From the sequence record OR413581.1: 64,000 bases of DNA; one strand, given 5' to 3'. The notes beneath the pieces are model-generated. The model was given only the letters and a program-made list of their open reading frames with translations. It did not search any database and had not been told where the DNA came from. This document shows, one piece after another, positions 1 through 64,000 of the stretch. Position 1 is the stretch's first letter. The number at the start of each line of letters is the position of its first letter. A program made the translations under genes and the position numbers.

Positions 1-906
1 ATGGCACTCGAAAACGCTTACAGCGGTAATCCCTTTAATGCACTTGACCTTACTCGCACCAAGGCAGACCTGGAATTAGCCCGTAAACTTAACCAAACTG
101 TCTCACAGTCCGATGAAGTTCATTACGTTGTTGAGACCGCTGATGTAAAACCGTTTCCTTTGCCGATTGTTATCGGCGACGACGTTTATGTATACGCAGC
201 CACGTTTACCACGCTGGATAAGACCAACGAGCTAAAAATACGAAACCCAGTCGAACACGCATTGCGTCTCGACCAGGCTCGCTGGGAATTGGTGTGGAAA
301 CGGAGTAATGGTAAGCTTGCTGCACTGATGGCACAGATGCCCTACCACCATGAGATTTTCAGCAAATGGGTGTCGGATGCGATTACCCACACGTTTGCAC
401 TTGCTCCATATCAAAGTGGGCAAATCAAAGCGTTGGCTGCATTGTTCTCTGTGGGACAGTTCTATAATCACGTCGAAGATGATGTGAAAGCTTTACGTTT
501 GCAGCAGATGCTGGAGCAACAATTAGGCTTACCTGCGGAACTGTTTGAATCAGTGACAGGCCACACAGAATATCTTTTCCCGCGTAATATCGCAGAATTC
601 GTCGAAATGGTGCAGGCTGCAGATATCACTCCGCGGGTGCGTGACCTGAGCATTCTGTCTCTGCAGCAGATGTTGAATACCAGCTTCTTCGGGGTGAGTT
701 ATGAAAAACAACTCGCTACTAGCGCCATCGAATATCCGCCTAGTCTCTTCGTTATGATTAAGGCTTGTCTGGATAATAACATGTTTAACCGCAGTCGGTT
801 AGGTGGGATTGTGAAGAAGTCAGACACCGCTAAGAAACGCGATAAGTTTGAATTCACCTACAACCTTCTGATGAATCAAAACACCAAACCACTGAACATC
901 AAGTAA
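1..906 (+). CDS. Conserved jumbo-phage virion structural protein (tail/baseplate gene block)
   Basis: 301-aa ORF heading a tightly packed run of three genes upstream of the terminase. Function inferred from phiKZ-like synteny only. Confidence 0.5.
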   Translation: MALENAYSGNPFNALDLTRTKADLELARKLNQTVSQSDEVHYVVETADVKPFPLPIVIGDDVYVYAATFTTLDKTNELKIRNPVEHALRLDQARWELVWKRSNGKLAALMAQMPYHHEIFSKWVSDAITHTFALAPYQSGQIKALAALFSVGQFYNHVEDDVKALRLQQMLEQQLGLPAELFESVTGHTEYLFPRNIAEFVEMVQAADITPRVRDLSILSLQQMLNTSFFGVSYEKQLATSAIEYPPSLFVMIKACLDNNMFNRSRLGGIVKKSDTAKKRDKFEFTYNLLMNQNTKPLNIK

Positions 907-916
907 GAGGCCCACT

Positions 917-3430
917 ATGGAGAACTGGCTGGTCGCTCACGCCGTTAAAAATGCGTGGCAGCGTCCGTACCTCGATGGGGTGTTGAACATTGCGCCTTTT
1001 CGATTAACTGAAAAGACCGGAGCGATCGGGTTTTTCAAGCACGGGCGTAATCCGATTCCTTTACCGGGCGAGGGGTGGTGGCACGCGTTTGTAATTGACA
1101 AGCTCCACCTCAACTACGGCAACTTGAGTATCCCTCCTGAGCGCTGGAAGAAACTTACTACGTGTGTAAATAACTTCCATGCGTGGATGCAGGTGTACAA
1201 CGAAGATGGGACAATTATCCCGTCGAACTCTGTGTATTTCTGGCGGACACTCTCTGGTCAGATTTACATGGCGATTCCGCAAACGGAACGCTACAAGTGG
1301 TTAGACGACACGCCGTGTTATCTACGCATTTATGCTGGTAATGATGGCGGCGAAAACGCTCCTGTTGTTAAACCGACGTTCATCGAACCGTATAATCCGC
1401 CGAACCCACAACAGATCCAGATCGTCTTAGACCGTTATAATCTGTTGAAAGGCCAGAAAATCGGCTATGTCGATTTCTGGGTAAACGGAAAGATGATTGC
1501 TGATCCTAAGCCCGCGGATATCAAAGCATGGGATGATGTTGAAATTCGTGTCGACGGCCGCATTCGTCGTGTAATTGAATACCGTTGTGGGGATTTGCAA
1601 ACGTTCTACTCAACGCTTGACCAAACACGAAAATACCTGCTGCACATTCCAAAAGGGGATGGCATTTGGATTTTCAACAACGACTGTGAAATTCAGTTGT
1701 TGTGGAAAGGCGAAGGGCGTTACTACCACCGCCACCGTCATCAGGCCGTGCGTCAATTGACGTGGAACGATATATCGATTCCGTCGATGCGGATTTCGAA
1801 ATACCGCACCGCTTTCACTAACCCAATGAATGATATCGACGAACTAACGATTCGTTTATTGATACGTGACGATTTCCTTGACCTGAAGCCACTGTATAAC
1901 TCCACCCACACGCACGACCTCTATCGTCTTAGTGACGAGCAGATCATCGGTGCGATGGTGGGGGCAAACTCCAACGTACCAGAGTGGACCGCAGCAGCGC
2001 TCGAGGAATCGGCAGCGAATCGGTTAGCGGCAGCCAAACTCCGGAACATCACACGCGATCTCTGCACTGATGCGTACGGCTACAATGCCGCCGCACGTTA
2101 CAGTGCCGACACTCCACAGCGTCTGGAACTTACATCCGGTGGCTATCGCGGTACTTTGCCCGACTTACTGGCAGCGCTGTCAACTGTATACGAGTACGAT
2201 GCCGATGGGTTGCTGTTAGAACATCACCGTAATGCAGGCTACGATGTTTACATCCCTCGCAATCCAGAAGCACGAATCATCGAGGCTATTGCGGGTGAAG
2301 TCTCGGATGCGGTGAAGATCGTTGACAACGCTCCTGACTTTGAAATTGAGCCAGGTTCAAACGTTGGGTTGTGGATTCGAATGGTCATCGGAGAAGTTCC
2401 AACCAACGACTACTACAAAGCCGAGGAAGGAACGGATTATACTCGCGACGGAAATAAAATCACCTGGACCGTAGATCGGACACGACGTCACCCGACAGTG
2501 ATTTACGACGACTTCCACCTGTTCTTCGAAGTGGATGTTAAGGTGTCGGAAGGTCAGATACGTATTCCGATTGTAGCACGCAACCAAGACGGGCAGCAGC
2601 GCACGCTGTGGCTACCGATGGAAACGGTTGAAGTGTGGTTGAACAACCACCCACTGGTGCACGGTATCGATTACCACACCCGCTGGCCGGAAATTGTGGT
2701 GGTTTGTAAAGCGTGGATGGCGGACGGGGATACAAATAAAGTCTCAGTGCGTTGTCGTGGCGTGACCGGTGAACTCCGTATTCCTAAACACGGTTTCGTG
2801 TCAAGCGGACTGCTGTCTAATAACAGCCAGTTTGATTGCCGTGACGACAAAGTGATTCGTGTCGTGGGTGGCGGTTCACTGCTATTGCGTGACGAAGTCG
2901 TGTTCCGTGAAGACAACACTGTAGGTGTTGACATCGTGCAAGACGGGTTCCCATACTCGGTCGACGATCCGACTATTCCGTTGCGGACGCTGGTAAGCGG
3001 CGATACGTACGACTTGCGCGACACTGCCCGTGATTTGGACACACGCGTCGAGGCTTACCTGTCTAACTGGTTCCCGACACCTCCGCCGGTTAACCCGGTA
3101 CCGTTGCCGTATCTGTATCACCTCTATTCGCCAACCCTGAACAAAATCTTGTGGGACTACTTGCAAGGTATTCTGATTCTGCGGGAAGACGATCCGGAGT
3201 ATCGTATCTCGACGTCACAGCTGGATGACATCATGGAGCGTTATAAAGACCTCCTGCCGTTTGACCCGGCCTATATCGGTTACGATAAAGCGTTTGTGAA
3301 ACTGCATCCGCATGTGAAGTACGAAACGGTAGAAATCAACGAACTTGGCTTTGCCTTCTTAGACCGCGTCAATGAACGTTATCTGAATGGCGAAGTGCAG
3401 CTTAATCAGTATCTGATAATCAAGGGTTAA
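917..3430 (+). CDS. Large virion structural protein (probable baseplate component)
   Basis: 837-aa ORF with GAGG upstream. Its position before the terminase matches the phiKZ-like structural block. Confidence 0.55.
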   Translation: MENWLVAHAVKNAWQRPYLDGVLNIAPFRLTEKTGAIGFFKHGRNPIPLPGEGWWHAFVIDKLHLNYGNLSIPPERWKKLTTCVNNFHAWMQVYNEDGTIIPSNSVYFWRTLSGQIYMAIPQTERYKWLDDTPCYLRIYAGNDGGENAPVVKPTFIEPYNPPNPQQIQIVLDRYNLLKGQKIGYVDFWVNGKMIADPKPADIKAWDDVEIRVDGRIRRVIEYRCGDLQTFYSTLDQTRKYLLHIPKGDGIWIFNNDCEIQLLWKGEGRYYHRHRHQAVRQLTWNDISIPSMRISKYRTAFTNPMNDIDELTIRLLIRDDFLDLKPLYNSTHTHDLYRLSDEQIIGAMVGANSNVPEWTAAALEESAANRLAAAKLRNITRDLCTDAYGYNAAARYSADTPQRLELTSGGYRGTLPDLLAALSTVYEYDADGLLLEHHRNAGYDVYIPRNPEARIIEAIAGEVSDAVKIVDNAPDFEIEPGSNVGLWIRMVIGEVPTNDYYKAEEGTDYTRDGNKITWTVDRTRRHPTVIYDDFHLFFEVDVKVSEGQIRIPIVARNQDGQQRTLWLPMETVEVWLNNHPLVHGIDYHTRWPEIVVVCKAWMADGDTNKVSVRCRGVTGELRIPKHGFVSSGLLSNNSQFDCRDDKVIRVVGGGSLLLRDEVVFREDNTVGVDIVQDGFPYSVDDPTIPLRTLVSGDTYDLRDTARDLDTRVEAYLSNWFPTPPPVNPVPLPYLYHLYSPTLNKILWDYLQGILILREDDPEYRISTSQLDDIMERYKDLLPFDPAYIGYDKAFVKLHPHVKYETVEINELGFAFLDRVNERYLNGEVQLNQYLIIKG

Positions 3431-3432
3431 TC

Positions 3433-5076
3433 ATGGCGAAGATTGCGTCCAAATTAATCGACAAGGATCGCGGGTTCGAAGTCTGGGACCCGAGTGAATT
3501 GTACGAACCAAACAAACCAACAGGTTACGTACCTAACCCACGTGACCTTATCGTGAACGACATGACCTCCGGCTTTGACCGCGTGGTTAGCGTAAACTAT
3601 TCGGTACCGTCGTGGGAAACAGAACCGTTCGGTGGCGTTGGTGTGGCAAACCAAGACGGGCGTCTTAATGGTCACTACCCACTACGCTCTGACAGATATC
3701 GCGTCTACGTGGACAGCACCAAACTTCCACCGACGATGGTTATCGATGATGCCGTCACTTTCAACGGTCCCGATATCGACGGTGTGCGTATCCTGCGTGG
3801 GTCATCTGTAAACGATGATGCGGAAATCCTGTCTGGTTATTACAAAGACGGGGTTCTGAAAAAGAACTATCTGCCGGTGCAGACTATCAGTGCGGCTGAC
3901 GCAGAAACTGTGGTGAAACAAGCGATTCCTGGGAGCTGTCTGGCTGAAGTCAGTAACGGTGAAGAGTGTACTTTCCTGGTTTACTCCGACACCGGTAACG
4001 TTGTTCAGATCGCCCACGGTCACATCATCAAGACCAATCTGGTGATGGCGCAAGAGACTCCGTCTCGCACTGTGCTAGGTATTAAACTGGTTTCACCGTT
4101 CCTGGTAGACGACAATGGTACTACGCTGACGCTGCCGATTAACATCCCGCTGGAATCTATTCCGCTGTGGTGTGACATCCAGTACAGCGACGGAACCAAA
4201 CGCCTACCTATCGATGGTTCGCGTGTGAAGTTTAACGGTCTGCGTAACTCTGGTGCACATGACACGTTTTACATCGCTTCAAACGCCGGTAATGAGTTAC
4301 CTTGCCAGTTAAGCTATCAGTTGGCTCGCGGTGAAACCTACGGTGGTACTGACATTGTTAAAGATACAATTGTCAAAGACTACACCGCTGTAACCGAAAC
4401 AGTCGATGGTGCTTATTCCATGAAGCTGTTTGTGGTTCCGCGTTGGTTGGATGCGAACCGTGGTTATCGTCTGTCGTTCCTGCTGTACAACCTGACACGC
4501 GGCCAAGTCTACGACGCGACCGCAAACATCCAGTACACCACAGGGACTACATTCGACCCACTGTTGATGGGTGTGAAACAGCGTCTGAATGTGCAGGTGG
4601 ATATCAGCAAAGTAAATCCACAATTCCGCGCATTCATCCAGGCGCAGTCTTTCGCCATCACGTTAGTGAACCCAGGTAACGAGTTGAATACCAACTTCCT
4701 TATCGAATACCTGCCTGATGGGCTGGTCTACGGTAATGAAATTTGGGCGGAGTTCAAATACTCTAACGTCAACTACTCCACGCTGAACCTTCGTTGTGGT
4801 TGTGCCTCTAAAGCCGAGTGGCTTAAAGCGTTGTACGAGCCGATTTATCCGCTCTACGATCGTCGTAATGAATCTGAGGCTCCCGAGCCTACACACTTTG
4901 AGGTGCATGTCGGTGGTAAGGTTTACACCCACAGCATCGATGAGTGGTTAAATGAGCAAACGGTAGATTATCGTATCGCTCTGGACGATTCGTTAGTTAT
5001 TCGCTGGATTCGTCGCACTCCTACGGATACGCTTAACCTCGCGGCTACGCCAATGCTGGCGCACCACATCGAGTAA
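3433..5076 (+). CDS. Virion structural protein (beta-rich, probable baseplate component)
   Basis: 547-aa ORF 2 nt after the previous stop; function by synteny. Confidence 0.55.
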   Translation: MAKIASKLIDKDRGFEVWDPSELYEPNKPTGYVPNPRDLIVNDMTSGFDRVVSVNYSVPSWETEPFGGVGVANQDGRLNGHYPLRSDRYRVYVDSTKLPPTMVIDDAVTFNGPDIDGVRILRGSSVNDDAEILSGYYKDGVLKKNYLPVQTISAADAETVVKQAIPGSCLAEVSNGEECTFLVYSDTGNVVQIAHGHIIKTNLVMAQETPSRTVLGIKLVSPFLVDDNGTTLTLPINIPLESIPLWCDIQYSDGTKRLPIDGSRVKFNGLRNSGAHDTFYIASNAGNELPCQLSYQLARGETYGGTDIVKDTIVKDYTAVTETVDGAYSMKLFVVPRWLDANRGYRLSFLLYNLTRGQVYDATANIQYTTGTTFDPLLMGVKQRLNVQVDISKVNPQFRAFIQAQSFAITLVNPGNELNTNFLIEYLPDGLVYGNEIWAEFKYSNVNYSTLNLRCGCASKAEWLKALYEPIYPLYDRRNESEAPEPTHFEVHVGGKVYTHSIDEWLNEQTVDYRIALDDSLVIRWIRRTPTDTLNLAATPMLAHHIE

Positions 5077-5084
5077 CAAACCTT

Positions 5085-5108
5085 CCTCCACCCCTTCGGG
5101 GGTGGAGG
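5085..5108 (+). other. Strong UUCG hairpin without U-tract immediately upstream of the terminase start
   Basis: CCTCCACCCC-TTCG-GGGGTGGAGG, a perfect 10-bp stem; the ATG is at 5121. Confidence 0.6.
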
Positions 5109-5120
5109 TATGGAGATTGT

Positions 5121-7232
5121 ATGATACTGCGAAAAAACGATTGGCGACACTATCCGGGGGCGATTGTTGACGATGTCACACCAAACGTGCACTTCCTTCA
5201 ATTCGCCACAACACTACAAGGATTAGGTGTCCAGCATTGGTACGTCCACCTGGCATTACACAATCCCGAACTCCGTGGTGTTGATCCGTTTAGCCCGGAT
5301 TTAACACTCGAACAAAAAGCGATGATTGTTACGGAGTGTGCGGAAAACCCATGGTACTTCTTCCGTGAGTGTGTCCGGGTCCCTGCGGATGGTGTAAAGA
5401 ACGGGATGCCGTTTCGTCTAGACCGCGGTAACTTTTCGATGTATTGGATTTTCTTCAACAACATTGACGCCGCTATCGAGTTTCTCCGTCAGCATGGTAA
5501 GACTGTCGGGATGTCCGCATTGCTATTGTGGCTGATGCGCTTCCTGGAGAACTCACGTACGATTCTTATCACGAAGGGTCCTGCCCTGCGTGAAGAAACT
5601 ATCAACAAAATGAAACAACTGCGTAACGCGTTACCGGATTATCTCTGGCCTCATCACCCGGACGATCCTGATAACCGTGAGACATTTGCATGTCTAGCGC
5701 AGGGTAACAAACTTATCACCGGCATCGGTCAAAACGATAAGGAAGCTGCGAACGGGGTAGGCCGTGGACTCACAGCCGGACGCCTGTTCTCGGATGAAGG
5801 ACCGTTTACCAACAACATCCACCATATCCTCCCTGCTGCACTAGCATCGGGTACCGCGGCGCGTCGTATTAACGAAGCCGAAGGTGTTCCATACGGCAAC
5901 GTCTTCGCAACAACGCCTGGGGATTTGGCGACAGAAGAAGGCGAGTACATGTACAGCCTGATGACGTCGGGGATTTCGTGGGATGAACGGTATATCGACA
6001 TCCCGACTCGTGCACAACTGATTGACATGATTCGCAAAGGCTCTACTGCGAAGATTCCACGTATCATGTTCTACGTGAAATACAACCACCGCCAACTCGG
6101 TACCACGGACGAAGAACTCGCAGATATGATTGCGAACGCCCCAGGTACACCAGACCAAATCCGCCGTGACTTCGGTGGTGAATGGACAACCGGTGGTTAC
6201 AACAAACCGTTCTCAGGCGATGATGCAAGACGTATGAACGCCTCGCGTATTCGGGCAGCACAGAAAATTATCTCTGCTTCCAACTACGTAACGGATTGGT
6301 ATTACACTGAAGAGCAGATGTTGGTTAAAATGCAAGACCGCCACATCATCGGTTTGGATACTTCCGAAGCCGTGGGACGTGACGCCATTGCCATGTCAAT
6401 CGTCAACTCTGTCACTGCCGAATATGCCGGCAAGCTCACCGTGAACGAAACAAACGTCATCGGGTTTGCGATTCACTTAGCAGACTTCATGATCGAATAT
6501 CCGAACACGGTACTCATTCTGGAACGACGGTCTACCGGCTCCTCGGTAGCAGATGCCATTATACTGCAGCTGCAATCTAAGGTTCGCGATTTGCATCGTC
6601 GTTTGTACGTGAAAGTGACCCAGGATTACTCAAGGAACGATGAACTTTACAAAGAGTTCCATCGTGGCCCTGTGGGCAGTCCAGAGCGCTTCTGGGACAA
6701 ATTCCGTAAATACATCGGTTTCTCAACCGACCAGGATAAACGCCGTAAGTTGTATGGTGAAGTATTTACCACGGCGTTGCGTCTTTCTGCGGACTTACTG
6801 CGGTCAGGCGAATTGATCGACCAAATCCTCGGTCTCGTCGAACGAAACGGACGCATAGACCACCGTGCATCCGGTCACGATGACTTGGTGATATCCTGGC
6901 TTCTGGCAATGTGGTTACTTCTGTTCGGCAACAACTTAGGCCACTACGGTATAAGTAACAGCCGACTGATGATGCGCAACCGCAATATGCTCGGGGGCAT
7001 GGCAGGTGAATTCGATGAAGAGGCTGCAGTCGAGGAAGAAGAAAAGCAACAACAACTGATGGGGCAAATTGAAACGATGATTAGACAGAGTCAAGTTGTA
7101 GCCGACCCGGTACAACAGCTCATGTACAAGAATCGTATTCAAGCGCTCGTCTCTCAACTCAACACTGACGTTCGTAACGTCGCATCGATGGAAAGCTTGA
7201 AAGAGCTAATCCAACGACAGAGGATGAAGTGA
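5121..7232 (+). CDS. terL: Terminase large subunit
   Basis: Walker A RQHGKT, Walker B LFSDEG, RNase H-like nuclease motifs IIGLDTS and GHDDLV; 703 aa. Confidence 0.92.
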   Translation: MILRKNDWRHYPGAIVDDVTPNVHFLQFATTLQGLGVQHWYVHLALHNPELRGVDPFSPDLTLEQKAMIVTECAENPWYFFRECVRVPADGVKNGMPFRLDRGNFSMYWIFFNNIDAAIEFLRQHGKTVGMSALLLWLMRFLENSRTILITKGPALREETINKMKQLRNALPDYLWPHHPDDPDNRETFACLAQGNKLITGIGQNDKEAANGVGRGLTAGRLFSDEGPFTNNIHHILPAALASGTAARRINEAEGVPYGNVFATTPGDLATEEGEYMYSLMTSGISWDERYIDIPTRAQLIDMIRKGSTAKIPRIMFYVKYNHRQLGTTDEELADMIANAPGTPDQIRRDFGGEWTTGGYNKPFSGDDARRMNASRIRAAQKIISASNYVTDWYYTEEQMLVKMQDRHIIGLDTSEAVGRDAIAMSIVNSVTAEYAGKLTVNETNVIGFAIHLADFMIEYPNTVLILERRSTGSSVADAIILQLQSKVRDLHRRLYVKVTQDYSRNDELYKEFHRGPVGSPERFWDKFRKYIGFSTDQDKRRKLYGEVFTTALRLSADLLRSGELIDQILGLVERNGRIDHRASGHDDLVISWLLAMWLLLFGNNLGHYGISNSRLMMRNRNMLGGMAGEFDEEAAVEEEEKQQQLMGQIETMIRQSQVVADPVQQLMYKNRIQALVSQLNTDVRNVASMESLKELIQRQRMK

Positions 7233-7471
7233 TGACTCAACTCTACTACGCAATCGTGCTGGTAATGTGGATTTGCCTATACTTTGGCTTACGCCACACC
7301 ATCGAAGTAATACGCATACACGCACAAAGCCACGATGTCTGCACACGCACAATGCGGCTCGGACAGATTATCTGTAGCTTTGGCGTATTGCTTATCGGTG
7401 GACTATCGACCGCGGGGCTACACGTTGTGTATACCCTACATCAAGTTGCCGTATCGGGAGCACTCGCCTGA
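7229..7471 (+). CDS. Small membrane protein
   Basis: 80 aa with two hydrophobic segments; the start overlaps the terminase stop. Confidence 0.6.
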   Translation: MMTQLYYAIVLVMWICLYFGLRHTIEVIRIHAQSHDVCTRTMRLGQIICSFGVLLIGGLSTAGLHVVYTLHQVAVSGALA

Positions 7472-7501
7472 ATCAACTTTAACTCGAAAAAATACGACGT
7501 A

Positions 7502-7540
7502 GCCACCTCTCCGAAACTGGAGAGGTGGCATTTTATTTTA
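7502..7540. terminator. Rho-independent terminator between convergent genes
   Basis: GCCACCTCTCC/GGAGAGGTGGC 11-bp stem followed by ATTTTATTTTATTT. Confidence 0.8.
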
Positions 7541-8914
7541 TTTCTGCAAAGAGCGGATCAAGAAGTACAACAGTAACGCATTACGTAAGGCAGCCAGAGC
7601 GGCTTCATGACGGATGTGTGTTTCCCGTGCGGCCAGTTTCTCAATCCGTTCACGCAACGATAACACGTATGGGTTAGGGGACTTCGAAGCCTGGTACAAC
7701 GAACGCATACGCAGTAGAACCGTACTCGCATCGTTAAAGTTCAGACGAGAGGTAACAATTTCATCGAACGCGTGCGATAGCGTGTCCTCCATGATAGCGT
7801 TAATCTCATCACGCTTTTTGCCAAGCGGTAGACTTGCAATATACGCCAGCAAAGTTTTCAGTGCCGCGGGAGATGCTTTGGGTACTAGCTCCAACACCAC
7901 TTTTGCCAATTGCTCTTTGTAGAGATTGTTGATGTCGTAAGACGCATCGAACAAATTCTGCTTAGCGATATCCAGCGCACCCACTTTGTCACGGATAATC
8001 GATTCACCGTCTAACTCAATTCGGGTTGACTGCGTAATTACACGACTGTTATCACGACGCACTTTGTCCAATACCGCGTAATAGTCCTTCACAGTTTGTT
8101 TGGTACGGGTGTTCAGGTCGGTGATAAAACGCAATACCAGGTCTGGCGTATCAAAACGTTTAACCGCGTCGTAGTTTGGGTACTCCGGAGAACAGAAGTA
8201 TTCTGAACGCTCCTGCATGTGCAGGCTCCAGTTGCCTAAACGACGGATATCGAACTTTAACGACAACATCGAGTATGCGGCGTCGGCGGCGGCCATGTCG
8301 ACCGGCTTGGGGAAGAAGTGGTAATATATACTGGAGTAGAATTTGAATTGCAGCAACGTTACCAACGACACTGCGGCGGCATGAATTTCACGATCGGCGA
8401 ACTTCGACATCATCCGATGTAGCGTATACACCGTAGAGAGGTTATACGGATCGCCCGCCACTGCCCAGTCGGTGTTAATCGTGCCCGATTCTTTAATCAT
8501 CTCGAACAGATAGTCTTCGTCGACTTTCAAGACATCTTCAAAAAAGCGGTTACGGTCAGAATCGTAGAAACGAATGGTGTGGACGCCTAATAGATTAGAC
8601 CCTAGCCACTCCACATTGCCTTCACGTTTAAGGATGTTGTCTACGTGAAGTTGAATTTGCTTTGCAAAACGACGATCGATGACGACGTGTTTAAAGCATT
8701 CGTCAAACACTTTACGTAATCGGTCATTCTTCATGGCTTCTGCAGCAACCACCAAACCCATCGGGACGTAGCCGCCAAAACCATAGTCGTAATACAAGCC
8801 CGTAGAATACGTGTCATCGTCGAAGAATGGGTCACGTCCGAATGATTCGACGGCAACCTTCACTCCGGTATCACGATAACAACCGGCACTGAAATCATAA
8901 ACCAATTCAGACAT
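7538..8914 (-). CDS. Conserved jumbo-phage protein, probable head/virion component
   Basis: 458-aa ORF with GAGG SD and N-terminal A-x-E motifs (AVE, AAE) like prohead-protease sites. Confidence 0.6.
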   Translation of the reverse strand: MSELVYDFSAGCYRDTGVKVAVESFGRDPFFDDDTYSTGLYYDYGFGGYVPMGLVVAAEAMKNDRLRKVFDECFKHVVIDRRFAKQIQLHVDNILKREGNVEWLGSNLLGVHTIRFYDSDRNRFFEDVLKVDEDYLFEMIKESGTINTDWAVAGDPYNLSTVYTLHRMMSKFADREIHAAAVSLVTLLQFKFYSSIYYHFFPKPVDMAAADAAYSMLSLKFDIRRLGNWSLHMQERSEYFCSPEYPNYDAVKRFDTPDLVLRFITDLNTRTKQTVKDYYAVLDKVRRDNSRVITQSTRIELDGESIIRDKVGALDIAKQNLFDASYDINNLYKEQLAKVVLELVPKASPAALKTLLAYIASLPLGKKRDEINAIMEDTLSHAFDEIVTSRLNFNDASTVLLRMRSLYQASKSPNPYVLSLRERIEKLAARETHIRHEAALAALRNALLLYFLIRSLQK

Positions 8915-8929
8915 GGCACTAAACCTCTA

Positions 8930-8938
8930 AAAATTTAC
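8930..8938 (+). promoter_or_regulatory. AAAATTTAC motif (phiKZ middle-promoter-like)
   Basis: Identical 9-mer upstream of the ORFs at 8987, 12413 and 34820; fits the AAanntTAC consensus described for phiKZ. Confidence 0.5.
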
Positions 8939-8986
8939 GGATATATGTTATCATACTGAGAGTATACCTGAAGGAGATTTTACCCA

Positions 8987-10120
8987 ATGATGAACTATGA
9001 ACGTAAGCACGCGTGGCAAGAAAAGCTACGCACGGGGCAGATACATTCTGCCCAACAAGTGAAGATGTGGGTGCTGCCGCACGGCGTCATCTGCGAAATG
9101 GTCCAGGTCGGGGGATTACCTATTCTTCGAAATGGCAAATACGATTCGATGAACACGGTACTCGCGCGCTTGCTGGCCGATGCAGGCATAATGGGTACCG
9201 TGATTTTATATTCAACCGCAACGATTCCTCAGAACCTTTCTCGCTGGTTAACACATTGGCTTTCCAATGACCCTAGCGAGGATGATCCGTGGCTACGTTC
9301 GATGACAGTGACAACAATGGGTCAACGGCCGACGAAACCCCTCCCATTCCAGGTCAATGTAATTGAACCAGCTATTCTGGAAGCGGGTGAAGTGTTTGAA
9401 GCAATCAAACATCGATCTCGCGATGTTAGCATCAGTCAGTTTCTTATCGAAGCGAATGATGTGACTTACCGGCTGGAGCCTGTACGACGTATGGACGCTC
9501 GTATCGTCGACTGCACAGAGTTCGGTTATGTCTTGCGTACACAGGGCAACCATACCTTCCTGGCATCGATGCTCTCTCGCCGCGTGCAGGGACAGTTAGC
9601 ACACTACAAAGTGTCCCCTGCTGACCTCGTCGGTACCGACGTTAAGGTCGAATACACAATGTTTACCGAAGGGAATCGACTGTGTAATTTTAAGTCTCCG
9701 GTAGTCTATCGGAGTAAGGCACTTGATGCCTTAGGCGACCAGAATGTCCCGACATACGATGGCCCCTATCCGTTTAAATCGCAAGCATCTGCAAACCGTG
9801 CGCTCCTTACGGTAACTCGGTGTAAACGCGCAGCGATCACACGGACCGATGGGGAAATTTATGGTAAGGACACTGAGTCTGACGCAAAACTCTTTTCGTT
9901 CCGGCGGGGTGTGAAACCTGGATTGTATGCCGCGACGTTTGAAAAGGGGGATGACGTCGAGTTCTGGCAGTTCGACAGCGATTTTGCAGTAGATGCGATT
10001 GACCCAGATGCGTTAGTGAGTGTCATCACAGACCAAATCTTTTACGCGACGGGTATGAGTCTGCTGGAAATCTTTTTAATGTACGATGCCAGAGTACCTT
10101 CACAGTCAGTCAAAACGTAA
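8987..10120 (+). CDS. Hypothetical protein, possible degenerate ATP-dependent DNA ligase fold
   Basis: 377 aa. LRNGK, LEPVRRMDARIV and GTDVKVEY..T.G segments echo ligase motifs, but there is no KxDG lysine. Confidence 0.6.
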   Translation: MMNYERKHAWQEKLRTGQIHSAQQVKMWVLPHGVICEMVQVGGLPILRNGKYDSMNTVLARLLADAGIMGTVILYSTATIPQNLSRWLTHWLSNDPSEDDPWLRSMTVTTMGQRPTKPLPFQVNVIEPAILEAGEVFEAIKHRSRDVSISQFLIEANDVTYRLEPVRRMDARIVDCTEFGYVLRTQGNHTFLASMLSRRVQGQLAHYKVSPADLVGTDVKVEYTMFTEGNRLCNFKSPVVYRSKALDALGDQNVPTYDGPYPFKSQASANRALLTVTRCKRAAITRTDGEIYGKDTESDAKLFSFRRGVKPGLYAATFEKGDDVEFWQFDSDFAVDAIDPDALVSVITDQIFYATGMSLLEIFLMYDARVPSQSVKT

Positions 10121-10130
10121 GGAGCCTCCT

Positions 10131-10640
10131 ATGTTTACTGCGCCAACCGTGCAGGTGGGGCAAGGTCTTAACTTGGTGGTACACGACCAGCGGTTAATCG
10201 ACCTCTGCGACACAAGCATAATTACTGCGATGATGGACCATAACCCTTTAGGTGACTACGGAAATACCAGCGAGATTTTGGCTGTTGCTGCCGTCCTCCG
10301 TCGTATTTACGGTCAAATAACCATCGTAGATCTCTGTAACTTCATTGACAACCACAGAGATTTAACTAAAGGGTTGGTCGCACTTACTCAAGATGGGGTG
10401 TCAAGTTTTGACAGTTCTCTTGGTAATTTCCTAGACATCGGTTCCGGGTTCGACTCCGGGCTAATGTTCATCACTCGTGAACGCTACGTCGCCGTCTGGG
10501 AATTTCTGCAACGCATGGGTGTGCATGTTCCTGCAAAGATCATGCATTACCAAACTTACGACCTGAATATTTTCGGGGAGCCAGGGTTATGGATAAAACC
10601 AGTACACCTTGGCCTTGATGGCTACACCATCAAGTGTTAA
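10131..10640 (+). CDS. Hypothetical protein
   Basis: ATG at 10131 follows AAGGAG; ends at a strong terminator. Confidence 0.7.
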   Translation: MFTAPTVQVGQGLNLVVHDQRLIDLCDTSIITAMMDHNPLGDYGNTSEILAVAAVLRRIYGQITIVDLCNFIDNHRDLTKGLVALTQDGVSSFDSSLGNFLDIGSGFDSGLMFITRERYVAVWEFLQRMGVHVPAKIMHYQTYDLNIFGEPGLWIKPVHLGLDGYTIKC

Positions 10641-10647
10641 GTCACTA

Positions 10648-10697
10648 GGCGTACTCTCTTCGGGGAGTACGCCAATCTTATTTTTTTTTATTTTTTT
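10648..10697 (+). terminator. Rho-independent terminator
   Basis: GGCGTACTCTC-TTCG-GGGAGTACGCC plus a long T tract. Confidence 0.9.
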
Positions 10698-11262
10698 GGT
10701 TACTTTTTAACCAACCGGTTAAAGGGGTCTGGGAAGCATCAGAAAACGATTAGGTGGTATCGACGTAGGGTAGCTCGTTTTTGGCAGTTTATCGTTTTCT
10801 AGGGTCGGTTACGTGCGTTTTAGAGGGGGTTATGTATCGAGACAGAGAATTTATTTTTGTCGGGGCGAGGAAATTCAGGGAATGGGGATTCAGGATTGTA
10901 TGTTTTTTAACCAGTTATTAAAAACGCTCTAGAAAGCGCTAGAACGAGATTTAACTCAGACCCAGTACACTTGGGTTCCCCATACCGGAAAATCGCGCCA
11001 GCGGGCCGCTGAGAGCGCGAGAGTGCCATTCCCGTTTCGGTTCCGGGACGACGGTCGCGGCCGGCGACGACGATCACACGTTGGGTAGCACTTCGTGCCA
11101 TGTCTGGGTGAAAACTGGATCGTTCTGTAACCGACACACACTGTCGGTTACTTACGAGTTCTTTGGGTTGTTTAACTCGCTCTAAAATCCCCCTTAGGGG
11201 ATAATTTAATCTAATTCTCAAAATTTCTTTTTAAAACAATCACTTAGATTGTTTTTTAGATT

Positions 11263-11484
11263 GATCCTGTGGATCGGGTCGAAGACCCTTTCCTTATACG
11301 CGTGCGCGTGCGCACACCCGTATCCTCCAGGATCTTTTAAAATATATAATAATATTAAATATAATAATACCTTTAGGTATTATATTTAATTATTATAATT
11401 ATTTATATAAATAAATATATTAATATATTAAGATCTTAAAACGCGTGCAGGCGCGCGCGTGATCCTTATTAAGAGATCGTGATC
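11263..11484. other. Candidate replication origin / DNA-unwinding element
   Basis: 7 GATC in 222 bp, a 106-nt core (11335-11440) with only 6 G/C, several perfect palindromes and alternating purine-pyrimidine flanks. Confidence 0.5.
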
Positions 11485-11769
11485 GGACGGAAGTCCTAGT
11501 TTGGGTACCCTGTGTATTTTTTACGTGGTTTCCCTATCGTGTGTTCAGACCACCACTCGATGTCCAAAAACCCATAGCTTCGGTGGTCGCCTCCCTGGTC
11601 GGTAGACTCTGACAAGTCGACCCACAACACCAACCCGTCCGGGGACGGATTTTTATTCCAACGACAAGCTCCACGAAAATCCCCGCAGAGGGACTCACTG
11701 CTGTGTGACTCACCGGCTCCTGGACGCCTACGCCTCGAGCCGGTAATTTTTTGATTACGTGAGTTTGTT

Positions 11770-12360
11770 GTTATATGCGAATAGCGATTGACCGCGCCAA
11801 TGGTCCAATCACTTTTAAACCCTGCACGCTAGGGCTCCAAGTCCTGGGATTGTTACCCAGGACGCTTTTTCGAAAATACCTACCGTGGTGTCTTCGACAA
11901 AGCGCAATCTAACACTGCGTGATTTATTATGTTCTGGAAAACTTTCGCCGTGGAACAGAACCGGTGAGCGTCGGCGGGGATTCCGACAATCACCACCCAT
12001 TCAGGTACTCGGTAAATAACCGACCTGCCGACGTAGCACCGTCGGGCGTAGTTCGGTTTGCGAGAGTGTCGAGAAAGTCGACTGCGCACCCATGACAAAA
12101 TCCGAGTTGACCGTGGCAGCGCCAGAGGACTGGGCAGCGGAGAGACGTCGTTGAACTTACCTCCGATAGTTATCGCTGATTCCGCTCTGGCGTCGGGCCA
12201 AAACTGATTCGAATTCGGCGTTGCGTCGAAAAGGGGTCTGCGTGTAGAACCGCAGACTTGGGGGATAACTCCGATGAGGAGGTTGGTCCATATCTTGCCG
12301 GCTCGGAACAGACGAGAGGGGTGGGTACTCCCGTTGAGAAACGCCAGTACCTGGCTGATT
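11770..12360 (+). ncRNA. Candidate large structured non-coding RNA A
   Basis: No credible ORF; many stems plus a long-range 8-bp pair 12002-12009/12346-12353. Strand is inferred. Confidence 0.4.
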
Positions 12361-12369
12361 AAAATTTAC
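12361..12369 (+). promoter_or_regulatory. AAAATTTAC motif (middle-promoter-like)
   Basis: Copy of the motif at 8930 and 34758, upstream of ORF 12413. Confidence 0.5.
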
Positions 12370-12412
12370 AGATTCTGCGTGAGGTATGATAAACCAAACG
12401 GAGAATTAAATC

Positions 12413-12904
12413 ATGACCACGATAGCGTTCGATGGAAAAGTCTTAGCTGCTGACGGCCAGTTAACCCGTGGGTCGAATATCTGCAACCTGAATACCCAGA
12501 AGTTATTCATCTGCCCTTCTGACGAGGAGTGGTGGATTACTGGTGAACGGATTGTGGCGTTCGGAGTAAGCGGCGACATCACAGGACAATTGGCCCTGCT
12601 GGAAACGGTCCGCTTGAGACCCGGCTACAAGGGGTTAACACAAAGCTCGCAGTTACCTGCGAAGATGGATTTTACTTTCCTGATGCTTCTGGCCTCAGGG
12701 AAAGCGATAGTCGGTGGGAAGCGTGAAGACGACGTGTCGTTGTGGTGGAGTGAAGCCACACCACCTCTGGCAACCGGAAGCGGTTACGAGTATGCGTTGG
12801 GTGCGATGAAGATGGGCGCGAATGCGGTTCGTGCTGTTGAGATTGCGTCCGAATGCGATATCTACACCGGTGGTGAGATTAGCACTTACGAACTACGGAG
12901 GTGA
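12413..12904 (+). CDS. HslV/proteasome beta-subunit-like Ntn threonine peptidase
   Basis: N-terminus M-TTIAFDGKVLAADGQ, GSG motif and C-terminal DIYTGG; GGAG SD. Confidence 0.7.
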   Translation: MTTIAFDGKVLAADGQLTRGSNICNLNTQKLFICPSDEEWWITGERIVAFGVSGDITGQLALLETVRLRPGYKGLTQSSQLPAKMDFTFLMLLASGKAIVGGKREDDVSLWWSEATPPLATGSGYEYALGAMKMGANAVRAVEIASECDIYTGGEISTYELRR

Positions 12905-12997
12905 ATCATGCGGGAGTCAGAAGCACGCAAGCTTGACCCCATCAATCGCCTGCGATAACGGGGTAGCGCATCCGTATAAACACGTTTAAAGAATTCT

Positions 12998-13073
12998 GGG
13001 GGTATGGCGCAATTGGTAGCGCACCGGTCTCCAAAACCGAAGGTTCGAGGTTCGAAACCTCGTGCCCCCGCCA
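12998..13073 (+). tRNA. trnW: tRNA-Trp (CCA)
   Basis: 76-nt cloverleaf: GGGGGTA/TGCCCCC acceptor, GCGC D stem, loop CT-CCA-AA, T arm CGAGG-TTCGAAA-CCTCG, encoded CCA end. Confidence 0.95.
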
Positions 13074-13137
13074 CATTTAGCCAACGAATTCAGGTTCAAC
13101 ACAGAAGACACAGATTTGTCAACTGTTGGAGAACAAC

Positions 13138-13380
13138 ATGAATTTGTACTTGCTAGAACGAACTGACGATATCGGGTATGATGAATTTGATTCCATAATC
13201 GTGGCGGCTCCTACGGAGCAAGCCGCGTGTGCAATTCCTCCCGACCGTGGTCATTGGATGGACTGCCGCTGGTTACCGAAAGAGCGCTGGGATGAAGGGC
13301 TTACCCTGACCGTTACTCTTATCGGCACTACGCACTATCCTGCTGGGACCGTCGTTCATGAATCGTTCAATGCTGGCTAA
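13138..13380 (+). CDS. Small phage hypothetical protein
   Basis: GGAG SD before ATG 13138; MNLYLLERTD...SFNAG resembles a widespread small phage protein family (recalled, not searched). Confidence 0.75.
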   Translation: MNLYLLERTDDIGYDEFDSIIVAAPTEQAACAIPPDRGHWMDCRWLPKERWDEGLTLTVTLIGTTHYPAGTVVHESFNAG

Positions 13381-13382
13381 AC

Positions 13383-13960
13383 AGTGGGCTTCGGCCCACT
13401 AACCCTATTCGAGCCGTGATACTTACTCAGATTGTGCGGGTTGATGTCCCGCATGAGCCGGTAGCAGCTCAGACCTACGGTAGACCAATAAATCCGTAGC
13501 AGCCAGGTACACAAAGCACCAGGTCGCTTGTACAGGATGCTGGGTATCTGACCGGTCATAACCTCATTCGATACGAGACACGTTTATGCATGAAATACTC
13601 CAGTACATCAGGATGTTGATTTCCAACGTCCGGTTCTGGGTATTCAATCATGTTTGGTTTACAGGCGATGGGTTTTCCCGCAAGGGCCCCACTTACAGAC
13701 TGGCGTCTCCACGACAACCGTCCCTAGGGGACAGGCAAGCACCGGCCCATTAAGCCGCTACGCTACGCCTGTAAATCCACAATCTGATAACCGAATGGGA
13801 TTGAGTTCCCAGTGTTAGGGTGACTGTGTGTCACCGTAGGCGCGGTACCTCATACGGCCGGTACGCCACGAATGTACGTGATAGCGGGTGGTGCTTGGAG
13901 ACGCTAAGACCTGACCTTGCGGCCAGGCTCAGAAGAAGAAGTCCATCGCCCGCATTCAGA
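13383..13960 (+). ncRNA. Candidate large structured non-coding RNA B
   Basis: No credible ORF; starts with a UUCG hairpin, has at least 7 stems and a 10-bp long-range helix 13658-13667/13766-13775. Confidence 0.45.
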
Positions 13961-14161
13961 AATGAATTTAGGTTAATTATTATTTATGGAAGTGATGAAA
14001 TCGTTTACGTGATAACTTAGTAGTATGCAACGAACAATACCAGAGTGACTTTACGAGGTTACTGTGGTATATGTCGGTGCTCCGGGCAACGTGTTGCCGC
14101 AGATAAGCCCGAGGGAGCTGAGTGCACTAACACACGCCGGGATGCACCGGCACCTTACAAC

Positions 14162-14231
14162 GGCTTTGTAGCTCAGGTAGGTAGAGCAGCCTCTTTGAGG
14201 AAGGTCGCCGGTTCGAGACCGGTCAAAGCAA
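14162..14231 (+). tRNA. tRNA-like element with collapsed anticodon arm (pseudo-tRNA)
   Basis: Canonical D arm (GCTC..GAGC) and T arm (GCCGG-TTCGAGA-CCGGT) and a 6-bp acceptor; the anticodon arm is CCTC-TTT-GAGG, about 4 nt short; no CCA. Confidence 0.7.
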
Positions 14232-14310
14232 GAGCAGCGAAGTTAGAGGAATTAACACCCGACTCATAATCGGATATTTCGACGGTTCGAATCCGTCCGT
14301 TTGCTCGCCC
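14232..14310 (+). tRNA. Atypical tRNA with CAT anticodon (Met or Ile2)
   Basis: Anticodon arm CCCGA-CTCATAA-TCGGA, T arm GACGG-TTCGAAT-CCGTC; the acceptor stem pairs only with a bulge; no clean CCA. Confidence 0.7.
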
Positions 14311-14389
14311 CATTTGTGTTATCCTTATCCCGAAGGCATTCGAAATAAGACGCGTATCCACACACGGGTCAAGGGTAACACGAACCACT

Positions 14390-14650
14390 TCCGCGGTCAC
14401 CGTGTCCATTGCCGCCTACCTGCATGGGCTGTCCTCCGACACGGTGACTTCGGGCCAACTTACAGGCCAGGGCCGTTTGGGTTTTTCTTACGCATCCATC
14501 CAGAGCCACCTCGCGCCCTAGTCTGTATACCCCTTTTCTGTTCCTGGTTTGCCAACTAAATCAATTAAGCCTGGTGCGTTGCCCTGGGAACAGAAAAACT
14601 TATTCGGTTACACACCGAACCCACCCACGAGGGATATGTCGTGGACTACC
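14390..14650 (+). ncRNA. Candidate structured non-coding RNA C downstream of the tRNA pair
   Basis: Two perfect 11-bp helices (14396-14406/14438-14448; 14534-14544/14587-14597) plus smaller hairpins. Confidence 0.35.
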
Positions 14651-14685
14651 AATAGAAGCAGCAATAGTAGTAAGAAGGAAGCAAC

Positions 14686-15507
14686 ATGTTTACAGTTAAA
14701 CGTGTAATTGATGGTGACCGCATTATTACCGAGCATGAAAAGGTTCGTATCGGTGACCGTAAGTCTCGTGTATTCCGCGAGGCATTAAAAATGCTCGAGA
14801 ACGAGCGCTTCGACATCGTTGTCGATGATGAAAAGTTAGCCCTTAATCCGGGGTTAAAACGCGTTGCCCCTGATGTGCCTGATCCGAACACCATGCATTT
14901 GTCTGACTACTGCAGCTGGTCGCACAGATTATATAAAAGTCAGGTTTATGCACACACGTATTTGCGGCAGCTTTTCCCCAACCTTATTATCCCCGATTTG
15001 GAAACGGTCGAGGTGTTTAACTGCAACGCACGCGAGTTTATTAGCTACGTGCTAGATAATAAGGGCAATGCTATCTTGGTACTGGACACAAATTCCCGCA
15101 TACCTGATGCTGTGGCTAGCATACGTGGTGAAATCATCGGTTACGGTACTTCCCCAGAGAAATTAGGCTGGTACAAACCATCTCCTGATAGCGACATGGC
15201 GATCATTGTCTACACTCAGGAAGAACTGCAACAAGTCGAATTAGAGCCTGGTCCATCTATCGAGTTCACTGATGTCCAGGAGCAGTCGCAGTGGATTAAC
15301 GGTGAGTCTGTTGTTACTGTTTTAAAAGGCGCTCGCCCTGGCGACCGGTCAGTCGATGAACTGATTGGCGCAATGTGCATCGAAGAAGAATCTGGATACG
15401 ATCCTGATAACCAGATCAGTACCGGTGCGTTGTACGAACTGTTTTATAAAGGCGACGAAGTCTACGTGGTTAACTCTCACGGTAAGACTACCGACGTCCT
15501 TCGCTGA
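14686..15507 (+). CDS. Hypothetical protein
   Basis: 273-aa ORF with AAGGA SD. Confidence 0.8.
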   Translation: MFTVKRVIDGDRIITEHEKVRIGDRKSRVFREALKMLENERFDIVVDDEKLALNPGLKRVAPDVPDPNTMHLSDYCSWSHRLYKSQVYAHTYLRQLFPNLIIPDLETVEVFNCNAREFISYVLDNKGNAILVLDTNSRIPDAVASIRGEIIGYGTSPEKLGWYKPSPDSDMAIIVYTQEELQQVELEPGPSIEFTDVQEQSQWINGESVVTVLKGARPGDRSVDELIGAMCIEEESGYDPDNQISTGALYELFYKGDEVYVVNSHGKTTDVLR

Positions 15508-15597
15508 ATTAGCTAACGCCCAGTAGCTATGTTCCTGACGATTAGCCCTCGTCTGACCTTGTAAGACCTTGTAGATTTACATGCCAACACCAGGGAA

Positions 15598-15638
15598 GTC
15601 CTCACTCTTCGGAGTGAGGACAACTCTTTTATTTTTTT
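15598..15638 (+). terminator. Rho-independent terminator
   Basis: GTCCTCACTC-TTCG-GAGTGAGGAC plus T tracts. Confidence 0.85.
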
Positions 15639-15655
15639 GTATCCCAAATATTCAC

Positions 15656-15670
15656 AGATAGATATTACCT
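15656..15670 (+). promoter_or_regulatory. AGATAGATATTA(T/C)CT promoter-like motif
   Basis: One of 7 near-identical copies, 60 nt upstream of ORF 15730. Confidence 0.65.
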
Positions 15671-15729
15671 AAGTGAGATGAGAAAGCCTCATCTGAATTT
15701 CCCCAACTCGACTATAAAAGGTAAGCATC

Positions 15730-16677
15730 ATGTACAGACCAAGTAATCCTAGTGCTATTGAAGGATTAAACCAGGATGGCTTCAGCCTCGCAGAAGCAAC
15801 CCGCATTCGACCTTTCTTACCTCGCAGATTCTTCCCTTTCGGTTCGTTATACAGAACGAATTTCGACGCTTGGGAAGCGATACGTGCTGTAAAAGATGCA
15901 CTACAGTACAAGAACTTCGAATTCCGATTTGTTTTCAAATGGGGCAACGGCGAATTGCTCCACCACTTCGGATTCCAACAGAACGAGTTCATTGAGTATA
16001 CCTCACCTACGTACCACACCAGGTTCTTAAGTATCGAATTCGTTCGACATTTCGGCGATGCACTCTTTACGGAACGGGCTACAGATGAAAACCACGGACG
16101 TAGGCTGATGTTAACGAACGGCGCACTGCGCATCAAGATGAATCGTTTACGGGAAGCGTATAACCAGCTTATCAATCCTGAACCGGTAATGTTTCCAACT
16201 GTAGCTGATTTGAACATTACACCGCTCCAGTTACCTGTGGATGTGGATAGACCGATTCTGGCAATCCACGCTCTCCAGGCAGGCTATGCAAACTGGTATA
16301 AAGAGCACAGTCTCCCGAACACCAGATTGAACATCGCACCGTTTGAGTTGTGCCTGTTCTTAACGTTACGCAAACAACTCGAGCCAGAAAACTTAGACTT
16401 ACGTTATCTGGCTAAAACAGATAGCGGTAGTTACTACCCAACGACCTGGATGCTGGCGGCTGTACTACCCGGCGGTGAAATTATCGGTAACCCAGTCACC
16501 GATGTTCAACAGTTACCATCACCGTTAGCACCACCGAAAGATTCAATCTATCCGTACGCTTCGTGGTACGCGAGCAGTATTGGCGTGAGATGGTTAATGT
16601 TACACGTTCCTGAAGAGGTCTATAATTTATTCCCGCATGAGCAATGGCTCCGTGCGTATGAAAATCGGTTTGGTTAG
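15730..16677 (+). CDS. Hypothetical protein
   Basis: 315-aa ORF flanked by the promoter motif and a terminator. Confidence 0.8.
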   Translation: MYRPSNPSAIEGLNQDGFSLAEATRIRPFLPRRFFPFGSLYRTNFDAWEAIRAVKDALQYKNFEFRFVFKWGNGELLHHFGFQQNEFIEYTSPTYHTRFLSIEFVRHFGDALFTERATDENHGRRLMLTNGALRIKMNRLREAYNQLINPEPVMFPTVADLNITPLQLPVDVDRPILAIHALQAGYANWYKEHSLPNTRLNIAPFELCLFLTLRKQLEPENLDLRYLAKTDSGSYYPTTWMLAAVLPGGEIIGNPVTDVQQLPSPLAPPKDSIYPYASWYASSIGVRWLMLHVPEEVYNLFPHEQWLRAYENRFG

Positions 16678-16691
16678 TAGTCGATGCTTTT

Positions 16692-16719
16692 GAGGGAACT
16701 TCGGTTCCCTCTTTTTTTT
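16692..16719 (+). terminator. Rho-independent terminator
   Basis: GAGGGAAC-TTCG-GTTCCCTC plus T8. Confidence 0.9.
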
Positions 16720-16762
16720 CTTTTTTCACGACTGCCTCAGAATCTTATAGGAGGAAGTTACC

Positions 16763-17179
16763 ATGATTACGCAGTGCTACTACCAGACGCAAGATTTATT
16801 TAAAGCATTAGAAGAAAATAAGCTACCCACGACTTTAAGACCGCAGTGCAGTTATTCAAGAATGCTTGCAAGTGAGGTCTTTCCGGTGCTAATGCAGTTG
16901 CCTCAATTCCAACCGTGGCTCGACTCGCTAGATGTGGTAGATGTTGTGGCTATCTACACTGGGTCAGACACACCAACAATAAATACAAGCGAGTGTTTAT
17001 CCCGTAGCGAATCGTCGGCGATAAATGAAATGCCGCAGCTAATGCCTTCTTTATTCGATTCGATGTGCGCTGCAGTTATGCAGAAACGACTACCTTATGA
17101 GGAAGTATTCGCCATTGTGTTAGACAGCATCCACGCAATGAATTATAAACACTATAAAACCCTCGGAACCTTACACTGA
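16763..17179 (+). CDS. Hypothetical protein
   Basis: 138 aa with AGGAGG SD. Confidence 0.8.
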   Translation: MITQCYYQTQDLFKALEENKLPTTLRPQCSYSRMLASEVFPVLMQLPQFQPWLDSLDVVDVVAIYTGSDTPTINTSECLSRSESSAINEMPQLMPSLFDSMCAAVMQKRLPYEEVFAIVLDSIHAMNYKHYKTLGTLH

Positions 17180-17246
17180 CTTTTTTACGGCAGGCACCTA
17201 TCTTGTAGGGAGTCTGTGCTGTAATAGATTCCAAAGGAGATGCTCG

Positions 17247-17636
17247 ATGAAAAACAAACTGCGTCCGCTGGACGTGATTATGGCGCATCCGGATACCCTC
17301 AAGAAAATTAAAGTGGTCAATGAACTTGACCGTGGTCTCCTGGATACTATTCAATGGGGTTTTACTTTCCACCCCGATGAAGAGAACAACACGCGTCAAT
17401 TAGATGTCTGCGACGGCGTAGAAATTGATTGGTCTTCTAACGAAGGCTTCAACGATGTCGTCGATTATGTCAAACAAGCCACCGTTCCACCTGTGTTTCC
17501 CGTAGCTGGTTTAGCGGAACACACAATTTCTCTCCGCCGACTGGTTAACGCTCAACCTGAAATCGTGCGTGAAGGCGAGGCGTGGACGTCAGGCATTACC
17601 CATCATCTTAAGGATGTGCTGGGTGTTGCCGGTTAA
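17247..17636 (+). CDS. Hypothetical protein
   Basis: 129 aa with AAGGAG SD. Confidence 0.8.
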   Translation: MKNKLRPLDVIMAHPDTLKKIKVVNELDRGLLDTIQWGFTFHPDEENNTRQLDVCDGVEIDWSSNEGFNDVVDYVKQATVPPVFPVAGLAEHTISLRRLVNAQPEIVREGEAWTSGITHHLKDVLGVAG

Positions 17637-17686
17637 AAAAGAAGAAGTACCTCTACTCACGTAGAGGTACGGAATCTTTCTTTTTT
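17635..17686. terminator. Bidirectional terminator
   Basis: GTACCTCTAC/GTAGAGGTAC stem with an A tract on the left and a T tract on the right, between convergent genes. Confidence 0.8.
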
Positions 17687-17687
17687 G

Positions 17688-18500
17688 TTACGACTTGAAG
17701 CGTCCACCGTTCATGTAGTTCCAACGGTTTCCGATGTTGTCGTTGTGGACCAGACAACGTTGCATTTTCGGCAAGGTGTCTTCGAACATTTGACCCGCGT
17801 CCGAGTAACCTTCAATAACGTTTCTGAAGGCACCGAACTCCATACCATTTTCCAGTTTACCGGAGTCCATGTCGAAGATCATGGTGTTGTAAATATATTG
17901 CTTAACAGCCATGACTGCCAGCTCACCTACAACCGGATAGAATGCTGGTTTGATTTCGTTCATCTCCTGGGATAGTTCGTACTTCACCACGAGTTTGGTA
18001 GAGTAAACGAACATGCCTGGGTCTTTGATACGGATGGTATTCGGGCCGAGTACCTCGACCTCTGGTGAGGCGATACGTGGCATCGCCGACTGACTATCAA
18101 CCACTTGTTGGGTGGATGCTAATACGCCAGAGGTGGCACCGTCCAGATATGAACCTGCGGGAGGCATGGTGTACGCCTGTCCGGCAACGGGTGTTACAGA
18201 AATGTGGGCATCCAGAATAGGACGACCGCCTGTTTTGATGTCGTCGAGATAATACACGCGACTGAAATAATCTTGCGTGTCGTTATCCCAAGGGACACCT
18301 TGCAAATCTACTTCTTGATACTGCCCCATTCTGGAGATTTCAGGGACCAGAATCTCACGAATAACACGTTGTTGGATTTCGTTATCTACAGAGCTTGCAA
18401 TTCCCAGTAACTTGAGGTTTTCTGGAACAAAAGCCGCCTGTAGAATCGGGGCAGGAATATGCTGTCTGATTTTACGCAGACAGTAGTCGATAACATTCAT
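17688..18500 (-). CDS. Conserved jumbo-phage protein, possible virion component
   Basis: Start reassigned to ATG 18500 (MNVIDYCLRKIRQHIP), which has an AGGAG SD. The longer ORF-track start overlaps a promoter and ORF 18664. Confidence 0.65.
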   Translation of the reverse strand: MNVIDYCLRKIRQHIPAPILQAAFVPENLKLLGIASSVDNEIQQRVIREILVPEISRMGQYQEVDLQGVPWDNDTQDYFSRVYYLDDIKTGGRPILDAHISVTPVAGQAYTMPPAGSYLDGATSGVLASTQQVVDSQSAMPRIASPEVEVLGPNTIRIKDPGMFVYSTKLVVKYELSQEMNEIKPAFYPVVGELAVMAVKQYIYNTMIFDMDSGKLENGMEFGAFRNVIEGYSDAGQMFEDTLPKMQRCLVHNDNIGNRWNYMNGGRFKS

Positions 18501-18618
18501 TCTAAGGCTCCTATGAAGCTCGTAGGACAACTCATACCATCGGGTAATGCTATCCCATTGCCTGACATTAAAATACGTTTTACGACCTTTATGTGCGCAC
18601 CATACTCGAAGAAATTTT

Positions 18619-18633
18619 GCATAGATATTATCT
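18619..18633 (+). promoter_or_regulatory. ATAGATATTATCT promoter-like motif
   Basis: Copy of the recurrent motif, upstream of ORF 18664. Confidence 0.6.
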
Positions 18634-18663
18634 TCGTGAATTATCCTTAAGGAGCATTTCTCG

Positions 18664-18984
18664 ATGACGCGCATGTTCTTTAATTTCTCTCCAGGGACAA
18701 ATGAACAGATTGTGCCTGCGGACATGTTACTGTGCGCGATACAAGAAGTCATTTATCCCGGCACGCATGAGTTTCCACGCGAGTGGACACGCATTGCCGA
18801 AAGTTATTTTGGCACGGAAGCGTGGTTTGTTATTTCGGCGTTGGGCCGAAACCATAGCTATCCCTTTCATTACAAAAATGGAGTTGTGCAAACGTGGTCA
18901 GAATATACCTCGAACCAGCTGCGGTTCATTCTAGCTTCTGGGGGCCTGTCGATGCTTCCCAGTACGCTACCGCTCTGCGGATGA
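18664..18984 (+). CDS. Hypothetical protein
   Basis: 106 aa with AAGGAG SD; first gene of a translationally coupled run. Confidence 0.75.
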   Translation: MTRMFFNFSPGTNEQIVPADMLLCAIQEVIYPGTHEFPREWTRIAESYFGTEAWFVISALGRNHSYPFHYKNGVVQTWSEYTSNQLRFILASGGLSMLPSTLPLCG

Positions 18985-19544
18985 GCCAAAAAGAACGCGA
19001 GATGTTAACTGTACAACTGTTACACACTGCGCTCGAAGATATCTTTTACTCCGTTCCGGAAATGCCTAATGCACGTATGGAACCTTTGCTGGAACCTTAT
19101 ACTGACGCTTTTAATCTCACGATGATGTTGGTGGCTGACCAGATCATACTTCCACCGAAAACAGTTCCTGTGGAACGTACACACGTTTCCAGTGGCGGTT
19201 TGGGTACTCCGGTTAATAAGACGAAAGAGACCGTAGCGATTTTACGTTCTACCGAATATCTTATCGGATTAGCATTCGAAGACTGTTACAACAGTTTCCT
19301 GGACAGTATCCATGCGCTTGTGGAGAATGCTGTGAAAGCCGCCAAACACCCGTTTAATCGTTATGCGACGATTAAACTGGAACCACACATAACCCGTCGT
19401 GGGCAGGTGCAATCTCTGGAGTTACAAATTGGAGAAGACATCAGATTCATTCACTACCGCCAATGCTTCCCAAACAAACGATATCGTCCGTCTGGTACTG
19501 ATCGATCACATTGCCTCGACGGCATACGTCAGGATATTGAATGA
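18981..19544 (+). CDS. Hypothetical protein
   Basis: ATGA overlap with the previous stop suggests a start at 18981. Confidence 0.7.
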   Translation: MSQKEREMLTVQLLHTALEDIFYSVPEMPNARMEPLLEPYTDAFNLTMMLVADQIILPPKTVPVERTHVSSGGLGTPVNKTKETVAILRSTEYLIGLAFEDCYNSFLDSIHALVENAVKAAKHPFNRYATIKLEPHITRRGQVQSLELQIGEDIRFIHYRQCFPNKRYRPSGTDRSHCLDGIRQDIE

Positions 19545-19557
19545 CCCCAGCGACATC

Positions 19558-19866
19558 ATGTTCAGCATGTATGATGTTAACACGGGGTTGAAGCATATCA
19601 TTCTCTGTATGCTCGAATACATGATTCCGACATTTACAGAACACGGTGCGTGGGACACAGAAACAGTCTCACTGATTGTTAGGTGTTATCGTCCCAGAAG
19701 TCATTCGCGGGAAATCCACACCATCGCGTCACACGTTCATCGTGCTATCTGTGAGGAAATGGGCATTCCTCCGAAAGGGTATCGGTATCATTATAATCAA
19801 GCAGACAGAATTCTCCGTTTCATTCCACGTAAGGTAACAGATGTCTATGATGACGGTTTATACTGA
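19558..19866 (+). CDS. Hypothetical protein
   Basis: C-terminal part of ORF-track 19399..19866; start uncertain. Confidence 0.6.
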   Translation: MFSMYDVNTGLKHIILCMLEYMIPTFTEHGAWDTETVSLIVRCYRPRSHSREIHTIASHVHRAICEEMGIPPKGYRYHYNQADRILRFIPRKVTDVYDDGLY

Positions 19867-20248
19867 GTTCGTGCGATTGACTTGCCGACTCACCGCACTC
19901 GTCAAAGAGAATCTCGGCATCGATTACCAGGATGCTGCGGTAGAGCTTGACGATTACATCGAGCAAATTGTTCGGTTGCATGTTTTGCGGAAAAAATATG
20001 GCGTTATCGATAGCATGATACGCCAGTTCTTTATGGAGTATGTTCACGATAACCCAATCATTACTCCAACCACGTCGGCAAAATACTGGGCTCTTTGTCG
20101 ATTTGAGTTGTTGATACGGGACACCGATTGCATCTGGCAAGCAATCGACGAGGACATGACTTATTTACCACAATCCGACTTCCTCCTTTGGCATGTAGGA
20201 GATGGTGTCTGGAAAATGTTAACTACAGGGGTTACTTACAATGATTGA
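19841..20248 (+). CDS. Hypothetical protein
   Basis: 135 aa, overlapping its neighbours in the operon. Confidence 0.7.
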   Translation: MSMMTVYTEFVRLTCRLTALVKENLGIDYQDAAVELDDYIEQIVRLHVLRKKYGVIDSMIRQFFMEYVHDNPIITPTTSAKYWALCRFELLIRDTDCIWQAIDEDMTYLPQSDFLLWHVGDGVWKMLTTGVTYND

Positions 20249-20750
20249 GCGATCTCATTTTTATATCCCCGGCTATCAGTTATTGGCTGGGCCGTTAACG
20301 GAGTTTTCGCCAAACGATGTGCTCCGCGAAGTGAATGACGATTTGAACTCGATAATCAATACCGCCATGAGCTTCGTGGAACGTGGAACCATTGGTAGTG
20401 AGTTAAAGTTTATGATGAACAATACCTTTGGGTTTGTTTCTCGTACACTGAATGCGCACGGCGTTGTGTTGGAAAATGAGCAAGTAATCACTTACGGCAC
20501 CGCAATTCAAAACATCGGTCGTGCGTATATGACCGCCGTATCGCAGTCTCCTTATTGGTTTACTCACTACGGTCGTTGGGTCGGTGCACAATACACAACG
20601 CGCAATCCGGCGGATGTCGAATTCTTATTAGACTATAACGGTGGTGATAAATTCCCACAGTTTGCCAGCCAGGAAGCGTACGAGCGAATCACCCCACAAC
20701 TTCTGCCTGTTATCGATTTGCTTATCGGTAATCTCGGAGGTCGTGTATGA
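20241..20750 (+). CDS. Hypothetical protein
   Basis: 169 aa, coupled overlap. Confidence 0.75.
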   Translation: MIERSHFYIPGYQLLAGPLTEFSPNDVLREVNDDLNSIINTAMSFVERGTIGSELKFMMNNTFGFVSRTLNAHGVVLENEQVITYGTAIQNIGRAYMTAVSQSPYWFTHYGRWVGAQYTTRNPADVEFLLDYNGGDKFPQFASQEAYERITPQLLPVIDLLIGNLGGRV

Positions 20751-21235
20751 GCGTTCTGTTTGATGTGGCGGATATTGCGAACCAATATAGCGCGACTCGG
20801 TTTTACGAGCATGTTCGTGAAGCGGCATTGCGTGTACTGGAAGCCAGTAACCTGGAGATTGATGAAACACAGATACGTGATTTTTATCAACGTTTTGCGT
20901 TTGCGTATATCATCGGTGTGAAAACTCGTGACCCTTCGACGATGGTTGATTTGTTACAGGAAGACACGCTTGAACCTCTGGGCAATTGGGAGTTGGTGTC
21001 CGATGGTCTGTCCGTTGACCAGTTCGCTAAGGAAACGTCTGTCGATACGACGTTTCTGGCAGCACAAGGTTCGCCCGAACAACATCAAGCCGCCTTCGGC
21101 GCTGCGGTAAGTTTGCTGGCCGAAGAGTTAACAAACTTAACTGGTTTTGCTGGACTGATAGAGTCGCTGTATCCGGGGCGATATCAAACGTATGTAGGTG
21201 ATAGTTTTAACGATGTGGTGTTAATCTGCGAATGA
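20747..21235 (+). CDS. Hypothetical protein
   Basis: 162 aa, ATGA overlap, GGAGG SD. Confidence 0.75.
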   Translation: MSVLFDVADIANQYSATRFYEHVREAALRVLEASNLEIDETQIRDFYQRFAFAYIIGVKTRDPSTMVDLLQEDTLEPLGNWELVSDGLSVDQFAKETSVDTTFLAAQGSPEQHQAAFGAAVSLLAEELTNLTGFAGLIESLYPGRYQTYVGDSFNDVVLICE

Positions 21236-21663
21236 AACTGTACATGACCATAGGCGAAGTCTTCAAATATGAGTCGTTGTTGGCACGGGCCGAGATTGCT
21301 GATACTAGCGAGATCGAGCCCGCTGTCGCTTATTTGTTTCTGGCCAGTTACGCCGAATTAACGGTACGTTCTATTGTTAATGGGCTAGGTAAGGGTAAGA
21401 ACTTTCTTACTTTTATTCCCCCAGACCCTGCGTTGATACTGGAACAGTTGCGCGGGCTGTGGGGTACTGAAAAGGTGCTGCCTCTAAACTGCTACAGCAT
21501 GAGCAGTGGGATTAAGGATGATGTTCGGTTCTATGAAATCCTTTCCGTGATAGAACGTGTGTGGGGCATGGCTGGCTTGACTCCAGAAGACGGAGCAAAA
21601 AAGACAAAGGTTTCACTCCTTATGAATGAAATTGGCAACGCACTCATCTGTGTTGAATGTTAA
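21232..21663 (+). CDS. Hypothetical protein
   Basis: 143 aa, ATGA overlap. Confidence 0.75.
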   Translation: MKLYMTIGEVFKYESLLARAEIADTSEIEPAVAYLFLASYAELTVRSIVNGLGKGKNFLTFIPPDPALILEQLRGLWGTEKVLPLNCYSMSSGIKDDVRFYEILSVIERVWGMAGLTPEDGAKKTKVSLLMNEIGNALICVEC

Positions 21664-21672
21664 GGAGTACGA

Positions 21673-22272
21673 ATGATCTACAAGGTGATCGCCAACCACT
21701 TGATTAATGTGGACTTGGGGGTCGTGGGGTATCTTCCGGACGGTATGCGGTTTTTGGATTTGGTGGTTGACACCGTGGTCCGCCTACCGCGTATCACCGT
21801 GGAGATACCCGTAAAAGAATTGGACCAGGACGAGATACACGAACTTATACGTGAAACGCTGACTAGCTATACGTACGAGTTTCGCTGCATGTTGCCTCGC
21901 ACCGACCTTACGTTCTTGCACGACTTCTTTACGTTACTGACTGACGAGTACCGTCGGTGGAAGTTTAATGTTGCAATGGAAGCCAGCACTGAGTCACATT
22001 TTAACGGGCTGACACCATTGTTAGATTTAGCGTTGGTGTACAAAGAGCAAGACAGTTCACACTGGGCTACGCTCAAGCACTACACGTTGGATCTAATGGC
22101 GACCGCCGTAACGGAGGCAGTTATGGCGCATTATGTTGAGCCGGTGAAGATGTTCTTAGAGGCGCATAATGGCGCTATCCGTACGTTGGTTCTCAAGGTG
22201 GACTTCCCGAAAACACTAGTGACCAATGCTTTGGATATGAGGCTGCTTATTGATGTTCCTGAGGAGGAATAA
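21673..22272 (+). CDS. Hypothetical protein
   Basis: 199 aa with AAGGAG SD. Confidence 0.75.
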   Translation: MIYKVIANHLINVDLGVVGYLPDGMRFLDLVVDTVVRLPRITVEIPVKELDQDEIHELIRETLTSYTYEFRCMLPRTDLTFLHDFFTLLTDEYRRWKFNVAMEASTESHFNGLTPLLDLALVYKEQDSSHWATLKHYTLDLMATAVTEAVMAHYVEPVKMFLEAHNGAIRTLVLKVDFPKTLVTNALDMRLLIDVPEEE

Positions 22273-22682
22273 TGTTCGATTTACGCACACTGGTCGCTGG
22301 GCAAAAAGTTAACATTGTTTACGACACCCCTTTGAAAGGGCAAGAGACGCGTGTAATTATTCTGGCAACCGGCGTTGGCTATGAAATGGCCAAAAGCTAT
22401 ATGGATGTGATGGCGGAGCAGAAGAATATCTACTCTTCCATTGTTTCTCAGCCAGAAGATAATGTGAACAAATACACGTATCTGATTTTCAAAGGTGTTG
22501 ACGGCAAACCAAAAGTCGCTGCCGATGCCTGGATTCGTGATGTTCAGATTATCGAAAACACGAAGGTGCGCTTCACCGTCACCCTGGATAACAAACAGGA
22601 GATTGACGACCTTAAACGTGCCCTGGCTGCCAATGGTTTCAATGACGTCGATTTTGAAATCGTTGAGAGTATTGCCGGTTAA
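22272..22682 (+). CDS. Conserved jumbo-phage hypothetical protein (SH3-like beta fold possible)
   Basis: 136 aa, TAATG overlap, GAGGAGG SD; lies directly before the DNA polymerase. Confidence 0.75.
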   Translation: MFDLRTLVAGQKVNIVYDTPLKGQETRVIILATGVGYEMAKSYMDVMAEQKNIYSSIVSQPEDNVNKYTYLIFKGVDGKPKVAADAWIRDVQIIENTKVRFTVTLDNKQEIDDLKRALAANGFNDVDFEIVESIAG

Positions 22683-22687
22683 AGTAA

Positions 22688-22717
22688 GCCCACTCTTCGG
22701 AGTGGGTTATTTTTTTT
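22688..22717 (+). terminator. Rho-independent terminator
   Basis: GCCCACTC-TTCG-GAGTGGGT plus T tract. Confidence 0.85.
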
Positions 22718-22773
22718 CTTTTTTCACGTATCCCGCAAGTCTTATAGCTGAGTAAAAAACCAAGGGGCCAGAC

Positions 22774-25053
22774 GTGGACTACAATTCACCATTTCGTCTT
22801 AGTCAAGACGAGTATCATCGCGACATTGACGTTATCGATGCGTACTACGAACAACTGGCGCTCTACATTCATACCGTCACCAACGGGAAATATTCTTTGG
22901 AGTTCTGTCGACAGCAGGTCGAAGAAATGTTCCAACCTGGTGGTGAGTTAGTACACGAATTCCCCGTGTGTAAGATGTGGGTGCGCAATCAAAAGACCGG
23001 CGATCGCGAAGAAAAATACACCACGGTAGATAAACTGTTCCGTACAGTGATTGATAAGCAGATTATTTCTGCACCGTCGTTGACTTTCTATTTGCCGGAA
23101 CATGTCAAGCGCTCTAAGCTTGCTGAATTTACCGCAGAGAACGTGCGTAAGCGTGCGGTTGTTAAGAAAGAGATGTACGCAGCAGGTGCTGCGGGTAATG
23201 AAGTTCTGCGTATTAACAAAAAGAACGAACAGAACGCTGTTAAGACGTTGAACAACGGGATGTCGGGTGCATTCTCATCACCGTACACGGTAATCTTTAA
23301 CCAGTCTTCGCACTCTGTATTGACGTCAACCTGCCGTACGGCTACATCGTTCGGTAACGCGGGCAACGAACGTCTACTGGGCGGTAATCGTCACTACGAC
23401 ACGCCGTCCCGTGTTATCGACCACTTACTGTCTATTGGTACACTGACTAACTTTGCGGAGTTCAAGAAGTGTATGGAACTCTATAACCTCCACTACCCAA
23501 CAGTGGACGAGGTTATGGAAGTGGTTATGTACTCTGCAGAGTTTTACTTCCGTAACGACGAAGGGCTGGAGTTCATTCGTCACTACGTCGGTAATTGTAG
23601 CCCGCTGGTACGTGCAGCGTTTGTCTACATGGGTGACTTCTACCACCTGGCGAAATACAACGATGAATTCATGCGCGGATTTATCGGTGCGCTGATTGCC
23701 GAGGAGATGGAAGACGAGATCACCGATTGGGATGCTGCTGAGCGCTCTATCGACGGTGACATGCAGATCATTATCTCGCAGTTCCGTACTGATATCGTGC
23801 CGTTAGGTAAGTCGTTCTCTGACGTTAAACTCAAAGACGAAAACACGAACAAAGCGGAACCGTGGGATAAGCAGGAAAAATACAAAGAGCTGATTCGCTC
23901 AGCTGTGTATCTGCAGAAAACCATCGGTAAGTACGCGTGCTTGATTCGTAATATCCTGACTACCAAAAACCTGCCGATTAACATTGCCAGGATGCCTGAC
24001 GTGGTTCGTCGTGTCGGTGTGGTATCTGATACCGACTCCACGATGATGACTGCACAGTGGTGGGCACAGTGGTATACCGGTCAACATTACGGTCGTGAAG
24101 CTACGCGCGTATCGGATGCGATGATTTATATTGCAACCCAGCACTTACGTCATCTGATGGCGAGTATGTCGGCGAACATCGGTGTGGCGAAAGAGCGTCT
24201 GTTTTTGTACGCAATGAAGAACGAATTTAAGTTCGACTCCTTTGCGTTAACCACAAAAGCAAAACACTACTTCTCCATCATCACTGGCCAGGAAGGACAA
24301 TTGAAGTCCGACCCTGAGTTAGAAGTTAAAGGTGTGTCTTTACGTACGTCGAACATACCGCCTGTGGTCATGAAAGAGTTCAAACGCACGATTAAAGAAC
24401 TCTGTGAGATTGTAGCGCGCGGCGATAAGATTAAGATTCTGCCTCTGCTGGAAAAGGTTGCTGCAATTGAGCACGTTGTGGTGGACTCTATTCGTGCTGG
24501 TAAAGCAGGCTACCTGAAAACAACCAACGTCAAAGACCGTAGTGCGTACTCTGAAGATGATGAAAAGAGTTACCACTACCACCGCATGTACAACGCCATC
24601 TTTGGACCGAAGTACGGCTATCTGGATGAACCGCCTTACGATGCCGTGAAACTTCCGGTAAACCTGGAGAACAAAACAGCCGTTAAAGAGTGGCTGGAAA
24701 ATATTAAAGACCCGATGATTAAGACCACCGCAACACGGTGGTTCGAAGAAAACAACTATCGCACCTATCGTACTCTGATACTGCCAGAGTTCCTGGTGGA
24801 GAACTTCGGTATTCCGCCGGAGCTGATTGATGCTGCAGACACACGTCGAAGCGCGTTCTCCACAGTAGAACCTTACTATCACATCCTGGAATGTCTGGGT
24901 GTGTTCATGATGGACAAGAACAGAACTCGTCTGCTTTCAGATTACTACGGCGAGTCCGTAGACTCGGTCAAAGAAGAATTAGGTAGCGGCGAGTACGTTA
25001 AGAAATCTGAACGTGATGGAGAGGAAGAGGATGGGGAAGAAGCGGAGGAGTAA
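22774..25053 (+). CDS. Family B DNA polymerase, C-terminal (fingers/palm motifs B and C) subunit of a split enzyme
   Basis: Motif B QNAVKTLNNGMSG and motif C VVSDTDS; no exonuclease or motif A; acidic tail. Confidence 0.88.
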   Translation: MDYNSPFRLSQDEYHRDIDVIDAYYEQLALYIHTVTNGKYSLEFCRQQVEEMFQPGGELVHEFPVCKMWVRNQKTGDREEKYTTVDKLFRTVIDKQIISAPSLTFYLPEHVKRSKLAEFTAENVRKRAVVKKEMYAAGAAGNEVLRINKKNEQNAVKTLNNGMSGAFSSPYTVIFNQSSHSVLTSTCRTATSFGNAGNERLLGGNRHYDTPSRVIDHLLSIGTLTNFAEFKKCMELYNLHYPTVDEVMEVVMYSAEFYFRNDEGLEFIRHYVGNCSPLVRAAFVYMGDFYHLAKYNDEFMRGFIGALIAEEMEDEITDWDAAERSIDGDMQIIISQFRTDIVPLGKSFSDVKLKDENTNKAEPWDKQEKYKELIRSAVYLQKTIGKYACLIRNILTTKNLPINIARMPDVVRRVGVVSDTDSTMMTAQWWAQWYTGQHYGREATRVSDAMIYIATQHLRHLMASMSANIGVAKERLFLYAMKNEFKFDSFALTTKAKHYFSIITGQEGQLKSDPELEVKGVSLRTSNIPPVVMKEFKRTIKELCEIVARGDKIKILPLLEKVAAIEHVVVDSIRAGKAGYLKTTNVKDRSAYSEDDEKSYHYHRMYNAIFGPKYGYLDEPPYDAVKLPVNLENKTAVKEWLENIKDPMIKTTATRWFEENNYRTYRTLILPEFLVENFGIPPELIDAADTRRSAFSTVEPYYHILECLGVFMMDKNRTRLLSDYYGESVDSVKEELGSGEYVKKSERDGEEEDGEEAEE

Positions 25054-25109
25054 GAATAAGTCACGATCGTGTGTACCACAAACAATAACCGTTACGGGGG
25101 TGGAAGGGT

Positions 25110-25310
25110 ATGTATCGAAATAGTGGGAAGTCCACAGAGATGATAACCGCAATCCGTCGCGACCTCGAAGAACGGGGTTGCGTGGATATTGAGTTACATC
25201 AGGCAGGCGAAACGGTGCATATCACGGCATTGGATGCCAAACGGAAACGTAGTATCGTTGTGTGGGGTAAACCATACGCAAGTGATTTTACGGAGACGAT
25301 AAAATACTAG
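25110..25310 (+). CDS. Small hypothetical protein
   Basis: 66 aa with a G-rich SD; ends before a terminator. Confidence 0.55.
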   Translation: MYRNSGKSTEMITAIRRDLEERGCVDIELHQAGETVHITALDAKRKRSIVVWGKPYASDFTETIKY

Positions 25311-25323
25311 ACAGACAAAAAAT

Positions 25324-25359
25324 AAAAAAAAGAACTACACACCGAAGTGTGTAGTTTTT
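25324..25359. terminator. Bidirectional terminator
   Basis: AACTACACAC-CGAA-GTGTGTAGTT with an A8 tract on the left and T5 on the right. Confidence 0.85.
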
Positions 25360-25408
25360 GTATATAGTATGAATACTCGAAAGAGTGTTCGCGAGGAGAG
25401 AGTAAGTC

Positions 25409-26497
25409 TTATTTTTCTTCTAGCTCTGTCGTCAACGGGATAATCAAATCCCGTTGGATAAAGTTATAGAAGGATTTGGTCAGACGTGTGAGGACTTTAG
25501 AGTCCACATAACGCGCCAAATCAACCAACATCGTACGTTTATGCTTTTCCATATTCCCCTGGTTGTATTGAAGACAAAACAGTGCCCAGTACCAGTTCAC
25601 CATGTTCTGGTGCCAGGTGTTCTGCAGCGTTTGACCTGGTTCTCGAAAGACAATCAGTTCCAGTGCTGTGTGGCCTTCTTCATCAGGGTGTTGGAAGAAT
25701 AATGGGATGTTGTTTAAGACTTGTCCCGGTAACGGGTTGGCAGCCAGTAGTTTACTACGGATGCCTTTTGCGTGCTTCACAGCTAAAGCTTGAAGCGGCG
25801 GAACAGGAATGACACGTAATGTTTCATCCGGTTCAATCTCTTTCCCGAAGGCTATCGCACGATGTATATTTACAAAGGCGATATCCATGTAGCTCGGCAA
25901 CATGCGAGAGATCACATGTCGTTGGAGATACACAGGTGTGGCAATAGGTTCGGTACCGCGACTGTAGTGCTGCTGACCTTTGACATATTGCCAAAGCAAA
26001 GCAACCAGGTTGATTTCGATCACCGTAACACCTCGGGGCCGTCCGTCACCGAACTTCCAATTGAGGTTGGTATACTCATGGTAGAGGTAACGGGCGGGGG
26101 TGTAGTCGCGGAACGAAAGGTCTGGATTTACTGGGCGGGCTACGAGAGAGATTACCTCATCTTGGCCCTGGATAAACTTGCTATTAAAGATTTGACCGTA
26201 CTCACCAACAGACGTCAAGCGTAAGGCGTTACCGATCTGAACAAGTTTGCGACGGCAAGCCCATTCGATGTCTTCGTACTCTGGTTCACCGGCATAGCCG
26301 ATGGCAGACAACACCTGTTGCAACAAATGGCCATTACCAGCACTGCGATTAAGCTGTTCGTAGTAGTTGCGTATACGCTGGCTGTTGTTTTTTACGTGAG
26401 CCGCTAATGTTATAGCGGAGGGGTCCGTGCTGTGACCCTTTATGGCCACTTGGTTTAACTCGGCTTGGCTGAACATGGCAGACTCCTTAGATTCCAC
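25409..26497 (-). CDS. Conserved jumbo-phage protein divergent from chimallin
   Basis: 362-aa ORF; its position between the DNA polymerase and chimallin matches the phiKZ-like core. Confidence 0.7.
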   Translation of the reverse strand: MESKESAMFSQAELNQVAIKGHSTDPSAITLAAHVKNNSQRIRNYYEQLNRSAGNGHLLQQVLSAIGYAGEPEYEDIEWACRRKLVQIGNALRLTSVGEYGQIFNSKFIQGQDEVISLVARPVNPDLSFRDYTPARYLYHEYTNLNWKFGDGRPRGVTVIEINLVALLWQYVKGQQHYSRGTEPIATPVYLQRHVISRMLPSYMDIAFVNIHRAIAFGKEIEPDETLRVIPVPPLQALAVKHAKGIRSKLLAANPLPGQVLNNIPLFFQHPDEEGHTALELIVFREPGQTLQNTWHQNMVNWYWALFCLQYNQGNMEKHKRTMLVDLARYVDSKVLTRLTKSFYNFIQRDLIIPLTTELEEK

Positions 26498-26528
26498 ATA
26501 GGAAGTCAGTCACAGTCAAAAATATCTC

Positions 26529-26543
26529 AGATTGATATTATCT
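26529..26543 (+). promoter_or_regulatory. AGATTGATATTATCT promoter-like motif (upstream copy)
   Basis: First of two tandem copies before chimallin. Confidence 0.6.
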
Positions 26544-26621
26544 ATGTGACAGTTCCTGAGAAATGTCTGGACTATGTGCCTTGTAAGTAAGCGACGGCAT
26601 ACTTGCATTCCATGAAATTAT

Positions 26622-26636
26622 AGGCAGATATTATCT
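26622..26636 (+). promoter_or_regulatory. AGGCAGATATTATCT promoter-like motif (proximal copy)
   Basis: Second copy, 46 nt before the chimallin ATG. Confidence 0.6.
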
Positions 26637-26682
26637 CTGCGAACCGAACTATGATTGCAATCACTATTAAGGAATATTTAAA

Positions 26683-28536
26683 ATGGTAAAAATCGTTGAC
26701 TCTAACAACAACGCTCAGCAGAACAACACTCAGACTCAAGACACCGCACCACTGGGCGGTCTGGGCAACGAGACTGTAAAAGTGCAAACTGCTGTGCCGG
26801 GTACTTCTACTGTCAGCCAATTCGATAACGCATTTGGCATCCGCAACATCAGCACCTATGCAATGCACTTCGTCAACCTCCTGGACGAGCTGAAGAAAAG
26901 CAACGAATACCTCAACGCATTCCGCTGGGGCACCATCGCCGGCGTGGGTAACGAAATGGGTTCCGCGGCGTATGTCGCAGGCCAATGGCAGGGCCACTGG
27001 CTGTACGGTATTATCTTCTTTGAACGCGGTCAGTCTCTGCGTCTGAAAGAAACTACCAACAACGGCCAGGAAGACTACTACACCATCACTGAACTGTTCA
27101 ACAAAGACGTGCTGGCAGTAGTACAGAAAAACATCATGGAAGCGCATGGTCTGACCAATGCGAACTTCATGATCATCAACTCCGTACCAGACCTGGGTAA
27201 AGTTCTGGATGCTGAGTGGGCACGTACTCTGATGGGTCAGATGATGATGGGCATCTTCGGTCGTATCGCAGGCTACCTGGGTACGCTGAACCTGCGTAAA
27301 CATGACCGTTATCAGGCTGCAGTAATGCCGCTGGAAGATGGTGCGGTTGTGGATGCTAACGGCCACGCACAACGTGCTGATTTCGCAATCACCGTTGAGC
27401 ACAGCCCAAGCAACGTATCCGACGCCACTCCGACTCTGCTGGACACCAATCAGGTACAGGTGTATCCGCGTGTATCCGGTACTGGTTTCGTCAACATGCG
27501 TTTCACCGGTCAGAAGCCTGTCGTTAACGGCGTCTACGACCTGAAACAGCTGCAGGCTGAAATCGTAGTAAGTCTGGTCGATTCTCAAACTGAAGGTGCA
27601 ATGGCACCGTATGAACGTCAACTGCTGCTGCTGGCTGCATTTGCAGAAATCGCGGCAATCGGTGGCTGGCGTGACCTGTTTGTGAAACGTCTGAACAAAC
27701 AAGATCGCAAGTTCTCCCGTGTGGCAGAATACCTGTCCTGGGGTGCTGACGCTCGTCCTGATGTATCCAAAATCGACGGTAGCCGTGAAGCTATCGAAGG
27801 TTGCCTGGATATGTTCGCACCGCGTGAAGCAGCACTGGTAGTTAGCCATCGTGCCGGTAACGGTCTGGGTGGTCTGTCTACTATGCTGTCTGAAATTGCG
27901 GTCGGTTACGACAACTCTCTGAAACAGCTGCTCGCTATTCTGAATTCCATGTCCCCGCGTGATCAGAACGGCGAAGTTGTTGCAGCGACCAGCTTCACTG
28001 CAGTATTTGCTTCTGCACTGAAAGCACAGCTGGGCGATGCCTTCAATGGTACCATCCATTGCAGCCACATCGTGAAAGCAGCCGTACCGACTGTTTCCGG
28101 TGTTTACACCGGTACTGCACAGAAACGTAGCTTCCAGGATATGGACCTGATTTCCGTTGTTACCAAACTGGGTGATAACGCGAACGACGTCTATAGCTAC
28201 CTGAACGCACAGTCCTACAGCCACCGTGAACTGAACGAGCGTCAACAGCGTATCTACATGCTGAAACTGGCCGCTTCTCTGTTCGCATCCAAAGCACCGC
28301 AAGCTACCGGTGAATCTCTGGATATGGCTATCAACCCGATCTTCGGTAAATGCCTGCTGGACTTCGTCCGTAACAACTGCACCTGGTCTATGACTGGTGT
28401 AAATGCCTACAACACGATGGCGACCTCTCTGTTCTTCAACAACGGTGGGGAAGACTTCACGCTGTCTGGCAACGGCCTGTCTGCAAGCGGTTCCGATTTC
28501 GGTCTGGGCGTGTCTCTGAGCAACTTCAAACTGTAA
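26683..28536 (+). CDS. chmA: Chimallin (phage nuclear shell protein)
   Basis: 617 aa with strong high-expression codon bias, tandem promoters and its own terminator; lies immediately upstream of the nvRNAP beta-prime N subunit, as phiKZ gp54-gp55 do. Identified by synteny and size. Confidence 0.8.
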   Translation: MVKIVDSNNNAQQNNTQTQDTAPLGGLGNETVKVQTAVPGTSTVSQFDNAFGIRNISTYAMHFVNLLDELKKSNEYLNAFRWGTIAGVGNEMGSAAYVAGQWQGHWLYGIIFFERGQSLRLKETTNNGQEDYYTITELFNKDVLAVVQKNIMEAHGLTNANFMIINSVPDLGKVLDAEWARTLMGQMMMGIFGRIAGYLGTLNLRKHDRYQAAVMPLEDGAVVDANGHAQRADFAITVEHSPSNVSDATPTLLDTNQVQVYPRVSGTGFVNMRFTGQKPVVNGVYDLKQLQAEIVVSLVDSQTEGAMAPYERQLLLLAAFAEIAAIGGWRDLFVKRLNKQDRKFSRVAEYLSWGADARPDVSKIDGSREAIEGCLDMFAPREAALVVSHRAGNGLGGLSTMLSEIAVGYDNSLKQLLAILNSMSPRDQNGEVVAATSFTAVFASALKAQLGDAFNGTIHCSHIVKAAVPTVSGVYTGTAQKRSFQDMDLISVVTKLGDNANDVYSYLNAQSYSHRELNERQQRIYMLKLAASLFASKAPQATGESLDMAINPIFGKCLLDFVRNNCTWSMTGVNAYNTMATSLFFNNGGEDFTLSGNGLSASGSDFGLGVSLSNFKL

Positions 28537-28565
28537 TCGAATCGGTTACTGAGTAGTTAGGAAAC

Positions 28566-28603
28566 GGACGGGGGCTAACGCCTCCGTCCTTCCCTCTTTT
28601 TTT
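28566..28603 (+). terminator. Rho-independent terminator
   Basis: GGACGGGGGC-TAAC-GCCTCCGTCC followed by a T-rich tract. Confidence 0.75.
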
Positions 28604-28618
28604 GTTGAGGTTGACAGA

Positions 28619-29986
28619 GTGAGAAAGGTACCAAAATTCTACGGAATATCCGGCCGGTTGGTTAGTCAGGATAACTATTTGTCCGATTTGCAAATAGAAG
28701 CTGCTGCCAAAGGTATTAAACCACCCACTATTATTAACGATGTCGCCGTTAACGGGGATGCGATCGAGGTTGCTGAACTTATCGATCGCATGGTACAGAA
28801 CAGAATCGTTGACGAAGAACTGAACTCTGCACCGATTTGTAGTTTGGATTGTCCGGCACCGATCGCGCATCGTTACAATCTCGGTTGTAAGTGTCCGACG
28901 TGTGGCTATGTTGTAACTGAACATCGAATTGAATCCGATGTCTGGTTACGTGCACCTGATGAAATGGGTAACTTCGTCAACCCACGATTCTGGGCAATGT
29001 TCAATGCTTTCTTTAATAGCAAGTTGAAGAAGTTTGAACGTAACAAGGTCACTATCGAACGCGGTAATGACTTGATGATGTGGATGATTGACCCGTATTA
29101 CCGTATAGAAGAACCAGACGGTAAACGCGCACATGCTGTGAAACGTGTATTGGAAGAACATGGTTTCGTTCGTGGCTTGCGCAATCTGGTTGATAACCAC
29201 GTTAGTATCTTTAACATCCTTACCACGCCAGAAGCCTGGAAGGAAATCTTCGCACCTAATCGGCATAACGCCGCTGAAGGTGAACGCTTACGTTTACAAT
29301 GGAAGGAGCTATTCGAAACACAACGCCACGCATTCTTCCCAAGACACTTACCGTTAATCTCCTCTAAGCTTATTGTTACTGAGGAAGGTCGACGTGGTGT
29401 CATGGTAGACCCAGTGTTCACGGGTGCTATTGACGCGGTGAAAAATATCGCGTTGCTCTATACGCGGCGTAAAGCGATCGAACCACGTTTTCTGATTAGT
29501 CGCGCTTTGAAGGCGAACCGTCAGTTAACGTACTTCCACATGGACTTCCGTCGTGAGTCTATGGAAGGTAAACCGGGTGACTATCGTGCGAAATTGGGTT
29601 CTACCCATATCCCGTTCGGTGGTCGTGCAACCATCTCACCTATCTCAGAACCACACGATGCCTGGAAGTTAAAAGCACCATGGCGTTGGATGGTTGGGTT
29701 GATGTCGACCCACATCGAGAACAAACTGCTACGACGGGGTTATTCGTCACGGCAATGTGAGCGTATCGTTGCAAAAGCGGCAATGCAGTATGACCCGCTT
29801 GTAGATGAAATCTTTAAAGAACTGATTCGTGAATCCCCAGGCGGTCTTGGGATCATGGTCATACCGTTACGTAACCCAACGCTGGTACAGTTGTCTATTC
29901 AAACGCTGTACATCGATGAAGTTGTTACCGATGTTAACCAGTGTTCGCTGCGTATCTCTGACCGTGTGATCAAGATGGCTAACGGT
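28619..29986 (+). CDS. rpoC: Non-virion RNA polymerase beta-prime N-terminal subunit, exon 1
   Basis: Zn-finger CSLDC...CKCPTCG, GKPGDYR, RNPTL motif; ends ...KMANG at the group I 5' splice site. Confidence 0.85.
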
Positions 29987-30342
29987 TCGAAAAGAGCCCC
30001 ATCGGACGGGAAACCTCTGATGCGTATTCTCCTGAAATGCTGGGAAACCCTAAAGCGTATCTACCAGAAATGGGGACGAAAGTCTGAAACAACAGATACG
30101 ATGACCTACGCTAAACAATACTGCTAAGGGTTGTGTTAATGGGTAATCAGCAGCGAAGCCTCGTGAGAGGAACGTTCAACGACTATCGCTGAAATGCGAG
30201 TAGGGGTCCCAGTGGACTTCGAAGTGGGAGAACACCTAAGGCGAAAGCTATGGTGAAGATATAGTCTGTGCCTTATCGAGAGATAAGGAGGGTGTCTTAG
30301 CACACCTGCTGTATACGGAAACGGTATACAGTGGACAAACAG
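29987..30342 (+). mobile_element. Group I self-splicing intron without ORF (356 nt)
   Basis: P AAATGCTGGGAAA 30035-47, Q AATCAGCAGC 30145-54, R GTTCAACGACTAT 30174-86, S AAGATATAGTC 30256-66; P1 GGU|UC-GAAAA-GAGCC with the U.G wobble; terminal G at 30342; splicing restores the frame. Confidence 0.92.
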
Positions 30343-30570
30343 GATTTTGATGGTGACCAGTTCCAGGTACGTTTGCCAGTCGATGAAACTGAGATGAAGT
30401 TGGCGCTCCAATTCCGTCCAGATAACGGCTTTATGTCTTCTACTGATGTGGACCGCGTAGAACACGGCATGGTTTTACATAACGAGCTAATCAGTATGCA
30501 GAACCAGTTCCTTATTGAAGCAGATGAGGATGATGAAGAAGGCATTCCGTTGGAAGCGGTGATGGGCTAA
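30343..30570 (+). CDS. rpoC: Non-virion RNA polymerase beta-prime N-terminal subunit, exon 2 (catalytic DFDGD)
   Basis: Begins GAT TTT GAT GGT GAC; the spliced product is 531 aa with NGDFDGD. Confidence 0.88.
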   Translation, partial: DFDGDQFQVRLPVDETEMKLALQFRPDNGFMSSTDVDRVEHGMVLHNELISMQNQFLIEADEDDEEGIPLEAVMG

Positions 30571-30583
30571 TAGGAGTATTGTA

Positions 30584-31165
30584 ATGTGGCTACAAGGTAG
30601 CACGGTGTGGACGAAACAGACCGAAGGTAGCGGGGCACTCAGCGTATTCAAAGAATCGTTTTCGCTGTCTAGCCTGGCACCCGATCTCGTTGACCGTGTA
30701 AAAGAACATTGTCAGGACTTAATCTCACTGGAGCGTTTCCGTGAAACATTCAGTACCGCACGTAAATTACGTTATAGCGATGCGGTAGAGATGGTAAGAC
30801 AGATCGAAGAGTTGGGTGAATTCCAGTTCGCCAATGCTGCTTTACAGCCATTCCTCGTTGCCATGCCGGAATATCGTAAGTTGTATAATGACGGTATGGC
30901 GACTGGTTATGAGAACGGCTTTTCGCGGTTGGATGTGTTCAAAGGCAATGCGTATATGCGTACCGATGACCACTTCCGCGAAGCAACATCGGGCATTTCG
31001 ACGAAGTACGATGAAGATAAGATTTGGCAATGGGCTACCAATGAAGATCGTGCAGTACGACTGAGTCGAATCGATAAAGTGGATATTCAACTTAACTGGG
31101 CACGCATGTCAGCTTTCGACTGGGAAGATGGTGATCCCTGTTCGGAACTTGGCGCGACGTGTTAA
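30584..31165 (+). CDS. Conserved jumbo-phage hypothetical protein
   Basis: 193 aa with AGGAG SD. Confidence 0.8.
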   Translation: MWLQGSTVWTKQTEGSGALSVFKESFSLSSLAPDLVDRVKEHCQDLISLERFRETFSTARKLRYSDAVEMVRQIEELGEFQFANAALQPFLVAMPEYRKLYNDGMATGYENGFSRLDVFKGNAYMRTDDHFREATSGISTKYDEDKIWQWATNEDRAVRLSRIDKVDIQLNWARMSAFDWEDGDPCSELGATC

Positions 31166-31167
31166 AA

Positions 31168-31194
31168 AGATGGGGCTTCGGCCCCTCTTTTTTT
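31168..31194 (+). terminator. Rho-independent terminator
   Basis: GGGGC-TTCG-GCCCC plus T7. Confidence 0.8.
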
Positions 31195-31210
31195 CTTCAC
31201 TGGGGGCTGT

Positions 31211-31636
31211 ATGCAGCATCCTATATTGGCGTATATCGAGGGCTTGGCAGCACGGTATCGATACCGACCATTACCCAAGAAAGTACGTGAAGAAGCTTTG
31301 TCAGTTTATCAGCAACACTTAAACGGGTTCGATAAGGTAAGGGCTGCCACAATAGGTGGCGTGTCTGTGTGCCTACGTTGGAACCGTGTGGTGGTTGGTG
31401 ATTATGGTGCGTATCTCGAGATAGATGAGAAGGATCTGCTCGTTGGATTGGATGTGCCTCCTGAACAAGCCTGGCGGTTAGACGAAGAGTATATCGCTGG
31501 CCGTAAGCTGAGTATCAAATATCATTGGTTAACATTTCGGGGTGTAAAAGTTTACCATCAAGTCGACACCGTTAAGTATGCGGACTATCGACCGGGCAAA
31601 TATTACATTTCCGTCCTTGAATTTGACAGGAGCTAA
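31211..31636 (+). CDS. Hypothetical protein
   Basis: 141-aa ORF between a terminator and the next gene. Confidence 0.75.
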   Translation: MQHPILAYIEGLAARYRYRPLPKKVREEALSVYQQHLNGFDKVRAATIGGVSVCLRWNRVVVGDYGAYLEIDEKDLLVGLDVPPEQAWRLDEEYIAGRKLSIKYHWLTFRGVKVYHQVDTVKYADYRPGKYYISVLEFDRS

Positions 31637-31637
31637 C

Positions 31638-32024
31638 ATGATTGCGGTAGGAACCTTATCCACACGTGGCTGGGCACGCACACCCCAGGAAAAGGCGCGT
31701 GAGTTGATGAACCATTACACCGAGTCTGGCTATAGCCAATCGGTGGTTTATCGTGGGAACATTAAATCACTTGCGTATACGCAAGCTGTGTTTGCACAAG
31801 ATCCCGACGGGATGGTTGCCCAGATTAAAATGGATTTGGAGAACCTCTACGGGAACGTATTTCCTGCTGGCGTTGAAGTTGAAACCAGCTGGGAGTTTTT
31901 AAAAGATTCAGATGTGCGTTACCGCATCTTCATTAGTGTCCGTGTGCAAGAAGTTGTAGACGGTGAATGGTACGATGTTGAGCGGTACGTGGATACCGAG
32001 TCGAGTGCGATTGAGGATATGTAA
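31638..32024 (+). CDS. Conserved protein, possible T4 gp25-like baseplate fold
   Basis: ATG 31638 follows AGGAG; the alpha/beta pattern is compatible with a gp25-like fold (inference). Confidence 0.6.
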   Translation: MIAVGTLSTRGWARTPQEKARELMNHYTESGYSQSVVYRGNIKSLAYTQAVFAQDPDGMVAQIKMDLENLYGNVFPAGVEVETSWEFLKDSDVRYRIFISVRVQEVVDGEWYDVERYVDTESSAIEDM

Positions 32025-32698
32025 TGAGCCAGGAACCTACATTTAACGGTGTACCGTTAAGTCAGATGAATGAGCAGATGCGCTTTGAGTATAACAAACT
32101 CAAAGAGATTGAAAACGATTTGGCGGAAAGCCAGAACGTCTGTAGTGTCTTCACCGAAGCACAGTTCCGTCGACAGGGCTTACCACTGCTGTCCGGGATG
32201 CTTGATGGTACTTTTAACGAAGAGACCTGGACGGCTTACGTAGGAAGTCCATTTGTACCCCTACAGATTGTGGACGATGCTGATAACAGCAAACTGCTAT
32301 TTACCATCCCTGCTCTGCTGAACACCGGCCGCTCGTTAATCACCGTTGACGGCGAACCCTCCCTCTCCGATGAGACTGAGTACATCCGTCGTCAGGTTGA
32401 TGTGATTGCAACCGTCGGTGAAACCCAGATGTACAAGATGATCGATTACACCTTAACCGGGATCGAAAATATGTCTCTGGCTGAAAATTCAGTTCGTGCG
32501 AAGTACATTATTGACTTGCTGAACTGGATTTTCCGACGCTACGGTGTGGGTGGTCAATTGCCATATCCGGAAGGGTTGGTTGAATACGTCGATAAAATTA
32601 CCGGCGGTAAAAACACGCCGACAGCTGCAGAGACTTCGGTGCAAGCCCCAGCTCAAACGCAGCCAATCGTAGGGATCGGTGATGGAGAAGATTACTAA
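32024..32698 (+). CDS. Conserved jumbo-phage hypothetical protein
   Basis: 224 aa, TAATG overlap. Confidence 0.8.
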   Translation: MSQEPTFNGVPLSQMNEQMRFEYNKLKEIENDLAESQNVCSVFTEAQFRRQGLPLLSGMLDGTFNEETWTAYVGSPFVPLQIVDDADNSKLLFTIPALLNTGRSLITVDGEPSLSDETEYIRRQVDVIATVGETQMYKMIDYTLTGIENMSLAENSVRAKYIIDLLNWIFRRYGVGGQLPYPEGLVEYVDKITGGKNTPTAAETSVQAPAQTQPIVGIGDGEDY

Positions 32699-33921
32699 AC
32701 CTCCTAAGAAACCAGAAGGCGTTAAGCGCCTTTTGAACACTAACGATATCCATTTGTTGCATAAACGTGTGCCTACTTGGCACATCGTGGATGTGATACG
32801 TGAGGTACTCATTAGCTGCGAAAATACGCTTGATGCCTTTTATATAGCAGGGGATTTATTTGATGATTCCCGACATCGTGGATGTGATACGTGAGGTACT
32901 CATTAGCTGCGAAAATACGCTTGATGCCTTTTATATAGCAGGGGATTTATTTGATGATTCCCGACATCTTCGCCAGGAAGATTCTCAAGAAGCTGTGGGC
33001 TTCTTGACGTGGTTGCTCCAGTGGTCTAAGGCCACTAATACCGCCGTTCGCATCGTTGAGGGAACACCGTCCCATGACCACGGCCAGTCCAAAATAGTTG
33101 AGTCGCTGAACATCAGTATAGGCGCAGACTGTTTGTATTTGGCAGGGATCGGGATATTTTACGATCCGGCTCTCGATGCGATGGTAGGTTGGGTGCAGGA
33201 CGAATATAAAGCTGCTGGCGTCGATGAAATTAATGCTGCTGCCACTGAGGCAGAAATGGCAGAACTGATGGCGACACGAGGCCTGGAGAAGTTAGACTTT
33301 ATCTTCATGCACGGCTGCTTCCAGTTTCAACTCCCTGTCGAGTCCCCTCGTTCTTTCCACGAGGAGTTCTGGTTGCCGAGAGTCAAGCACCTGATATTTA
33401 TCGGGCACGACCATCGACCCAAGGAATTAGACAAGATAAGAGTTGTAGGTAGTCCTGAGCGACTATCTCAAGGTGAAGAGGAGGACAAAGGCGTAGCTCT
33501 TGTCGATTTCACCGATACGGTTGCCAGGGATTATTTCCTGGTTAACCCACGCGCGTGCCCGCAGAAAAAGATTCGGGCACAGGAAGACTTTGATGCGCAG
33601 TTAGCAGCTTGTCTTTCTGCATTAGAATACATCGACAATCATCCCTCGTCCGCTATTGGGCGATTTGAAGTCGAGTATTACGCAGGCTCACCGATGGCCG
33701 AATACGTCAGTCGGTGGAAAAAAGAATACACGTTCCACATTTCTGGAGAGCGTGTGCGCTCCTCTGAAGAGGAGGAGTTGTTAGTGAAGAGTTTTTCGAA
33801 CGAAGCCCCAGTGTACGAAAAACCTACTCCTGAGAACTTCGAACGGTTGGTTCTCGAAGAGCTAACATCAGTGAAGTACGACCCTGATGTTGTTACTGCA
33901 ATCATTAGGAAAATAGAATGA
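32679..33921 (+). pseudogene. sbcD: SbcD/Mre11-family metallophosphoesterase nuclease, frameshifted by a 91-bp duplication
   Basis: Motifs DIH, GDLFD, GTPSHD, FMH and GHDH are split across ORFs 32679..32894 and 32860..33921; deleting one repeat copy fuses them in frame. Confidence 0.8.
32782..32968 (+). repeat. Exact 91-bp tandem duplication bounded by ACATC microhomology
   Basis: 32782-32872 is identical to 32873-32963; ACATC at 32782, 32873 and 32964. Confidence 0.97.
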
Positions 33922-34754
33922 ATCCAATCAGTGTTGATCGCACTTTCGGGTTCTATTCAGTGTCAATCGCCAGTTCGCTGGCGTTTGAAGGTCTGCTGCA
34001 TACCGGCGAATACGCCGACTGGAAAGGCGAATTGCCTATCCATTCCTATCAGGAAATATACCTGAATCTCCGGACATTGTTCCGTAACGCCTTCTATGCG
34101 TTTGAAGAGAATAGAGAACGGTTAACACCCGACGTGATGCTAACATCGATTGAAGAAGATATTAATAATCTTACGGCTACCGCGAGAGCGGTAGCCCCTT
34201 CGGTGTTATGCGTTCCGTACCTTTGTAGCTATCGTAGCGCTAACAAAGTGTTTCCCGAAGCCTCGTTCAAAAACATTGCAGGCGGTCAGGATAAGATGAC
34301 GCCAAACCAGCTGCACTATAATGCACTGGAACACGACACCTTAAAAATGTACGGTGAGAAACACGAAAATGACTTCCGTCAATTCGATGTTTTCCCAGAG
34401 GGTAGCCGCGACACACTGTTACTGACCCATATGCCAGCTGATCTCCTGGCACGTAAAGATTTCCCTAAACTGGGTTTGTTGGAATCGCACACCGGTAAAG
34501 TGAAAACACAACTGGAGTGGTACACCAAACTTAACGGGAAACCCCAACATATTCCGTTTAACAAAGCGTTCCTGACGTTGTTTGGCGACGGGATAATGTT
34601 TTCACCCCTCGATCGCAAAACGCGTGGGGTGGTGTTAAAAACCGCAGAGAAGTACAGCTGGAAACAGGATACCACAATGGACCGTATTTATAACTGTCTA
34701 AAACTGGTGAATGAGCCATTTGTAATTGAACTGCTCCGCAGGCTTATGAAGTAA
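33918..34754 (+). CDS. Conserved jumbo-phage hypothetical protein
   Basis: 278 aa, ATGA overlap with the nuclease gene; core-block synteny. Confidence 0.8.
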   Translation: MNPISVDRTFGFYSVSIASSLAFEGLLHTGEYADWKGELPIHSYQEIYLNLRTLFRNAFYAFEENRERLTPDVMLTSIEEDINNLTATARAVAPSVLCVPYLCSYRSANKVFPEASFKNIAGGQDKMTPNQLHYNALEHDTLKMYGEKHENDFRQFDVFPEGSRDTLLLTHMPADLLARKDFPKLGLLESHTGKVKTQLEWYTKLNGKPQHIPFNKAFLTLFGDGIMFSPLDRKTRGVVLKTAEKYSWKQDTTMDRIYNCLKLVNEPFVIELLRRLMK

Positions 34755-34757
34755 GTT

Positions 34758-34766
34758 AAAATTTAC
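34758..34766 (+). promoter_or_regulatory. AAAATTTAC motif (middle-promoter-like)
   Basis: Third copy, upstream of the putative chmC. Confidence 0.5.
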
Positions 34767-34819
34767 GTTAGTGGGACATCATGTGTGAACCACTAGACTG
34801 CTTTTCCGAAAAGGATGAA

Positions 34820-35479
34820 ATGATGATTAACCAAGAAATTTTCAAAGACAAATGGCTTTACCCGCAGACCGAACCGGATCAGCAAAACCGTACGCGTAAA
34901 CTCAACATTGAACCGAATGATTTCAACGGTGATGTTGAAACTATGAAGTTTAGCTACTCCTTTGGTAAGGGCGAAGGTCTCTATTTCTCTGCGCCGATTA
35001 CGGTTTGCCGTACCATTATCGAAGCTCTGCAGGATTGTCTGCGTAAGAGCGAAAAGAGTATGCTGAAGTTTACTAACGAAAACGGCAACAAACCGCCCGT
35101 TAGTCTGATTGTTGGCCGTGAAGACAACCTGGTACCGTTCATCGCTATTGCCGGTGAAATCCAGGGCGTTGGTGCCCGCCAGAAGAAGTTCTACTTCTCC
35201 TACCCGAAAGGTTTCCGTATTTTCCGCGACGGCCAGCAGGTTTCTGATTTAGAACTTGCCGAGCGCTGCGCACGTGCGTTTATCACTAACTTCGAGAAGT
35301 TCTTACAGAACCTGGAAGAGAAATATAAGCCGCGTGAATTCCAGCAAGGTGGTGGTAGCTTCGGTCGTGGTGGATACGGCGGTGGCCAGGGTGGTGGTCA
35401 GCGTAGCGGCGGCGGTTATCAACAGCAGCAACAATCTGCACCTCCAGCAACCACTGATTCTTACGACGAATTCCTCTAA
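34820..35479 (+). CDS. chmC: Putative ChmC, phage-nucleus-associated single-stranded nucleic acid binding protein
   Basis: Directly precedes the sigma-like subunit as in related phages; Gly/Gln-rich disordered tail ending DSYDEFL; ATG follows AAGGA. Confidence 0.6.
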   Translation: MMINQEIFKDKWLYPQTEPDQQNRTRKLNIEPNDFNGDVETMKFSYSFGKGEGLYFSAPITVCRTIIEALQDCLRKSEKSMLKFTNENGNKPPVSLIVGREDNLVPFIAIAGEIQGVGARQKKFYFSYPKGFRIFRDGQQVSDLELAERCARAFITNFEKFLQNLEEKYKPREFQQGGGSFGRGGYGGGQGGGQRSGGGYQQQQQSAPPATTDSYDEFL

Positions 35480-35559
35480 GAAACAAAATAAAAAATACGC
35501 CCAAGGGAAACCTTGGGCTATTAACGCTTATGCGTGGTCCTGCAACACACACTGTAAGA

Positions 35560-35580
35560 AGATTTAGATAGATATTATCT
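35560..35580 (+). promoter_or_regulatory. AGATTTAGATAGATATTATCT promoter-like motif
   Basis: 34 nt upstream of ORF 35615; the same 21-mer occurs at 36976. Confidence 0.7.
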
Positions 35581-35614
35581 CAGTGCAATCGACTATTCGC
35601 GGAGTTCAACTATA

Positions 35615-37249
35615 ATGAAAATTATGAAGATTAAAGACCGGATGACAATCGAGCATCATGGTCAAGAGGTCACATTTATTGGCTTACGTTATCGGAAGGA
35701 TAACAACGCACCCGACTACATCACTGTTAAAGGTAAACAGATTGCACGCGACAACATTCTCTTCATGGAATTACAACGCGTGTGGGATTATTTAACGCCA
35801 GACGAACAAGATGAACTGTTCATGGCGTATCTGATGCTGGACGAGCTGGCAAACGAATCGACGGAAACGCAGCGTAAGCACATGCCGAAGATTGTGCAGA
35901 CGATTGCGAAGTTCCACAAGGCCGAAGTGTATCGTAAGCTGTATCCCATCGATAAGCTGTGGATTCCGCAGAACATGGAAGATACGCACGATGAAATGAA
36001 CAGTAATTATCCGGAAGCGATGACGTACATTCGTCCGGACTATTACGAGTTGTTGATACTGGTCCTGATGATTAAACCGTATATTCCGGTGTTCCTCACC
36101 ATGGGGACGTTCCCGATAGGTAAGAACTTGCCAATCGAAACACATCGGAAAATGGTGTACAATCTGACATACTGTCTGGAGATGCTTCAAGACACGGAAG
36201 TCATGTCTTTACCTGCTATTCCGAAACTGCGTGGGTTCCTACAGACAGTGATGGAAAAGGTAGAAAAAGAACTGGCAAACAAAGGTACGAACAGCACCAG
36301 TTTGTCGGTACTGGCTACGGTGCGGGGCTATGGCACGGATATGATGGAAGATTATATCCTGGCGTATGCTATTATTAAATTGTTGGCTGTCCGTGAAGTC
36401 GGTGGTGAATTACCGGTTGAAATCATGGTTAACAACAATATCGTCACCGGCATGTATTTTCTGGTTAAACAAGAGATTGAAACAGGTTTTGCAAACAAAA
36501 TCTCTAACCAGCCGGTGCTGTTAAAAGCGCATCCGGAAAGTGTGGTATTCAATGGCGAAAAGGGTAAGATAAACGCCATGGATTTGGTGCAGGCACGTTC
36601 TCCTGCACAGATGAAAGAATACGTCCGTACCGAGTACGTATTTAAAGAATACCGCTCTTTCTTGAAAACAATGCGTCTGGATAATGCCGCTCCAGCAGAT
36701 GTTAAGTTATTGATTGATTCGCAACTGGCAACACATGACGGTCCTGTCTATACGTTGCACGAATGGTTAGTCGCGTTAGCACTCCATCGTAGCGCGCATT
36801 ATAAGACGTATACTGAATGTGGACCAGAAGCGTTTCGCTACGGTATGGCGTTGGCACAGGCAACTTATCTCAATTATGGAATGTATGACGTTGCGCAACT
36901 GTTAAGTTGCAATATGGTGCGTTCTGAGATGTCTGCCGGTTATGCAGCCGACCCAATTCGATCTGAACTCAAAGCAGATTTAGATAGATATTATCTTCAG
37001 GAGTATCGCAACCCGCGTAATCTCGAACCGCAATCTACACCACGGGAATCACTGACCTTGTTACACAAGGATCACATCAACCCGTATCTGTTCCATCTCA
37101 GGGCTACACCAGAAGCAGCTGCGCTGCTGAAGTGTGAGACGGATCAGCCAAACTATATACCTCACTTGTCACTGCACAATAGCCTGGCGGAGTTTATGGT
37201 GTTGAATGCACGTCGCAAGTTAGAAGAAGTTGAATGGTTTAATTCTTAA
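35615..37249 (+). CDS. Non-virion RNAP promoter-specificity (sigma-like) subunit, phiKZ gp68-like
   Basis: 544 aa, helical; position in the ChmC-gp68-PicA-gp70-beta-beta-prime block. Confidence 0.65.
   Translation: MKIMKIKDRMTIEHHGQEVTFIGLRYRKDNNAPDYITVKGKQIARDNILFMELQRVWDYLTPDEQDELFMAYLMLDELANESTETQRKHMPKIVQTIAKFHKAEVYRKLYPIDKLWIPQNMEDTHDEMNSNYPEAMTYIRPDYYELLILVLMIKPYIPVFLTMGTFPIGKNLPIETHRKMVYNLTYCLEMLQDTEVMSLPAIPKLRGFLQTVMEKVEKELANKGTNSTSLSVLATVRGYGTDMMEDYILAYAIIKLLAVREVGGELPVEIMVNNNIVTGMYFLVKQEIETGFANKISNQPVLLKAHPESVVFNGEKGKINAMDLVQARSPAQMKEYVRTEYVFKEYRSFLKTMRLDNAAPADVKLLIDSQLATHDGPVYTLHEWLVALALHRSAHYKTYTECGPEAFRYGMALAQATYLNYGMYDVAQLLSCNMVRSEMSAGYAADPIRSELKADLDRYYLQEYRNPRNLEPQSTPRESLTLLHKDHINPYLFHLRATPEAAALLKCETDQPNYIPHLSLHNSLAEFMVLNARRKLEEVEWFNS
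36976..36996 (+). promoter_or_regulatory. Intragenic copy of the 21-bp promoter-like motif
   Basis: Identical to 35560-35580; inside the coding sequence (DLDRYYL), about 265 nt upstream of ORF 37262. Confidence 0.6.
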
Positions 37250-37261
37250 GGAGTATTTAAA

Positions 37262-38962
37262 ATGCAGCTTGTAAATCTACTGATGTATCCGGTCTACGAT
37301 GTTCCAGAGCAAGTTCGTCGCCGCATCGGCTTTAACGCATCGACGGGTGCTCTGGATGACTTAGCAGCAGCGGTTGAACTGGGCGGGGAAAAAGCTGTGG
37401 GAACACAGCAGTATCAAGAAGCATTATCTGCCATCGTGGGCTTCGATGGCACCCAGAATGGTTTTGAGCGTCCATTCATCAACGTGTCCGATGATGACAA
37501 TCGTCCTGTACAGTTCCAATGGGAATCACGTGATACCGGTATCTTTAACTTCGTGGCGGTGTTTATTGCTAAACCTCTGAATGCAACACGCACTCAGGAA
37601 ACGCAATACATCGTATCCGGTTATACCAGTCAGGCAGAAACCAGCCTGGGTAGCTTGCTGCCGGACGACATGGTGTTGTACATTAACGACATCTACGGCT
37701 TACAGGCAACGTATACACACGATGCCTTGGGCGGCAAAACATTGAACCCAGACTCATTCCGTCTACTGGATAACTACGTTTTATCGAAAGCGCTGTCTGT
37801 TGAAGGTCAAACAGAAAGTACGGTAGATATCATTTCGATCGCGAAAGCGGCGGATATGGTAAAACGTATTGAAATGAATAGCGGTGAGAAGTTCGTCCCA
37901 ACGAGCGACTCTGTACTGTCCGCAACCAGTAGCTCTGCACCACAGTTGATGGTGTCCCAACTCCAGCGTCCAGAAAACTACGTATCTGCCATCAGTAATG
38001 CGTATCTGGCAAGCTCTGGGGTAGATACCGAACTCGGTAGCGTGGAAAGCTTCTTTGCAGGTAATAACTCCATCGGCGTTGAATCTGAATTGAAGCAACG
38101 TGGTGTTATCCGTAACTACAGCAACCACGAACTGATTGCTGCGATGCGTCAAGCACTCCAGAACGGGATGTCTGATGTATCTGGCGGCTGGAAAGCAACC
38201 AGTAAGGCGACGTTCCGTTTGGCTGATTTGCGTAATGCGATTGTCAACCCAATGCGGTTGGATGAATGTATCCGTGAATCGCTGGCGCTGGCAAGTCGCC
38301 GTGGGTTGGGTGCAGGGCTGGTTAACCAAACCGACCACTGGATTGGACGTAATGGCTTCTCCACGCAGGGTAGTCTAGTTGCGTATGATCTGGCTATGTC
38401 TATCGGGCCGATTATGTCACGTAACCTGATTGGTGAAGTGAGCTTTGTCTTTGATAACCGCAACACAGATATCATGATAGAGCCTACGCTGGAAGTTATT
38501 CCTAACTCAGTCAGCAGCATCACACACCATCAGTTACCTGCTGCATTAGGTCGTCGTTTCTTGCAGAACATGAAAGAAGCGATGGTTCAGGTTACTAAAC
38601 ATAACCATATTCGCTGTCACATGCTGGTCACCGCATTGTTGGGGACCGTTACTCGTATTGAAATCCGTGTCGACGACGAACCGCTGGAATATTACACCTA
38701 CGCGTCGTTTATGCAATTCCGTCTCCATACCGGCAACACCACCGATCTCAAATACGTTGGTGAGCTGGCACAGAACACCGCAACGCTGTTGAAAGCCGTG
38801 GAAGAAGGTTATACAGAATTCGAGAAAGGCCAAGGCCGGGGTCGAATGCTATCTAACATTCCAACTAACACAGGTGGCTTAGATCCTCTTGGAGGTCTTG
38901 ACCTGGGTGGTGGCTTAGGCGGTATAGGCGGAAACGGACTCGGCAACGGTCTCATTGATTAA
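37262..38962 (+). CDS. picA: Putative PicA/Imp1 phage-nucleus protein import factor (phiKZ gp69-like)
   Basis: 566 aa immediately after the gp68-like gene; assignment by synteny; Gly-Leu-rich tail. Confidence 0.55.
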   Translation: MQLVNLLMYPVYDVPEQVRRRIGFNASTGALDDLAAAVELGGEKAVGTQQYQEALSAIVGFDGTQNGFERPFINVSDDDNRPVQFQWESRDTGIFNFVAVFIAKPLNATRTQETQYIVSGYTSQAETSLGSLLPDDMVLYINDIYGLQATYTHDALGGKTLNPDSFRLLDNYVLSKALSVEGQTESTVDIISIAKAADMVKRIEMNSGEKFVPTSDSVLSATSSSAPQLMVSQLQRPENYVSAISNAYLASSGVDTELGSVESFFAGNNSIGVESELKQRGVIRNYSNHELIAAMRQALQNGMSDVSGGWKATSKATFRLADLRNAIVNPMRLDECIRESLALASRRGLGAGLVNQTDHWIGRNGFSTQGSLVAYDLAMSIGPIMSRNLIGEVSFVFDNRNTDIMIEPTLEVIPNSVSSITHHQLPAALGRRFLQNMKEAMVQVTKHNHIRCHMLVTALLGTVTRIEIRVDDEPLEYYTYASFMQFRLHTGNTTDLKYVGELAQNTATLLKAVEEGYTEFEKGQGRGRMLSNIPTNTGGLDPLGGLDLGGGLGGIGGNGLGNGLID

Positions 38963-38974
38963 GGATTATTAACC

Positions 38975-40342
38975 ATGAAATTGATTGAATTCTACCGTTC
39001 GTTTCTGACCTCGCTCGGATACGGATTCGAAGGTGACATGCTGACTATCGATGATGGTCATCCGGCAATGTTCACCTACAACAAAGTGAAGCGCCGCTTG
39101 GTGCTTCCAACTGCAGCGATGATTAAGCGTGGGTTGGAAGATGACGAAGGTAGTGAATGTCATGCGTTCCACCCACTGTGTGAATCGGTACTGGCTGGCG
39201 AATCTGGAACGATTCGTTTCCTGAAGAAAGCCATCAACGCGAACCTCTTCCTGAAAAGCTTCGAGTTAATCGATGCGATTTTGGAAACAGCAGCCGAAGG
39301 AAAAAATATCCGTCTGGCAGCGTACAAGAAGTTTTTAAGCGATGTGGTTTGTGCTGACCTGAAAGATCCAACGATGGATAAGAAACTGGTTCAGAGCTGG
39401 CACGCAGTGAAGAACTACGTTTACGGGTTGCTGGAAGAAGATAAAAAGACAAAGATCACCAGTATCTTCATCTCCAGCGATATGACCATTGAAGGTATCA
39501 AATATATCCGTGTGGCGAACTACAAACACATGTTTGAAGAAGAGTCACTGGATGGTACGGCAACATTCTTCGGTGCCAAGCTCCAGCGTAAGCAGGATAA
39601 GGTCATTATCTTTAACCTGCTAACTGCAGTGTTTGGTTGGTATCCTTCGGTTACGGGTTCTAACGATCCGCGTCCGTACTTCGGTTCTTTGGCACGCGGT
39701 TGGGCACAATACGTGACCAACTACAATCAAGTGGTTCGTGGTCTGCGTGACCACACTCCACTGCGTCCGTTAGAAGAAGAATGGATTGGCCAACTGGATA
39801 ACATGAGCGTTTATGATAACGTTATCCAAACTCTGCCGTATAATACCGGCCCACGCACCGATCAGGCAACAGACACCACCGCAACGGATTTCCGTATCGG
39901 GCGTACACCTGCCGGCACAAAGCCGGTCGTTGCTTTAGCTTCTCAACAAGCTCCGCAGGAAAATCTTGATCTCAACGATCCGGTAAACTATTTCCGTGCG
40001 AAGAAAGCGCAACAGGCGTCTTCAGCTAATAGCTTCAATGCGTTAGCACCGAAGATTCAGGAAGCGCTGCGTGAGAACAACGGCCATTTACCGAAAGGGA
40101 CAATTAAAGAACTGTCTCTCGGTGAGGCGCTGCGTGGTAATGCGGTGACGAAAGAAAGTGGTCTGGGTTCTGGTTTGCTGGGAAGTAGTAATAATCTCTT
40201 GGGGGGTAGCACGCAGTTGGGCGGCGGTAGCACCAACCTCTTAGGAGGGAGTAGTGACGTGTTAGGTGGTCTGGGTGGTTTAGGTGGCGGAAGTAGCAGC
40301 AGTTTAGGCAACCTACCATTCTCATCAGCTAATTTACGTTAA
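38975..40342 (+). CDS. Conserved core protein (phiKZ gp70-like) with Gly-Leu-Ser low-complexity tail
   Basis: 455 aa; synteny; C-terminal LGG/GLG repeats. Confidence 0.65.
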   Translation: MKLIEFYRSFLTSLGYGFEGDMLTIDDGHPAMFTYNKVKRRLVLPTAAMIKRGLEDDEGSECHAFHPLCESVLAGESGTIRFLKKAINANLFLKSFELIDAILETAAEGKNIRLAAYKKFLSDVVCADLKDPTMDKKLVQSWHAVKNYVYGLLEEDKKTKITSIFISSDMTIEGIKYIRVANYKHMFEEESLDGTATFFGAKLQRKQDKVIIFNLLTAVFGWYPSVTGSNDPRPYFGSLARGWAQYVTNYNQVVRGLRDHTPLRPLEEEWIGQLDNMSVYDNVIQTLPYNTGPRTDQATDTTATDFRIGRTPAGTKPVVALASQQAPQENLDLNDPVNYFRAKKAQQASSANSFNALAPKIQEALRENNGHLPKGTIKELSLGEALRGNAVTKESGLGSGLLGSSNNLLGGSTQLGGGSTNLLGGSSDVLGGLGGLGGGSSSSLGNLPFSSANLR

Positions 40343-40348
40343 GCGTTA

Positions 40349-40380
40349 GAAAGAAGGGACTGGGCGTCCCTTCTTTTTTT
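40349..40380. terminator. Bidirectional terminator
   Basis: AGAAGGGAC/GTCCCTTCT stem plus T tract, between convergent genes. Confidence 0.8.
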
Positions 40381-40703
40381 CAAGATTCTACGATAGTCGA
40401 TAAGATGTTACTTACCACACCGACACTAGGAACCAATAAGGTTCTTATCTCTGGCGTGAAATCAAACGGAGTAGAAATTCCGTTCATTAACATCATCGGA
40501 TAAATAATACTATTATCGTACTGTTTGAGACGACAGTACGCGTAGAAACTGTGTACCTCTGGGTAGGCATATTTTGGGTCAACAACTTCTTCTGTAGTAT
40601 CTGGGTGTTTGCGAAGGAAGTCTGTATAGTCATGCAACACCTTATACTTGGTCGAATCAGGCGAAGGTATTATTTCGGATAAGGTAGCAAATTTATCTAG
40701 CAT
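40380..40703 (-). CDS. Small conserved protein, possible LysM/T4 gp53-like baseplate wedge fold
   Basis: 107 aa with AAGGAG SD; MMLMNGISTPFDF...LLVP pattern. Confidence 0.6.
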   Translation of the reverse strand: MLDKFATLSEIIPSPDSTKYKVLHDYTDFLRKHPDTTEEVVDPKYAYPEVHSFYAYCRLKQYDNSIIYPMMLMNGISTPFDFTPEIRTLLVPSVGVVSNILSTIVES

Positions 40704-40724
40704 CGTCTCTCCTTAAAATAAAAC

Positions 40725-40739
40725 AGATAGATATTATCT
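40725..40739 (+). promoter_or_regulatory. AGATAGATATTATCT promoter-like motif
   Basis: 30 nt upstream of the nvRNAP beta gene. Confidence 0.7.
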
Positions 40740-40769
40740 TACCGAGGTAACCAAAAGGAGCATTTACGA

Positions 40770-43007
40770 ATGAAAACACCAGTCGAACTCATGTCAAGCG
40801 TTGCTGACCGTGAGGTGAATATCACTGGCGTATCTGGGGCACGTGCCTCAATGGTGGGTGGACATATGAAGTCGGCGGTACCACTGGACAATCCAGATCC
40901 GACTATCCATTTTACCGGCGCTGATGTGAACTACCACGATTATTGTTTTAACGATATCGTGGAAGACAGTGGTACCGTGTGCAGTTACACAACCAAAGAA
41001 GGTGTTACTCGTGCAGCTGTTTTTGCACGCTATGGTCGTGAAGGGGATCACGATCCGCTCCAACATGTTATCTTCTTCACGCGCGCAGATTTAACCAACC
41101 AGCGCAAAGTGATGATTGATGTAATCGATATCAAGTATTACACCAACCACGATAACATTTTCTCGTCTAAGAAAGAGGCTACTGGGAAACTTCAGGCGTT
41201 GCTGCGCGGGCAGACTCAGCACCTGGAAAAAGATGAAATGCTTACCGTGCTGCCGGCACAGAAAGACGGTGAGTTTGTCGATGGGGTCAACCTGCACACC
41301 GTGACAATGTCGCACCCGGACATTATCGAGGACTCGTACACCATCTCCGAAACTGCAGCGAAGGCGATGCACGCTTATGGTTTGCGTGCAATTGACTTTA
41401 CCCTGCGCGACGACGAGTACCTGCTTGACACGTATGGGACAACGGGTATTGATGGCGTTCGTCGACCACAGTACCTGCCCAATAAAGGACAGGCAATTCG
41501 TGATGATGGGTTGGTTATTGCCGCGCGCCGTTTCGATAAGCTATGGGCAGCCATTGACTCGCACGTAGGTGAAACACAACATATCTCTCCGCACTTCGAC
41601 CGTTGTGAGTATGTTGATGCTGACCCTGAGCATTACAAAGCGCGTCAGGCTGGCGACTTTGAAAAGATGGAACGTACTGGTTCTCGTGTCGTTGATATTC
41701 AGGTATGGCGGGACGAAACCAAATGCGATCGTGGTGTTAACAATATCGCATGTACCGAAGAGAACAAACGCGAGTTAGATCACTACGCGAACGCTTTGAA
41801 ACGTTTTTACAATGATATCGTGCGGTTCTATTTTGCGATGTCCAAGGACAAGAATATTGTCTGGTCACCGAAAGCGTTTGAGATTCTTGACAAGGCGTTC
41901 TGTTCTGAGACGTATGAAGTCTATAACGACTTCCGTGAAGAGATTGGTCGTGAATACGATGAAGCCATGCGTAAAGGTGAGTATAACCGTTCTGCTGATA
42001 AGAACGTGTTGAACAAACTGGCGCAGCCGGTTCAGCGTGGTCTCTGGGACCCAATTGGTAGCTACACGATACGCATCGTGGTACGTTATCCAATCCCAGT
42101 TACCGTCTCATCGAAAATCACCGACCGTTCAGGTACAAAAGGTATCGTGGGCGCAGTGCGGCCTGATGAAGAAATGCCGATTAACGAGTTCGGAGAACGT
42201 GTGCATGTCATTCGTTCCATGAACGCCGTAATTCGTCGTTCGACTTATGCTGCGCTGTTCCACATGTATTGGTCTGCTGCATCCGAGCAGTTGAAGATGC
42301 GGTTGAAACCATTACTTGCCGCCAACCAGGTTGATGAAGCCTGGGAAATCCTGATGGACTATATCGATCGCTATAACCCACGCTGGACATTCTATCTCAA
42401 TGCCAGTCACCCAGATACTGAGTCACGTCTGGAACTCTTTAAAGAGATTTACGACTTCACGATTCGTATCTGGCTTCCCCACGAATTGAATGCCACCCAG
42501 GTAGAAATCTGCCGTGCTCTAGGCGAGTATGCACCACGCAAGTCTAAGCTACTGATTACTAACTATCAGGGTGAGAAAGAGTGGACGAAGAACCAGTTCT
42601 ACGTCGGCATGGTAGAGACTCTGCGCCTGGATAAAACCGGTCGTGAGTTCTCCAGTATCTCGTCGATGTACACGAACTATTTGGGTTGTATTGATGCATC
42701 CAACCAAGGACGTGGTTCATATCCGATTAACCTGAAAGGGTTGAAGTGGGGTGGTCCTTCCGAGCAGCGTCTTACCGACGGCTTTGGTCCGGGCAACTTC
42801 CCCGAAACTCATGACCGCGCTAATAACCCTGCGGTACACCGTGCGATCGTAACGGGGTTGTATAACTCGCCAACACCAACCAATCCGGGGGTGCTGGTCG
42901 ATCGTAAGAAACTGCCAATGGGAGATTCGCAGATTGACAGGATGATACGTAACATCCATCGCTGTGAAGGTTTTGAATTAGTGCGTCCAATTCGGGAGGA
43001 TAAATAA
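40770..43007 (+). CDS. rpoB: Non-virion RNA polymerase beta C-terminal subunit (phiKZ gp71-73-like), uninterrupted
   Basis: KITDRSGTKGIV (beta region H/I), EDSYTIS, LRLDKTG and KWGGPSEQR motifs. Confidence 0.85.
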   Translation: MKTPVELMSSVADREVNITGVSGARASMVGGHMKSAVPLDNPDPTIHFTGADVNYHDYCFNDIVEDSGTVCSYTTKEGVTRAAVFARYGREGDHDPLQHVIFFTRADLTNQRKVMIDVIDIKYYTNHDNIFSSKKEATGKLQALLRGQTQHLEKDEMLTVLPAQKDGEFVDGVNLHTVTMSHPDIIEDSYTISETAAKAMHAYGLRAIDFTLRDDEYLLDTYGTTGIDGVRRPQYLPNKGQAIRDDGLVIAARRFDKLWAAIDSHVGETQHISPHFDRCEYVDADPEHYKARQAGDFEKMERTGSRVVDIQVWRDETKCDRGVNNIACTEENKRELDHYANALKRFYNDIVRFYFAMSKDKNIVWSPKAFEILDKAFCSETYEVYNDFREEIGREYDEAMRKGEYNRSADKNVLNKLAQPVQRGLWDPIGSYTIRIVVRYPIPVTVSSKITDRSGTKGIVGAVRPDEEMPINEFGERVHVIRSMNAVIRRSTYAALFHMYWSAASEQLKMRLKPLLAANQVDEAWEILMDYIDRYNPRWTFYLNASHPDTESRLELFKEIYDFTIRIWLPHELNATQVEICRALGEYAPRKSKLLITNYQGEKEWTKNQFYVGMVETLRLDKTGREFSSISSMYTNYLGCIDASNQGRGSYPINLKGLKWGGPSEQRLTDGFGPGNFPETHDRANNPAVHRAIVTGLYNSPTPTNPGVLVDRKKLPMGDSQIDRMIRNIHRCEGFELVRPIREDK

Positions 43008-45112
43008 TGGCGGGTCGTTCTGTACACGTGCGTGATTTGCGTATGCTTAACTCTGATCAGGTGTGGAAACTACGCGGGCGTTATTACGTGACATTCGACG
43101 ATGGTAAGTCGTTGGAAATGTCTAGTCGCCACATCAAACTCAGCTGGCCGTATTGGGGTGTGTCGCGTCTGTATCCGCAGGTGCCCACTCCATCGACCAT
43201 GGCGTATCGTCCAGGTCAGGTAGCAACAGATGACCTGCATCTGGACTTTATGTCGGAAGCAGCGGTACTGGCCCGTAAAGCAGGTGTCGACCTTGCTGAA
43301 ACGCGTTATATCCTGAGTCAACATGTCTACGCCGATGCGTTCAACATGACAGTGAAGAACTTGCTGTCGTATTGTACGACAATCGACTTTGACACGATGA
43401 TGGAGATCTACGACCACCCGAACTTCGAACTCATCCGTCAGTGGGAAGTGCAATACCCTACTGGCTACGATGAAGATGGTCAGGATATGGTTGAAGAAGC
43501 GTACAAGCTTATCGAGAAAATCTTCAAAGACCCTGCGCTACGGTATAACCCGGTCGTGATGTCGGTACTGGACGGTACTGTGAAGATGAACCAGGTACTG
43601 CAAGCCTTCGTGCGTGGTAAAACGTCAGAAATTGACTCACGTGTATACACCAATCAGGTGTGGGAAGGCTTCTTTACCGGAATGCACTCGGTTATTTCGC
43701 GTTTGAAAGAATCTGGTGCAACTTCACGTTCCCACTTGTACAACACTGACAAGATTGCCGAAGCAGAATACGCCTCACGTAAACTGCAGCTGGCAGCAAA
43801 CGTACTGATGTATTTCACGTACGACGACTGCGGTACAACTCACGCACACCGCTACACGTTTAAGGATACGCAGCTGGATGAGCGTGCCTATAAAGCGATG
43901 GTGGGGATGCGTTATCGTTTAGAAGGCGATAATGGTCCGTGGTTGAGATTTGAGAAAGGTGGATACGCAGACCTGGTTGGTAAACCGCTGGTCTTCCGTA
44001 GTGCAATGACCTGTAAAGAGATGGCGAATCAGTCCATCTGTGCGACCTGTATGGGGGATTTGATTTATAACCTCTCTGAAGGTACGTCACCGGGTCACCT
44101 GGCTTCCACGTCCATCTCGGAAAAGGGTACACAGGGAATTCTCTCCACCAAGCACCTTGACTTCTTGCGTTATCTGCTCAACCTGGTACTCACACCGAGA
44201 ATGCGTGAGTACATGACCGAATACAAACATAACTCTCTGAAAGGGTTGTGCTTGCTACCAAAACCACAGCGTGGTAATTGGTCAGAATACGAGTTGGTTG
44301 TTACCGATAAAGTTTATTCGGAGCTGAGCCAGATTGCGTACCATGAAGATCTCGATGCAATTGATGAAACGGCATTGCCAGAAATCACCGACTTAACTTT
44401 CCAACGTCGTTTAGAAGATGGGCAAATCATCGCTTCAGATTCTATCGATGTGCGAATGGGTGTTTGTGGGAACTTCTCTAAACCGTTCTTGCATTACTTC
44501 TTGAAACAACGTGCGAACATTCGTATCGAGAAGAAGACGGTTCAGATTCCTTTGAAAGGATGGAACCCGAAACACCCGGTACTGGTCTACACCAACCGTT
44601 CTGAATCGATGGCAGAATTCGTGGCAGGGTTAGAAACCAAGCTCCGTTCAATTGCAGCTGATAAGAACGAAGACATTGTGGAAATCATCAACACAGCATC
44701 GACTGTGAAGCTGAACAAGAAACAAGGTCGTGTGAAACCAGTGACGTTGGTTGAGATGGGTGGTGCTACAGAGAAACAGTGTACTTATGCGTTGATGGAC
44801 ACGTTTAAGTATATCCAGCGTAAGCTGAGTGGTATACCGATGACGCATATTGCGATTATGTTGGCGATATCTCGTGTAGAGTCACCAACCAATCCGTTCC
44901 CGGCAGTAGGATTTGACAGTGAGGATTCTACTAATGCCACCGGGAAACGGTTTGTCGATCACAACACGCTCATTAGTTTGCGCTCGGCAATTCCGATGTT
45001 GTTGTTTGAAGGACAGCAGGGGAACATCGATCGCGTTGGTTTTTATACCGAGTACAAAATCCCGGCATCGTTGTACGATGACCTAGGAGCCGCTGTGGTA
45101 ATTGAGTTGTAA
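43007..45112 (+). CDS. rpoC: Non-virion RNA polymerase beta-prime C-terminal subunit (phiKZ gp74-like)
   Basis: Bridge helix AEAEYASRKL, DDCGT, Zn ligands C..ICATCMG, trigger loop SISEKGTQGILSTKH. Confidence 0.88.
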   Translation: MAGRSVHVRDLRMLNSDQVWKLRGRYYVTFDDGKSLEMSSRHIKLSWPYWGVSRLYPQVPTPSTMAYRPGQVATDDLHLDFMSEAAVLARKAGVDLAETRYILSQHVYADAFNMTVKNLLSYCTTIDFDTMMEIYDHPNFELIRQWEVQYPTGYDEDGQDMVEEAYKLIEKIFKDPALRYNPVVMSVLDGTVKMNQVLQAFVRGKTSEIDSRVYTNQVWEGFFTGMHSVISRLKESGATSRSHLYNTDKIAEAEYASRKLQLAANVLMYFTYDDCGTTHAHRYTFKDTQLDERAYKAMVGMRYRLEGDNGPWLRFEKGGYADLVGKPLVFRSAMTCKEMANQSICATCMGDLIYNLSEGTSPGHLASTSISEKGTQGILSTKHLDFLRYLLNLVLTPRMREYMTEYKHNSLKGLCLLPKPQRGNWSEYELVVTDKVYSELSQIAYHEDLDAIDETALPEITDLTFQRRLEDGQIIASDSIDVRMGVCGNFSKPFLHYFLKQRANIRIEKKTVQIPLKGWNPKHPVLVYTNRSESMAEFVAGLETKLRSIAADKNEDIVEIINTASTVKLNKKQGRVKPVTLVEMGGATEKQCTYALMDTFKYIQRKLSGIPMTHIAIMLAISRVESPTNPFPAVGFDSEDSTNATGKRFVDHNTLISLRSAIPMLLFEGQQGNIDRVGFYTEYKIPASLYDDLGAAVVIEL

Positions 45113-45115
45113 ACC

Positions 45116-45141
45116 GAGGGGCCTTGCGCCCCTCTTTTTTT
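45116..45141 (+). terminator. Rho-independent terminator
   Basis: GAGGGGC/GCCCCTC plus T7; supports a helicase start at 45159. Confidence 0.75.
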
Positions 45142-45158
45142 GTGCGAAGAGGGGCAGC

Positions 45159-47903
45159 ATGGTAGAAATTCAAATGACTTACACGAGTATGGGGGTACGG
45201 GTTGAAGTCCCCATCCGCCAGGCTGAAAGGGCCATACTCGCGTGGGCCGAAGAGAATATGCACGCCCCAAAGATGGGCAAGCAACATGGACGAATAACCA
45301 CGGAACGCGGCGATGCGTACTACGCCCACATTCCGTCTTTAAGGACATTCATTTTCCATAAAGTGTTCGCTGAGAAGATTAAACATATCCTCCAACGGGC
45401 AGCAATTGAATACGCTTTTCAGTACAAGCTTACAGAGCACCATCCTGAACGTGCAGAACCTTATAAGTGCACGTTTGATAATTACGGATTCAAGATGGAA
45501 GAGACAGACCCAGAGTCGCGTTTCTATTATCAGAATGAAGTCGTAGCCGCCGCAACAGATCCATCGCGCTCACAAACGGTTTTCGCGATACAAACAGGAA
45601 GAGGAAAAGCTCTCGCGCATGGTACGCGTGTGCGTGTACCGGGTGGTTGGAAGAACATTGAGGATATACAGCTAGGTGATTACGTTACGGGGCGTGACGG
45701 AAAACCAGCAATGGTCTCTGGAGTGTTCCCACAGGGTGTGGTTGACCTGTATCAGGTGACGTTTTGGGATGGTAGGAGTGTTGACGTATGTGGCGAGCAC
45801 TTGTGGCAAAGCTACTACGTTAATACCACCGAGAATCGTCGCTGGGGTGTACGTGATACCCTAGAGATGAAACGTTTAATTTCGATGCCTAATCCACGGG
45901 TATACATCCCATTACCAGAACCAGAGGAAATGCCAGCTAAGGATTTTGTCATTCATCCGTATTTACTCGGTATCCTCTTGGGTGATGGCTCCCTATCGAT
46001 GCCTGGCGTTTTATACACCAAAGGCGATGTGGAGATTCGTGACCGTGTTGCTGAGGTCATGCCCGCTGGACATGCAATCCATGATTCATCGTACAGCGAT
46101 GGGATAACGAAGTGCATCTCTTGTCCCGGCGGTGTTAACCTTGTCCGCAGAGAGCTTGAGCGGTTAGGGTTAATTGGCTGCAGGTCTTGGGAAAAGTTCA
46201 TACCTGGAGATTACTTCGAAACGTCCATCGAACAACGGTGGGAGTTGTTGCGTGGCTTGATGGATACTGACGGTACTGTGGATAAGGATGGTGGTACGCC
46301 TTCTTTCTGTTCCACCAGTAAAGAATTGGCTTTAGGTGTTCAGGAACTTGTGCGGTCTTTAGGAGGGATTGCAACACTACGCGAGAAACGTCCGTTCTTC
46401 ACACACAACGGCGAACGTCGTGAAGGTCGTTTGGCTTATAACGTCTCCATCCGCCACAAAACACCATCGAAACTGTTCCATCTTCCAAGGAAGAAAGAAC
46501 TGTGTCGTGATAACGGACAATACACCGATATACTGAAACTCCGTGTTAAGTCTATCGAACCCATTGGTCGTGATCTTGCCACGTGTATTCGTGTCGAGAA
46601 CGACGATGCGTTGTTTGTGGTGGACAAGTGGATCGTTACGCACAACACCAAGACCTGTATGAAGTCGATGGTTAAACGGGGAACCCGTACCGCATTGATT
46701 CACCGTCCGTCATACGTTCCCAAATGGCTGTTTGACGTCTGTGATGATGAAACAGGACTTCGTATACTTCGTGACGAGGTGTTAGTTTGTACAGGCGTAC
46801 AGGCGATTTACGACGCGTTGGAGATGGGTAAGTCGGGAGAGCTAGATAGACGCGGTATTAAGGTAATAATCCTCCCCACGGTCTCTCTACAGCGTTTCCT
46901 GAAGGAGTACATTAACACTGCTGCGACTAACCCTGTGGACCTGGATACGTTTTATGATGTTCTGGGTGTGGGTCTGGTGGCGATGGATGAGGTGCACGAG
47001 CATTTTCACCTCGTTTACATGGCTGGTATAATGTTGAACCCGCCGGCATCGATAGAGATGTCTGCAACTCTTAAACCGGGTAGCAGTAAAGCCTTTATCG
47101 CGGAGCGGTATTTAGAACGTTTCCCAATGGAGTACCGAATCAGTATTCCAATCATTCCGGTGGTTGACGTGAAAGCGTTGTACTATCGACTGGATGATAA
47201 GAAGTTCGCGTGGTGGGCGTCGAAGATGACGCCGTATAACCACAAACTCTTCGAAGGGAAGCTGATTAAAGAGAACTTGCATTTAGAATACGCGAACATG
47301 ATCTGGGATGTGGTTGAGAAATCGTTCCTTAAACGGTATCAACCCGGCCAGAAGTGTTTGCTGCTATTTGCCACGGTTGCAATGTGTGAGTTCTTTACCG
47401 AGTATGTGAAAGATAAGTTATCGCGTGACCCTGTATTCCATCCACTGATGGTGGCGAAATATAATGCAGGCGATTCGTATGACGACTTTATCCAAGCAGA
47501 CTTCTCTATCTCCACACCGGGGAAAGCGGGGACTGCGGTCGATAAACCTGGGTTGGTGCACATGTACATTTCAACCCCGGTAGAAGACCAGCAACTGAAC
47601 GAACAGATGGCCGGTCGTCCACGTAAGATTCTCCACAACGAATGGGGTGAAATAGACCCAACGGTGTGGTTATTCCATGCGTATAACGTACCGAAGCATT
47701 GCAATTACCTGAATGCCCGCCAGAAATCACTCAAGGATGTCGTATTGTCGTTCCGTATCGCGACATCCCCCTACGTTGTAAGGAAATCACATGCTCACTC
47801 CGCCGCGTCCAGCAGAGCCGCTGCCACCCTACATCGGAATGACTTTAGCAAGTTTTCTCGAAAACATTCTAAAGGCGTATCCCGGCGTAGAAGACGTCGC
47901 TAA
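45159..47903 (+). CDS. Superfamily 2 helicase containing an intein
   Basis: Walker A QTGRGK|T split by the intein, DEVH Walker B, SAT motif III, QMAGRPR motif VI. Confidence 0.88.
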   Translation: MVEIQMTYTSMGVRVEVPIRQAERAILAWAEENMHAPKMGKQHGRITTERGDAYYAHIPSLRTFIFHKVFAEKIKHILQRAAIEYAFQYKLTEHHPERAEPYKCTFDNYGFKMEETDPESRFYYQNEVVAAATDPSRSQTVFAIQTGRGKALAHGTRVRVPGGWKNIEDIQLGDYVTGRDGKPAMVSGVFPQGVVDLYQVTFWDGRSVDVCGEHLWQSYYVNTTENRRWGVRDTLEMKRLISMPNPRVYIPLPEPEEMPAKDFVIHPYLLGILLGDGSLSMPGVLYTKGDVEIRDRVAEVMPAGHAIHDSSYSDGITKCISCPGGVNLVRRELERLGLIGCRSWEKFIPGDYFETSIEQRWELLRGLMDTDGTVDKDGGTPSFCSTSKELALGVQELVRSLGGIATLREKRPFFTHNGERREGRLAYNVSIRHKTPSKLFHLPRKKELCRDNGQYTDILKLRVKSIEPIGRDLATCIRVENDDALFVVDKWIVTHNTKTCMKSMVKRGTRTALIHRPSYVPKWLFDVCDDETGLRILRDEVLVCTGVQAIYDALEMGKSGELDRRGIKVIILPTVSLQRFLKEYINTAATNPVDLDTFYDVLGVGLVAMDEVHEHFHLVYMAGIMLNPPASIEMSATLKPGSSKAFIAERYLERFPMEYRISIPIIPVVDVKALYYRLDDKKFAWWASKMTPYNHKLFEGKLIKENLHLEYANMIWDVVEKSFLKRYQPGQKCLLLFATVAMCEFFTEYVKDKLSRDPVFHPLMVAKYNAGDSYDDFIQADFSISTPGKAGTAVDKPGLVHMYISTPVEDQQLNEQMAGRPRKILHNEWGEIDPTVWLFHAYNVPKHCNYLNARQKSLKDVVLSFRIATSPYVVRKSHAHSAASSRAAATLHRNDFSKFSRKHSKGVSRRRRRR
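45609..46646 (+). mobile_element. Class 3 intein with LAGLIDADG homing endonuclease (346 aa)
   Basis: Starts ALAHGTRV (Ala1); block B CGEHLW, block F ATCIRV, block G WIVTHN followed by +1 Thr; endonuclease motifs LLGILLGDGS and LRGLMDTDG. Confidence 0.92.
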
Positions 47904-48174
47904 GAAACTCTGCACCGACGCCACTATCAACCAGGCGTTTCACTACTACATGGTCACTGAACATTACAGCGGCCTGTTCCTTAACCAACGCGGGTTGACG
48001 TACTACGTCACCCGCACGTCAAGTATCCGTAACACTTCGTCGTACGAGTTATATACGTACGTGTTGTGGAATGAGAACCCGGCCGGTAGTGTCGATCAGA
48101 ATCCGAAGATGGCTTATCGTCTTTACTCTGAAAAATGGCACGATTGGGTGACTGTTCCACACGATGCAAGTTAA
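47839..48174 (+). CDS. Hypothetical protein
   Basis: Overlaps the 3' end of the helicase; start uncertain (47791 or 47839). Confidence 0.55.
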   Translation: MTLASFLENILKAYPGVEDVAKKLCTDATINQAFHYYMVTEHYSGLFLNQRGLTYYVTRTSSIRNTSSYELYTYVLWNENPAGSVDQNPKMAYRLYSEKWHDWVTVPHDAS

Positions 48175-48234
48175 TCACGTTTTGGGTGTATATTGTGTAT
48201 ACACCCAACCCCTAATTGCAAAAGGATTATTACG

Positions 48235-48855
48235 ATGAGTCGTCGCAAAAAGAAACCCGCTTATAACCCACGTAAAGACGCACGCGATTTCGTCAAGGCG
48301 ATGATGCAGTCTGTGTTGAAAAAACAAGCTGTGTTTATCGAAAGTACCGAATTCCTGTCAGGCAAAATTGATCGGGAGCGTGAAGTAACTGAAGCCATTG
48401 CGCACGAAGAGCTGAAAGCTTTCACGTTGAAAGCGCTGGATGAAGCACAAGCGGCATTCCTCGGCATGTGCCAACAAGGCAAAGAGCTGTTCGGTAAACT
48501 GATTGTTGAGGCAGATGCTAAGGCTGTGCCGGTGTTTGACATGCTGAACGATAACAGCAAAACCTGGAAAGAGGTTAAAGACCAGTTCCACGTCGACCAC
48601 ACCGAGCTGTCTTTGATTGACCAGCGGGCGAATATGCTCGCGATGGATATCCAGGGCACCAGTATCGAAATCTTCTCTACGTATAACGCGAAAGTGAAGT
48701 TCGTGAAGCAGGCGCTGAATAACGGTCATACCGTGGAACAAGCCGAAGTTCTGTTGGCCGAAGCTCTGGCTAATAATTCGAAAGAACTCCCTAAAAACGC
48801 CATCGTCGATCACAACGACGTTGTAGTAGAAACCGAGGAAGCGGCACATGTCTGA
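48235..48855 (+). CDS. Hypothetical protein, basic N-terminus, helical
   Basis: ATG 48235 follows AAGGA; MSRRKKKP. Confidence 0.75.
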   Translation: MSRRKKKPAYNPRKDARDFVKAMMQSVLKKQAVFIESTEFLSGKIDREREVTEAIAHEELKAFTLKALDEAQAAFLGMCQQGKELFGKLIVEADAKAVPVFDMLNDNSKTWKEVKDQFHVDHTELSLIDQRANMLAMDIQGTSIEIFSTYNAKVKFVKQALNNGHTVEQAEVLLAEALANNSKELPKNAIVDHNDVVVETEEAAHV

Positions 48856-50815
48856 GATCCAAGATCAGCGTCCGGGTAATGCCCGTCGCCCTAATCCCGA
48901 TCAGCCAGCCCCTGTGGCGGCTGCTACCCAACAAGAGATGATTCTTCCGACCGTGCCTGATGACGCGAATCCGGATGCAATCATCATGGCTATTAAACAA
49001 GCCAACCCCGATTTTTCTTTTGCCCGTGCAGAAGAAGTTTATCACCAACATTATCATCAGCCGGAGCCTAAGCTCGAGCGTCCGACGTTTGTAGAAGAAG
49101 CTTTGCCAGAACCGGCACCGGTACAGCCTGTAGCCCAGACCTTCTCTGAACAGGTGCACGAGCATATTCATCACGCCCCAGAACCGGTGGTAGAGAAAGC
49201 GCCTGCGGTAGAACCTGCTCCGCAGCCAAAAGCTCCGGAAGCGGTTGCACCGGCACAGCCGGCTGTAAAAGAAATGGAAGACGCAGCACCGAAGGTTCCG
49301 GAACAACAACAGGTGCGTGAGATTGACTTCGGTAATACCCATTTAGCTGAAACTGCCGAAATGGGTGAAGACGAAGCCGATCGTATTCTGACACAATCGA
49401 AGATGTTGATTGGTCTGAAACAAGACCCTAACATCATTGCAGACTCCCTGCAAAAGTTCCTCGGTAATATTAAACGTTCACCGAAAGACGGTCGGCTGCT
49501 GTTCGAAAGTCCTGAACAACAACAGGTCTACGACGACATCTATCGTGCTTTGAACATGACACCGCCACGTCTACAGGACGGCGTACCGGCATTCGCTGGT
49601 GCACTGGACCGTGGTGACACCGCTTGGGAACAGCGTGTGATGTTGCCGGACGGTAAGGCATCTGGTGCTATTGCACCGCGTGACAATATGCACACTGGCG
49701 CGCTGGCTGCTTTGCGTCGTGTACGTAAGTCGGGTATTCCGAACATGGTTTGGCTGCCGGCCACAGGTATCTACGTGGGCTTCCGCGCACCACATGAACG
49801 CGACCTTTGTGACTTCGACATGCGTCTAACGCTGGAAACTGCGACCATCGGTATGCAGACCTACGGATTGATGCTGTCGTCGTCTTCTGGCGTGTACATG
49901 CGTCACATGGTTGAATTCGCACTTCAGTTTGTTACCGAAGCAACCATCGATTGTGCAGGTAACGATCTGCGTACGGTGCTGTTGGATACCATTGATCTGG
50001 CTGACTACTGGCTGGTTATTCTGGGTCCGTTGCAGGCGAAGTGGCCGTCTGGTATTCCATGGACGCTGATGTGTGGCGAAGACGGTTGCACTCAGCAGGA
50101 AGATGTGAAGCTGAATATCGCACGTTGTATCCGTTTTGGTTCCGGTCTGTTTAGCGACCTGCAGAAACAACTGTGGGCACGTCAGCGCGGTACTGAGCGT
50201 CCAGTGATTTCTATTGCTGAACAGCGCGAATATATCGCGGCGCATCAGGTTGACCCATCCTCGGTATTTGAATACCACGACGTGCGTGTTGAATTTGGCC
50301 GTTCTACCCTGGGTAGCTTCTTTGACTCCACTGAGAAGTGGATTGAAGACGTTAACGCGTCAACTACGGCAGCGCTGTCTGAATTTGCTACCGAGCGTGA
50401 ACGTGAATCCCATATGCGTTTAACTGCGGAAGCCCGTCGCTTAACGCGCTACGCTCACATGGTGAAATCTATCACTGTTAATGAGCAACGTGAAGTAAAC
50501 GGTGAAATGCAGGTTATCCCACAAACTGAAACCGACACAGCGAAAATCGTTGAGATGCTGGAAGAGCTGTCTTCCGACCGTATCTACGTTGGTCAGTTTG
50601 AAAACGCGATTGCTGAATACAACGAACGTACACGTTTAGCGGTATTCGGTTACATGGGTAAACGCTGCCCGGCGTGCGGTAAAACACACGGCGAGAAAGA
50701 CGGTCTGTATCGCGGTATTGTTACCATCTCACCGGACAGGGTTTTTTTCGTGCTCTCTCGAGTGGTGTCCGAGATTCAGAAATTCTTGCTGGATCAATAC
50801 GCCGATATTGGCTAG
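48848..50815 (+). CDS. Conserved protein with Pro/Ala/Glu-rich N-terminus and Cys motifs; possible T4 gp26-like hub assembly factor
   Basis: 655 aa; CGEDGC and CPACG. Confidence 0.65.
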   Translation: MSEIQDQRPGNARRPNPDQPAPVAAATQQEMILPTVPDDANPDAIIMAIKQANPDFSFARAEEVYHQHYHQPEPKLERPTFVEEALPEPAPVQPVAQTFSEQVHEHIHHAPEPVVEKAPAVEPAPQPKAPEAVAPAQPAVKEMEDAAPKVPEQQQVREIDFGNTHLAETAEMGEDEADRILTQSKMLIGLKQDPNIIADSLQKFLGNIKRSPKDGRLLFESPEQQQVYDDIYRALNMTPPRLQDGVPAFAGALDRGDTAWEQRVMLPDGKASGAIAPRDNMHTGALAALRRVRKSGIPNMVWLPATGIYVGFRAPHERDLCDFDMRLTLETATIGMQTYGLMLSSSSGVYMRHMVEFALQFVTEATIDCAGNDLRTVLLDTIDLADYWLVILGPLQAKWPSGIPWTLMCGEDGCTQQEDVKLNIARCIRFGSGLFSDLQKQLWARQRGTERPVISIAEQREYIAAHQVDPSSVFEYHDVRVEFGRSTLGSFFDSTEKWIEDVNASTTAALSEFATERERESHMRLTAEARRLTRYAHMVKSITVNEQREVNGEMQVIPQTETDTAKIVEMLEELSSDRIYVGQFENAIAEYNERTRLAVFGYMGKRCPACGKTHGEKDGLYRGIVTISPDRVFFVLSRVVSEIQKFLLDQYADIG

Positions 50816-50859
50816 ACCAGGAAGACGTTCCGTCCGAGCAAATCATTACAACGCTCAAG

Positions 50860-51231
50860 ATGGATACCACCTCTCTCTTCAAGCAGCGTAGCACACGTCC
50901 TATTACGTATCAGGAAGCCCATAACGAGCTTCTGGAAGCGTATGACCGTACACTGGCTCTTAATACCGGCGACCATCAGGTAGGGTTGTCGGATTTTGAA
51001 AACCCGGTATACGGTAGTCTTTACGATATCTGGTACGCCACTTACTTACGTGAAGAGGTCGGTGAAAACTACCGGATGTCGATAGACGAGTTCCTCGACC
51101 GTCCCCGCTGGCAGATACTGCTGATGCTCGACAATATCCGTCGTCGCAAAGCGATTATCGCCAAAGCCGGCGAACAGGTGGCAGGTGAACGTGCGCTAAA
51201 GGAGCTGGAGAAAGATCTGACGGGACATTAA
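50860..51231 (+). CDS. Small conserved protein, possible T4 gp51-like assembly factor
   Basis: YRMSIDEFLDRPRWQ pattern; 123 aa. Confidence 0.55.
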   Translation: MDTTSLFKQRSTRPITYQEAHNELLEAYDRTLALNTGDHQVGLSDFENPVYGSLYDIWYATYLREEVGENYRMSIDEFLDRPRWQILLMLDNIRRRKAIIAKAGEQVAGERALKELEKDLTGH

Positions 51232-51239
51232 TAGAAATT

Positions 51240-51268
51240 CGGGGCTTCGGCCCCGTTTTCTTTTTTTT
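51240..51268 (+). terminator. Rho-independent terminator
   Basis: CGGGGC-TTCG-GCCCCG plus T tracts. Confidence 0.85.
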
Positions 51269-51284
51269 ATTCGCCTTGGTATGA

Positions 51285-52169
51285 ATGCCCTTTTCACTAT
51301 GGAACAGAGCCATGATTGATATTTATACCGACTATGCGGCTGTATTGACAGTCAACCGTCACGAAGGTCGTGCAGCACCGATGCTAGATTTAGTGACGCT
51401 CGGTATGGATTACGGTTACGATGTGGCGTTATCCGATGTTTATAGCAACCCGTTGTCTGACCCCGCGGACGAAACTGTCCGTCTGGAATCCATTATCGTG
51501 AAGGTAGCGGTTGGATTAGGCAACCGCCTCGGTATCGGACTTAATCCACAAATCGTCTTCCAGAAACCGAAAGAAACCGTACGTATCCTTCACGGTGTGT
51601 TGGAAGCCTTCGAAGAGTTCGAAGACAGTGATGCCCTTTACGGGATTGTCTCCTCTGGTGAGACACCAGAGTATATCCTGGAGAACATGTGTCGTTATGT
51701 TTACGGTGACGAAAACCTGCACTTCGAAGACCTGATTACTGTTGTCAGCCCACGCGTGCTTACCGTGATGGAAAACTTCTTAGCGGCAGAGTCGTTGGAA
51801 AGCCAGAAAAGAAATGGCGATGATGAGCGCCAAGAGCGTATCGTCACTTACTTGCGGTTGTTCCCTGAGAACCCGTCAGCGTTTGTCTTTATGAATCTGC
51901 CTGCTGAACCAGACTTAACAGTGGTGCAACAATCGTTAGAATTTCGCGTAGAGGACATTAGCGAAATTGATTTGCTGACGATGTATGCGGTAGGTTTATC
52001 GATTATTCCTCATGCGGAGTTTGACGGGGCTTACGGTGACTTAGAAAAGAACCTTGCCTTGTTGAACGTCGACAACGTCCCGCCTGGAGAAATCTTGCGG
52101 AAAGGATTGGAAGCGTTGAAAGTCATATACGCTAGTGGGGACGCGGAGGTAGATGATGAACAAGATTGA
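51285..52169 (+). CDS. Conserved acidic protein, probable virion component
   Basis: 294 aa (start may be 51312); precedes the vRNAP subunit. Confidence 0.65.
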   Translation: MPFSLWNRAMIDIYTDYAAVLTVNRHEGRAAPMLDLVTLGMDYGYDVALSDVYSNPLSDPADETVRLESIIVKVAVGLGNRLGIGLNPQIVFQKPKETVRILHGVLEAFEEFEDSDALYGIVSSGETPEYILENMCRYVYGDENLHFEDLITVVSPRVLTVMENFLAAESLESQKRNGDDERQERIVTYLRLFPENPSAFVFMNLPAEPDLTVVQQSLEFRVEDISEIDLLTMYAVGLSIIPHAEFDGAYGDLEKNLALLNVDNVPPGEILRKGLEALKVIYASGDAEVDDEQD

Positions 52170-53451
52170 TTATCTGGTTGCTGCGTGTAAAGCAGAAGCT
52201 TGGCGTAGACTGGTGTGGCGTATTGCGGTTTTCAACGTGGCCATCTTTAATGAAAAAGGTGAGCCACCTGAGCAATACGACCTGAACTACATTGACGGCT
52301 TACCCCACTACTGGGAAAACGAAGAAACCAAGTGGGTGCCGATTGAAGGGTGCAAAAAAGATGAAGAGCTGTTCGTGCCGGAAGAGCAGTTTGAATTGCG
52401 TCCTGAGATGTACCCAGGTTTAGCTGGTCCCATTCCGACTACCGTGGGTCGCTATGTCTTTAACTGGATTGCTATCTACTATGCTTTCGGTACCCGTCTC
52501 CCGTATCTGGCAGAGTCTCGTGACCCGCTAGCCTACCGTAAAGAGATGTATGAGCGTTGTGTGGAATATGATGACACCGATCCAGACAACGAAGACGCGA
52601 TTCGACCGTACATGATAGGACGCTTTGTAGGGGGTCTACACGAGCTTGCTCCGTTGTGTCGTGGGATTGCCCCAACAGGAACTATTAGAAGCCTTACAAC
52701 GCATCCTGACGCGTATAAGGTACGAGATGCGTTGCTGTTGAAGCACAAAGACGAACTGGATAACCCTGCGGTTATCGTTATGATTGAAAAAGCTCTCGAC
52801 GAACTTGATAAAGAGTGGTTGAGTGGCGACCAGTCCGTTGAGTTCTACAGCTCTCCTAAAGCGCGTATGCGTCGCCGTAAGCTGATGCTGATGTATGGTA
52901 TTCAGACCGCTTTTAAAGAAGGTGCAGATTTTACCTTAATCCCAACGAGTCTGATGGAAGTTGATCAGACCGGGATGAAGTATCTGGTAGAGAAATTCAA
53001 TGATACGCGAGAAGGTTCCTTCATGCGTGGTGCAGAAACTGCCAAGGGCGGGGAGCAAGTACGTATCATCCAGATGATCTTCCAGAACCACAAAATCGTA
53101 CCTGGTGATTGCGGGACAAAACTGACACATGCACTTGTAATTAACCAGTATAACTACAAGCGTTATGTTGGCATGAACGCGATGATTAACGGTAAAGTTA
53201 CCCAACTTACTGAAGAGTATTTGAAAACGCAATTTGGTAAAGTTGTTCGACTCCGCCGACCCATCTTATGTCAGCAAGGTCACGTAGACTGTTGTGCGGC
53301 GTGCGCCTCTGCACACAAAGCAGAAGAGCCACGGGCAATCGCTGCGGATATCTCATCCGGCTTCTCGAACGTTATGACCACTGCAATGGGTGCGATGCAC
53401 GGTCGTGAAACCGTGGTTAAAGAGTACATCCCTAAATTCCACATCACCTAA
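52153..53451 (+). CDS. rpoC: Virion RNA polymerase beta-prime subunit fragment (phiKZ gp80-like)
   Basis: Bridge-helix-like ETAKGGE, GDCGT, LRRPILC...CCAAC Zn site, trigger-loop-like MGAMHG. Confidence 0.82.
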   Translation: MMNKIDYLVAACKAEAWRRLVWRIAVFNVAIFNEKGEPPEQYDLNYIDGLPHYWENEETKWVPIEGCKKDEELFVPEEQFELRPEMYPGLAGPIPTTVGRYVFNWIAIYYAFGTRLPYLAESRDPLAYRKEMYERCVEYDDTDPDNEDAIRPYMIGRFVGGLHELAPLCRGIAPTGTIRSLTTHPDAYKVRDALLLKHKDELDNPAVIVMIEKALDELDKEWLSGDQSVEFYSSPKARMRRRKLMLMYGIQTAFKEGADFTLIPTSLMEVDQTGMKYLVEKFNDTREGSFMRGAETAKGGEQVRIIQMIFQNHKIVPGDCGTKLTHALVINQYNYKRYVGMNAMINGKVTQLTEEYLKTQFGKVVRLRRPILCQQGHVDCCAACASAHKAEEPRAIAADISSGFSNVMTTAMGAMHGRETVVKEYIPKFHIT

Positions 53452-53464
53452 GGATTGTTTCCTC

Positions 53465-53965
53465 ATGACTAAGAAAGACACTACTACCCTTGACCCGCGT
53501 ACAGAAGGCGTGGTCCGTGATAGCGCTTCTTACAGCAACGACGACCAATATCGTGTTAAACTGATCACCACGATGCTCGATGAAGCAGGTAACAATGCCG
53601 GCCCACGTAAAGCATCTGGTACCCAGGCTGAGAAAGATGCGTATAATAAGCTGCATCACTCTTTCCGTGAGCTGTTTAAACTGCGCGGTCAGGCCTTCCT
53701 AGACGGTTTCTACGCCTTTGTAGAAGCGGCTAATAAGCACCGTAACGGTATTTTCTACGCACCGGCTGCTAATAACCGTATCAGTGAGAACTTCCCGAAT
53801 CGTGACGAGCGTGAAGTCTTCGTTATCTTTATTAACATGCTGATTCGTTACGCACGTTGCGCTGACAAAGGCCGTTTCCGTGATACCAACGATGTTGACC
53901 GTCTGGCTCGTCGCTTGAACGACCCGGACCTGCGTTCGCTGGTTATGCACGCCTTTGGCGGTTAA
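53465..53965 (+). CDS. Conserved hypothetical/virion protein
   Basis: ATG 53465 follows AAGGA; strong high-expression codon usage. Confidence 0.7.
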   Translation: MTKKDTTTLDPRTEGVVRDSASYSNDDQYRVKLITTMLDEAGNNAGPRKASGTQAEKDAYNKLHHSFRELFKLRGQAFLDGFYAFVEAANKHRNGIFYAPAANNRISENFPNRDEREVFVIFINMLIRYARCADKGRFRDTNDVDRLARRLNDPDLRSLVMHAFGG

Positions 53966-54012
53966 ATAAAAGTACCTCTCTACCCTAGGGTAGAGAGGCC
54001 TTTCTTTTTTTT
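53966..54012. terminator. Bidirectional terminator
   Basis: CCTCTCTACC/GGTAGAGAGG stem with A and T tracts. Confidence 0.85.
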
Positions 54013-54015
54013 GTT

Positions 54016-55800
54016 TTAGAACCCGCAGATGTACTCCATAGGCTCTGTCACTACTTCCCCTTGCTTACGTAAGAACGTAGATAGGACAGTGTCTTTGTCC
54101 GGTAAGCAGAAGAAGTCTGTCGCTATTTCCATGGCATTAACTCGCCCAGCAGTTAAGTTGACGCCCGTGCGACGTCGAATCTCTTCACTAACCCCATTGA
54201 TGGACAGTAGTTCGATGAGTGTGGTCTCACGAGACTGGTTCATCATGTTTGTGGCCGACGGGTAGGCCTGGGTTAAGTCCGCATCCGCAGTTTGACCACG
54301 GAACGCAGAGTAATATTCGTCAATCTCCTCCAGAATGTTGTTCAGACCGTTCTCAGCATTCATACATGCTGTCAGGGTAACAATCCAACCGTCCGTACCG
54401 ATAACTTCTTCATCGTAATCGTTACGCATTGCAGACCCTACGGAACCGATGACGTATCCTTTGTCATACAGATAATAGGTAAAGGCCACGCAGATACGTT
54501 TTGGTAGCGACGGGAAGATATCGTACATCGAGAAACCTGCCAGAATGGATATTGCCGAAGACAAGTCGTTCGTCTTCTTATCCAACAACACGATTAACAA
54601 GTTATCCATCATGTTGTATACGGCATATTCGGCAGGGTAGTCCCGTTGTGCTTTTATGTGCCATTGCAGGTTATCTTCATACGGCAGTCCGGGAATGTCG
54701 AGTTTGTGTAAACCGAGTTCGGTGTACAGTATGGCAGATAACTTGTACGAAGGACGTTGCCCTTCGTGGACACGCAACGAACGGAATAACACCATGGCAT
54801 CCACACAGTAGAAAGACGCAGTACAGTAGAGCACGTGCCACTGTTGTGACGGTGCTTTGGTGAGTGACTTGGATTCCGTCTTTTTGTTCGCCTGGTCTTC
54901 TTTAAACCACAGACGACGGTATTTCTCCGGCACATCCGGATGGTTAAAGACGCCCAGTGGATCGATACCTTCTTTCTGCAAGGTTTCCAACATGCGTGAA
55001 ATATCGAACTGGTGGTTCCATGCGACCAGCAAATCAGGAAGACGCGGATGAATCTCTTCGAACATTCTGACGATACACTGGCCTGCTGTGGCACAGGTAT
55101 ACGTGAAGATTTTATAACCACTGATGATATCTTTGGTCTTTGTCACCTTTTCGCCAGTCTTTTTGTCTTTCTCGTCGAACTCGATTTTGCTTAAGAGTTC
55201 CTGCGCTTTTTTGAGAATGACTTCTTCCGCGTTTTTACCGATGCGGTCCATGTAGTTCTTAGCACCAAAGAAATGGATTTCGTCGTCTAAGATAAATGAC
55301 ACGATCCACGGTTCCTTCGTGCCGTCCATTTCGTTAGTCTCCACGTCGTATACGCAAAGACGGTTAGGGCTGATGTTGTTCGGCCAGCGCTTTAAATATT
55401 TCTGTTTAATCCAGCTGGTAATCGGTAAGTCGGCCCAATAAACATACGGGCTAGTGCAAACACGCCGCAGGTTCTTTTTCGGGTCAGGGAAACGTGCACC
55501 TAAACCCATCTGCAACGTCTTCGCCATTTGTGCATCGGTGGTCCAGAGTTCTTGACATTTTCCTTTTTCTTCGAACTCTTTTTTCTCCTGGTGGTTACGA
55601 TATTCTTCACGGGTAACGTACACCGGACGCTTTAAATTCTCACGCATTACCAAGCGCGGGATAAGCCTGCCATCCTTAGTATGGATGACCTCTTTGATGA
55701 GGACAAAGTCATTTTCTTTTTCTTCGTCCGTCGCATAAGCGACGTGCTTGCACTCTTTAGCGATGACATCCTCGGGTGCGTAATAGGTATTGATTTCCAT
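54016..55800 (-). CDS. Family B DNA polymerase, N-terminal subunit (3'-5' exonuclease plus palm motif A)
   Basis: Exo I YDVET, Exo II AWNHQFD, Exo III YNMMD, motif A DADLTQAYPS. Confidence 0.87.
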   Translation of the reverse strand: MEINTYYAPEDVIAKECKHVAYATDEEKENDFVLIKEVIHTKDGRLIPRLVMRENLKRPVYVTREEYRNHQEKKEFEEKGKCQELWTTDAQMAKTLQMGLGARFPDPKKNLRRVCTSPYVYWADLPITSWIKQKYLKRWPNNISPNRLCVYDVETNEMDGTKEPWIVSFILDDEIHFFGAKNYMDRIGKNAEEVILKKAQELLSKIEFDEKDKKTGEKVTKTKDIISGYKIFTYTCATAGQCIVRMFEEIHPRLPDLLVAWNHQFDISRMLETLQKEGIDPLGVFNHPDVPEKYRRLWFKEDQANKKTESKSLTKAPSQQWHVLYCTASFYCVDAMVLFRSLRVHEGQRPSYKLSAILYTELGLHKLDIPGLPYEDNLQWHIKAQRDYPAEYAVYNMMDNLLIVLLDKKTNDLSSAISILAGFSMYDIFPSLPKRICVAFTYYLYDKGYVIGSVGSAMRNDYDEEVIGTDGWIVTLTACMNAENGLNNILEEIDEYYSAFRGQTADADLTQAYPSATNMMNQSRETTLIELLSINGVSEEIRRRTGVNLTAGRVNAMEIATDFFCLPDKDTVLSTFLRKQGEVVTEPMEYICGF

Positions 55801-55870
55801 GGTCTACTCTCAAATATGGTGTCTGCTATACTGATTTGTGGGTAACGTATTTTCTAAAAGGAACGTCTAA

Positions 55871-57220
55871 ATGGGACACTGGCAAAAGCACATAACCTCG
55901 TTGGCCGACGCGAAAGCCGTGGCCTCGGAGTCCATCGGATTCCAAGATAAAAAGAAACTCGCCTCTTTGGCGGAAGTGGTACGTAAGTTCCGTGATGCGG
56001 GCGACTTCTCGCCAGCGGGTTATCAGAGTTCTGGTATTGCTGCCTGGGTCTTTGACAACAACGGTATTACAGTCCTGCCTCGTAACGGGTCCGACTTAGG
56101 TGTGGCGGACGTTGTGTTTGCGGGTGTGGAGCCACCGAAGCTCGACGCGAACAACCCAATCATCGCCGACCTGCAACGCAAGATGGTGCAGGGTAACACC
56201 GACCTGGATGTCTACAGTAAGTTCTTAAAAGAGAACGAACTGAACGGCGAGTTCGACGATAAAAATGCGAAGCTTTCAGGCGAACTCAGCAAGGTGCCGT
56301 CCCCACTTTGGCTGACCCCGAAACTACTGACCGGTATCGAGTTAACGGATTTAGAAGTCGCGGCGATAATTCTGCATGAAGTCGGCCACGTCTATTACTA
56401 TTTCCGTACCTTGATGCGTACGGTGGTAACGAACCTGATTGCGGATGCCGCAGCGAACCGCATGATGCAAACCGAAGACCCGACAGTGCGTTTAAAAGTC
56501 GTAAAAGACGTTGAACGTATGCTGAACACCAAAGTGAATCAGCCGGAAACTATCTGCAAAGAGATGTCTAAAGAGAACATCTACATGCATCTGGTGACGG
56601 ACATTCTGCTTGAGCGTCCATTTGTTACCGGTTCGGAAGGGTTCGCTAACCGTACCTGGGAACGTGCTGCAGATGACTTCGCAGCTCGCTTTGGTGCAGC
56701 CCCGTACCTGGCGTCAGCCTTGTACAAAATCGAAACGTCCCAATTCTATCTCTGCCGGAACGCGTCGTACATGAACTACGGTGTGCATCTGATGCTGGAA
56801 ATGCTTAACGTTTCGCTGCTGATTGTGGCTTCGACTAATCCAGTTGGCCTGTTCTTCACGACTATCTCGGTGGCGTTCGGTCTGATTGTGAACGACCCAC
56901 GCAACACCATCTACGATCCGCCGCAGGAACGTTTTGAGACGATGCGTCGTAACTTAGTGGAAGAGCTGAACACCTTAAAAGGTAGCACCACGAAAGAAGC
57001 GAACGAACATCGTAAACGTATTCTGCAGGGCATTGCGTCTATCGACGAATTACTGAAAACCGTGAAAGACAAAGACAACGTCTTTAGCTTCATCATGAAA
57101 ACGCTGACCCCTGGCGGTCGCCGTGAGCGCGCTGGTGTGGATTATCAGCGTACGATGGAACGTTATCTTTCTAATGACCTGCGTGTGGCTTCTGCGAAGC
57201 TCGCCACGGTAAAGTCGTAG
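55871..57220 (+). CDS. Virion/head protein with HEXXH zinc-metallopeptidase motif
   Basis: ILHEVGH, downstream ERAADDFA, hydrophobic segment, N-terminal ASE cleavage-like site. Confidence 0.6.
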   Translation: MGHWQKHITSLADAKAVASESIGFQDKKKLASLAEVVRKFRDAGDFSPAGYQSSGIAAWVFDNNGITVLPRNGSDLGVADVVFAGVEPPKLDANNPIIADLQRKMVQGNTDLDVYSKFLKENELNGEFDDKNAKLSGELSKVPSPLWLTPKLLTGIELTDLEVAAIILHEVGHVYYYFRTLMRTVVTNLIADAAANRMMQTEDPTVRLKVVKDVERMLNTKVNQPETICKEMSKENIYMHLVTDILLERPFVTGSEGFANRTWERAADDFAARFGAAPYLASALYKIETSQFYLCRNASYMNYGVHLMLEMLNVSLLIVASTNPVGLFFTTISVAFGLIVNDPRNTIYDPPQERFETMRRNLVEELNTLKGSTTKEANEHRKRILQGIASIDELLKTVKDKDNVFSFIMKTLTPGGRRERAGVDYQRTMERYLSNDLRVASAKLATVKS

Positions 57221-57246
57221 GGGAATCTTCGTCCACAGCACCTCGC

Positions 57247-57684
57247 GTGTTGTGGGTGATGCTGCCGTACCACTGGAAGGTGCTGTCAGCCAGTCAGATT
57301 GACCGTGACTTATACGGCGACCGTATTGGAACTGACACACCGACCCTCGAAGCGTATGCGACGCGCGCAGAGGCGGTTAAAGCGGGTATCGAGTACGCCT
57401 GTCGAACTAATCGTTCATCGGCACCGGGGCAGCCTATCGCTTCCGTACGCGTACAACAGCGCGGCAACGAGCTATTGTTGAAATCGAACGGTTACTGGAA
57501 CAATATTTCGATGCAGGACAGCTTGCATCTGTATCGGATTGATCCTAGTAAATGCTCCGAACCCTGGCAGCAAGCCTACGAAGGTTCCCCCGAATATTAC
57601 ACACGTGGCGTGACAGACTACGAAGAAGTCTACTTCGACACGATTCACAACCACATCAAAGAAGCCGGTCTTACCGTTTCTTAA
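57247..57684 (+). CDS. Hypothetical protein
   Basis: 145-aa ORF filling the gap between structural genes; start uncertain. Confidence 0.55.
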   Translation: MLWVMLPYHWKVLSASQIDRDLYGDRIGTDTPTLEAYATRAEAVKAGIEYACRTNRSSAPGQPIASVRVQQRGNELLLKSNGYWNNISMQDSLHLYRIDPSKCSEPWQQAYEGSPEYYTRGVTDYEEVYFDTIHNHIKEAGLTVS

Positions 57685-57699
57685 GTAAGGGTACTTAAC

Positions 57700-58143
57700 A
57701 TGACGCATAAAGTTTCTTTAAATAACCTGGTACTGGATTTCAAACGTACCAACGAAGGGAAAGGTGTACACGCCCAGCGTGCTTTGACCGGTCTGGTTGC
57801 TTTCTCACTGGCGTATAACGCGGTATTGGCTGACAATGGCCAATATGGCGCTGCAGAGGCCGCTGGGACGTTTTTACGTCCGGTAATGCGTAATATCGTC
57901 TCTGACGTTAACGAGCTGTACTGTGTTGATTTAGGCGTGATTGAGGACATGACCGTGGGTCTGTACTGCAATCGTTACTGCAACGTGTATGGCGGCGCTA
58001 AAGCTCTGGAAAGTTTCTCAGTTCGTGAGATTTTCAACCAGGCACTCGGGGAAGATATCTGGGAAACCGTCGGTCTGTGGATTAGCCGCTTTATGGAAGT
58101 GGTTGGTTTCTACATGGCAGAACTGAAAGGGCAGATTTCATGA
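57700..58143 (+). CDS. Conserved hypothetical/virion protein
   Basis: 147 aa, ATGA coupling to the next gene. Confidence 0.7.
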   Translation: MTHKVSLNNLVLDFKRTNEGKGVHAQRALTGLVAFSLAYNAVLADNGQYGAAEAAGTFLRPVMRNIVSDVNELYCVDLGVIEDMTVGLYCNRYCNVYGGAKALESFSVREIFNQALGEDIWETVGLWISRFMEVVGFYMAELKGQIS

Positions 58144-59873
58144 GCATGGAAATGACAGGTAACGCCACCCACCCCAAATGGCGTTTGGGGGAGATCGGTG
58201 AAGTCCTGCGTTCACGTATGGCCGAGCGTATTGATTCTGTCAACCAGCTCAATCTGTACATGCAACGCAACGAAGCCGACTTAATCTACGGCTCTCGACT
58301 GATTCTGCAAATCGACGCGATTCTTGATGAGGTGCGACGCGCGGGATTGTCGAAAGATGTCGCTGTCGCTGTTGAATCTTCTCGCCCAGGCACAATTCCC
58401 GAAGCTGTCCGCAAAATCCTGACCTCTAACTATACCCGCACGCACCAGAAAGAGACTATTGTTGCGCTCGAATCCTGGGCAAATGCAGGTAAAGTGGGAT
58501 TGGTTGTGTTAATCATGACCGCGATTATCAAAATCATCGGTTGGATTATCAGCAACGGTAACGGGTTTGCTGGTAATGGCGAATTCGACGGCGAAGGTTA
58601 CGCTGAGAAAGTCGGCGAAAAAGCAGAGAGTTTCTCCCAGACCGAAAACACTATCATCGGTCAGCTGAAAATCAGCGCAGTGAAAGATGCATACATCGAA
58701 GCCTCTAAGGGTCTGAAAGGTCGCGACCTGGAAAACCTGAACTTGGCTATCGCGATGGCCGACGAAGTGTTTACGAACATGAACGCGGAAGAGTATCTGA
58801 ACGACTTGAGCAGCGCGCTGGGCCGTTCGCCGTTCACTGAATTGTTCAAAGGTTACACTAAGAAACGCCAATCGAGCCAGCAGGTTATTCACGACCTGTT
58901 AGATACCCTGTTACAACACAACGTAACTTACGGTATCTATCCGATTGAGGTGGGTAAGAAAGCCTGGCAGGCATTGCCGAAGTCTGCACGTGAAGCCGGT
59001 GTACGTATTCCGAACCTGTTGAACTTCCAACAGATGTCGAATGTTGCCAGCGAACTTATCGGCTACTTTGGCTCCCTCCAAAGTGCCTTTAAAGCAATGA
59101 TCGACCCAAGCGTCGCCGAGGGTTTTAAGAATCAGCAAGGTTCAACCACCACTCACAACGGCAAGCAGGTTAATAAGGCAGCACACGACACCGCGCTTAT
59201 CTTCGGCCAGGCGTTAGCGCAGCTGAACACCACGATGAACTTCATCATCAGCGACGTTTCCCGCAAAGGATTCGAATACGCTACTGCACCTTTGGTCGTT
59301 ATCCCAGAAAACAAAGTTCGCGGTTTAGTGGGTCATGACGATGGTGTGGACTTCGTGCCTGGTAAGGTATTGGTTAATGCACAAGCATCTGCGTTCTTGG
59401 GACGCGAGTGCTTAGAGCAAATGCGCCAAGCGGGCACGTTATCGGTTGGTGACGAACGTGAGCTGCTGGCTGTAGTGGTAACGTTAGGTAAACAAGGCTT
59501 TACCAACGACACCGCCGCGACTAACCTGAACCGCTACAGTGCACTGGATAAGGCAGTTAATAACACGATTAAAGTGTTGGAGCAGTTCCAGAAAGCAACC
59601 AAGGATAACGCTGAATACGTTAACCTGATTAGCGAAGTCATTATGAACGAGCTTAATCAACCTTCTGGTCTGCGCACCGACGGTCGTGAACTCTCGATGG
59701 TGTTATTCTCCCCAGACGGTGATGAAGACCTCTTCGTCGGCTTGCGTCGTAACCTGTCGTTGGTGCGTCGTTGTTGCGGTGCTGCCGCTACACTGCAGAC
59801 GATACTGAACCTGGCCAAACGTAACCCGTTGGTGAAAGGCAATAATCGCAAAAACATGCTTGACGGCGAATAA
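58140..59873 (+). CDS. Probable inner head protein with propeptide
   Basis: 577 aa; AVE (77-79) and ALE (109-111) sites followed by a hydrophobic segment. Confidence 0.6.
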   Translation: MSMEMTGNATHPKWRLGEIGEVLRSRMAERIDSVNQLNLYMQRNEADLIYGSRLILQIDAILDEVRRAGLSKDVAVAVESSRPGTIPEAVRKILTSNYTRTHQKETIVALESWANAGKVGLVVLIMTAIIKIIGWIISNGNGFAGNGEFDGEGYAEKVGEKAESFSQTENTIIGQLKISAVKDAYIEASKGLKGRDLENLNLAIAMADEVFTNMNAEEYLNDLSSALGRSPFTELFKGYTKKRQSSQQVIHDLLDTLLQHNVTYGIYPIEVGKKAWQALPKSAREAGVRIPNLLNFQQMSNVASELIGYFGSLQSAFKAMIDPSVAEGFKNQQGSTTTHNGKQVNKAAHDTALIFGQALAQLNTTMNFIISDVSRKGFEYATAPLVVIPENKVRGLVGHDDGVDFVPGKVLVNAQASAFLGRECLEQMRQAGTLSVGDERELLAVVVTLGKQGFTNDTAATNLNRYSALDKAVNNTIKVLEQFQKATKDNAEYVNLISEVIMNELNQPSGLRTDGRELSMVLFSPDGDEDLFVGLRRNLSLVRRCCGAAATLQTILNLAKRNPLVKGNNRKNMLDGE

Positions 59874-59917
59874 AATAAAAGGCTACCCTCTCCCGAAGGA
59901 GAGGGTAGTGCTTTTTT
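59872..59917. terminator. Bidirectional terminator
   Basis: CTACCCTCTCC-CGAA-GGAGAGGGTAG with A and T tracts. Confidence 0.85.
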
Positions 59918-62876
59918 ATTCTTTTTCGGTATCGTGACGGTTGTACGACAGTACGATGTCATCTTTCAAACCGATGTCGCCGTTGGCTTCAATATCGAGC
60001 TTCTTACCAATTGTAGCTCGCGCTGCTTCGGTAATGACAGTGAAGAGTCGCAGGTCTTTATCTGGCCCCATGTCGTCGAGTTCAACACCGATAATGGCAT
60101 CGTTAAGCGTAGTGCGTAAGGCATTACCGATCTCGGTTGCTGAAACGGTCAGATGTGTTGACAGATAGTCGTTAATGACTTGCGAAGTCCGTTTCCGGAT
60201 TTGTGCCAGAAGCTCGCTGTTTGCACGGTTCGCTGCAGTGAGGTAATACTTGACAGTGAACTGGTTTTCAGCAGGCAGTGGTGACACAACCCCGTCTTCG
60301 GTACGTACGTCGATATAACCCATCGTAGTGATAGGAACAAAGAAACCTTCAGTTTGCTCCAACAGCAGCGGTTTCAGATTCGGTAGTACCACCGTAACGT
60401 AGTTGATGATATTGTCAATCACGCTATCAAGGTACGCTTTAACCGCTTTCGAGGTTGCGAACTTATAACGGGCATCGAAGACAGCCATTTCACTACGGAA
60501 CTTAATACTGCGCGGCTTCGCAATAATAGGCTGACCGTTCCCGTCGAAGATTTGTTCCCCAACGCGGTGTGCGATTTCTTGCTCACCGGTCTTCGGGTCT
60601 ATCTTCGGATCGCCTTTGCGATGCAGGTACGTGATTTGCAACGGTGGAACAGCATCAGGGTCGTACGTGTACTCAGGTGTTACGCCATCGTCTTTGGTTT
60701 TAATAACATCCTTTTCCCAATATGCTGGAATATCCTCCTGGTAGTATTCGTAGTTGATGCTGTCCGTTACTGCACGTGCTTTTCGCCAGTAATAGGACAT
60801 GGCTTTACCCAGCTCGATTTTGAAAATCTCATGAGTAATCCCAATACCATCACGCGCAGGTGGTACAATCATTGTATCCATTTCAGCGCGTTCGTAATTA
60901 CCGGGGTAGTAACCCGTACAGCCGTAGAACACATTATACTCGGTTAACAACGGTGCAGGTGTGTCCACATCCACTTCGGTGGTGATTCGGGTGTTGTTGA
61001 TAATCAGCTCATCGTTACGGTCAACGTCGAGATTGGTTTTCAACAAGAATTCCCATACACGCTCCGAACCTTGACGACCCACTAAGGTGCCGTTGATGTA
61101 GGCCAGCTTACCGTCTGCATTACGCGGCGAGAAGGAAATCTGCGCAAAGACCTGGTCATCACTTAACGCCTGGTATGGCGGTTCTGACTTAGTCACAGTG
61201 CGCAGGATATAACCTTCGCTCGTTTTCTCAATCTGATAATCTGCAGTGACAACACTCAGCTCCGTTGTCACGTTGGTGCTAACGAAACGTTTTGAGTTCA
61301 ACTGCGGTTTATCGAGTTGGTAAATACGAACATCGCAAGATTTGTTGTTAATGTCCACCACGTAATGGAACGGCGTGAACAGGTAACGGTTAGTGTTACC
61401 CGCGTTAACCAAATCTTCTTTACGCATGGTCTTCGCAAGAATGGTCATCTCCGCATCGATTTGCAGACTGGTATCCGTAAAGCGATACAGCGTATCCGGC
61501 TCAATCGTCAAACGGTTGCCGTTAATACGGACCGTCGGCAGTTTCACCAGTTCATCCCAGCTAAAGTACAGCGGGGCGGTGATGGTCCCGATAGGGGAAC
61601 TCACTTTAGATAACGTGGACTCCGGCATCGGCGCAGTCAGGAAGTAAGTACGCCCAGTTACGTAATCGTTCGGCTTGGACAAGGTCAGGCCGTAATCCGA
61701 TACTGTGGCTTCTAACTGTTTCTCTGTTACTGGCAGTTTGCGAATCCCCACTGCATTGTTTACCACACGGTCACGCAACTCATCAAACGAAAGTTGTGTA
61801 CGCCCCCCAGTGGCGTAACTGCCTTCTTCCGCAACCAACATTTTGATGGAGAATGATTTCAACGGGTTGATGTATCCCGCATCGTATTCACCGTTCAAGT
61901 CGCGCAATGAGAAGGTGTACTCGTCCGCCGGAAATGCAGAAACGTCGAGGTCGAGTGGCCCGATGGTCGTATATACGTCCATGCGGATTTCACCACTTAC
62001 CAGGTTCTTCGCCATGTAGATAGACGGTATCGTACAGCGAATGGACTGGTTAACGACTTGAATCAGCGCCGTAGGCGTGTTTGGATCGTAAACGTCACGA
62101 CTGTGCGTGTGGTGGATTTCTGTCCAGGTGTTTGAATTGGACGGTTTATTCCACACCCGTGCGTAGAAGAACTTGTTGGTGAACGTGCGCGTCATCACAA
62201 ACGTGTTCTGCCCCAACAACGTATCGTTCTCGTCCTTTACACTGTACTGCATCACCGGAATACGGATAGCCAATATCTGCGACGGTGTGCTAGGAACACT
62301 TGTCAACTCCCAGTCCAACGCGTTAGTGGTTACGGGCGATATCGGTGACTGGGTTTCGGTAATCCACAAGACCTGGAAGGCTGGATTATCAACGGTACCA
62401 TACGGCAGCACTCGAATTTCGATGGGATACTGTATGGCAAAGTTGTAACCTGAAACAGTAAAGACGGTATCCCGTGGAATCACGACTTTACGAATACCTG
62501 CCACGTTTAACGGCATCGCCTTCGCTAATAGAGAGTCGACATCTAGAAGCAGCAGTAAAGTCGCTTGTGATGGCTGGGCAAAAACATCAACATAATCCAC
62601 GTCAGACATGTGGCGGAACAGATCATCGTGAGTTTGTGCCATAGAGGGGAACATTTTCGGAATGGTATCCCGATCGCCCTGGATAATCGTGTGGCCCATC
62701 GTAATTCCGACCTCGGTCATGTAGACCACCGGGTCGGTCGGGTCACGTAGCAGGATTTGCCCGTCGGCGTCCTGCACGTCTTGGAGCTGGTTCAGCATTA
62801 ACGACTGCATTGCTGATGGGTTATGTGCCATCAGCAGCAAGTCTTTCGATAATGCGTCGTACGTTTTCGTAGTCAT
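59916..62876 (-). CDS. Baseplate wedge protein (baseplate J / T4 gp6-like)
   Basis: 986 aa; GGRTQLSFDELRDRV...PVTEKQLE resembles the baseplate-J GG.D.ES.E.LR.R...AVT..D motif. Confidence 0.6.
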   Translation of the reverse strand: MTTKTYDALSKDLLLMAHNPSAMQSLMLNQLQDVQDADGQILLRDPTDPVVYMTEVGITMGHTIIQGDRDTIPKMFPSMAQTHDDLFRHMSDVDYVDVFAQPSQATLLLLLDVDSLLAKAMPLNVAGIRKVVIPRDTVFTVSGYNFAIQYPIEIRVLPYGTVDNPAFQVLWITETQSPISPVTTNALDWELTSVPSTPSQILAIRIPVMQYSVKDENDTLLGQNTFVMTRTFTNKFFYARVWNKPSNSNTWTEIHHTHSRDVYDPNTPTALIQVVNQSIRCTIPSIYMAKNLVSGEIRMDVYTTIGPLDLDVSAFPADEYTFSLRDLNGEYDAGYINPLKSFSIKMLVAEEGSYATGGRTQLSFDELRDRVVNNAVGIRKLPVTEKQLEATVSDYGLTLSKPNDYVTGRTYFLTAPMPESTLSKVSSPIGTITAPLYFSWDELVKLPTVRINGNRLTIEPDTLYRFTDTSLQIDAEMTILAKTMRKEDLVNAGNTNRYLFTPFHYVVDINNKSCDVRIYQLDKPQLNSKRFVSTNVTTELSVVTADYQIEKTSEGYILRTVTKSEPPYQALSDDQVFAQISFSPRNADGKLAYINGTLVGRQGSERVWEFLLKTNLDVDRNDELIINNTRITTEVDVDTPAPLLTEYNVFYGCTGYYPGNYERAEMDTMIVPPARDGIGITHEIFKIELGKAMSYYWRKARAVTDSINYEYYQEDIPAYWEKDVIKTKDDGVTPEYTYDPDAVPPLQITYLHRKGDPKIDPKTGEQEIAHRVGEQIFDGNGQPIIAKPRSIKFRSEMAVFDARYKFATSKAVKAYLDSVIDNIINYVTVVLPNLKPLLLEQTEGFFVPITTMGYIDVRTEDGVVSPLPAENQFTVKYYLTAANRANSELLAQIRKRTSQVINDYLSTHLTVSATEIGNALRTTLNDAIIGVELDDMGPDKDLRLFTVITEAARATIGKKLDIEANGDIGLKDDIVLSYNRHDTEKE

Positions 62877-64000
62877 TACAGTAAGCCCGCTCGTTTAAGG
62901 ATGAATTGGTAATCTGCCTGATAAACATACCAGGTCAGTTTACGACGCAGGGAGTCGATGTGCGGATAGCCGTAGTAGTTGAACAGCGGTAGTAGCTGTG
63001 GTGCAATCGGCACAAGCTGGTCTTCAGCAATCGGGATAAAGTTGCCCGCTGCAACGCTCCCTGGTTGCGGCATCATATCCGGGTTAAACATAGACACCGT
63101 CAAGTTGAACATCTCCATGTACAATGGGTCATCGAAGCGCGCCCCGATGCATTGCCAGTTGAGGTTAATTGTGGTGTCGTCATTTAATTGAGGCTTGGTG
63201 TTATCGACATTCGCCATTTGACCGGCGTTATCGTTCATTGGCCAACAAACACACGCTGTCCAGAAACGAGTGATGTTTCCGAGCGCGTCGTATTTGAACC
63301 CATACATCCTCGACTGGTAGTCAATGCGACGTTGGATGGAATTACGCATCTTCGGTTTGAACTTACCCATCTTAATGCCGGACATATATTCCAGCCACAC
63401 GCCCATCATTCGCATGATGGGGTTGCCGTATGGGTTGTTCAGCGACATTGACATGCTGTACTGGTTATTGATTTCATGTGTGGAGTCAACCATACCCCAC
63501 TGTTCGCGCATTAAACCTTCTTCAGACATCCAGTTATCGACAGACTGGTCAGGCATCCCCGAGAGGCTCAGCATCTGCGTACTCAGCAATGGTATGAATG
63601 CCTGAAGATTGTCAAACATAATGTCCTTCATGAATGGCGTGCCCAAACGGTTCTTTCTTCGCCCGTCTTCCATCGGTGAATCAGAGAACCCCAATTCAAA
63701 ATCTGGGTCCAACGCTGCCAGAATGGAATAGTCGAGTGACGATTTCGGCTGAGAAGCCATGTTCGACATCTTGCGCGAGTTGGCAATGTTGTCAAAGCAC
63801 AAGTTGAAGTCAGGGCGGGTAATGAAGGTTAGGCCACCGTACTCACGGTTAACAGGCGTCGGGTTCGACGCCATCATATGGTTGAACCCCATGTAGGGGT
63901 TGGTCACACGCTGCGCAGCCAGACCCAAACCTAACGTAAGACGGATACGGTCATTCCAACCCGATAACTCATCATTAACGTTGTACGCCGTGGTGGGTTT
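62876..64000 (-). CDS. Tube-fold baseplate/hub protein (5'-truncated by the window)
   Basis: The frame stays open from the window edge through 63928; the beta-strand pattern resembles tail tube or tube-initiator proteins. Confidence 0.55.
   Translation of the reverse strand, partial: KPTTAYNVNDELSGWNDRIRLTLGLGLAAQRVTNPYMGFNHMMASNPTPVNREYGGLTFITRPDFNLCFDNIANSRKMSNMASQPKSSLDYSILAALDPDFELGFSDSPMEDGRRKNRLGTPFMKDIMFDNLQAFIPLLSTQMLSLSGMPDQSVDNWMSEEGLMREQWGMVDSTHEINNQYSMSMSLNNPYGNPIMRMMGVWLEYMSGIKMGKFKPKMRNSIQRRIDYQSRMYGFKYDALGNITRFWTACVCWPMNDNAGQMANVDNTKPQLNDDTTINLNWQCIGARFDDPLYMEMFNLTVSMFNPDMMPQPGSVAAGNFIPIAEDQLVPIAPQLLPLFNYYGYPHIDSLRRKLTWYVYQADYQFILKRAGLL

Follow-up and report, generated by a model that had tools for sequence, protein, structure and literature searches.

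A conserved GATC-flanked, AT-rich element of SPN3US-like jumbo phages is a candidate replication origin

Introduction

A 222-bp stretch of non-coding DNA in Salmonella phage SPLA3, in which seven GATC sites surround a core of almost pure A+T, raises the question of whether replication of this phage begins there. SPLA3 (OR413581.1, 240,593 bp, genus Seoulvirus) is an SPN3US-like jumbo phage and near kin of SPN3US, one of the phiKZ-related giant phages (PMC5312081, PMC5694885). Phages of the SPN3US type carry T4-like replication and recombination genes (PMC5694885), so that a fixed origin might be dispensable for most of their replication, and a recent genome paper describes origin prediction in giant phages as unreliable (PMC12390700). 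The original prediction, made from the letters alone, proposed a host-oriC-like and possibly Dam-sensitive origin and knew of no well-mapped origin for nucleus-forming phages. Our literature searches agree with this statement: full-text searches yielded no mapped origin for phiKZ-like or SPN3US-like phages, and the searchable literature yielded no description of this element. The analysis started from bases 1-64000 of the SPLA3 genome (the window); the remaining genome was retrieved, and genome-wide scans cover all 240,593 bp.

Results

A single GATC cluster surrounds the least stable DNA of the genome

The seven GATC sites (11263, 11272, 11331, 11432, 11461, 11475 and 11481) are all located where they had been placed, the core (11335-11440) contains 6 G/C in 106 nt (94% A+T), and all palindromes and motifs quoted in the original prediction were found at their positions. 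The prediction had been staked on a GATC density above the background, and seven sites are seen where 0.47 are expected in 222 bp. This low expectation results from a depletion of the site, since the window contains only 136 GATC, one per 470 bp, compared to 251 ± 15 in shuffled sequences. GATC is thus about twofold under-represented in the window despite a phage-encoded Dam-type methylase, which suggests selection against GATC outside the element.

Seven or more GATC per 222 bp were obtained in 0.1% of uniform placements in the 64-kb window and in 0.28% of random placements across the whole genome (p about 0.003). The element is the sole cluster of at least five GATC in the genome, the runner-up 222-bp window containing four. 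The AT core has 5% GC, whereas the runner-up among the lowest 100-bp windows of the genome has 26%. With a nearest-neighbour duplex stability of -87.9 kcal/mol it is also the least stable 100 bp of the genome (mean -140.1, sd 6.1; runner-up -111.9 kcal/mol). Folding of 11255-11500 as single-stranded DNA gave -44.9 kcal/mol, compared to -22.9 ± 3.2 kcal/mol for dinucleotide shuffles (z = -6.9), and none of the 200 shuffles folded as well. The element is present in a single copy, both of its boundary boxes are found nowhere else in the genome, and scans for GATC, stability and alternating tracts detected nothing comparable in any other intergenic region of the 240 kb. Taken together, these results confirmed the initial observation and showed that it is not a chance effect.

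The element lies in a gene-free gap next to a gene with a ligase fold

The element is located within a 1.77-kb gap (10641-12412) without annotated genes or long open reading frames. The genes around it are:

5121-7232: large terminase gene (SPN3US gp260), 3.9 kb upstream of the element
8987-10120, + strand: 377 aa, gp262, left neighbour
10131-10640, + strand: 169 aa, gp263, left neighbour
12413-12904: HslV-family peptidase gene, right neighbour

Gene direction is identical left and right of the element, which is therefore not a point of transcription divergence. The gene at 8987-10120 is annotated as hypothetical protein, and we take it by our own count to be SPN3US gp262. Its structural model, a confident one (pLDDT 84.9), matches ATP-dependent DNA ligases (probability 1.0, TM 0.3-0.4), namely those of Chlorella virus, T7, T4 and ASFV, and the protein is already listed as putative ligase in one GenBank record. 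A KxDG motif was not evident in gp262, and the modelled ligase may be divergent or inactive. The ligase fold places the element in a context of DNA metabolism and rules out gp262 as an initiator or small terminase. Only 13 close homologues were found for gp263, its model is poor (pLDDT 53), and the gene is missing next to the element in the E. coli 'plasmid' lineage described below. Neither of the two proteins looks like an initiator or a small terminase, and a recognisable initiator gene adjoining the element was not found.

A second coding sequence (45159-47903) is also annotated as terminase large subunit; this annotation looks doubtful, and the literature identifies 5121-7232 (gp260) as the terminase. 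Several close relatives carry an extra 576-bp open reading frame immediately upstream of the HslV gene (12415-12990 in SPLA5c). SPLA3 lacks this frame, which may be a mobile gene. Two open reading frames, both annotated as RNA polymerase beta subunit (28790-30127 and 30394-30570), are separated by a group I intron (29967-30288; Rfam RF00028, 68.9 bits) and are therefore probably one intron-split gene and not two. Matches to the tRNA model above the Rfam gathering score at 14162-14231 (37.1 bits) and 14234-14305 (30.6 bits) are neither ARAGORN calls nor annotated in the record and may represent degenerate or unusual tRNAs.

Parts of the element

Reading from left to right, the element and its immediate surroundings consist of the following parts (strand given where it applies):

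11233-11255, + strand: upstream AT-rich palindrome with a 9-bp stem, containing a conserved TTTTTAAAAca..ACTTA motif
11263-11275: left GATC pair GATCCTGTGGATC
11276-11288: small GC hairpin GGGTC-GAA-GACCC
11295-11317: left GC block, 23 nt of perfectly alternating purines and pyrimidines with the internal palindrome GTGCGCGTGCGCAC
11323-11338: left boundary box TCCTCCAGGATCTTTT, of which GGATCTTTT is invariant in a 10-lineage alignment
11335-11440: AT core, putative DNA unwinding element
11364-11383: core hairpin 1, GC-tipped, ATAATACC-TTTA-GGTATTAT
11400-11439: core palindromes ATTTATATAAAT, AATATATTAATATATT and TTAAGATCTTAA, the last containing a GATC
11441-11460: right GC block, a hairpin with 8 pairs starting with ACGCGTGC
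11456-11484: right boundary box with three GATC, of which CGTGATCyTTATTA is invariant in the alignment
11485-11496: small GC hairpin GGAC-GGAA-GTCC
11517-11550, + strand: promoter-like motif TTTTTTACg...TATCGTGTG, directed rightward, away from the core

The sequence TTTTTAAAAC of the upstream palindrome has only three copies in the genome. GATCCTG of the left GATC pair and CAGGATC at 11328-11334, in the left boundary box, are 7-bp inverted repeats of each other. The tract of the left GC block is the longest alternating purine-pyrimidine tract in the 240.6-kb genome and is likely prone to forming Z-DNA; ACGCGTGC, at the start of the right GC block, is a direct repeat of 11298-11305 in the left one. 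The sole direct repeat pair flanking the core is 23 nt long and 74% identical, and a clear iteron array, which in lambda ori or P1 oriR would comprise at least three direct repeats beside the initiator gene, is not present. GATCGG occurs twice in the element and 76 times in the genome. Of the 13 genomic copies of TTTTTTAC, the sequence of the motif at 11517, 11 are on the + strand and most are intergenic; a promoter function is predicted for this motif.

The architecture is conserved in jumbo phages related to SPN3US

Conservation was investigated with BLAST and pattern scans of phage records, IMG/VR, metagenomes and bacterial assemblies. The architecture was found in synteny in at least six lineages: Seoulvirus, Erskinevirus, Machinavirus, Wellingtonvirus, an E. 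coli 'plasmid' lineage and metagenomic contigs. Carriers are Seoulvirus isolates, SPAsTU, pEa_SNUABM_29, phiEaH2 and Asesino (Erskinevirus), Wellingtonvirus, Huxley (Machinavirus) and several IMG/VR and metagenome contigs of 222-248 kb, and every genuine copy is flanked by homologues of gp262 and HslV. A phage contig binned with a Shewanella metagenome-assembled genome also carries the element, and its homologue of the 377-aa protein is only 48% identical.

One record, NZ_CP173450.1, is listed as a circular 'plasmid' (221,873 bp) from a urinary isolate of E. coli. It is a jumbo phage of this clade; its region 148610-156744 contains the syntenic terminase-region genes, the element and an HslV gene, and closely similar contigs of 222-228 kb recur in metagenomes. 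BLAST against 5,426 E. coli genomes gave no chromosomal match and this 222-kb 'plasmid' as the single match. A distribution of the element on satellites or plasmids was considered, and the genome and metagenome scans gave mostly chance matches. Since genuine copies are present only in jumbo-phage contigs of about 222-228 kb or fragments of such phages, with the same synteny, this reading was dropped.

In the 10-lineage alignment, invariant columns are concentrated in GGATCTTTT and CGTGATCyTTATTA, and these boundary boxes are invariant although the neighbouring gp262 is only 47-60% identical across lineages. Other positions retained are those of the GATC sites. A GATC pair or triplet is present at the position of the left pair in SPAsTU, pEa_SNUABM_29, phiEaH2, Asesino and Wellington, and GATC at +3 and +17 from the right-box anchor is kept in nearly all lineages. 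The TTTTTAAAAca..ACTTA motif is aligned across all lineages, and the TTTTTTAC promoter-like motif is kept right of the element in all of them.

The segments between these sites are conserved in another way. In the core the composition is kept, while the sequence is free and the length varies between about 60 bp in Wellington and about 245 bp in the E. coli 'plasmid' lineage. In the left GC block, alternation and palindromy are kept but not the sequence; alternating tracts of 15-28 nt with differing sequences occupy this position in all 12 elements examined. Seven or eight palindromes retain position and symmetry and differ in sequence, and the hairpin stems differ at matching positions, e.g., ACC/GGT, TCCC/GGGA and ATC/GAT. 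Core hairpin 1 is represented elsewhere by TATATCCC-GTA-GGGATATA or TAATATC-TTTA-GATATTA, and the alignment column pairs 204/222 and 208/218 are altered on both sides. A second hairpin at the position of the core palindromes is, e.g., AAACCC-TAC-GGGTTT or ATACTACTACGTAGTAGTAT in other lineages. Most other lineages have a GC-rich hairpin of another sequence at the relative position of 11276-11288, and GC hairpins of differing sequence, corresponding to that at 11485-11496, are present at +30 to +43. Sites fixed in sequence next to segments constrained only in composition or symmetry indicate a cis-acting DNA element and not a gene or a neutral spacer; the invariant boxes on both sides of a core conserved in composition only fit an unwinding element between protein sites. 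These data support that the element is real, unique, conserved and non-coding.

At the same syntenic position the more distant sister genus Derbicusvirus (CR5, Phobos, EarlPhillipIV) has a different non-coding element. It is moderately AT-rich and rich in palindromes, and it contains AAGGGGGGAT as a direct repeat on both sides of its single GATC, repeats of ATGGATAA and GAATGAATG, and nested inverted repeats within a segment of about 20% GC.

The phage encodes a Dam-type methylase

A gene for a D12-class N6-adenine methyltransferase is located at 109214-110008 of the genome (E = 8.6e-53), outside the 64-kb window. The best relatives with a solved structure are E. coli Dam (2g1p, E = 1.6e-55), DpnII M1 and T4 Dam, all of them GATC enzymes, and the phage methylase is therefore predicted to be specific for GATC. 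The gene is also present in pEa_SNUABM_29, Kwan, ChrisDB and Machina, which belong to the clade bearing the element, and the SPLA3 protein is 33.6% identical to the P1 enzyme (tblastn). With a methylase of its own, the phage could plausibly control a methylation switch at the element. The possible Dam sensitivity put forward in the original prediction appears plausible, given this gene.

Comparison with oriC and other origins

E. coli oriC (reference MG1655 3925744-3925975) resembles the element in having dense Dam sites around an AT-rich unwinding region. In contrast to oriC, the core of the element has a greater length, a far higher A+T content and many palindromes, it is flanked by GC-rich alternating purine-pyrimidine blocks, and the methylase is phage-encoded. 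The specific features of a host-type oriC that had been proposed were not borne out, since no lineage contains DnaA boxes. The string TGTGGATCG, presented as a 7/9 match to a DnaA box, is indeed present, but it has two mismatches, is lineage-specific and is absent from the other lineages. Searches for the DnaA box TTWTNCACA with at most one mismatch gave no hit in the element of 11 lineage representatives, barring the unrelated TTTTTTACA promoter-like motif. The likeness to the E. coli 13-mers is weak: GATCTTTTAAAAT is, by our own reading of the sequence, a poor fit to the consensus, and the element contains no tandem array of 13-mer repeats (GATCTnTTnTTTT). Aligned to the 13-mer region of oriC, the right box gave GTGATC-CTTATTAAGAGATCG with identity in 19 of 22 columns and three gaps, a modestly unusual score reached by 3 of 500 shuffles, which however destroy GATC; the alignment of the left arm is not significant (151 of 500 shuffles). 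Lacking DnaA boxes, the element does not belong to the oriC family, and an origin dependent on host DnaA was ruled out.

P1 oriR and other Dam-requiring origins have GATC-containing repeats in their AT-rich part and fire depending on the methylation state. Origins of the P1 oriR type also contain an iteron array for the Rep protein and DnaA boxes, neither of which is evident in the element. In T4 oriF and oriG and in the primary origin of T7, a promoter is followed by an unwinding element and replication is primed by the transcript; to our knowledge, these origins are not noted for GATC clusters or dense palindromes. The element shares with them the AT-rich unwinding element and a nearby promoter-like motif, but the sole promoter-like site found faces away from the core. 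The phage also has a T4-like polymerase and UvsX (PMC5694885).

Promoters and RNAs in the gap

For the virion RNA polymerases of phiKZ-type phages an AT-rich promoter is expected (PMC5312081). The genome has 22 sites of the sharply defined promoter-like motif nAAaanaTtTcAGATAGATATTATCTangtGA. Each scores at least 29 bits, is intergenic and is located on the + strand, and the motif probably represents the AT-rich promoter class of virion RNA polymerases in phiKZ relatives. Eight of the sites are located in the window and 14 elsewhere in the genome:

8940, 15657, 18620, 26530, 26623, 35567, 36983 and 40726, + strand: nAAaanaTtTcAGATAGATATTATCTangtGA sites in the window

The best score of the 22-site PWM anywhere in 10641-12412 is 3.8 bits. 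A function of the AT core as an array of this AT-rich promoter was ruled out, its 3.8 bits being like those of shuffled cores, and with the same profile no promoter firing into the core was found.

Searches at gathering or E <= 1 thresholds detected no Rfam family in the gap. The sequence at 11517-11656 is a candidate for a small RNA unit. It comprises the TTTTTTAC motif, two conserved hairpins and the terminator CCGTCCGGGGACGG with a T run, and the candidate RNA would be about 115 nt long with its own terminator. The unit is kept in SaP7, SPAsTU and pEa_SNUABM_29, with three pairs changed on both sides. The region 10500-12600 contains 10 terminator-like hairpins, compared to 2.3 ± 1.8 in shuffles. 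The sequence TTCTTTTTT had been considered as an element-specific motif and was rejected, as it corresponds to the T tract of terminators.

GC skew and record starts do not locate the origin or the genome ends

Cumulative GC skew tracks gene orientation and has no turning point at the element; since it follows the coding strand, it is uninformative about the origin. Many records of relatives begin in or near the core with breakpoints on palindromes, at which assemblers presumably tend to break, and the starts of the Erwinia phage records were set by alignment. In the SPFM8 record (LR535906.1, 1-2600) the first kilobases consist of 60-nt blocks in reversed order, each block itself being unreversed. 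This looks like a file-handling error, which probably also affects those SPFM records whose BLAST alignments fall into 19-28 pieces. Since record starts derive from assembly, a corrupted record or an alignment convention, they do not represent physical ends, and the starts of GenBank records were discarded as evidence on the ends of the genome.

Discussion

A unique and extreme unwinding region that is combined with GC clamps, invariant flanking boxes, Dam sites and conserved single-strand hairpins is what an origin classically consists of, and the element is the best origin candidate found to date for this phage group. By analogy, its design would work like that of oriC or P1 oriR, as an AT-rich opening site marked by methylation. 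Our preferred reading is a phage-specific, supercoiling-responsive and Dam-modulated replication origin that is oriC-like in design without belonging to the oriC family; we put its chance at slightly less than even.

According to this reading, the element would act in cis as an origin of replication in SPN3US-like jumbo phages, probably as their primary one, and would be operated by phage factors and not by host DnaA. The duplex would open at the 106-bp core, where negative supercoiling would drive melting and the extrusion of hairpins. Transcription generates negative supercoils behind it (twin-domain model), and Z-DNA-prone tracts, cruciforms and AT tracts can absorb them. The motif at 11517 would fire away from the core, so that transcription leaving this promoter-like site would send negative supercoils into the core and possibly boost its opening. 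The flanking GC-rich palindromic blocks would confine the bubble, and the left block could flip to Z-DNA. GGATCTTTT, CGTGATCyTTATTA and the flanking GATC groups would be binding sites for a putative phage protein, which might load the DnaB-like helicase of the phage. The methylation state of the GATC sites, set by the phage Dam, could time or limit firing. The analysis shows that the element is unique, extremely unstable, able to form structures, conserved in a characteristic pattern and syntenic, that the Dam gene is present and that DnaA boxes are absent; we infer every one of these functional steps. The more far-reaching proposal that this is the first identifiable origin of one clade among the phiKZ-related jumbo phages, acting as a DnaA-independent, Dam-licensed and supercoil-driven switch composed of a Z-DNA tract, an unwinding element and hairpins, is tentative and on the doubtful side.

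Other functions have to be weighed against a role in replication. The element could be a structural or transcriptional boundary, either an insulator that absorbs supercoils or a docking site for a nucleoid-type protein. In this role it would separate the block of terminase and ligase-fold genes from that of the small RNA, HslV and tRNAs, and might tune the site at 11517. The density of terminator-like hairpins in the gap, the conserved promoter-like motif with the candidate RNA of about 115 nt directly downstream and the capacity of the Z-DNA-prone tract, cruciforms and AT tract for negative supercoils are consistent with such a boundary. However, an insulator leaves the invariant GATC boxes and the co-conserved Dam unexplained, no comparable intergenic region is found elsewhere in the 240 kb, and the core does not match the phage promoter profile; we consider a boundary unlikely. 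In a variant of the origin idea with a different chemistry, extruded hairpins or cruciforms would be cut by SbcCD-like or RuvC-like nucleases, and the resulting end would start UvsX-dependent replication. Among the annotated products of the record are SbcC-like and SbcD-like subunits, a RuvC-like resolvase and also a UvsX-like recombinase, and the hairpin potential of the element is exceptional. This case is purely circumstantial and does not account for the conservation of GATC and the invariant boxes; we regard such a programmed break as improbable.

As the main rival of an origin, the element could be a pac site of the P1 kind, which suits the GATC pattern about equally well. The terminase would then recognise the two GATC groups joined by the bendable AT core, cutting would need full Dam methylation by the phage enzyme, and only some copies in the concatemer would start a headful series. 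A composition-constrained core of free length is unusual for a cleavage site. The pac site of P1 has 161 bp with seven TGATCA/G hexamers, and packaging of P1 needs Dam methylation (PMC10028697, PMC12707154). The element likewise has seven GATC in 222 bp, grouped three and four around a central region, both phages have a Dam homologue, the large terminase gene gp260 is located 3.9 kb upstream and the element is single-copy. Only one of its seven sites fits TGATC[AG], the seven being TGATCC, GGATCG, GGATCT, AGATCT, TGATCC, AGATCG and TGATCG. In contrast to the P1 site, the centre is an extreme AT tract with hairpins, and defined genome ends are not known. The element is outside any terminase gene, in a gene-free gap next to gp262 with its ligase fold, and no small terminase is known nearby. 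The literature regards headful packaging of the T4 type as the mode of SPN3US and phiKZ, and circular permutation is described for the SPFM genomes (PMC5694885, PMC6614189). We consider a pac site quite unlikely. The element could also have no function at all, as a low-complexity expansion, a remnant left by a mobile element or an artefact of assembly. Several assemblies break inside the AT core, which indicates that the region is hard to sequence, but independent assemblies of dozens of isolates and metagenomes contain the same architecture. The boundary boxes are invariant across genera, and this conservation argues so strongly against a mere oddity that we regard it as very improbable.

If the element were a pac site, the assumption of T4-like packaging in these phages would be overturned. 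The preferred reading, a phage-specific origin, leads elsewhere. SPN3US is a genetic model with amber mutants, and a single, sharply bounded and conserved candidate of 220 bp makes the start of replication in these phages directly testable. If it is the origin, it would provide a cis-element for replicons that amplify in infected cells and a handle on the initiator protein, and it would explain why this clade has a Dam gene in a genome depleted of GATC.

Follow-up and report, generated by a model that had tools for sequence, protein, structure and literature searches.

The RNAs that most closely resemble the element described here belong to the ROOL and GOLLD classes. GOLLD, of ~800 nt, occurs beside tRNAs in phages of Lactobacillales and in lake metagenomes, and ROOL, frequently carried by prophages and close to tRNA genes, is known from rumen and Firmicutes elements. 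ROOL/GOLLD-type ornate RNAs are described in a preprint (bioRxiv 10.1101/2024.12.08.627333) as forming RNA-only homo-oligomeric assemblies.

We analysed a stretch of 64,000 nucleotides from record OR413581.1 (hereafter, the window) and found a locus that recalls both classes. Like ROOL, the RNA, of ~500–600 nt, has many helices, is phage-borne, lies near tRNA genes and is likewise unassigned in function; as with GOLLD, a very large structured phage RNA next to tRNA genes combines variable peripheral domains with a conserved core. It differs from ROOL in that it matches no Rfam model at E<10 and is carried by Enterobacterales jumbo phages, and from GOLLD in the lack of an Rfam match, in its unrelated conserved motifs and in its restriction to one jumbo-phage clade. 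The likeness to ROOL or GOLLD proposed in the initial annotation thus stands for size and genomic setting but not for membership, since Rfam searches of the window and of four divergent homologues gave no hit to either class. We consider it likely that positions 11841–12357 (+ strand) are the conserved unit of an RNA family missing from the catalogues, made up of large structured non-coding molecules of about 520 to 900 bases and carried by SPN3US-like Salmonella and related Erwinia jumbo phages.

Genomic setting and distribution of the locus

The window is Salmonella phage SPLA3 (OR413581.1), with 100% identity and agreeing coordinates (megablast of positions 10600–14700). SPLA3 is a Seoulvirus, an SPN3US-like jumbo phage. 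The RNA locus lies within a 1,772-nt intergenic gap (10641–12412), with a hypothetical gene on one side and the gene of an HslV-like peptidase on the other. The gap has no annotation in SPLA3, SPLA5c or phage 1252. Among other relatives, some records annotate short ORFs over the homologous region, for example Huxley gp278 (137 aa). Window genes are mostly on the + strand from position 8987 on, the switch in orientation being at ~8950. A tRNA-Trp gene (12998–13073), the sole ARAGORN detection, is found 640 nt downstream of the RNA region, in keeping with the tRNA-proximal position noticed earlier.

Rfam 15 (4,227 families) was searched with cmscan using the window at the gathering score, positions 10500–14800 at E≤10 and four divergent homologues at E≤1. 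At the gathering score the window contained only tRNAs, all outside the region, and a group I intron elsewhere (RF00028, 29967–30288). Nothing was detected in 10500–14800 at E≤10 or in the four homologues at E≤1, and neither ARAGORN nor Rfam detected a tRNA, tmRNA or other Rfam small RNA in the RNA region. The proposal of a large RNA outside known classes, for which the initial annotation had suggested precisely this Infernal search, is consistent with these results. Our literature search yielded neither a paper describing such an RNA nor transcriptome data for an SPN3US-like phage, and nothing relevant on promoters or jumbo-phage large RNAs. With no Rfam relative and no published description found, the family is apparently undescribed.

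The longest ORF overlapping the region has 72 codons' worth of residues (72 aa), and no Pfam match was obtained for three ORFs of the region, one ORF of the left-hand gap, the Huxley 137-aa ORF, the extra downstream ORF of SPLA5c or four flanking genes; the earlier judgement that the region holds no credible ORF was therefore upheld. The short ORFs of some records (gp278 of Huxley among them) and those of 58–72 aa at this place in the window might suggest small coding sequences or the remains of a protein gene. This explanation is extremely improbable: the tested ORFs have no Pfam match, the annotated small ORFs are inconsistent in position and strand between relatives, substitutions fall in compensating pairs, indels are not multiples of three, and the most conserved 30 nt lack synonymous-type variation and carry a 1-nt indel (in the loop of helix H7, see below) that would shift any reading frame.

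Folding-energy z-scores were −3.3 (+ strand) and −3.1 (− strand) for 11770–12360, and −7.3 for 11436–12412 (20 shuffles only). As folding energy alone is weak evidence, relatives were sought. By sensitive blastn, the whole gap matches at 95–99% in SPN3US-like phages and can be aligned over its whole length in SPAsTU (71%) and Erwinia phage pEa_SNUABM_29 (67%). Only conserved islands, comprising an AT-rich block (11287–11486) and the 3′ part (12110–12405), are detected in Erskinevirus (phiEaH2, Asesino), Machinavirus (Huxley and others), Wellingtonvirus (Kwan) and further Erwinia phages. Aligning the 3′ part exposed a near-invariant core of ~30 nt (12291–12321), and scans with it returned 12 viral contigs and nine true metagenomic loci, giving a total of ~11 distinct lineages (Seoulvirus, Erskinevirus, Machinavirus, Wellingtonvirus and metagenomic relatives).

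Three core-pattern matches in 185,579 bacterial and archaeal genomes were rejected as chance, with ~40–48% identity to real members and 10–17 bits under R1, a covariance model of the 3′ domain that scores the window at 245.7 bits (12101–12360). According to R1, the RNA is single-copy in the window. Looser patterns returned 86 further viral loci (L049–L126, L162–L169), none above 17 bits with R1, and no new members. The Derbicusvirus phages (CR5, Derbicus, Phobos) have the upstream 377-aa gene in common with SPLA3 but lack the RNA: R1 has no match in them and their gap measures ~420–550 nt versus 1.77 kb in SPLA3. CR5_001, considered as an HslV homologue, was rejected. As judged from the loci found so far, the family appears confined to SPN3US-like and related Erwinia jumbo phages, a distribution specific to one clade that agrees with the idea of a jumbo-phage RNA.

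Kwan and Wellington carry a 634-nt HNH endonuclease cassette in place of 21 nt just 5′ of the core, within the 3′ domain. On both sides of it the sequence is 100% identical to that of a metagenomic relative without the insert, and all other lineages lack the cassette, which looks like a free-standing insertion. Since both phages are viable isolates, the RNA either tolerates a large insertion at this site or is dispensable in them. This interruption, like the lack of the RNA in Derbicusvirus, is a point against our reading of the locus.

The cassette bears on whether the locus might be a degenerate or unusual self-splicing intron or another ribozyme, with the Kwan HNH gene as its homing endonuclease. 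Phage group I introns, including the true one at 29967–30288 of the window, share with the SPLA3 RNA a large multi-helix structure, GNRA loops, a long-range closing helix, an invariant core and, in one lineage, an endonuclease ORF inside the RNA, comparable to the intron ORFs found in peripheral loops. We nevertheless regard this reading as highly unlikely. The RNA has no Rfam group I or II match even at E<10 and no recognisable P7/P3 core; it is intergenic, flanked by an AT-rich non-coding block and a separate ORF start, so that there is no interrupted ORF with exons to re-join; and the cassette is absent from all other lineages, including the one with 100% identical flanks.

A conserved fold on the + strand

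Covariation was assessed on MAFFT alignments of the 3′ domain (A3, 12103–12359) and the 5′ half (A4, 11832–12122), with 16 sequences from ~11 lineages, which gives moderate statistical power. As control, the 3′ partners were slid by 1–3 columns, preserving the relatedness of the sequences. The 3′ domain had 91.8% of cells paired (A3, 16 sequences) versus 39–47% when slid, and 23 pairs altered on both sides versus 6–11; its covariation score was 0.392 versus 0.07–0.11, a value reached by 0 of 500 shuffles. The 5′ half (A4) had 84.1% of cells paired versus 33–52%, with 27 pairs altered on both sides versus 4–8. The collection of homologues and the covariation analysis that had been proposed as a check thus gave compensatory pairs well beyond the slid controls in both parts (92% and 84% paired versus 33–52% overall). 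G·U cells outnumbered A·C cells by 204 to 34 over both alignments which, together with a GNRA loop on one strand, argues for RNA of the + strand rather than for the opposite strand or duplex DNA. These results indicate that the fold, rather than a reading frame, is kept by selection.

The five local helices first proposed exist and carry compensatory changes across the ~11 lineages: 11786–93/11802–10 (8 bp plus one bulge), 11841–48/11856–63 (8 perfect bp), 12028–33/12040–45 (6 bp), 12119–27/12185–93 and 12236–42/12251–57 (6–7 bp). The limits first given, 11770–12360, proved approximate; on the alignments, the conserved unit common to all lineages is 11841–12357 (+ strand). Homologous non-coding sequence reaches further 5′, to the AT-rich block at ~11440.

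The variable 5′ region (11441–11840, + strand) measures ~400 nt in SPLA3, ~140 nt in Huxley-type and ~300–330 nt in SNU4-type sequences. It contains the conserved motifs GTGATCCTTATTAAGAGATC, a T-run plus TTAC, and TGCTGTGTG, as well as terminator-like hairpins at 11635–57 and 11713–51. RNAalifold gave local hairpins over 11447–11840 with weak covariation (term +0.9) and no net signal. Its last part, 11770–11840, is a module of Seoulvirus and Erskinevirus only, with the invariant GUUAUAUGCGAAUAG (11770–84) and hairpins at 11786–11810 and 11820–34. When sequences were folded individually, the first of these hairpins was at the same position in all six Seoulvirus and Erskinevirus sequences, with a different stem sequence in Erskinevirus.

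The conserved unit begins with Ha (11841–48/11856–63), a GC-rich 8-bp hairpin with the shape of an intrinsic terminator. MAFFT misaligned this variable hairpin, so each lineage was folded separately: a hairpin of −10 to −18 kcal/mol was present in 14 of 14 lineage representatives, with differing stem sequences, and (G)CUUUUU directly follows it in every lineage. For the same reason, the paired percentages of the variable hairpins Ha, H5 and H6 in the MAFFT alignments are underestimates. The U-run is drawn into the stem of Hb, a three-part helix (11864–68/11899–903, 11870–74/11893–97 and 11876–80/11887–91) with 91.2% of cells paired and 7 of 15 pairs altered on both sides. Among these, C11865–G11902 is converted to U–A in SPAsTU and pEa_SNUABM_29. 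The U-run arm has a single compensatory event.

Near-invariant columns across clades follow at 11909–11934, comprising CUAACAC and GUUUAnUAUGUUC, which are probably unpaired. Hc (11931–36/11956–61), Hd (11963–67/11990–94) and He (11970–74/11983–87) are 86–92% paired with compensatory changes; Hd and He are limited to Seoulvirus and Erskinevirus, while UViG14-type sequences also have letters in the Hc columns. The segment 11995–12107 opens with ACCCAUUCAGGUA, invariant in Seoulvirus and Erskinevirus, and continues with Hx (12007–12/12102–07), which surrounds a lineage-specific insert containing the hairpin 12028–33/12040–45. Pairing of Hx is kept in Erskinevirus with a different sequence (UAUCGGC/GCCGGUA).

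The 3′ domain, of ~250 nt, is delimited by the long-range helix H1 (12111–16/12296–301; 98.8% paired). Within it are H2 (12119–27/12185–93; 9 bp, 93% paired), H3 (12147–50/12164–67; 95% paired) with the conserved loop GAACUUACC, the palindrome GAAUUC (12211–16), H4 (12216–20/12224–28; 96% paired) and H5 (12236–41/12252–57; 75% paired on the MAFFT alignment), followed by two alternative small helices around CUCC (12269–72). H1 adjoins the nearly invariant 30-nt core (12291–12321), which consists of AUCUUG(G)CGG, hairpin H7 (12302–05/12313–16) and AGGGG; the H7 loop has one extra base in SPN3US-like phages. H7 and most of H1 are invariant and hence outside the reach of covariation. The loops GAACUUACC and GUGUAGAACC and the GGUA motifs show complementarities by eye that may reflect tertiary contacts, with partners that are invariant or register-shifted between clades.

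Next to the core is the terminal GNRA hairpin (12319–12357). Its outer helix H8 (12319–29/12346–56) is 96.4% paired, with double changes in 8 of 14 pairs, and encloses H9 (12332–35/12340–43), whose tetraloop (12336–39) is GAGA, GUGA, GGGA or GCGA in 16 of 16 sequences; an invariant GCUG follows.

The initial annotation had closed a domain of the RNA by pairing CAGGTACT (12002–09) with AGTACCTG (12346–53), and had GGTACT (12324–29) compete for the same 3′ strand. The two segments are exact complements and GGTACT does pair with that strand, but the helix that closes the domain is H1. The distal pairing is 7–8/8 only in Seoulvirus and Erskinevirus and falls to 2–5/8, the level of chance, in the Huxley-, SNU4- and UViG14-type clades, where no other upstream complement to 12346–53 beats shuffled sequence. 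By contrast, the local pairing 12322–29/12346–53, part of H8, is 7–8/8 in every lineage, and most of its pairs show compensatory changes. The long-range complementarity is therefore real in sequence and conserved in two clades; judged across the alignment, it is not a family property, either as closure or as switch.

A riboswitch-like element in which 12346–53 alternates between the distal 12002–09 and the local 12324–29 strand accordingly appears unlikely. Two adjacent distal pairs are altered on both sides in Erskinevirus, which makes a clade-specific alternative pairing possible, and Watson–Crick pairs are more numerous in the distal than in the local duplex of both Seoulvirus and Erskinevirus. 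However, apart from the chance-level pairing of the other three clades, a change in the 3′ strand of pEa_SNUABM_29 is compensated in H8 and not in the distal strand, 12007–12 is engaged in the independently covarying Hx, and a 9-nt complement as good as that of SPLA3 arises in ~3% of shuffled upstream sequences.

The AT-rich block, the downstream genes and possible modes of action

The AT-rich block (11287–11440), with GC down to 0.11 and a palindrome at ~11364–11383, is conserved in all lineages and always upstream of the core, at 540–1030 nt depending on the lineage (1619 nt in Kwan, with its insert). Alternating CG/TG runs and a GATC cluster flank it, with seven GATC sites in 220 nt at the block versus 2.1 per kb in the window. 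The right half of the palindrome contains TAGGTATTAT (11374), one mismatch from AGATAGATATTATCT, a promoter-like motif that recurs seven times on the + strand; each of the four sites checked (15659, 26625, 35569 and 40728) immediately precedes a + strand ORF. AT-rich early promoters of ~10 nt, centred near −10, are known from jumbo phages that have their own RNA polymerases (PMC7598289). By analogy with these, rightward transcription from the block is plausible, and the block is a candidate promoter region for the RNA. Such transcription could yield a precursor of ~900 nt including the variable 5′ region; the expression, ends and abundance of the RNA are, at this stage, inferred from sequence.

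The block may also have an origin-like role. Structured RNAs that serve packaging or replication, such as phi29 pRNA and ColE1 RNA II, resemble the SPLA3 RNA in lying near a genome landmark, here the AT-rich, GATC-rich block; they differ in size and architecture, have no homology to it, and nothing in our data links the SPLA3 RNA to packaging or priming. Along the same lines, the conserved feature could act as DNA, as an origin of replication or a packaging site, with any transcript as primer or by-product. The GATC cluster and the GATC-containing A/T-rich repeats, which recall oriC 13-mers, would fit, as would the many genome records that begin inside this region and the cumulative GC skew, which is flat before ~9 kb and rises after it. 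Yet record starts differ between records and reflect the SPN3US numbering convention or assembly breaks, the skew changes at the gene-orientation switch (~8950) and not at the AT-rich block, and the tolerance of G·U but not A·C (204 versus 34) together with the one-strand GNRA loop points to RNA. We therefore hold a DNA-level element to be very unlikely.

Hairpins followed by a T-run are over-represented (13 versus 4.0 ± 1.8 expected). Those of terminator shape on the + strand at 11635, 11713 (by eye) and 11841 could split the region into several shorter RNAs. With its U-run drawn into Hb, Ha may instead be read through, or the region may give more than one RNA.

A further short stretch of interest is 12260–12289, with a G-run (12260–64), CUCC (12269–72) and GGAGGUUGGUCC (12278–89), the last of which has complementarity to the enterobacterial 16S rRNA 3′ end. 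The conserved element here is 12276–89 (consensus GGAGGUGAUCC). All 16 sequences have 7–13 contiguous complementary pairs at this place in the domain; at least 10 pairs are found in 3% of shuffles. CUCC can pair either with the GGAGGUGAUCC element or with the upstream G-run. We treat the complementarity as a lead and not a result, and any functional meaning would be inferred.

These features bear on the most substantial alternative, a long cis-acting leader of the rightward operon that works by attenuation, processive antitermination or as a translational operator instead of as a free RNA. As with cis-acting leaders (HK022 put, EAR and long riboswitch leaders), the locus lies between a promoter-like region and a co-directional operon, most window genes being on the + strand from 8987 on, and has terminator-shaped hairpins inside and upstream of the conserved unit, with the U-run of Ha able to pair downstream in Hb. 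The layout of G-run, CUCC and GGAGG resembles Shine–Dalgarno sequestration, and a + strand ORF starts 23–55 nt past H8 in each lineage.

The identity of that first ORF, however, varies by lineage. SPLA3, and probably phiEaH2, have the HslV-like gene in this place; SPLA5c, phage 1252, SPAsTU and pEa_SNUABM_29 have extra ORFs before it, and in Huxley and Kwan the RNA is followed by different, unannotated ORFs. No constant downstream gene or pathway, as a riboswitch or gene-specific leader would have, was thus found. This variation speaks against a leader tied to one gene, though an element acting on the whole operon would be compatible with it. Known leaders, put RNAs and EAR elements are far smaller than the >500 nt of covarying structure seen here, the SPLA3 RNA being 5–10 times larger, and Rfam finds no ligand-binding or put-like motif in it. 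In addition, the upstream half of the window's promoter-like motif is echoed by the conserved tail AAAUU(U/C)A, so the operon may have its own promoter, which would argue against a leader. Taken together, we judge a leader function possible but rather unlikely.

Of the modes considered, we tentatively favour a free-standing RNA acting through its three-dimensional fold, although we put its chances at somewhat less than even. Such an RNA would bind protein or the ribosome, or self-assemble, as other large ornate phage RNAs appear to; contacts would be made through the invariant core and the conserved loops. The conserved loops and the GAAUUC palindrome may in principle mediate a ROOL-like self-assembly. 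A more specific and quite speculative version, to which we give little probability, is that of a phage-made large RNA that engages ribosomes or self-assembles, in which CUCC and the G-run would expose or hide the GGAGGUGAUCC element.

Implications for jumbo phages

Large ornate phage RNAs without an assigned function are few, and the SPLA3 RNA is one more. Structured RNAs of more than ~500 nt are rare and have historically turned out to be ribozymes or cores of large machines; orphan classes such as ROOL, GOLLD and OLE are few and under active study, and the SPLA3 RNA would add a new one. Natural variants are at hand for structure–function work, namely the short Huxley-type form and the HNH-interrupted form of Kwan. 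SPN3US grows on laboratory Salmonella and a collection of its amber mutants exists (PMC7411985).

The phages that carry the RNA are relatives of phiKZ with their own multisubunit RNA polymerases, and their non-coding repertoire is almost unexplored. For phiKZ itself, transcriptome analysis predicted a single small RNA, of 75 nt, which Northern blotting did not confirm (PMC8244752). Should the ribosome-engaging version hold, whether by capture of host 30S subunits or by their delivery to phage messages, giant phages would have a viral RNA of a new class that acts on host translation.

Conserved non-coding segments upstream of the RNA

The AT-rich block that lies upstream of the candidate large structured RNA, and that is its candidate promoter region, occupies positions 11287-11486. 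This block is conserved, contains A/T-rich repeats that include GATC, and is flanked by alternating CG/TG runs. It has 7 GATC sites within 220 nt, versus 2.1 per kb across the window. Several GenBank records of related phages start within this block. It may serve as a divergent promoter region, or else as an unwinding element like that of an origin.

To its left, a second conserved non-coding segment (10895-11290) can be aligned among Seoul-, Erskine- and Machina-like phages. It contains conserved motifs as well as a hairpin and T-run on the minus strand (10946-10925). The segment is probably read from the minus strand and may encode a non-coding RNA running leftward; a check of the segment for covariation did not establish any.

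A recurrent promoter-like motif, and RNA matches elsewhere in the window

The motif AGATAGATATTATCT recurs at seven plus-strand sites in the window (15659, 18622, 26532, 26625, 35569, 36985 and 40728), with an AAATnTT-like stretch ahead of it. The four sites compared with the ORF list (15659, 26625, 35569 and 40728) are located just upstream of plus-strand ORFs. This motif is likely a phage promoter consensus, probably serving early genes.

Elsewhere, a second long gap (13381-14685), in which annotations of relatives place various tRNAs, contains two Rfam tRNA-like matches, 14162-14231 (37.1 bits) and 14234-14305 (30.6 bits); neither was called by ARAGORN, and neither is annotated in SPLA3. 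A group I intron with large peripheral insertions (29967-30288; RF00028, 68.9 bits) resides in a long plus-strand coding region.

A 16S-complementary element and insertions in and beside the RNA

Within the RNA, a conserved element at 12276-12289 is complementary to the 3' end of 16S rRNA, constituting an extended Shine-Dalgarno-like sequence. An invariant UUG follows at 12295, but no reading frame is conserved there.

In Erwinia phage Kwan, the 3' domain of the RNA is interrupted by a 634-nt cassette (L010:3312-3945) that bears an ORF for an HNH endonuclease and takes the place of 21 nt; the flanks of the cassette are 100% identical to the sequence of an insert-free metagenomic relative (L022). 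The cassette is also present in Wellington. Between the RNA 3' end and the downstream HslV-like peptidase gene, an additional ORF of 191 aa, for which Pfam gives no match, is inserted in SPLA5c (L002:2316-2891) and phage 1252 (L003:2312-2887). In SPAsTU and pEa_SNUABM_29, other additional ORFs occupy this position. As different ORFs have entered at one position, this spot is a hotspot for gene insertion.

Follow-up and report, generated by a model that had tools for sequence, protein, structure and literature searches.

A conserved structured RNA of about 525 nt with an embedded small open reading frame upstream of the tRNA island in a clade of Enterobacterales jumbo phages

In the genome of Salmonella phage SPLA3 we identified a conserved element of about 525 nt (13434–13958, plus strand) that probably represents a new family of large, structured RNAs of phages and at the same time the message for a small basic protein. 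Two folded halves of the element are conserved, namely a 5′ junction domain (P1–P4) and a 3′ half (P9–P14) with a long closing stem. Between them lie some 170 nt without conserved structure, which carry the start codon and the first ~35 codons of a small open reading frame (ORF); these codons show the evolution of a coding sequence. Further on, the frame enters the conserved helices P5–P9 and ends in the loop of P9. The conservation of the element, its fold, its strand and the signature of its ORF are direct observations. A first-pass annotation had proposed here a large multi-helix conserved RNA outside the described families, and this was borne out. The same annotation took the RNA to be purely non-coding and overlapped only by short, low-quality ORFs, which does not agree with an ORF (13586–13753) that lies inside the element, is conserved in all relatives and shows coding-type substitutions. 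The roles that it suggested for the RNA, as scaffold, decoy or anti-defence sponge, are conjecture.

The window, that is, the whole 64,000-nt stretch of DNA that was analysed, is part of sequence record OR413581.1, and its positions are the coordinates of that record. By BLASTn, the source is the SPN3US-like Salmonella phage SPLA3, which belongs to the genus Seoulvirus and to the nucleus-forming jumbo phages and has a genome of ~240 kb. Positions 13381–14685 carry no annotation in the SPLA3 record, and the next coding sequence (CDS) begins at 14686. The element sits between a small CDS (13138–13380) on its 5′ side and two degenerate tRNA-like sequences on its 3′ side (14162–14231 and 14234–14305, plus strand), which scored 37.1 and 30.6 bits with the Rfam tRNA model and were not called by ARAGORN. 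This pair is the remnant of a tRNA island that comes after the element in the relatives, where 5–12 tRNAs occupy the position of 14162–14305. Another neighbour is a tRNA-Trp (CCA) gene at 12998–13073, also on the plus strand. The region had been described, together with two others (A and C), as an RNA-only island of ~3 kb; this description failed, as two annotated CDSs (12413–12904 and 13138–13380) and the tRNA-Trp gene lie inside the island and the CDSs separate the three regions. Nor are A and C copies of the element (the models of its 5′ and 3′ domains gave one match each in the window). An AT-rich, ORF-poor stretch adjoins the element, and the records of many relatives begin ~2 kb away from it.

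The proposed RNA had been drawn to begin with a hairpin, AGTGGGC-TTCG-GCCCACT (13383–13400, plus strand), of 7 bp (13383–89/13394–400) with a UUCG loop. The hairpin is present, with a folding z of −4.5, immediately 3′ of the stop codon of the CDS 13138–13380, and it shows a compensatory A-U to G-C change in SPAsTU and pEa29. It is confined to Seoulvirus, however, and lies outside the conserved unit 13434–13958, and thus does not form part of the element. It is also not an intrinsic terminator: it is followed by AACCCTATT, with no U-tract, as had been noted earlier, and the terminator scan made no call there.

Among 50,697 phage records searched by BLASTn, the region was found in 61, all of them in the four genera Seoulvirus, Machinavirus, Erskinevirus and Wellingtonvirus. 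The SPN3US-like phages are 97–100% identical to SPLA3 along the entire region, SPAsTU and Erwinia phage pEa_SNUABM_29 are 76–81% identical over 91% of the region, and about 25 Erwinia and Salmonella jumbo phages (Machinavirus, Erskinevirus, Wellingtonvirus) are 69–79% identical over the last 220–240 nt only. With a profile made from the first alignment, nhmmer gave full-length matches (~520–580 nt) in all relatives and in metagenome-derived contigs. We thereby recovered 25 distinct copies from the four genera and from metagenomes, 17 of them at <97% identity, with pairwise identities of 50–96%. Each fully sequenced genome holds one copy, and in every genome examined it occupies an unannotated gap, bounded by the last upstream CDS on one side and by the tRNA island on the other. 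Between genera, the 3′ terminal domain is the best-conserved segment (identity 0.72, vs 0.46 for the N-terminal half of the ORF), and many unpaired bases are invariant across the copies. In the SPN3US group the element is 98–100% identical although the tRNA island has decayed to two pseudo-tRNAs; therefore, it is not merely a leader for tRNA processing.

No relative was found outside this phage clade in 185,579 species genomes, three IMG/VR pattern scans and one metagenome scan, and a search for related loci with the downstream 273-aa protein returned SPN3US only. The additional pattern matches were due to chance; among them are a repeated Kiritimatiellae element and Nitrososphaerota contigs, which share a 33-nt motif only and match neither of the domain models nor Rfam. 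A weak match of model R2 in L051 was taken as false, since it lies 4 kb away from the pattern match, where the sequence is rich in G+C and dense in ORFs. The family is restricted to one clade of ~240-kb Enterobacterales phages and thus to few independent lineages.

The support for the fold is covariation, while folding stability is only modestly above that of shuffled sequences. RNAalifold predicted 81 pairs from 18 copies, 39 of them with compensatory changes. Covariance models were then built for the 5′ and the 3′ terminal domains and the pairs were counted on the resulting alignments. On these, which are fitted to the model in a way that favours structure (unfitted MAFFT alignments give the same compensatory patterns), 97.1% of the cells of the 5′ domain (P1, P3, P4 and P4a) are paired, vs 74.4% in column shuffles, and 19 of the 26 pairs have changed on both sides. 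The covariation score of this domain is 0.696 vs 0.231 when shuffled (none of 500 shuffles as high), and sliding the partners by 1–3 columns lowers the pairing to 35–44% and the score to at most 0.096. For the 3′ terminal domain (P13 and P14), the corresponding values are 95.9% of cells paired vs 82.4% in shuffles, 11 of 26 pairs changed on both sides, and a score of 0.372 vs 0.116, with slid controls at or below 0.07. The pairs also identify the strand: G-U occurs in 82 cells and A-C in 7, and the same helices would be 87–89% paired on the minus strand, so that it is the plus strand that acts as RNA.

Of the outcomes named in advance as tests of the proposed RNA, conserved structure in relatives was clearly found, with helices that covary across four genera. 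The comparison of folding energy with shuffled controls gave weak evidence by itself. The plus strand of the 578-nt stretch folds modestly better than its shuffles (z −2.37, 1 of 100 shuffles as good) and the minus strand has a z of −3.80, and the 3′ domain alone (13876–13960) is unremarkable (z −1.67).

The element begins with P1 (13434–13454), a hairpin of 7–9 bp (13435–40/13448–53) with a conserved 7-nt loop, in which six of nine pairs have changed on both sides and 92% of cells are paired. The 5′ junction domain follows (13457–13556), closed by the 6-bp helix P2 (13457–62/13551–56), which is canonical in 95 of 96 cells and has three covarying positions; RNAalifold did not predict it. After P2, several genera have inserted an optional extra hairpin, P2a. 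Within the junction domain are P3 (13475–81/13493–99), P4 (13505–10/13544–49) and P4a (13519–22/13540–43), which together have changed on both sides in 13 of 17 pairs and are 99–100% paired. The strand AGCU at 13466–13469 is assigned a long-range pairing with 13761–13764, which crosses P2 and thus makes a pseudoknot. Of 18 copies, 14 have G-C, A-U or U-A at its fourth pair, all three types occurring within Machinavirus, but the pairing is only 4 bp long and one pair is mismatched in SPLA3. A local alternative partner, AGC at 13738–40, shows no covariation.

The middle domain (13658–13775) overlaps the second half of the ORF and comprises P5–P9 and the 3′ strand of the long-range pairing. Its 10-bp helix P5 (13658–67/13766–75) had been singled out as closing a multi-branch domain. 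This helix is real in SPLA3, and it belongs to Seoulvirus and Machinavirus only; its sequence is identical in these two genera and therefore offers no covariation, and in Erskinevirus and Wellingtonvirus it is not kept, being reduced to about GGTT/AACC. P6/P6a (13669–13691) has a GCAA loop, and P6 is likewise specific to Seoulvirus and Machinavirus. P7 (13697–700/13705–08), P8 (13720–24/13728–32) and P9 (13743–46/13754–57) are kept via compensatory changes, and the stop codon of the ORF lies in the invariant loop of P9.

Downstream, positions 13781–13835 hold an invariant single strand, CACAATCTG, followed by the hairpins P10 (13796–800/13807–11) and P11 (13819–24/13830–35). P10 never varies and is uninformative either way, and two pairs of P11 switch between U-A/C-G and G-C/A-U in 7 of 16 copies. 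P12 (13836–13869) is a variable arm that exists in three to four unrelated versions in the relatives; it has no invariant column and folds weakly in SPLA3 (z +0.49). The element closes with the 3′ terminal domain (13880–13957), its best-conserved part, composed of the covarying helices P13, the long closing stem (13880–96/13939–57), and P14 (13904–15/13922–32). Every stem listed by the first-pass annotation is present in the sequence at the coordinates given there. As conserved structure they fared unequally, in that P1, P3, P8 and P11 have compensatory changes, P10 is invariant, and the 10-bp helix lacks covariation and has shrunk in two genera.

The small ORF (13586–13753, plus strand) encodes 55 amino acids (55–69 in relatives) and is unannotated in SPLA3. 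None of the 25 distinct copies interrupts it; the ATG region is conserved among them and the stop codon is shared by all, while the other five frames over it contain one to seven stops each. In codons 1–35, the within-genus substitutions at codon positions 1, 2 and 3 number 202:131:250, and in the Wellington clade 14:3:41. After codon 35 they number 125:96:127, with no codon periodicity, and this second half overlaps P5–P9. The N-terminal half has no conserved RNA structure (consensus energy −0.13 kcal/mol).

The peptide is basic (pI ~10–11 in most copies) and contains the conserved pattern W-x-[LF]-x-x-[YV]-W-[LF]-[TS]-G-x-G. Structure prediction gave a single N-terminal helix over residues 2–26, predicted to be amphipathic, with pLDDT >90 for the first 20 residues and an unstructured tail. 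No membrane-spanning segment was seen, the most hydrophobic 19-residue window reaching 0.2–1.2 on the Kyte-Doolittle scale. The records of Asesino, ChrisDB and pSal-SNUABM-04 list the product of the ORF as a hypothetical protein, and most genome annotations omit it. It matches phrog_26199 (E 1e-4) and no Pfam family; a word-indexed search of 5.8 billion sequences gave no candidate, and phmmer gave no match among 1.84 billion representatives, so that these searches revealed no homologue beyond the phage clade.

No catalogued RNA family matches the element. Rfam searches of the whole window at the gathering threshold, of 10400–15000 at E≤10 and of seven relatives at E≤1 gave no match within it, and the same searches found tRNAs and a group I intron elsewhere in the window (29967–30288; RF00028, 68.9 bits) as positive controls. 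The covariance models of GOLLD (RF01998) and ROOL (RF03087) matched neither in the window (E≤10) nor in the seven relatives (E≤1), and no known riboswitch or leader was matched in either set. ARAGORN and Rfam (RF00005) found no tRNA or tmRNA in the element, and the flanking tRNAs were found in the same runs. We found no description of the element in the literature; the supplementary tables of a screen for viral structured RNAs (PMC10690425) were outside that search. In Pseudomonas phage 201phi2-1, small RNAs of <250 nt have been described, one of them upstream of a tRNA (PMC11512511).

The main rival to the reading of the element as a structured RNA that is also a message is a purely cis-acting, highly structured mRNA. 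Its sole product would be the small protein, with the 5′ domain as a cis-regulator (a riboswitch-like or protein-binding leader) and the 3′ domain as a stabiliser or localisation signal. A conserved ORF with a coding signature fits this explanation, and the 5′ domain does lie immediately upstream of the start codon, which itself falls in the segment that thermodynamic predictions make the least paired (unpaired probability 0.47); a basic peptide, moreover, may bind its own RNA in autoregulation. We nonetheless consider it unlikely, given that ~350 nt of covarying, partly invariant RNA would be unusual for a peptide of 55–64 amino acids, that the 3′ domain is better conserved than the coding N-terminal half, that the constraint on the second half of the ORF acts on the RNA and not on the protein, and that no known riboswitch or leader matches.

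The remaining explanations are poorly supported. Improbable in our estimation is a pure non-coding RNA, in which the ORF would be untranslated and open only through RNA-level constraint and chance. That could account for a C-terminal half that lacks codon periodicity and overlaps conserved helices, for a stop codon within an invariant hairpin loop, for the lack of any homologue in the two large sequence collections and for the omission of the ORF from most annotations. It does not explain why the N-terminal half is free of stops in every copy despite its lack of conserved structure and its low nucleotide identity, when the other frames are interrupted, why its substitutions favour codon position 3 and avoid position 2, or why the ATG and the tryptophan-containing pattern are conserved.

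That the element is a functionless remnant of eroded tRNA genes, of a broken protein gene or of a dead intron or mobile element is very improbable, and covariation largely refutes it. The SPN3US lineage has indeed lost the adjoining tRNAs, with two pseudo-tRNAs left, the region is gene-poor and there is a group I intron elsewhere in the window. However, the element is of full length and syntenic in four genera at 50–96% identity, with compensatory changes that keep its helices, and no tRNA, intron, tmRNA or other Rfam match falls on it in the window or in seven relatives, in searches that did find the true intron and tRNAs. Specifically, a decayed tRNA array was rejected because there is no tRNA match inside 13434–13958 or the relatives' elements and the helices covary; a group I intron, because RF00028 has no match in the element and no split or interrupted host gene flanks it; and a tmRNA, because neither ARAGORN nor Rfam matches.

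A DNA-level element, for example an origin of replication, a site for packaging or a group of promoters close to where the genome conventionally starts, is just as remote, for despite the position ~2 kb from the start of many relatives' records and the adjoining AT-rich, ORF-poor region, G-U is tolerated in the helices and A-C is not, a strand asymmetry expected of RNA and not of double-stranded DNA, and scans for sigma-70-type promoters and terminators found nothing beyond chance.

Bacteria and phages have few structured RNAs of more than ~400 nt that covary strongly, and most of those known are ribozymes or the cores of ribonucleoprotein machines. The few with no assigned function (OLE, GOLLD, ROOL and raiA) have recently been shown to form unexpected architectures. 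In setting and size, the closest known RNAs to the element are GOLLD and ROOL, and in architecture it resembles the dual-function RNAs. GOLLD and ROOL are phage RNAs often found near tRNA islands; they share with the element a length of at least 500 nt, many helices supported by covariation, and a phage or prophage origin, often beside tRNA islands (10.1101/2024.12.08.627333). The setting is thus the same, as the element immediately precedes the tRNA island in every genome examined. As described for GOLLD, conservation is highest in the 3′ part and lower in the 5′ part, with a variable linker between them. In contrast, the element matches neither covariance model, comes from nucleus-forming jumbo phages of Enterobacterales, and carries a conserved small ORF in its linker and middle domain. 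Assembly into a closed RNA-only multimer (nanocage) is a further criterion for GOLLD and ROOL; for the element, a multimer is conjecture.

Dual-function RNAs include RNAIII of Staphylococcus aureus (delta-haemolysin), SgrS/SgrT and SR1/SR1P. Like them, the element would combine a fold of several hundred nucleotides with the coding of a small protein, in this case one with an amphipathic helix, and two characters of such RNAs are apparent from the comparison of copies, namely a structure kept via compensatory changes and a conserved small ORF with a coding signature. It differs from these three in being phage-encoded, in having the second half of its ORF inside conserved helices, and in showing no sequence relationship with them.

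Other likenesses are more distant. The tRNA cluster of phage T4 contains species 1 and 2, stable RNAs of ~120–140 nt without an ORF that are thought to be processed from the same precursors as the tRNAs. They are, like the element, phage RNAs encoded beside tRNA genes; no homology was found, and co-processing of the element may be proposed only from the abutment of a tRNA in Erskinevirus. A tmRNA likewise has a short reading frame within a structured RNA and occurs in a tRNA-gene setting, but the element has no tRNA-like end domain and its ORF of 55–69 codons has its own ATG. The type I toxin mRNAs of the hok kind also have a small ORF in a highly folded mRNA with long-range pairing. An identity of this kind was rejected: the peptide of the element is basic and amphipathic, not a small hydrophobic membrane helix, it matches no Pfam family, and a scan of the minus strand found no sigma-70-type promoter.

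Returning to the reading that we prefer, a structured RNA that is also a message, its parts can be combined in a provisional model. The 4-bp long-range pairing would clamp the 5′ domain to the segment just 3′ of P9, and the start of the ORF would thereby be looped out of the compact fold. A ribosome translating the ORF would have to open P5–P9, so that the state as mRNA and the fully folded state would be mutually exclusive. The RNA is presumably made within, or beside, the transcript of the tRNA island. Its main functional product may be the RNA in its folded form, either by itself or together with the basic peptide that it encodes, and by analogy with GOLLD and ROOL this could be a scaffold or particle acting on translation or on tRNA biology during infection. 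As a more tentative proposal, which we consider possible rather than probable, the element would represent a new ornate RNA class of the nucleus-forming jumbo-phage clade: a defined particle, perhaps a multimer or a complex with the peptide, that switches between message and folded RNA and, during infection, targets the host's translation or tRNA machinery or counters a defence directed at tRNAs.

The element adds a family with the habit of GOLLD and ROOL, that is, location beside a phage tRNA island, in culturable jumbo phages of Salmonella, Erwinia, Escherichia and Proteus. What sets it apart is the conserved gene for a small protein embedded in it, with a frame that passes through conserved helices. 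It thus offers a tractable case for asking why phages keep large RNAs beside tRNAs and how one transcript can be both a message and a folded RNA. It also calls for a correction in more than 30 SPN3US-like genomes, whose annotations include neither the RNA nor the small ORF.

Regarding expression, contigs from one transcriptomic RNA-seq study, which could include carried-over DNA, contained 59% of the sampled words of the element region vs 32% for the neighbouring CDS, and wastewater metatranscriptomes contain the region as well. This presence in contigs fits transcription, short of proof. The scans for sigma-70-type promoters and terminators are uninformative, which is no surprise in a phage that brings RNA polymerases of its own. 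An internal TATATG was rejected as a phage promoter, the motif not being conserved across genera and a related 8-mer not being enriched in the window.

The 3′ end of the element stands in varying relation to the tRNAs. In Asesino (where it is a tRNA-Gly) and UViG11741, the next tRNA begins where the profile match of the element ends, 0–3 nt after P13, and the alignment shows the same P13–tRNA junction in phiEaH2. Where a tRNA abuts the 3′ stem in this way, as in Erskinevirus, the arrangement suggests that RNase P would cut the RNA and so make its 3′ end. The Wellington phages have a gap of 21 nt between the element and the tRNA. In Seoulvirus and Machinavirus, a spacer of ~170–200 nt with its own conserved hairpin precedes the first tRNA, and co-processing with tRNAs is therefore not general. 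The hairpin of this spacer, at 14037–14070 between the element and the tRNAs, covaries.

The variable arm of the conserved structured RNA, P12 (window 13836–13869; columns 501–552 of A2, the alignment of copies from relatives), exists in three to four unrelated versions. The version of SPLA3 is found nearly unaltered in members of other genera (pSal-SNUABM-04, Asesino, and three metagenome phages), yet close relatives of these phages carry other versions. From the sequences compared, this distribution suggests that an ancestral arm has been repeatedly replaced, or that arms have been exchanged between phages.

In Erskinevirus-type phages, only 0–3 nt separate the closing stem at the 3′ end of the element from a tRNA (L007 3236/3237, L011 ~1743, and L021 1373/1372), which in Asesino is a tRNA-Gly. 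Antisense to the conserved 3′ RNA domain, gp5 has been annotated in Erwinia phage Wellington (L013 1515–1724, minus strand), and this is probably a spurious gene call.

Two degenerate tRNA-like sequences lie downstream of the element on the plus strand of SPLA3, at 14162–14231 and 14234–14305 (Rfam, 37.1 and 30.6 bits, respectively). The anticodon loop of the first is truncated, and neither was accepted as a tRNA by ARAGORN. Since relatives carry 5–12 intact tRNAs at this position, most of the tRNA island has been lost in the SPN3US lineage. A strong hairpin (14037–14070, plus strand; z −5.2) lies in the spacer that separates the element from the tRNAs. Seoulvirus and Machinavirus differ in it by compensatory changes, and directly 3′ of it is the short conserved motif ATGTCGG (14071–14077). 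This site may mark where the tRNA transcript is processed or where it starts.

Between the element and the CDS at 14686, many SPN3US-like genomes exceed SPLA3 by ~260 bp, the equivalent of window 13000–14700 measuring 1960–1964 bp in them against 1701 bp in SPLA3. When window ~14300–14686 was compared with the records of SPLA1a, SPFM, and Proteus phage 7, the extra DNA was located 3′ of the element.

Upstream, region A (10641–12412), proposed as RNA-only by the first-pass annotation, has few ORFs over 1.77 kb and gave no match to either covariance model of the element (5′ and 3′ domains). Its G+C content reaches a minimum of 0.29 at 11150–11449, the GenBank records of several relatives start within it (base 1 of SPN3US corresponds to window ~11227), and two patches (~11287–11411 and ~12210–12321) are 77%–83% conserved in Erwinia jumbo phages. 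Possible roles for the stretch are those of a genome end, an origin, or a region of early promoters.

Outside the phage clade, Kiritimatiellae genomes and gut metagenomes (L031, L036, L040, L044, L046, and L049) contain a repeat several hundred bases long that has a 33-nt motif (ACAAT...TGGGATTGAGTTCC) in common with the phage RNA. Because the two showed no likeness beyond this motif and the repeat had no Rfam match, the sharing is probably due to chance. Elsewhere in the window, a group I catalytic intron was found at 29967–30288 on the plus strand, matching Rfam RF00028 over the full length of the model (68.9 bits).

Follow-up and report, generated by a model that had tools for sequence, protein, structure and literature searches.

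Group I introns of subgroup IA in phages include those of T4 td, nrdB and sunY and the SPO1 DNA polymerase intron with its endonuclease I-HmuI. They carry P7.1 and P7.2 between P7 and P3', are inserted in catalytic motifs of essential nucleic-acid enzymes and optionally hold an endonuclease ORF in a peripheral loop. In jumbo phages, introns have been predicted in phiKZ gp55/56, gp72 and gp179 (PMC11512511, PMC10914365), were indicated in 201phi2-1 by earlier proteomic analyses and two spliced reads (PMC11512511), and have been studied functionally in PhiPA3 (PMC11620839). PhiPA3 gp210 is an HNH nicking endonuclease that serves phage–phage competition, an activity demonstrated experimentally (PMC11620839). 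In a long-read transcriptome, splicing was not seen at the predicted phiKZ introns under the conditions of that study (PMC10914365). We found no literature specific to introns of SPN3US-like phages or to the combination of DFDGD with a group I intron. Introns in jumbo-phage polymerase genes are already known, and the Seoulvirus intron is a further case, for which we found no descriptive paper.

The DNA analysed, termed the window, is a stretch of 64,000 nt. Over positions 28600-30600, the window matches Salmonella phage SPLA3 (OR413581.1) with 100% identity and unchanged coordinates; this phage is a Seoulvirus, an SPN3US-like jumbo phage. An earlier note, made from the sequence, had placed an ORF-less group I intron in the polymerase catalytic motif of this phage. 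From the comparisons below, 29987-30342 is very probably a functional, endonuclease-less, IA-like group I intron that separates the Gly codon of N-G-DFDGD from the first Asp codon. The interrupted gene is arranged as follows.

28619..29986, + strand: exon 1, 456 codons, GTG start as in SPN3US_0023, co-linear with intron-less SPN3US_0023
29987..30342, + strand: predicted group I intron, 356 nt, without endonuclease ORF, subgroup IA-like (Rfam 68.9 bits; exact indel; compensatory changes; MFE z-score -5.2)
30125..30127, + strand: in-frame TAA, ending unspliced translation after 46 intron-encoded residues
30343..30570, + strand: exon 2, 75 codons plus stop, opening GAT TTT GAT GGT GAC

Rfam model RF00028 matched 29967-30288 on the + strand over its full length (1-253) with 68.9 bits and an E value of 2e-15, the gathering score being 50 bits. 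This was the sole group I match of Rfam in the 64-kb window, even at a permissive E<=0.1. The borders were fixed by comparison with intron-less phages. In the alignment to SPN3US, window 28500-29985 corresponds to 1401-2886 of the SPN3US locus (L002) and window 30343-30700 to 2888-3245, so that exactly 356 nt, 29987-30342, are extra in SPLA3. The insert length at this point was 0 in all five intron-less Seoulvirus alleles read in detail. Excision of 29987-30342 joins ATG GCT AAC GGT, the 3' end of exon 1, to GAT TTT GAT GGT GAC in frame. The spliced product is 531 aa long and co-linear with SPN3US_0023, a single 531-codon ORF reading ...RVIKMANGDFDGDQFQV...; the five intron-less alleles read ...KMANG-DFDGDQ... 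in frame, and N-G-DFDGD occurs also in Erwinia phage phiEaH2. N-G-DFDGD is the native sequence of the SPLA3 lineage.

The last exon base, U29986, is the 5' splice-site base and pairs with G29996 in a 5-bp P1, and the intron ends with G30342. The segment combines the hallmarks of a group I intron: the Rfam score, a P3-P8 core with the P3-P7 pseudoknot, the U-G site, the terminal G and a restored frame. The SPLA3 intron contains no endonuclease ORF, its P1 loop being 5 nt long, and mechanical antisense ORFs and the read-through tail of the intron had no Pfam matches. It lacks the homing endonuclease of its own that marks a mobile intron; the introns of relatives do encode one. The earlier note had read this locus correctly. 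The Rfam search bore out a group I intron, and no endonuclease ORF is present in it; the borders given were exact to the base, since intron-less Seoulvirus alleles lack precisely this block; the junction AAC GGT to GAT TTT GAT GGT GAC, giving N-G-DFDGD, recurs in SPN3US_0023; and the core elements, P1 U.G site and terminal G that it had pointed out were located as U29986-G29996, G30342 and the P4 (P/Q) and P7 (R/S) pairings. Its 502-aa unspliced product without the catalytic aspartates likewise stands, ORF 28619-30127 being read through to the TAA.

By homology, the interrupted gene is the ortholog of phiKZ gp55, the N-terminal subunit of non-virion RNA polymerase beta'. The intron-less protein matched PDB 7OGP chain A, a phiKZ non-virion RNAP subunit, with an E value of 5e-39, and in the same PDB search cellular beta' subunits matched around the active-site domain. 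PhiPA3 gp054, annotated as similar to phiKZ gp055, is 29% identical to the host protein (E 7e-48), and its ...APNADFDGDQ aligns over ...MANGDFDGDQ. The gene matched phrog_2987 in PHROGs (E 8e-180), and Pfam RNA_pol_Rpb1_2 covered residues 414-471 at a sub-threshold 20.4 bits (cut-off 25.3 bits). It has the gp55 homology and, once spliced, the DFDGD metal-binding loop expected of the gp55 family; the Mg-binding aspartates are encoded at the start of exon 2. The deposited name of the phiKZ chain in 7OGP, 'PHIKZ055 ... PHIKZ056.1', suggests that the product of the phiKZ ortholog combines ORFs that had been annotated separately. The start codon of exon 1 differs among records: SPN3US, EC001 and 1252 use the GTG equivalent to 28619, and SPLA3, SPLA5c, JN03 and SaP7 start at an ATG 171 nt downstream (28790).

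The unspliced ORF, 28619-30127, comprises 456 exon codons and 46 intron codons and does not contain DFDGD. Unspliced RNA would yield only this 502-aa protein, and a working non-virion polymerase would therefore require splicing. The non-virion RNAP is reported to transcribe the late genes of phiKZ (PMC5105663). Since the interrupted gene is the ortholog of gp55, we infer, in line with the earlier note, that middle and late transcription depends on splicing.

To describe the putative ribozyme, the following helices were assigned (a slash marks the splice site).

29984..29998, + strand: P1, GGU/UC (29984-29988) with GAGCC (29994-29998), loop GAAAA
30000..30022, + strand: P2 hairpin, CAUCGGA with UCUGAUG, capped by a GAAA tetraloop
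30027-30033, + strand: P3 5' strand (Rfam consensus, helix table)
30038-43 with 30147-52, + strand: P4 (helix table, RNAalifold pair counts)
30048-50 with 30141-43, + strand: P5 (helix table, RNAalifold pair counts)
30056-62 with 30094-100, + strand: P5a (helix table)
30064-73, + strand: P5b (helix table)
30075-84, + strand: P5c (helix table)
30104-07 with 30128-31, + strand: P5d, conserved loop GCUAAACAAUACUGCUAA
30153-30175, + strand: P6/P6a (Rfam consensus, helix table)
30181-85 with 30262-66, + strand: P7, GACUA with UAGUC, pseudoknot with P3 (Rfam alignment)
30186-30199, + strand: P7.1, covarying in SaP7, Raoultella and Klebsiella
30205-30218, + strand: P7.2, covarying in SaP7, Raoultella and Klebsiella
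30226-32, + strand: P3' (Rfam alignment)
30233-55, + strand: P8 (Rfam alignment), J8/7 being AAGAUA
30271-88, + strand: P9, GAGA loop
30291-306, + strand: P9.1 (helix table)
30309-31, + strand: P9.2 (helix table)
after P9.2, to 30342, + strand: tail UGGACAAACA and terminal G30342, conserved in homologs

Of these elements, P3, P4, P5, P6/P6a, P7, P8 and J8/7 follow the Rfam consensus. The long P5 extension consists of P5a-d, with two GAAA-capped hairpins and the conserved loop, and the tail, ...GGACAA.CAG up to the splice site, is kept in SaP7, Raoultella and contigs L028 and L038. The extra helices P7.1 and P7.2 between P7 and P3' point to subgroup IA. By itself, thermodynamic MFE folding of the whole intron fails to give the complete group I fold; the MFE z-score is -5.2.

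The P1 aligned by Rfam itself, exon GAUGG with CCAUC, was rejected because CCAUC is the 5' strand of the covarying P2 and because the 5-bp junction P1 covaries in five lineages. The exon GAUGG (29974-29978) is complementary to that P2 strand (29999-30003), and this alternative exon–intron pairing could compete with P2. The same pairing, as Rfam aligned it, would suit a regulatory intron whose splicing efficiency times or gates the non-virion polymerase, as would the in-frame stop 138 nt into the intron, since ribosomes reading in would unwind P1-P5. Separation of transcription in the phage nucleus from ribosomes would help splicing, and nucleus-forming phages uncouple transcription from translation (PMC12908238). 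Most close relatives nonetheless lack the intron, so that a regulatory need is not evident, and we consider this role very unlikely.

The preferred reading, a functional group I intron, predicts a structure maintained by selection. Homologous introns occur in the same gene of SaP7, Proteus phage 7, Raoultella phage VB_ZK_P1 and Klebsiella phage phiKp_32, as well as of Vibrio phage 2 TSL-2019, Photobacterium phage PDCC-1, Pseudomonas phage EL and three IMG/VR contigs. Pairs were counted in an RNAalifold alignment fold and in a separate helix-by-helix table made by script. With seven homologs, RNAalifold gave 64 pairs, 27 of which showed a compensatory double change in at least one sequence. According to the helix table, P2, P3, P4, P5a, P5c, P6, P7, P7.1, P8 and P9 keep their pairing despite different sequences. 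In P2, all nine pairs are kept in six of seven homologs, with double changes; in P7, all five are paired in all seven homologs, with GACCG/UGGUC and GGCCA/UGGUC as variants of GACUA/UAGUC. Similarly, P5a is CGUAUCU/AGAUACG in one form and CUCGUUC/GAACGAG in another, and P3 is either UUCUCCU/GGGAGAA or UUUCCCU/GGGGAAA. The clearest case of covariation is P1, in which the guide tracks the exon codon (GGU, GCU or GAU) in five lineages:

SPLA3: GGU/UC with GAGCC
SaP7: GGU/AA with UUGCC
Raoultella: GCU/AA with UUGGC
Vibrio: GAU/AG with CUGUC
EL: GCU/UAACAAU with AUUGUUA-AA-GGC

P1 folds as predicted in SPLA3 and in the Raoultella and Vibrio homologs. Among the SPLA3-type copies compared, five of the six, substitutions fell in loops or changed A-U to G-U, the exception being one terminal pair. 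Because the structure is kept by compensatory changes, and because substitutions among close copies are of the loop or G-U kind, we conclude that the SPLA3 intron is probably a working ribozyme. Against this, the exon contributes no more than 3 pairs to P1, the best P10, UUUU/AAAA, is weak, and position +6 is C rather than U in three intron-plus phages. The MFE fold and the long-read result for phiKZ also run counter to it.

Group I chemistry suggests how the intron would be removed. The primary transcript would fold so that the guide GAGCC (29994-29998) pairs with GGU/UC, presenting the U29986-G29996 wobble. Exogenous guanosine would attack after U29986, the terminal G30342 would dock in P7, and the exons would be ligated. 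The predicted product is a 531-aa subunit with a layout identical to that of intron-less SPN3US, whose junction would give the tryptic peptide MANGDFDGDQFQVR. The P1 loop that in relatives holds an I-HmuI-like HNH homing endonuclease is 5 nt long in the SPLA3 copy.

GenBank records do not reflect this arrangement. In seven intron-bearing feature tables the gene appears as two separate CDSs, or the second is dropped, and none carries an intron feature; the eighth record, Lh1B, bears the same two-CDS labels in the match table. The statement of the earlier note that ORF callers split the gene was well founded. Taken at face value, two CDSs could mean a dead intron in a split gene, with the 502-aa piece assembling with a small C-terminal piece that carries DFDGD. 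Natural splits occur elsewhere in the RNAP subunits of these phages (PMC7598289), and an ORF of 79 aa from GTG 30331 would include DFDGD. This GTG, however, lies inside the P9.2 stem, with no obvious Shine-Dalgarno sequence on reading the upstream bases, and the annotated second CDS (ATG 30394) lacks DFDGD altogether. Moreover, the active-site loop would be severed by such a split and gain 46 residues unrelated to it, and the intact ribozyme core shows structural constraint. We regard a split gene as barely credible.

With a spliced gene as the preferred reading, six Seoulvirus records with the ORF-less intron, two with the HNH intron and several distant jumbo-phage records misannotate the catalytic subunit as two genes, sometimes losing DFDGD entirely from the annotation of an essential polymerase subunit. 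Proteomics databases, pangenome counts and knock-down designs inherit this error.

The SPLA3 intron is not unusual: the same family occurs at this motif in many nucleus-forming phages, phiKZ included. Across these phages we found four insertion points inside the NADFDGD codons:

N/A: phiKZ type
NA/D or NG/D: SPLA3, SaP7, EL, intron 1 of Raoultella/Klebsiella, contigs L028 and L038
NAD/F: Vibrio, Photobacterium, contig L030
DFDG/D: second insert of Raoultella/Klebsiella, leaving a 12-nt micro-exon

The codon before each insertion ends in T. The family to which the SPLA3 intron belongs is directed at the NADFDGD codons of this gene throughout the nucleus-forming jumbo phages. In the gp55 ortholog of phage KTN4, of the phiKZ species, Rfam detects two group I introns, scoring 87.5 and 74.7 bits; they lie at 2422-3665 and 3777-5147 of the KTN4 locus (L064), each with an ORF of ~270-330 aa. 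One follows FHRN (FHRN/PTLQ) upstream, and the other lies at N/ADFDGD, one codon upstream of the SPLA3 site. In Raoultella phage VB_ZK_P1 (L005), intron 1 spans 2483-2847 (Rfam 63.8 bits) after ...TTC AAT GCT. It is followed by the micro-exon GAT TTT GAC GGT (2848-2859) and by a second insert of 311 nt (2860-3170), after which the frame resumes with GAT ACC ATG...; Klebsiella phage phiKp_32 (L008) has the same insert coordinates. Rfam gave no match for 2860-3170, and this second insert appears to be a presumed group I intron from its P1-like GGU/AA...UUGCC, terminal G and frame restoration only. The intron of Vibrio phage 2 TSL-2019 (L006, 2455-2846) lies at NAD/FDGD, with a guide that matches GAU, and the same site is used in PDCC-1 (L009) and in contig L030. 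This Vibrio-type site is one codon downstream, so that the sites of homologous introns differ by 3 nt from one phage group to another. The 18-nt P5-loop motif, GCTAAMCAATAMYGCTAA, was present in 44 IMG/VR viral-contig loci (L020-L063), six of which adjoin a gp55-like gene, and occurred in two copies each in EL and PDCC-1; these counts suggest that the intron subfamily resides in other genes as well.

A survey of relatives for intron-minus and endonuclease-bearing alleles, proposed in the earlier note, found both types within Seoulvirus. The ORF-less intron is present in six phages, SPLA3, SPLA5c, 1252, EC001, Lh1B and JN03, which were independently isolated and whose described hosts are Salmonella or E. 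coli. At least 14 relatives among the matches listed are intron-less. SaP7 and Proteus phage 7 have a 1404-nt intron at the identical insertion point, as does SPFM1 once its scrambled record is reordered. In that record (L004, LR535901.1 222955-229014), the 60-base lines stand in reversed order and matches fall into 26-28 backward-running 60-nt pieces; with the line order reversed, a single 5973-nt alignment to SaP7 is obtained at 92% identity, HNH-bearing intron included. The same line reversal probably affects SPFM5, 7, 8, 10, 14 and 15.

The larger intron encodes an HNH+NUMOD1 protein of ~290-330 aa in its P1 loop, which is homologous to the intron ORFs of EL (E 4e-26) and of the phiKZ type (E 2e-18) and to I-HmuI (PDB 1U3E; E 4e-4). 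Recent loss of the endonuclease ORF from a SaP7-type intron was considered as the origin of the SPLA3 copy and rejected: the SPLA3 and SaP7 intron cores are 76% identical, whereas the exons are 98% identical. The two introns are for this reason taken as separate lineages at one site. The distance between their cores approximates that of either to the introns of contigs whose host protein is <70% identical.

The flanking exon sequence correlates with intron state. The site is preceded by GCT AAC GGT in all seven intron-plus alleles and by GCA AAT GGA in all five intron-minus Seoulvirus alleles. The three differences, at -7, -4 and -1, are synonymous, and that at -1 removes the U required there. 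AAC GG(T/C) is retained in intron-less relatives from outside the species. Beyond -7 and +6, exon SNPs are mosaic and unlinked to intron state, and no long co-conversion tracts were found in the exon polymorphisms compared. This pattern would fit either very short co-conversion tracts or selected endonuclease-resistant empty sites.

These alleles bear on what the SPLA3 intron does, a question compatible with its being a functional ribozyme. Occupancy might protect the site against SaP7-type HNH endonucleases, or the intron might move in trans by means of the enzyme of a co-infecting phage. Both possibilities, raised in the earlier note, gain plausibility from the I-HmuI-like HNH endonuclease that a different intron encodes at this site in SaP7 and Proteus phage 7, whose exons are 98% identical. 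An HNH+NUMOD1 ORF lies in an intron at exactly this site in SaP7, Proteus phage 7 and reordered SPFM1, homologous to the EL and phiKZ-type intron endonucleases and to I-HmuI, and the 7/7 and 5/5 division of flanks is in keeping with resistance of empty sites. For PhiPA3/phiKZ, one altered base located 2 nt upstream of the insertion point is enough to block gp210, the endonuclease of the intron (PMC11620839). Nevertheless, three linked changes within 7 nt of the site would travel by co-conversion anyway, the intron-minus alleles may share one ancestor, and U at -1 is required for splicing regardless of protection. Nickases of the I-HmuI type, furthermore, depend mostly on one exon for recognition and are able to nick DNA that contains the intron, so that occupancy may not protect. 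We consider protection or trans mobility possible but doubtful.

With similar reserve, we tentatively propose that the 21 nt of NADFDGD have long been a battleground of one I-HmuI-like endonuclease/intron family, in which the SPLA3 intron might be an 'immunity allele' kept by blocking a rival endonuclease in co-infection. The proposal is based on the four insertion points, with the 12-nt micro-exon in Raoultella/Klebsiella, on two unrelated intron lineages at the same site within one phage species, and on the silent trio at -7, -4 and -1 fixed in intron-less alleles. The three allelic states, empty, ORF-less intron and HNH-bearing intron, occur in phages that are otherwise ~98% identical. They provide a natural system in easily handled Salmonella and E. 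coli phages for testing protection by occupancy or by silent sites against intron endonucleases, and such tests would extend the PhiPA3/phiKZ result.

Several other features of the window were recorded.

12998-13070, 14162-14231 and 14234-14305, + strand: three tRNA genes by Rfam, the latter two adjacent and weak (37.1 and 30.6 bits)
26683-28536, + strand: 617-aa gene, phrog_8316, directly upstream of the polymerase gene
31211-31636, + strand: 141-aa gene, two genes downstream of the polymerase gene

The position of the 617-aa gene is that of the nuclear-shell protein gene in PhiPA3 and the Vibrio phage. Sequence comparison did not identify it as such: BLASTP with PhiPA3 gp053 yielded E 0.8 and no PDB chain matched, leaving position as the sole support. 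The 141-aa gene is a presence/absence polymorphism, being present in SPLA3, SPLA1a and SPFM17 and absent at the same place in SPN3US, EC001, JN03, 1252, SPLA5c and SaP7.

A close counterpart of the SPLA3 intron is that of SaP7 and Proteus phage 7, from the same Seoulvirus species group. It shares the insertion point, the 5' flank GCT AAC GGT and the overall fold, but is 1404 nt long, carries an HNH+NUMOD1 ORF in the P1 loop, has a core that is 76% identical, and has AA/UU rather than UC/GA as the intron-side pairs of P1. The phiKZ gp55 introns, with gp56/gp57-type HNH ORFs and read here in KTN4, lie in the same gene and are likewise group I by Rfam, one of them in the NADFDGD codons, and the phiKZ-type intron endonuclease is a homolog of that of SaP7. 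By contrast, the phiKZ type combines an ORF-containing intron at N/ADFDGD with a second, upstream intron, whereas SPLA3 has a single ORF-less intron at NG/DFDGD. The PhiPA3 gp210 intron (Birkholz et al., Science 2024; PMC11620839) is also a group I intron at the active-site aspartates of a jumbo-phage multisubunit RNAP; it encodes an endonuclease and interrupts the virion RNAP beta subunit, whereas that of SPLA3 is in the non-virion beta'. Compared with the IA introns of T4 and SPO1, the SPLA3 intron differs in its host gene and in having a large extension of P5, the 18-nt loop of which is conserved; its relatives carry their ORF in the P1 loop.
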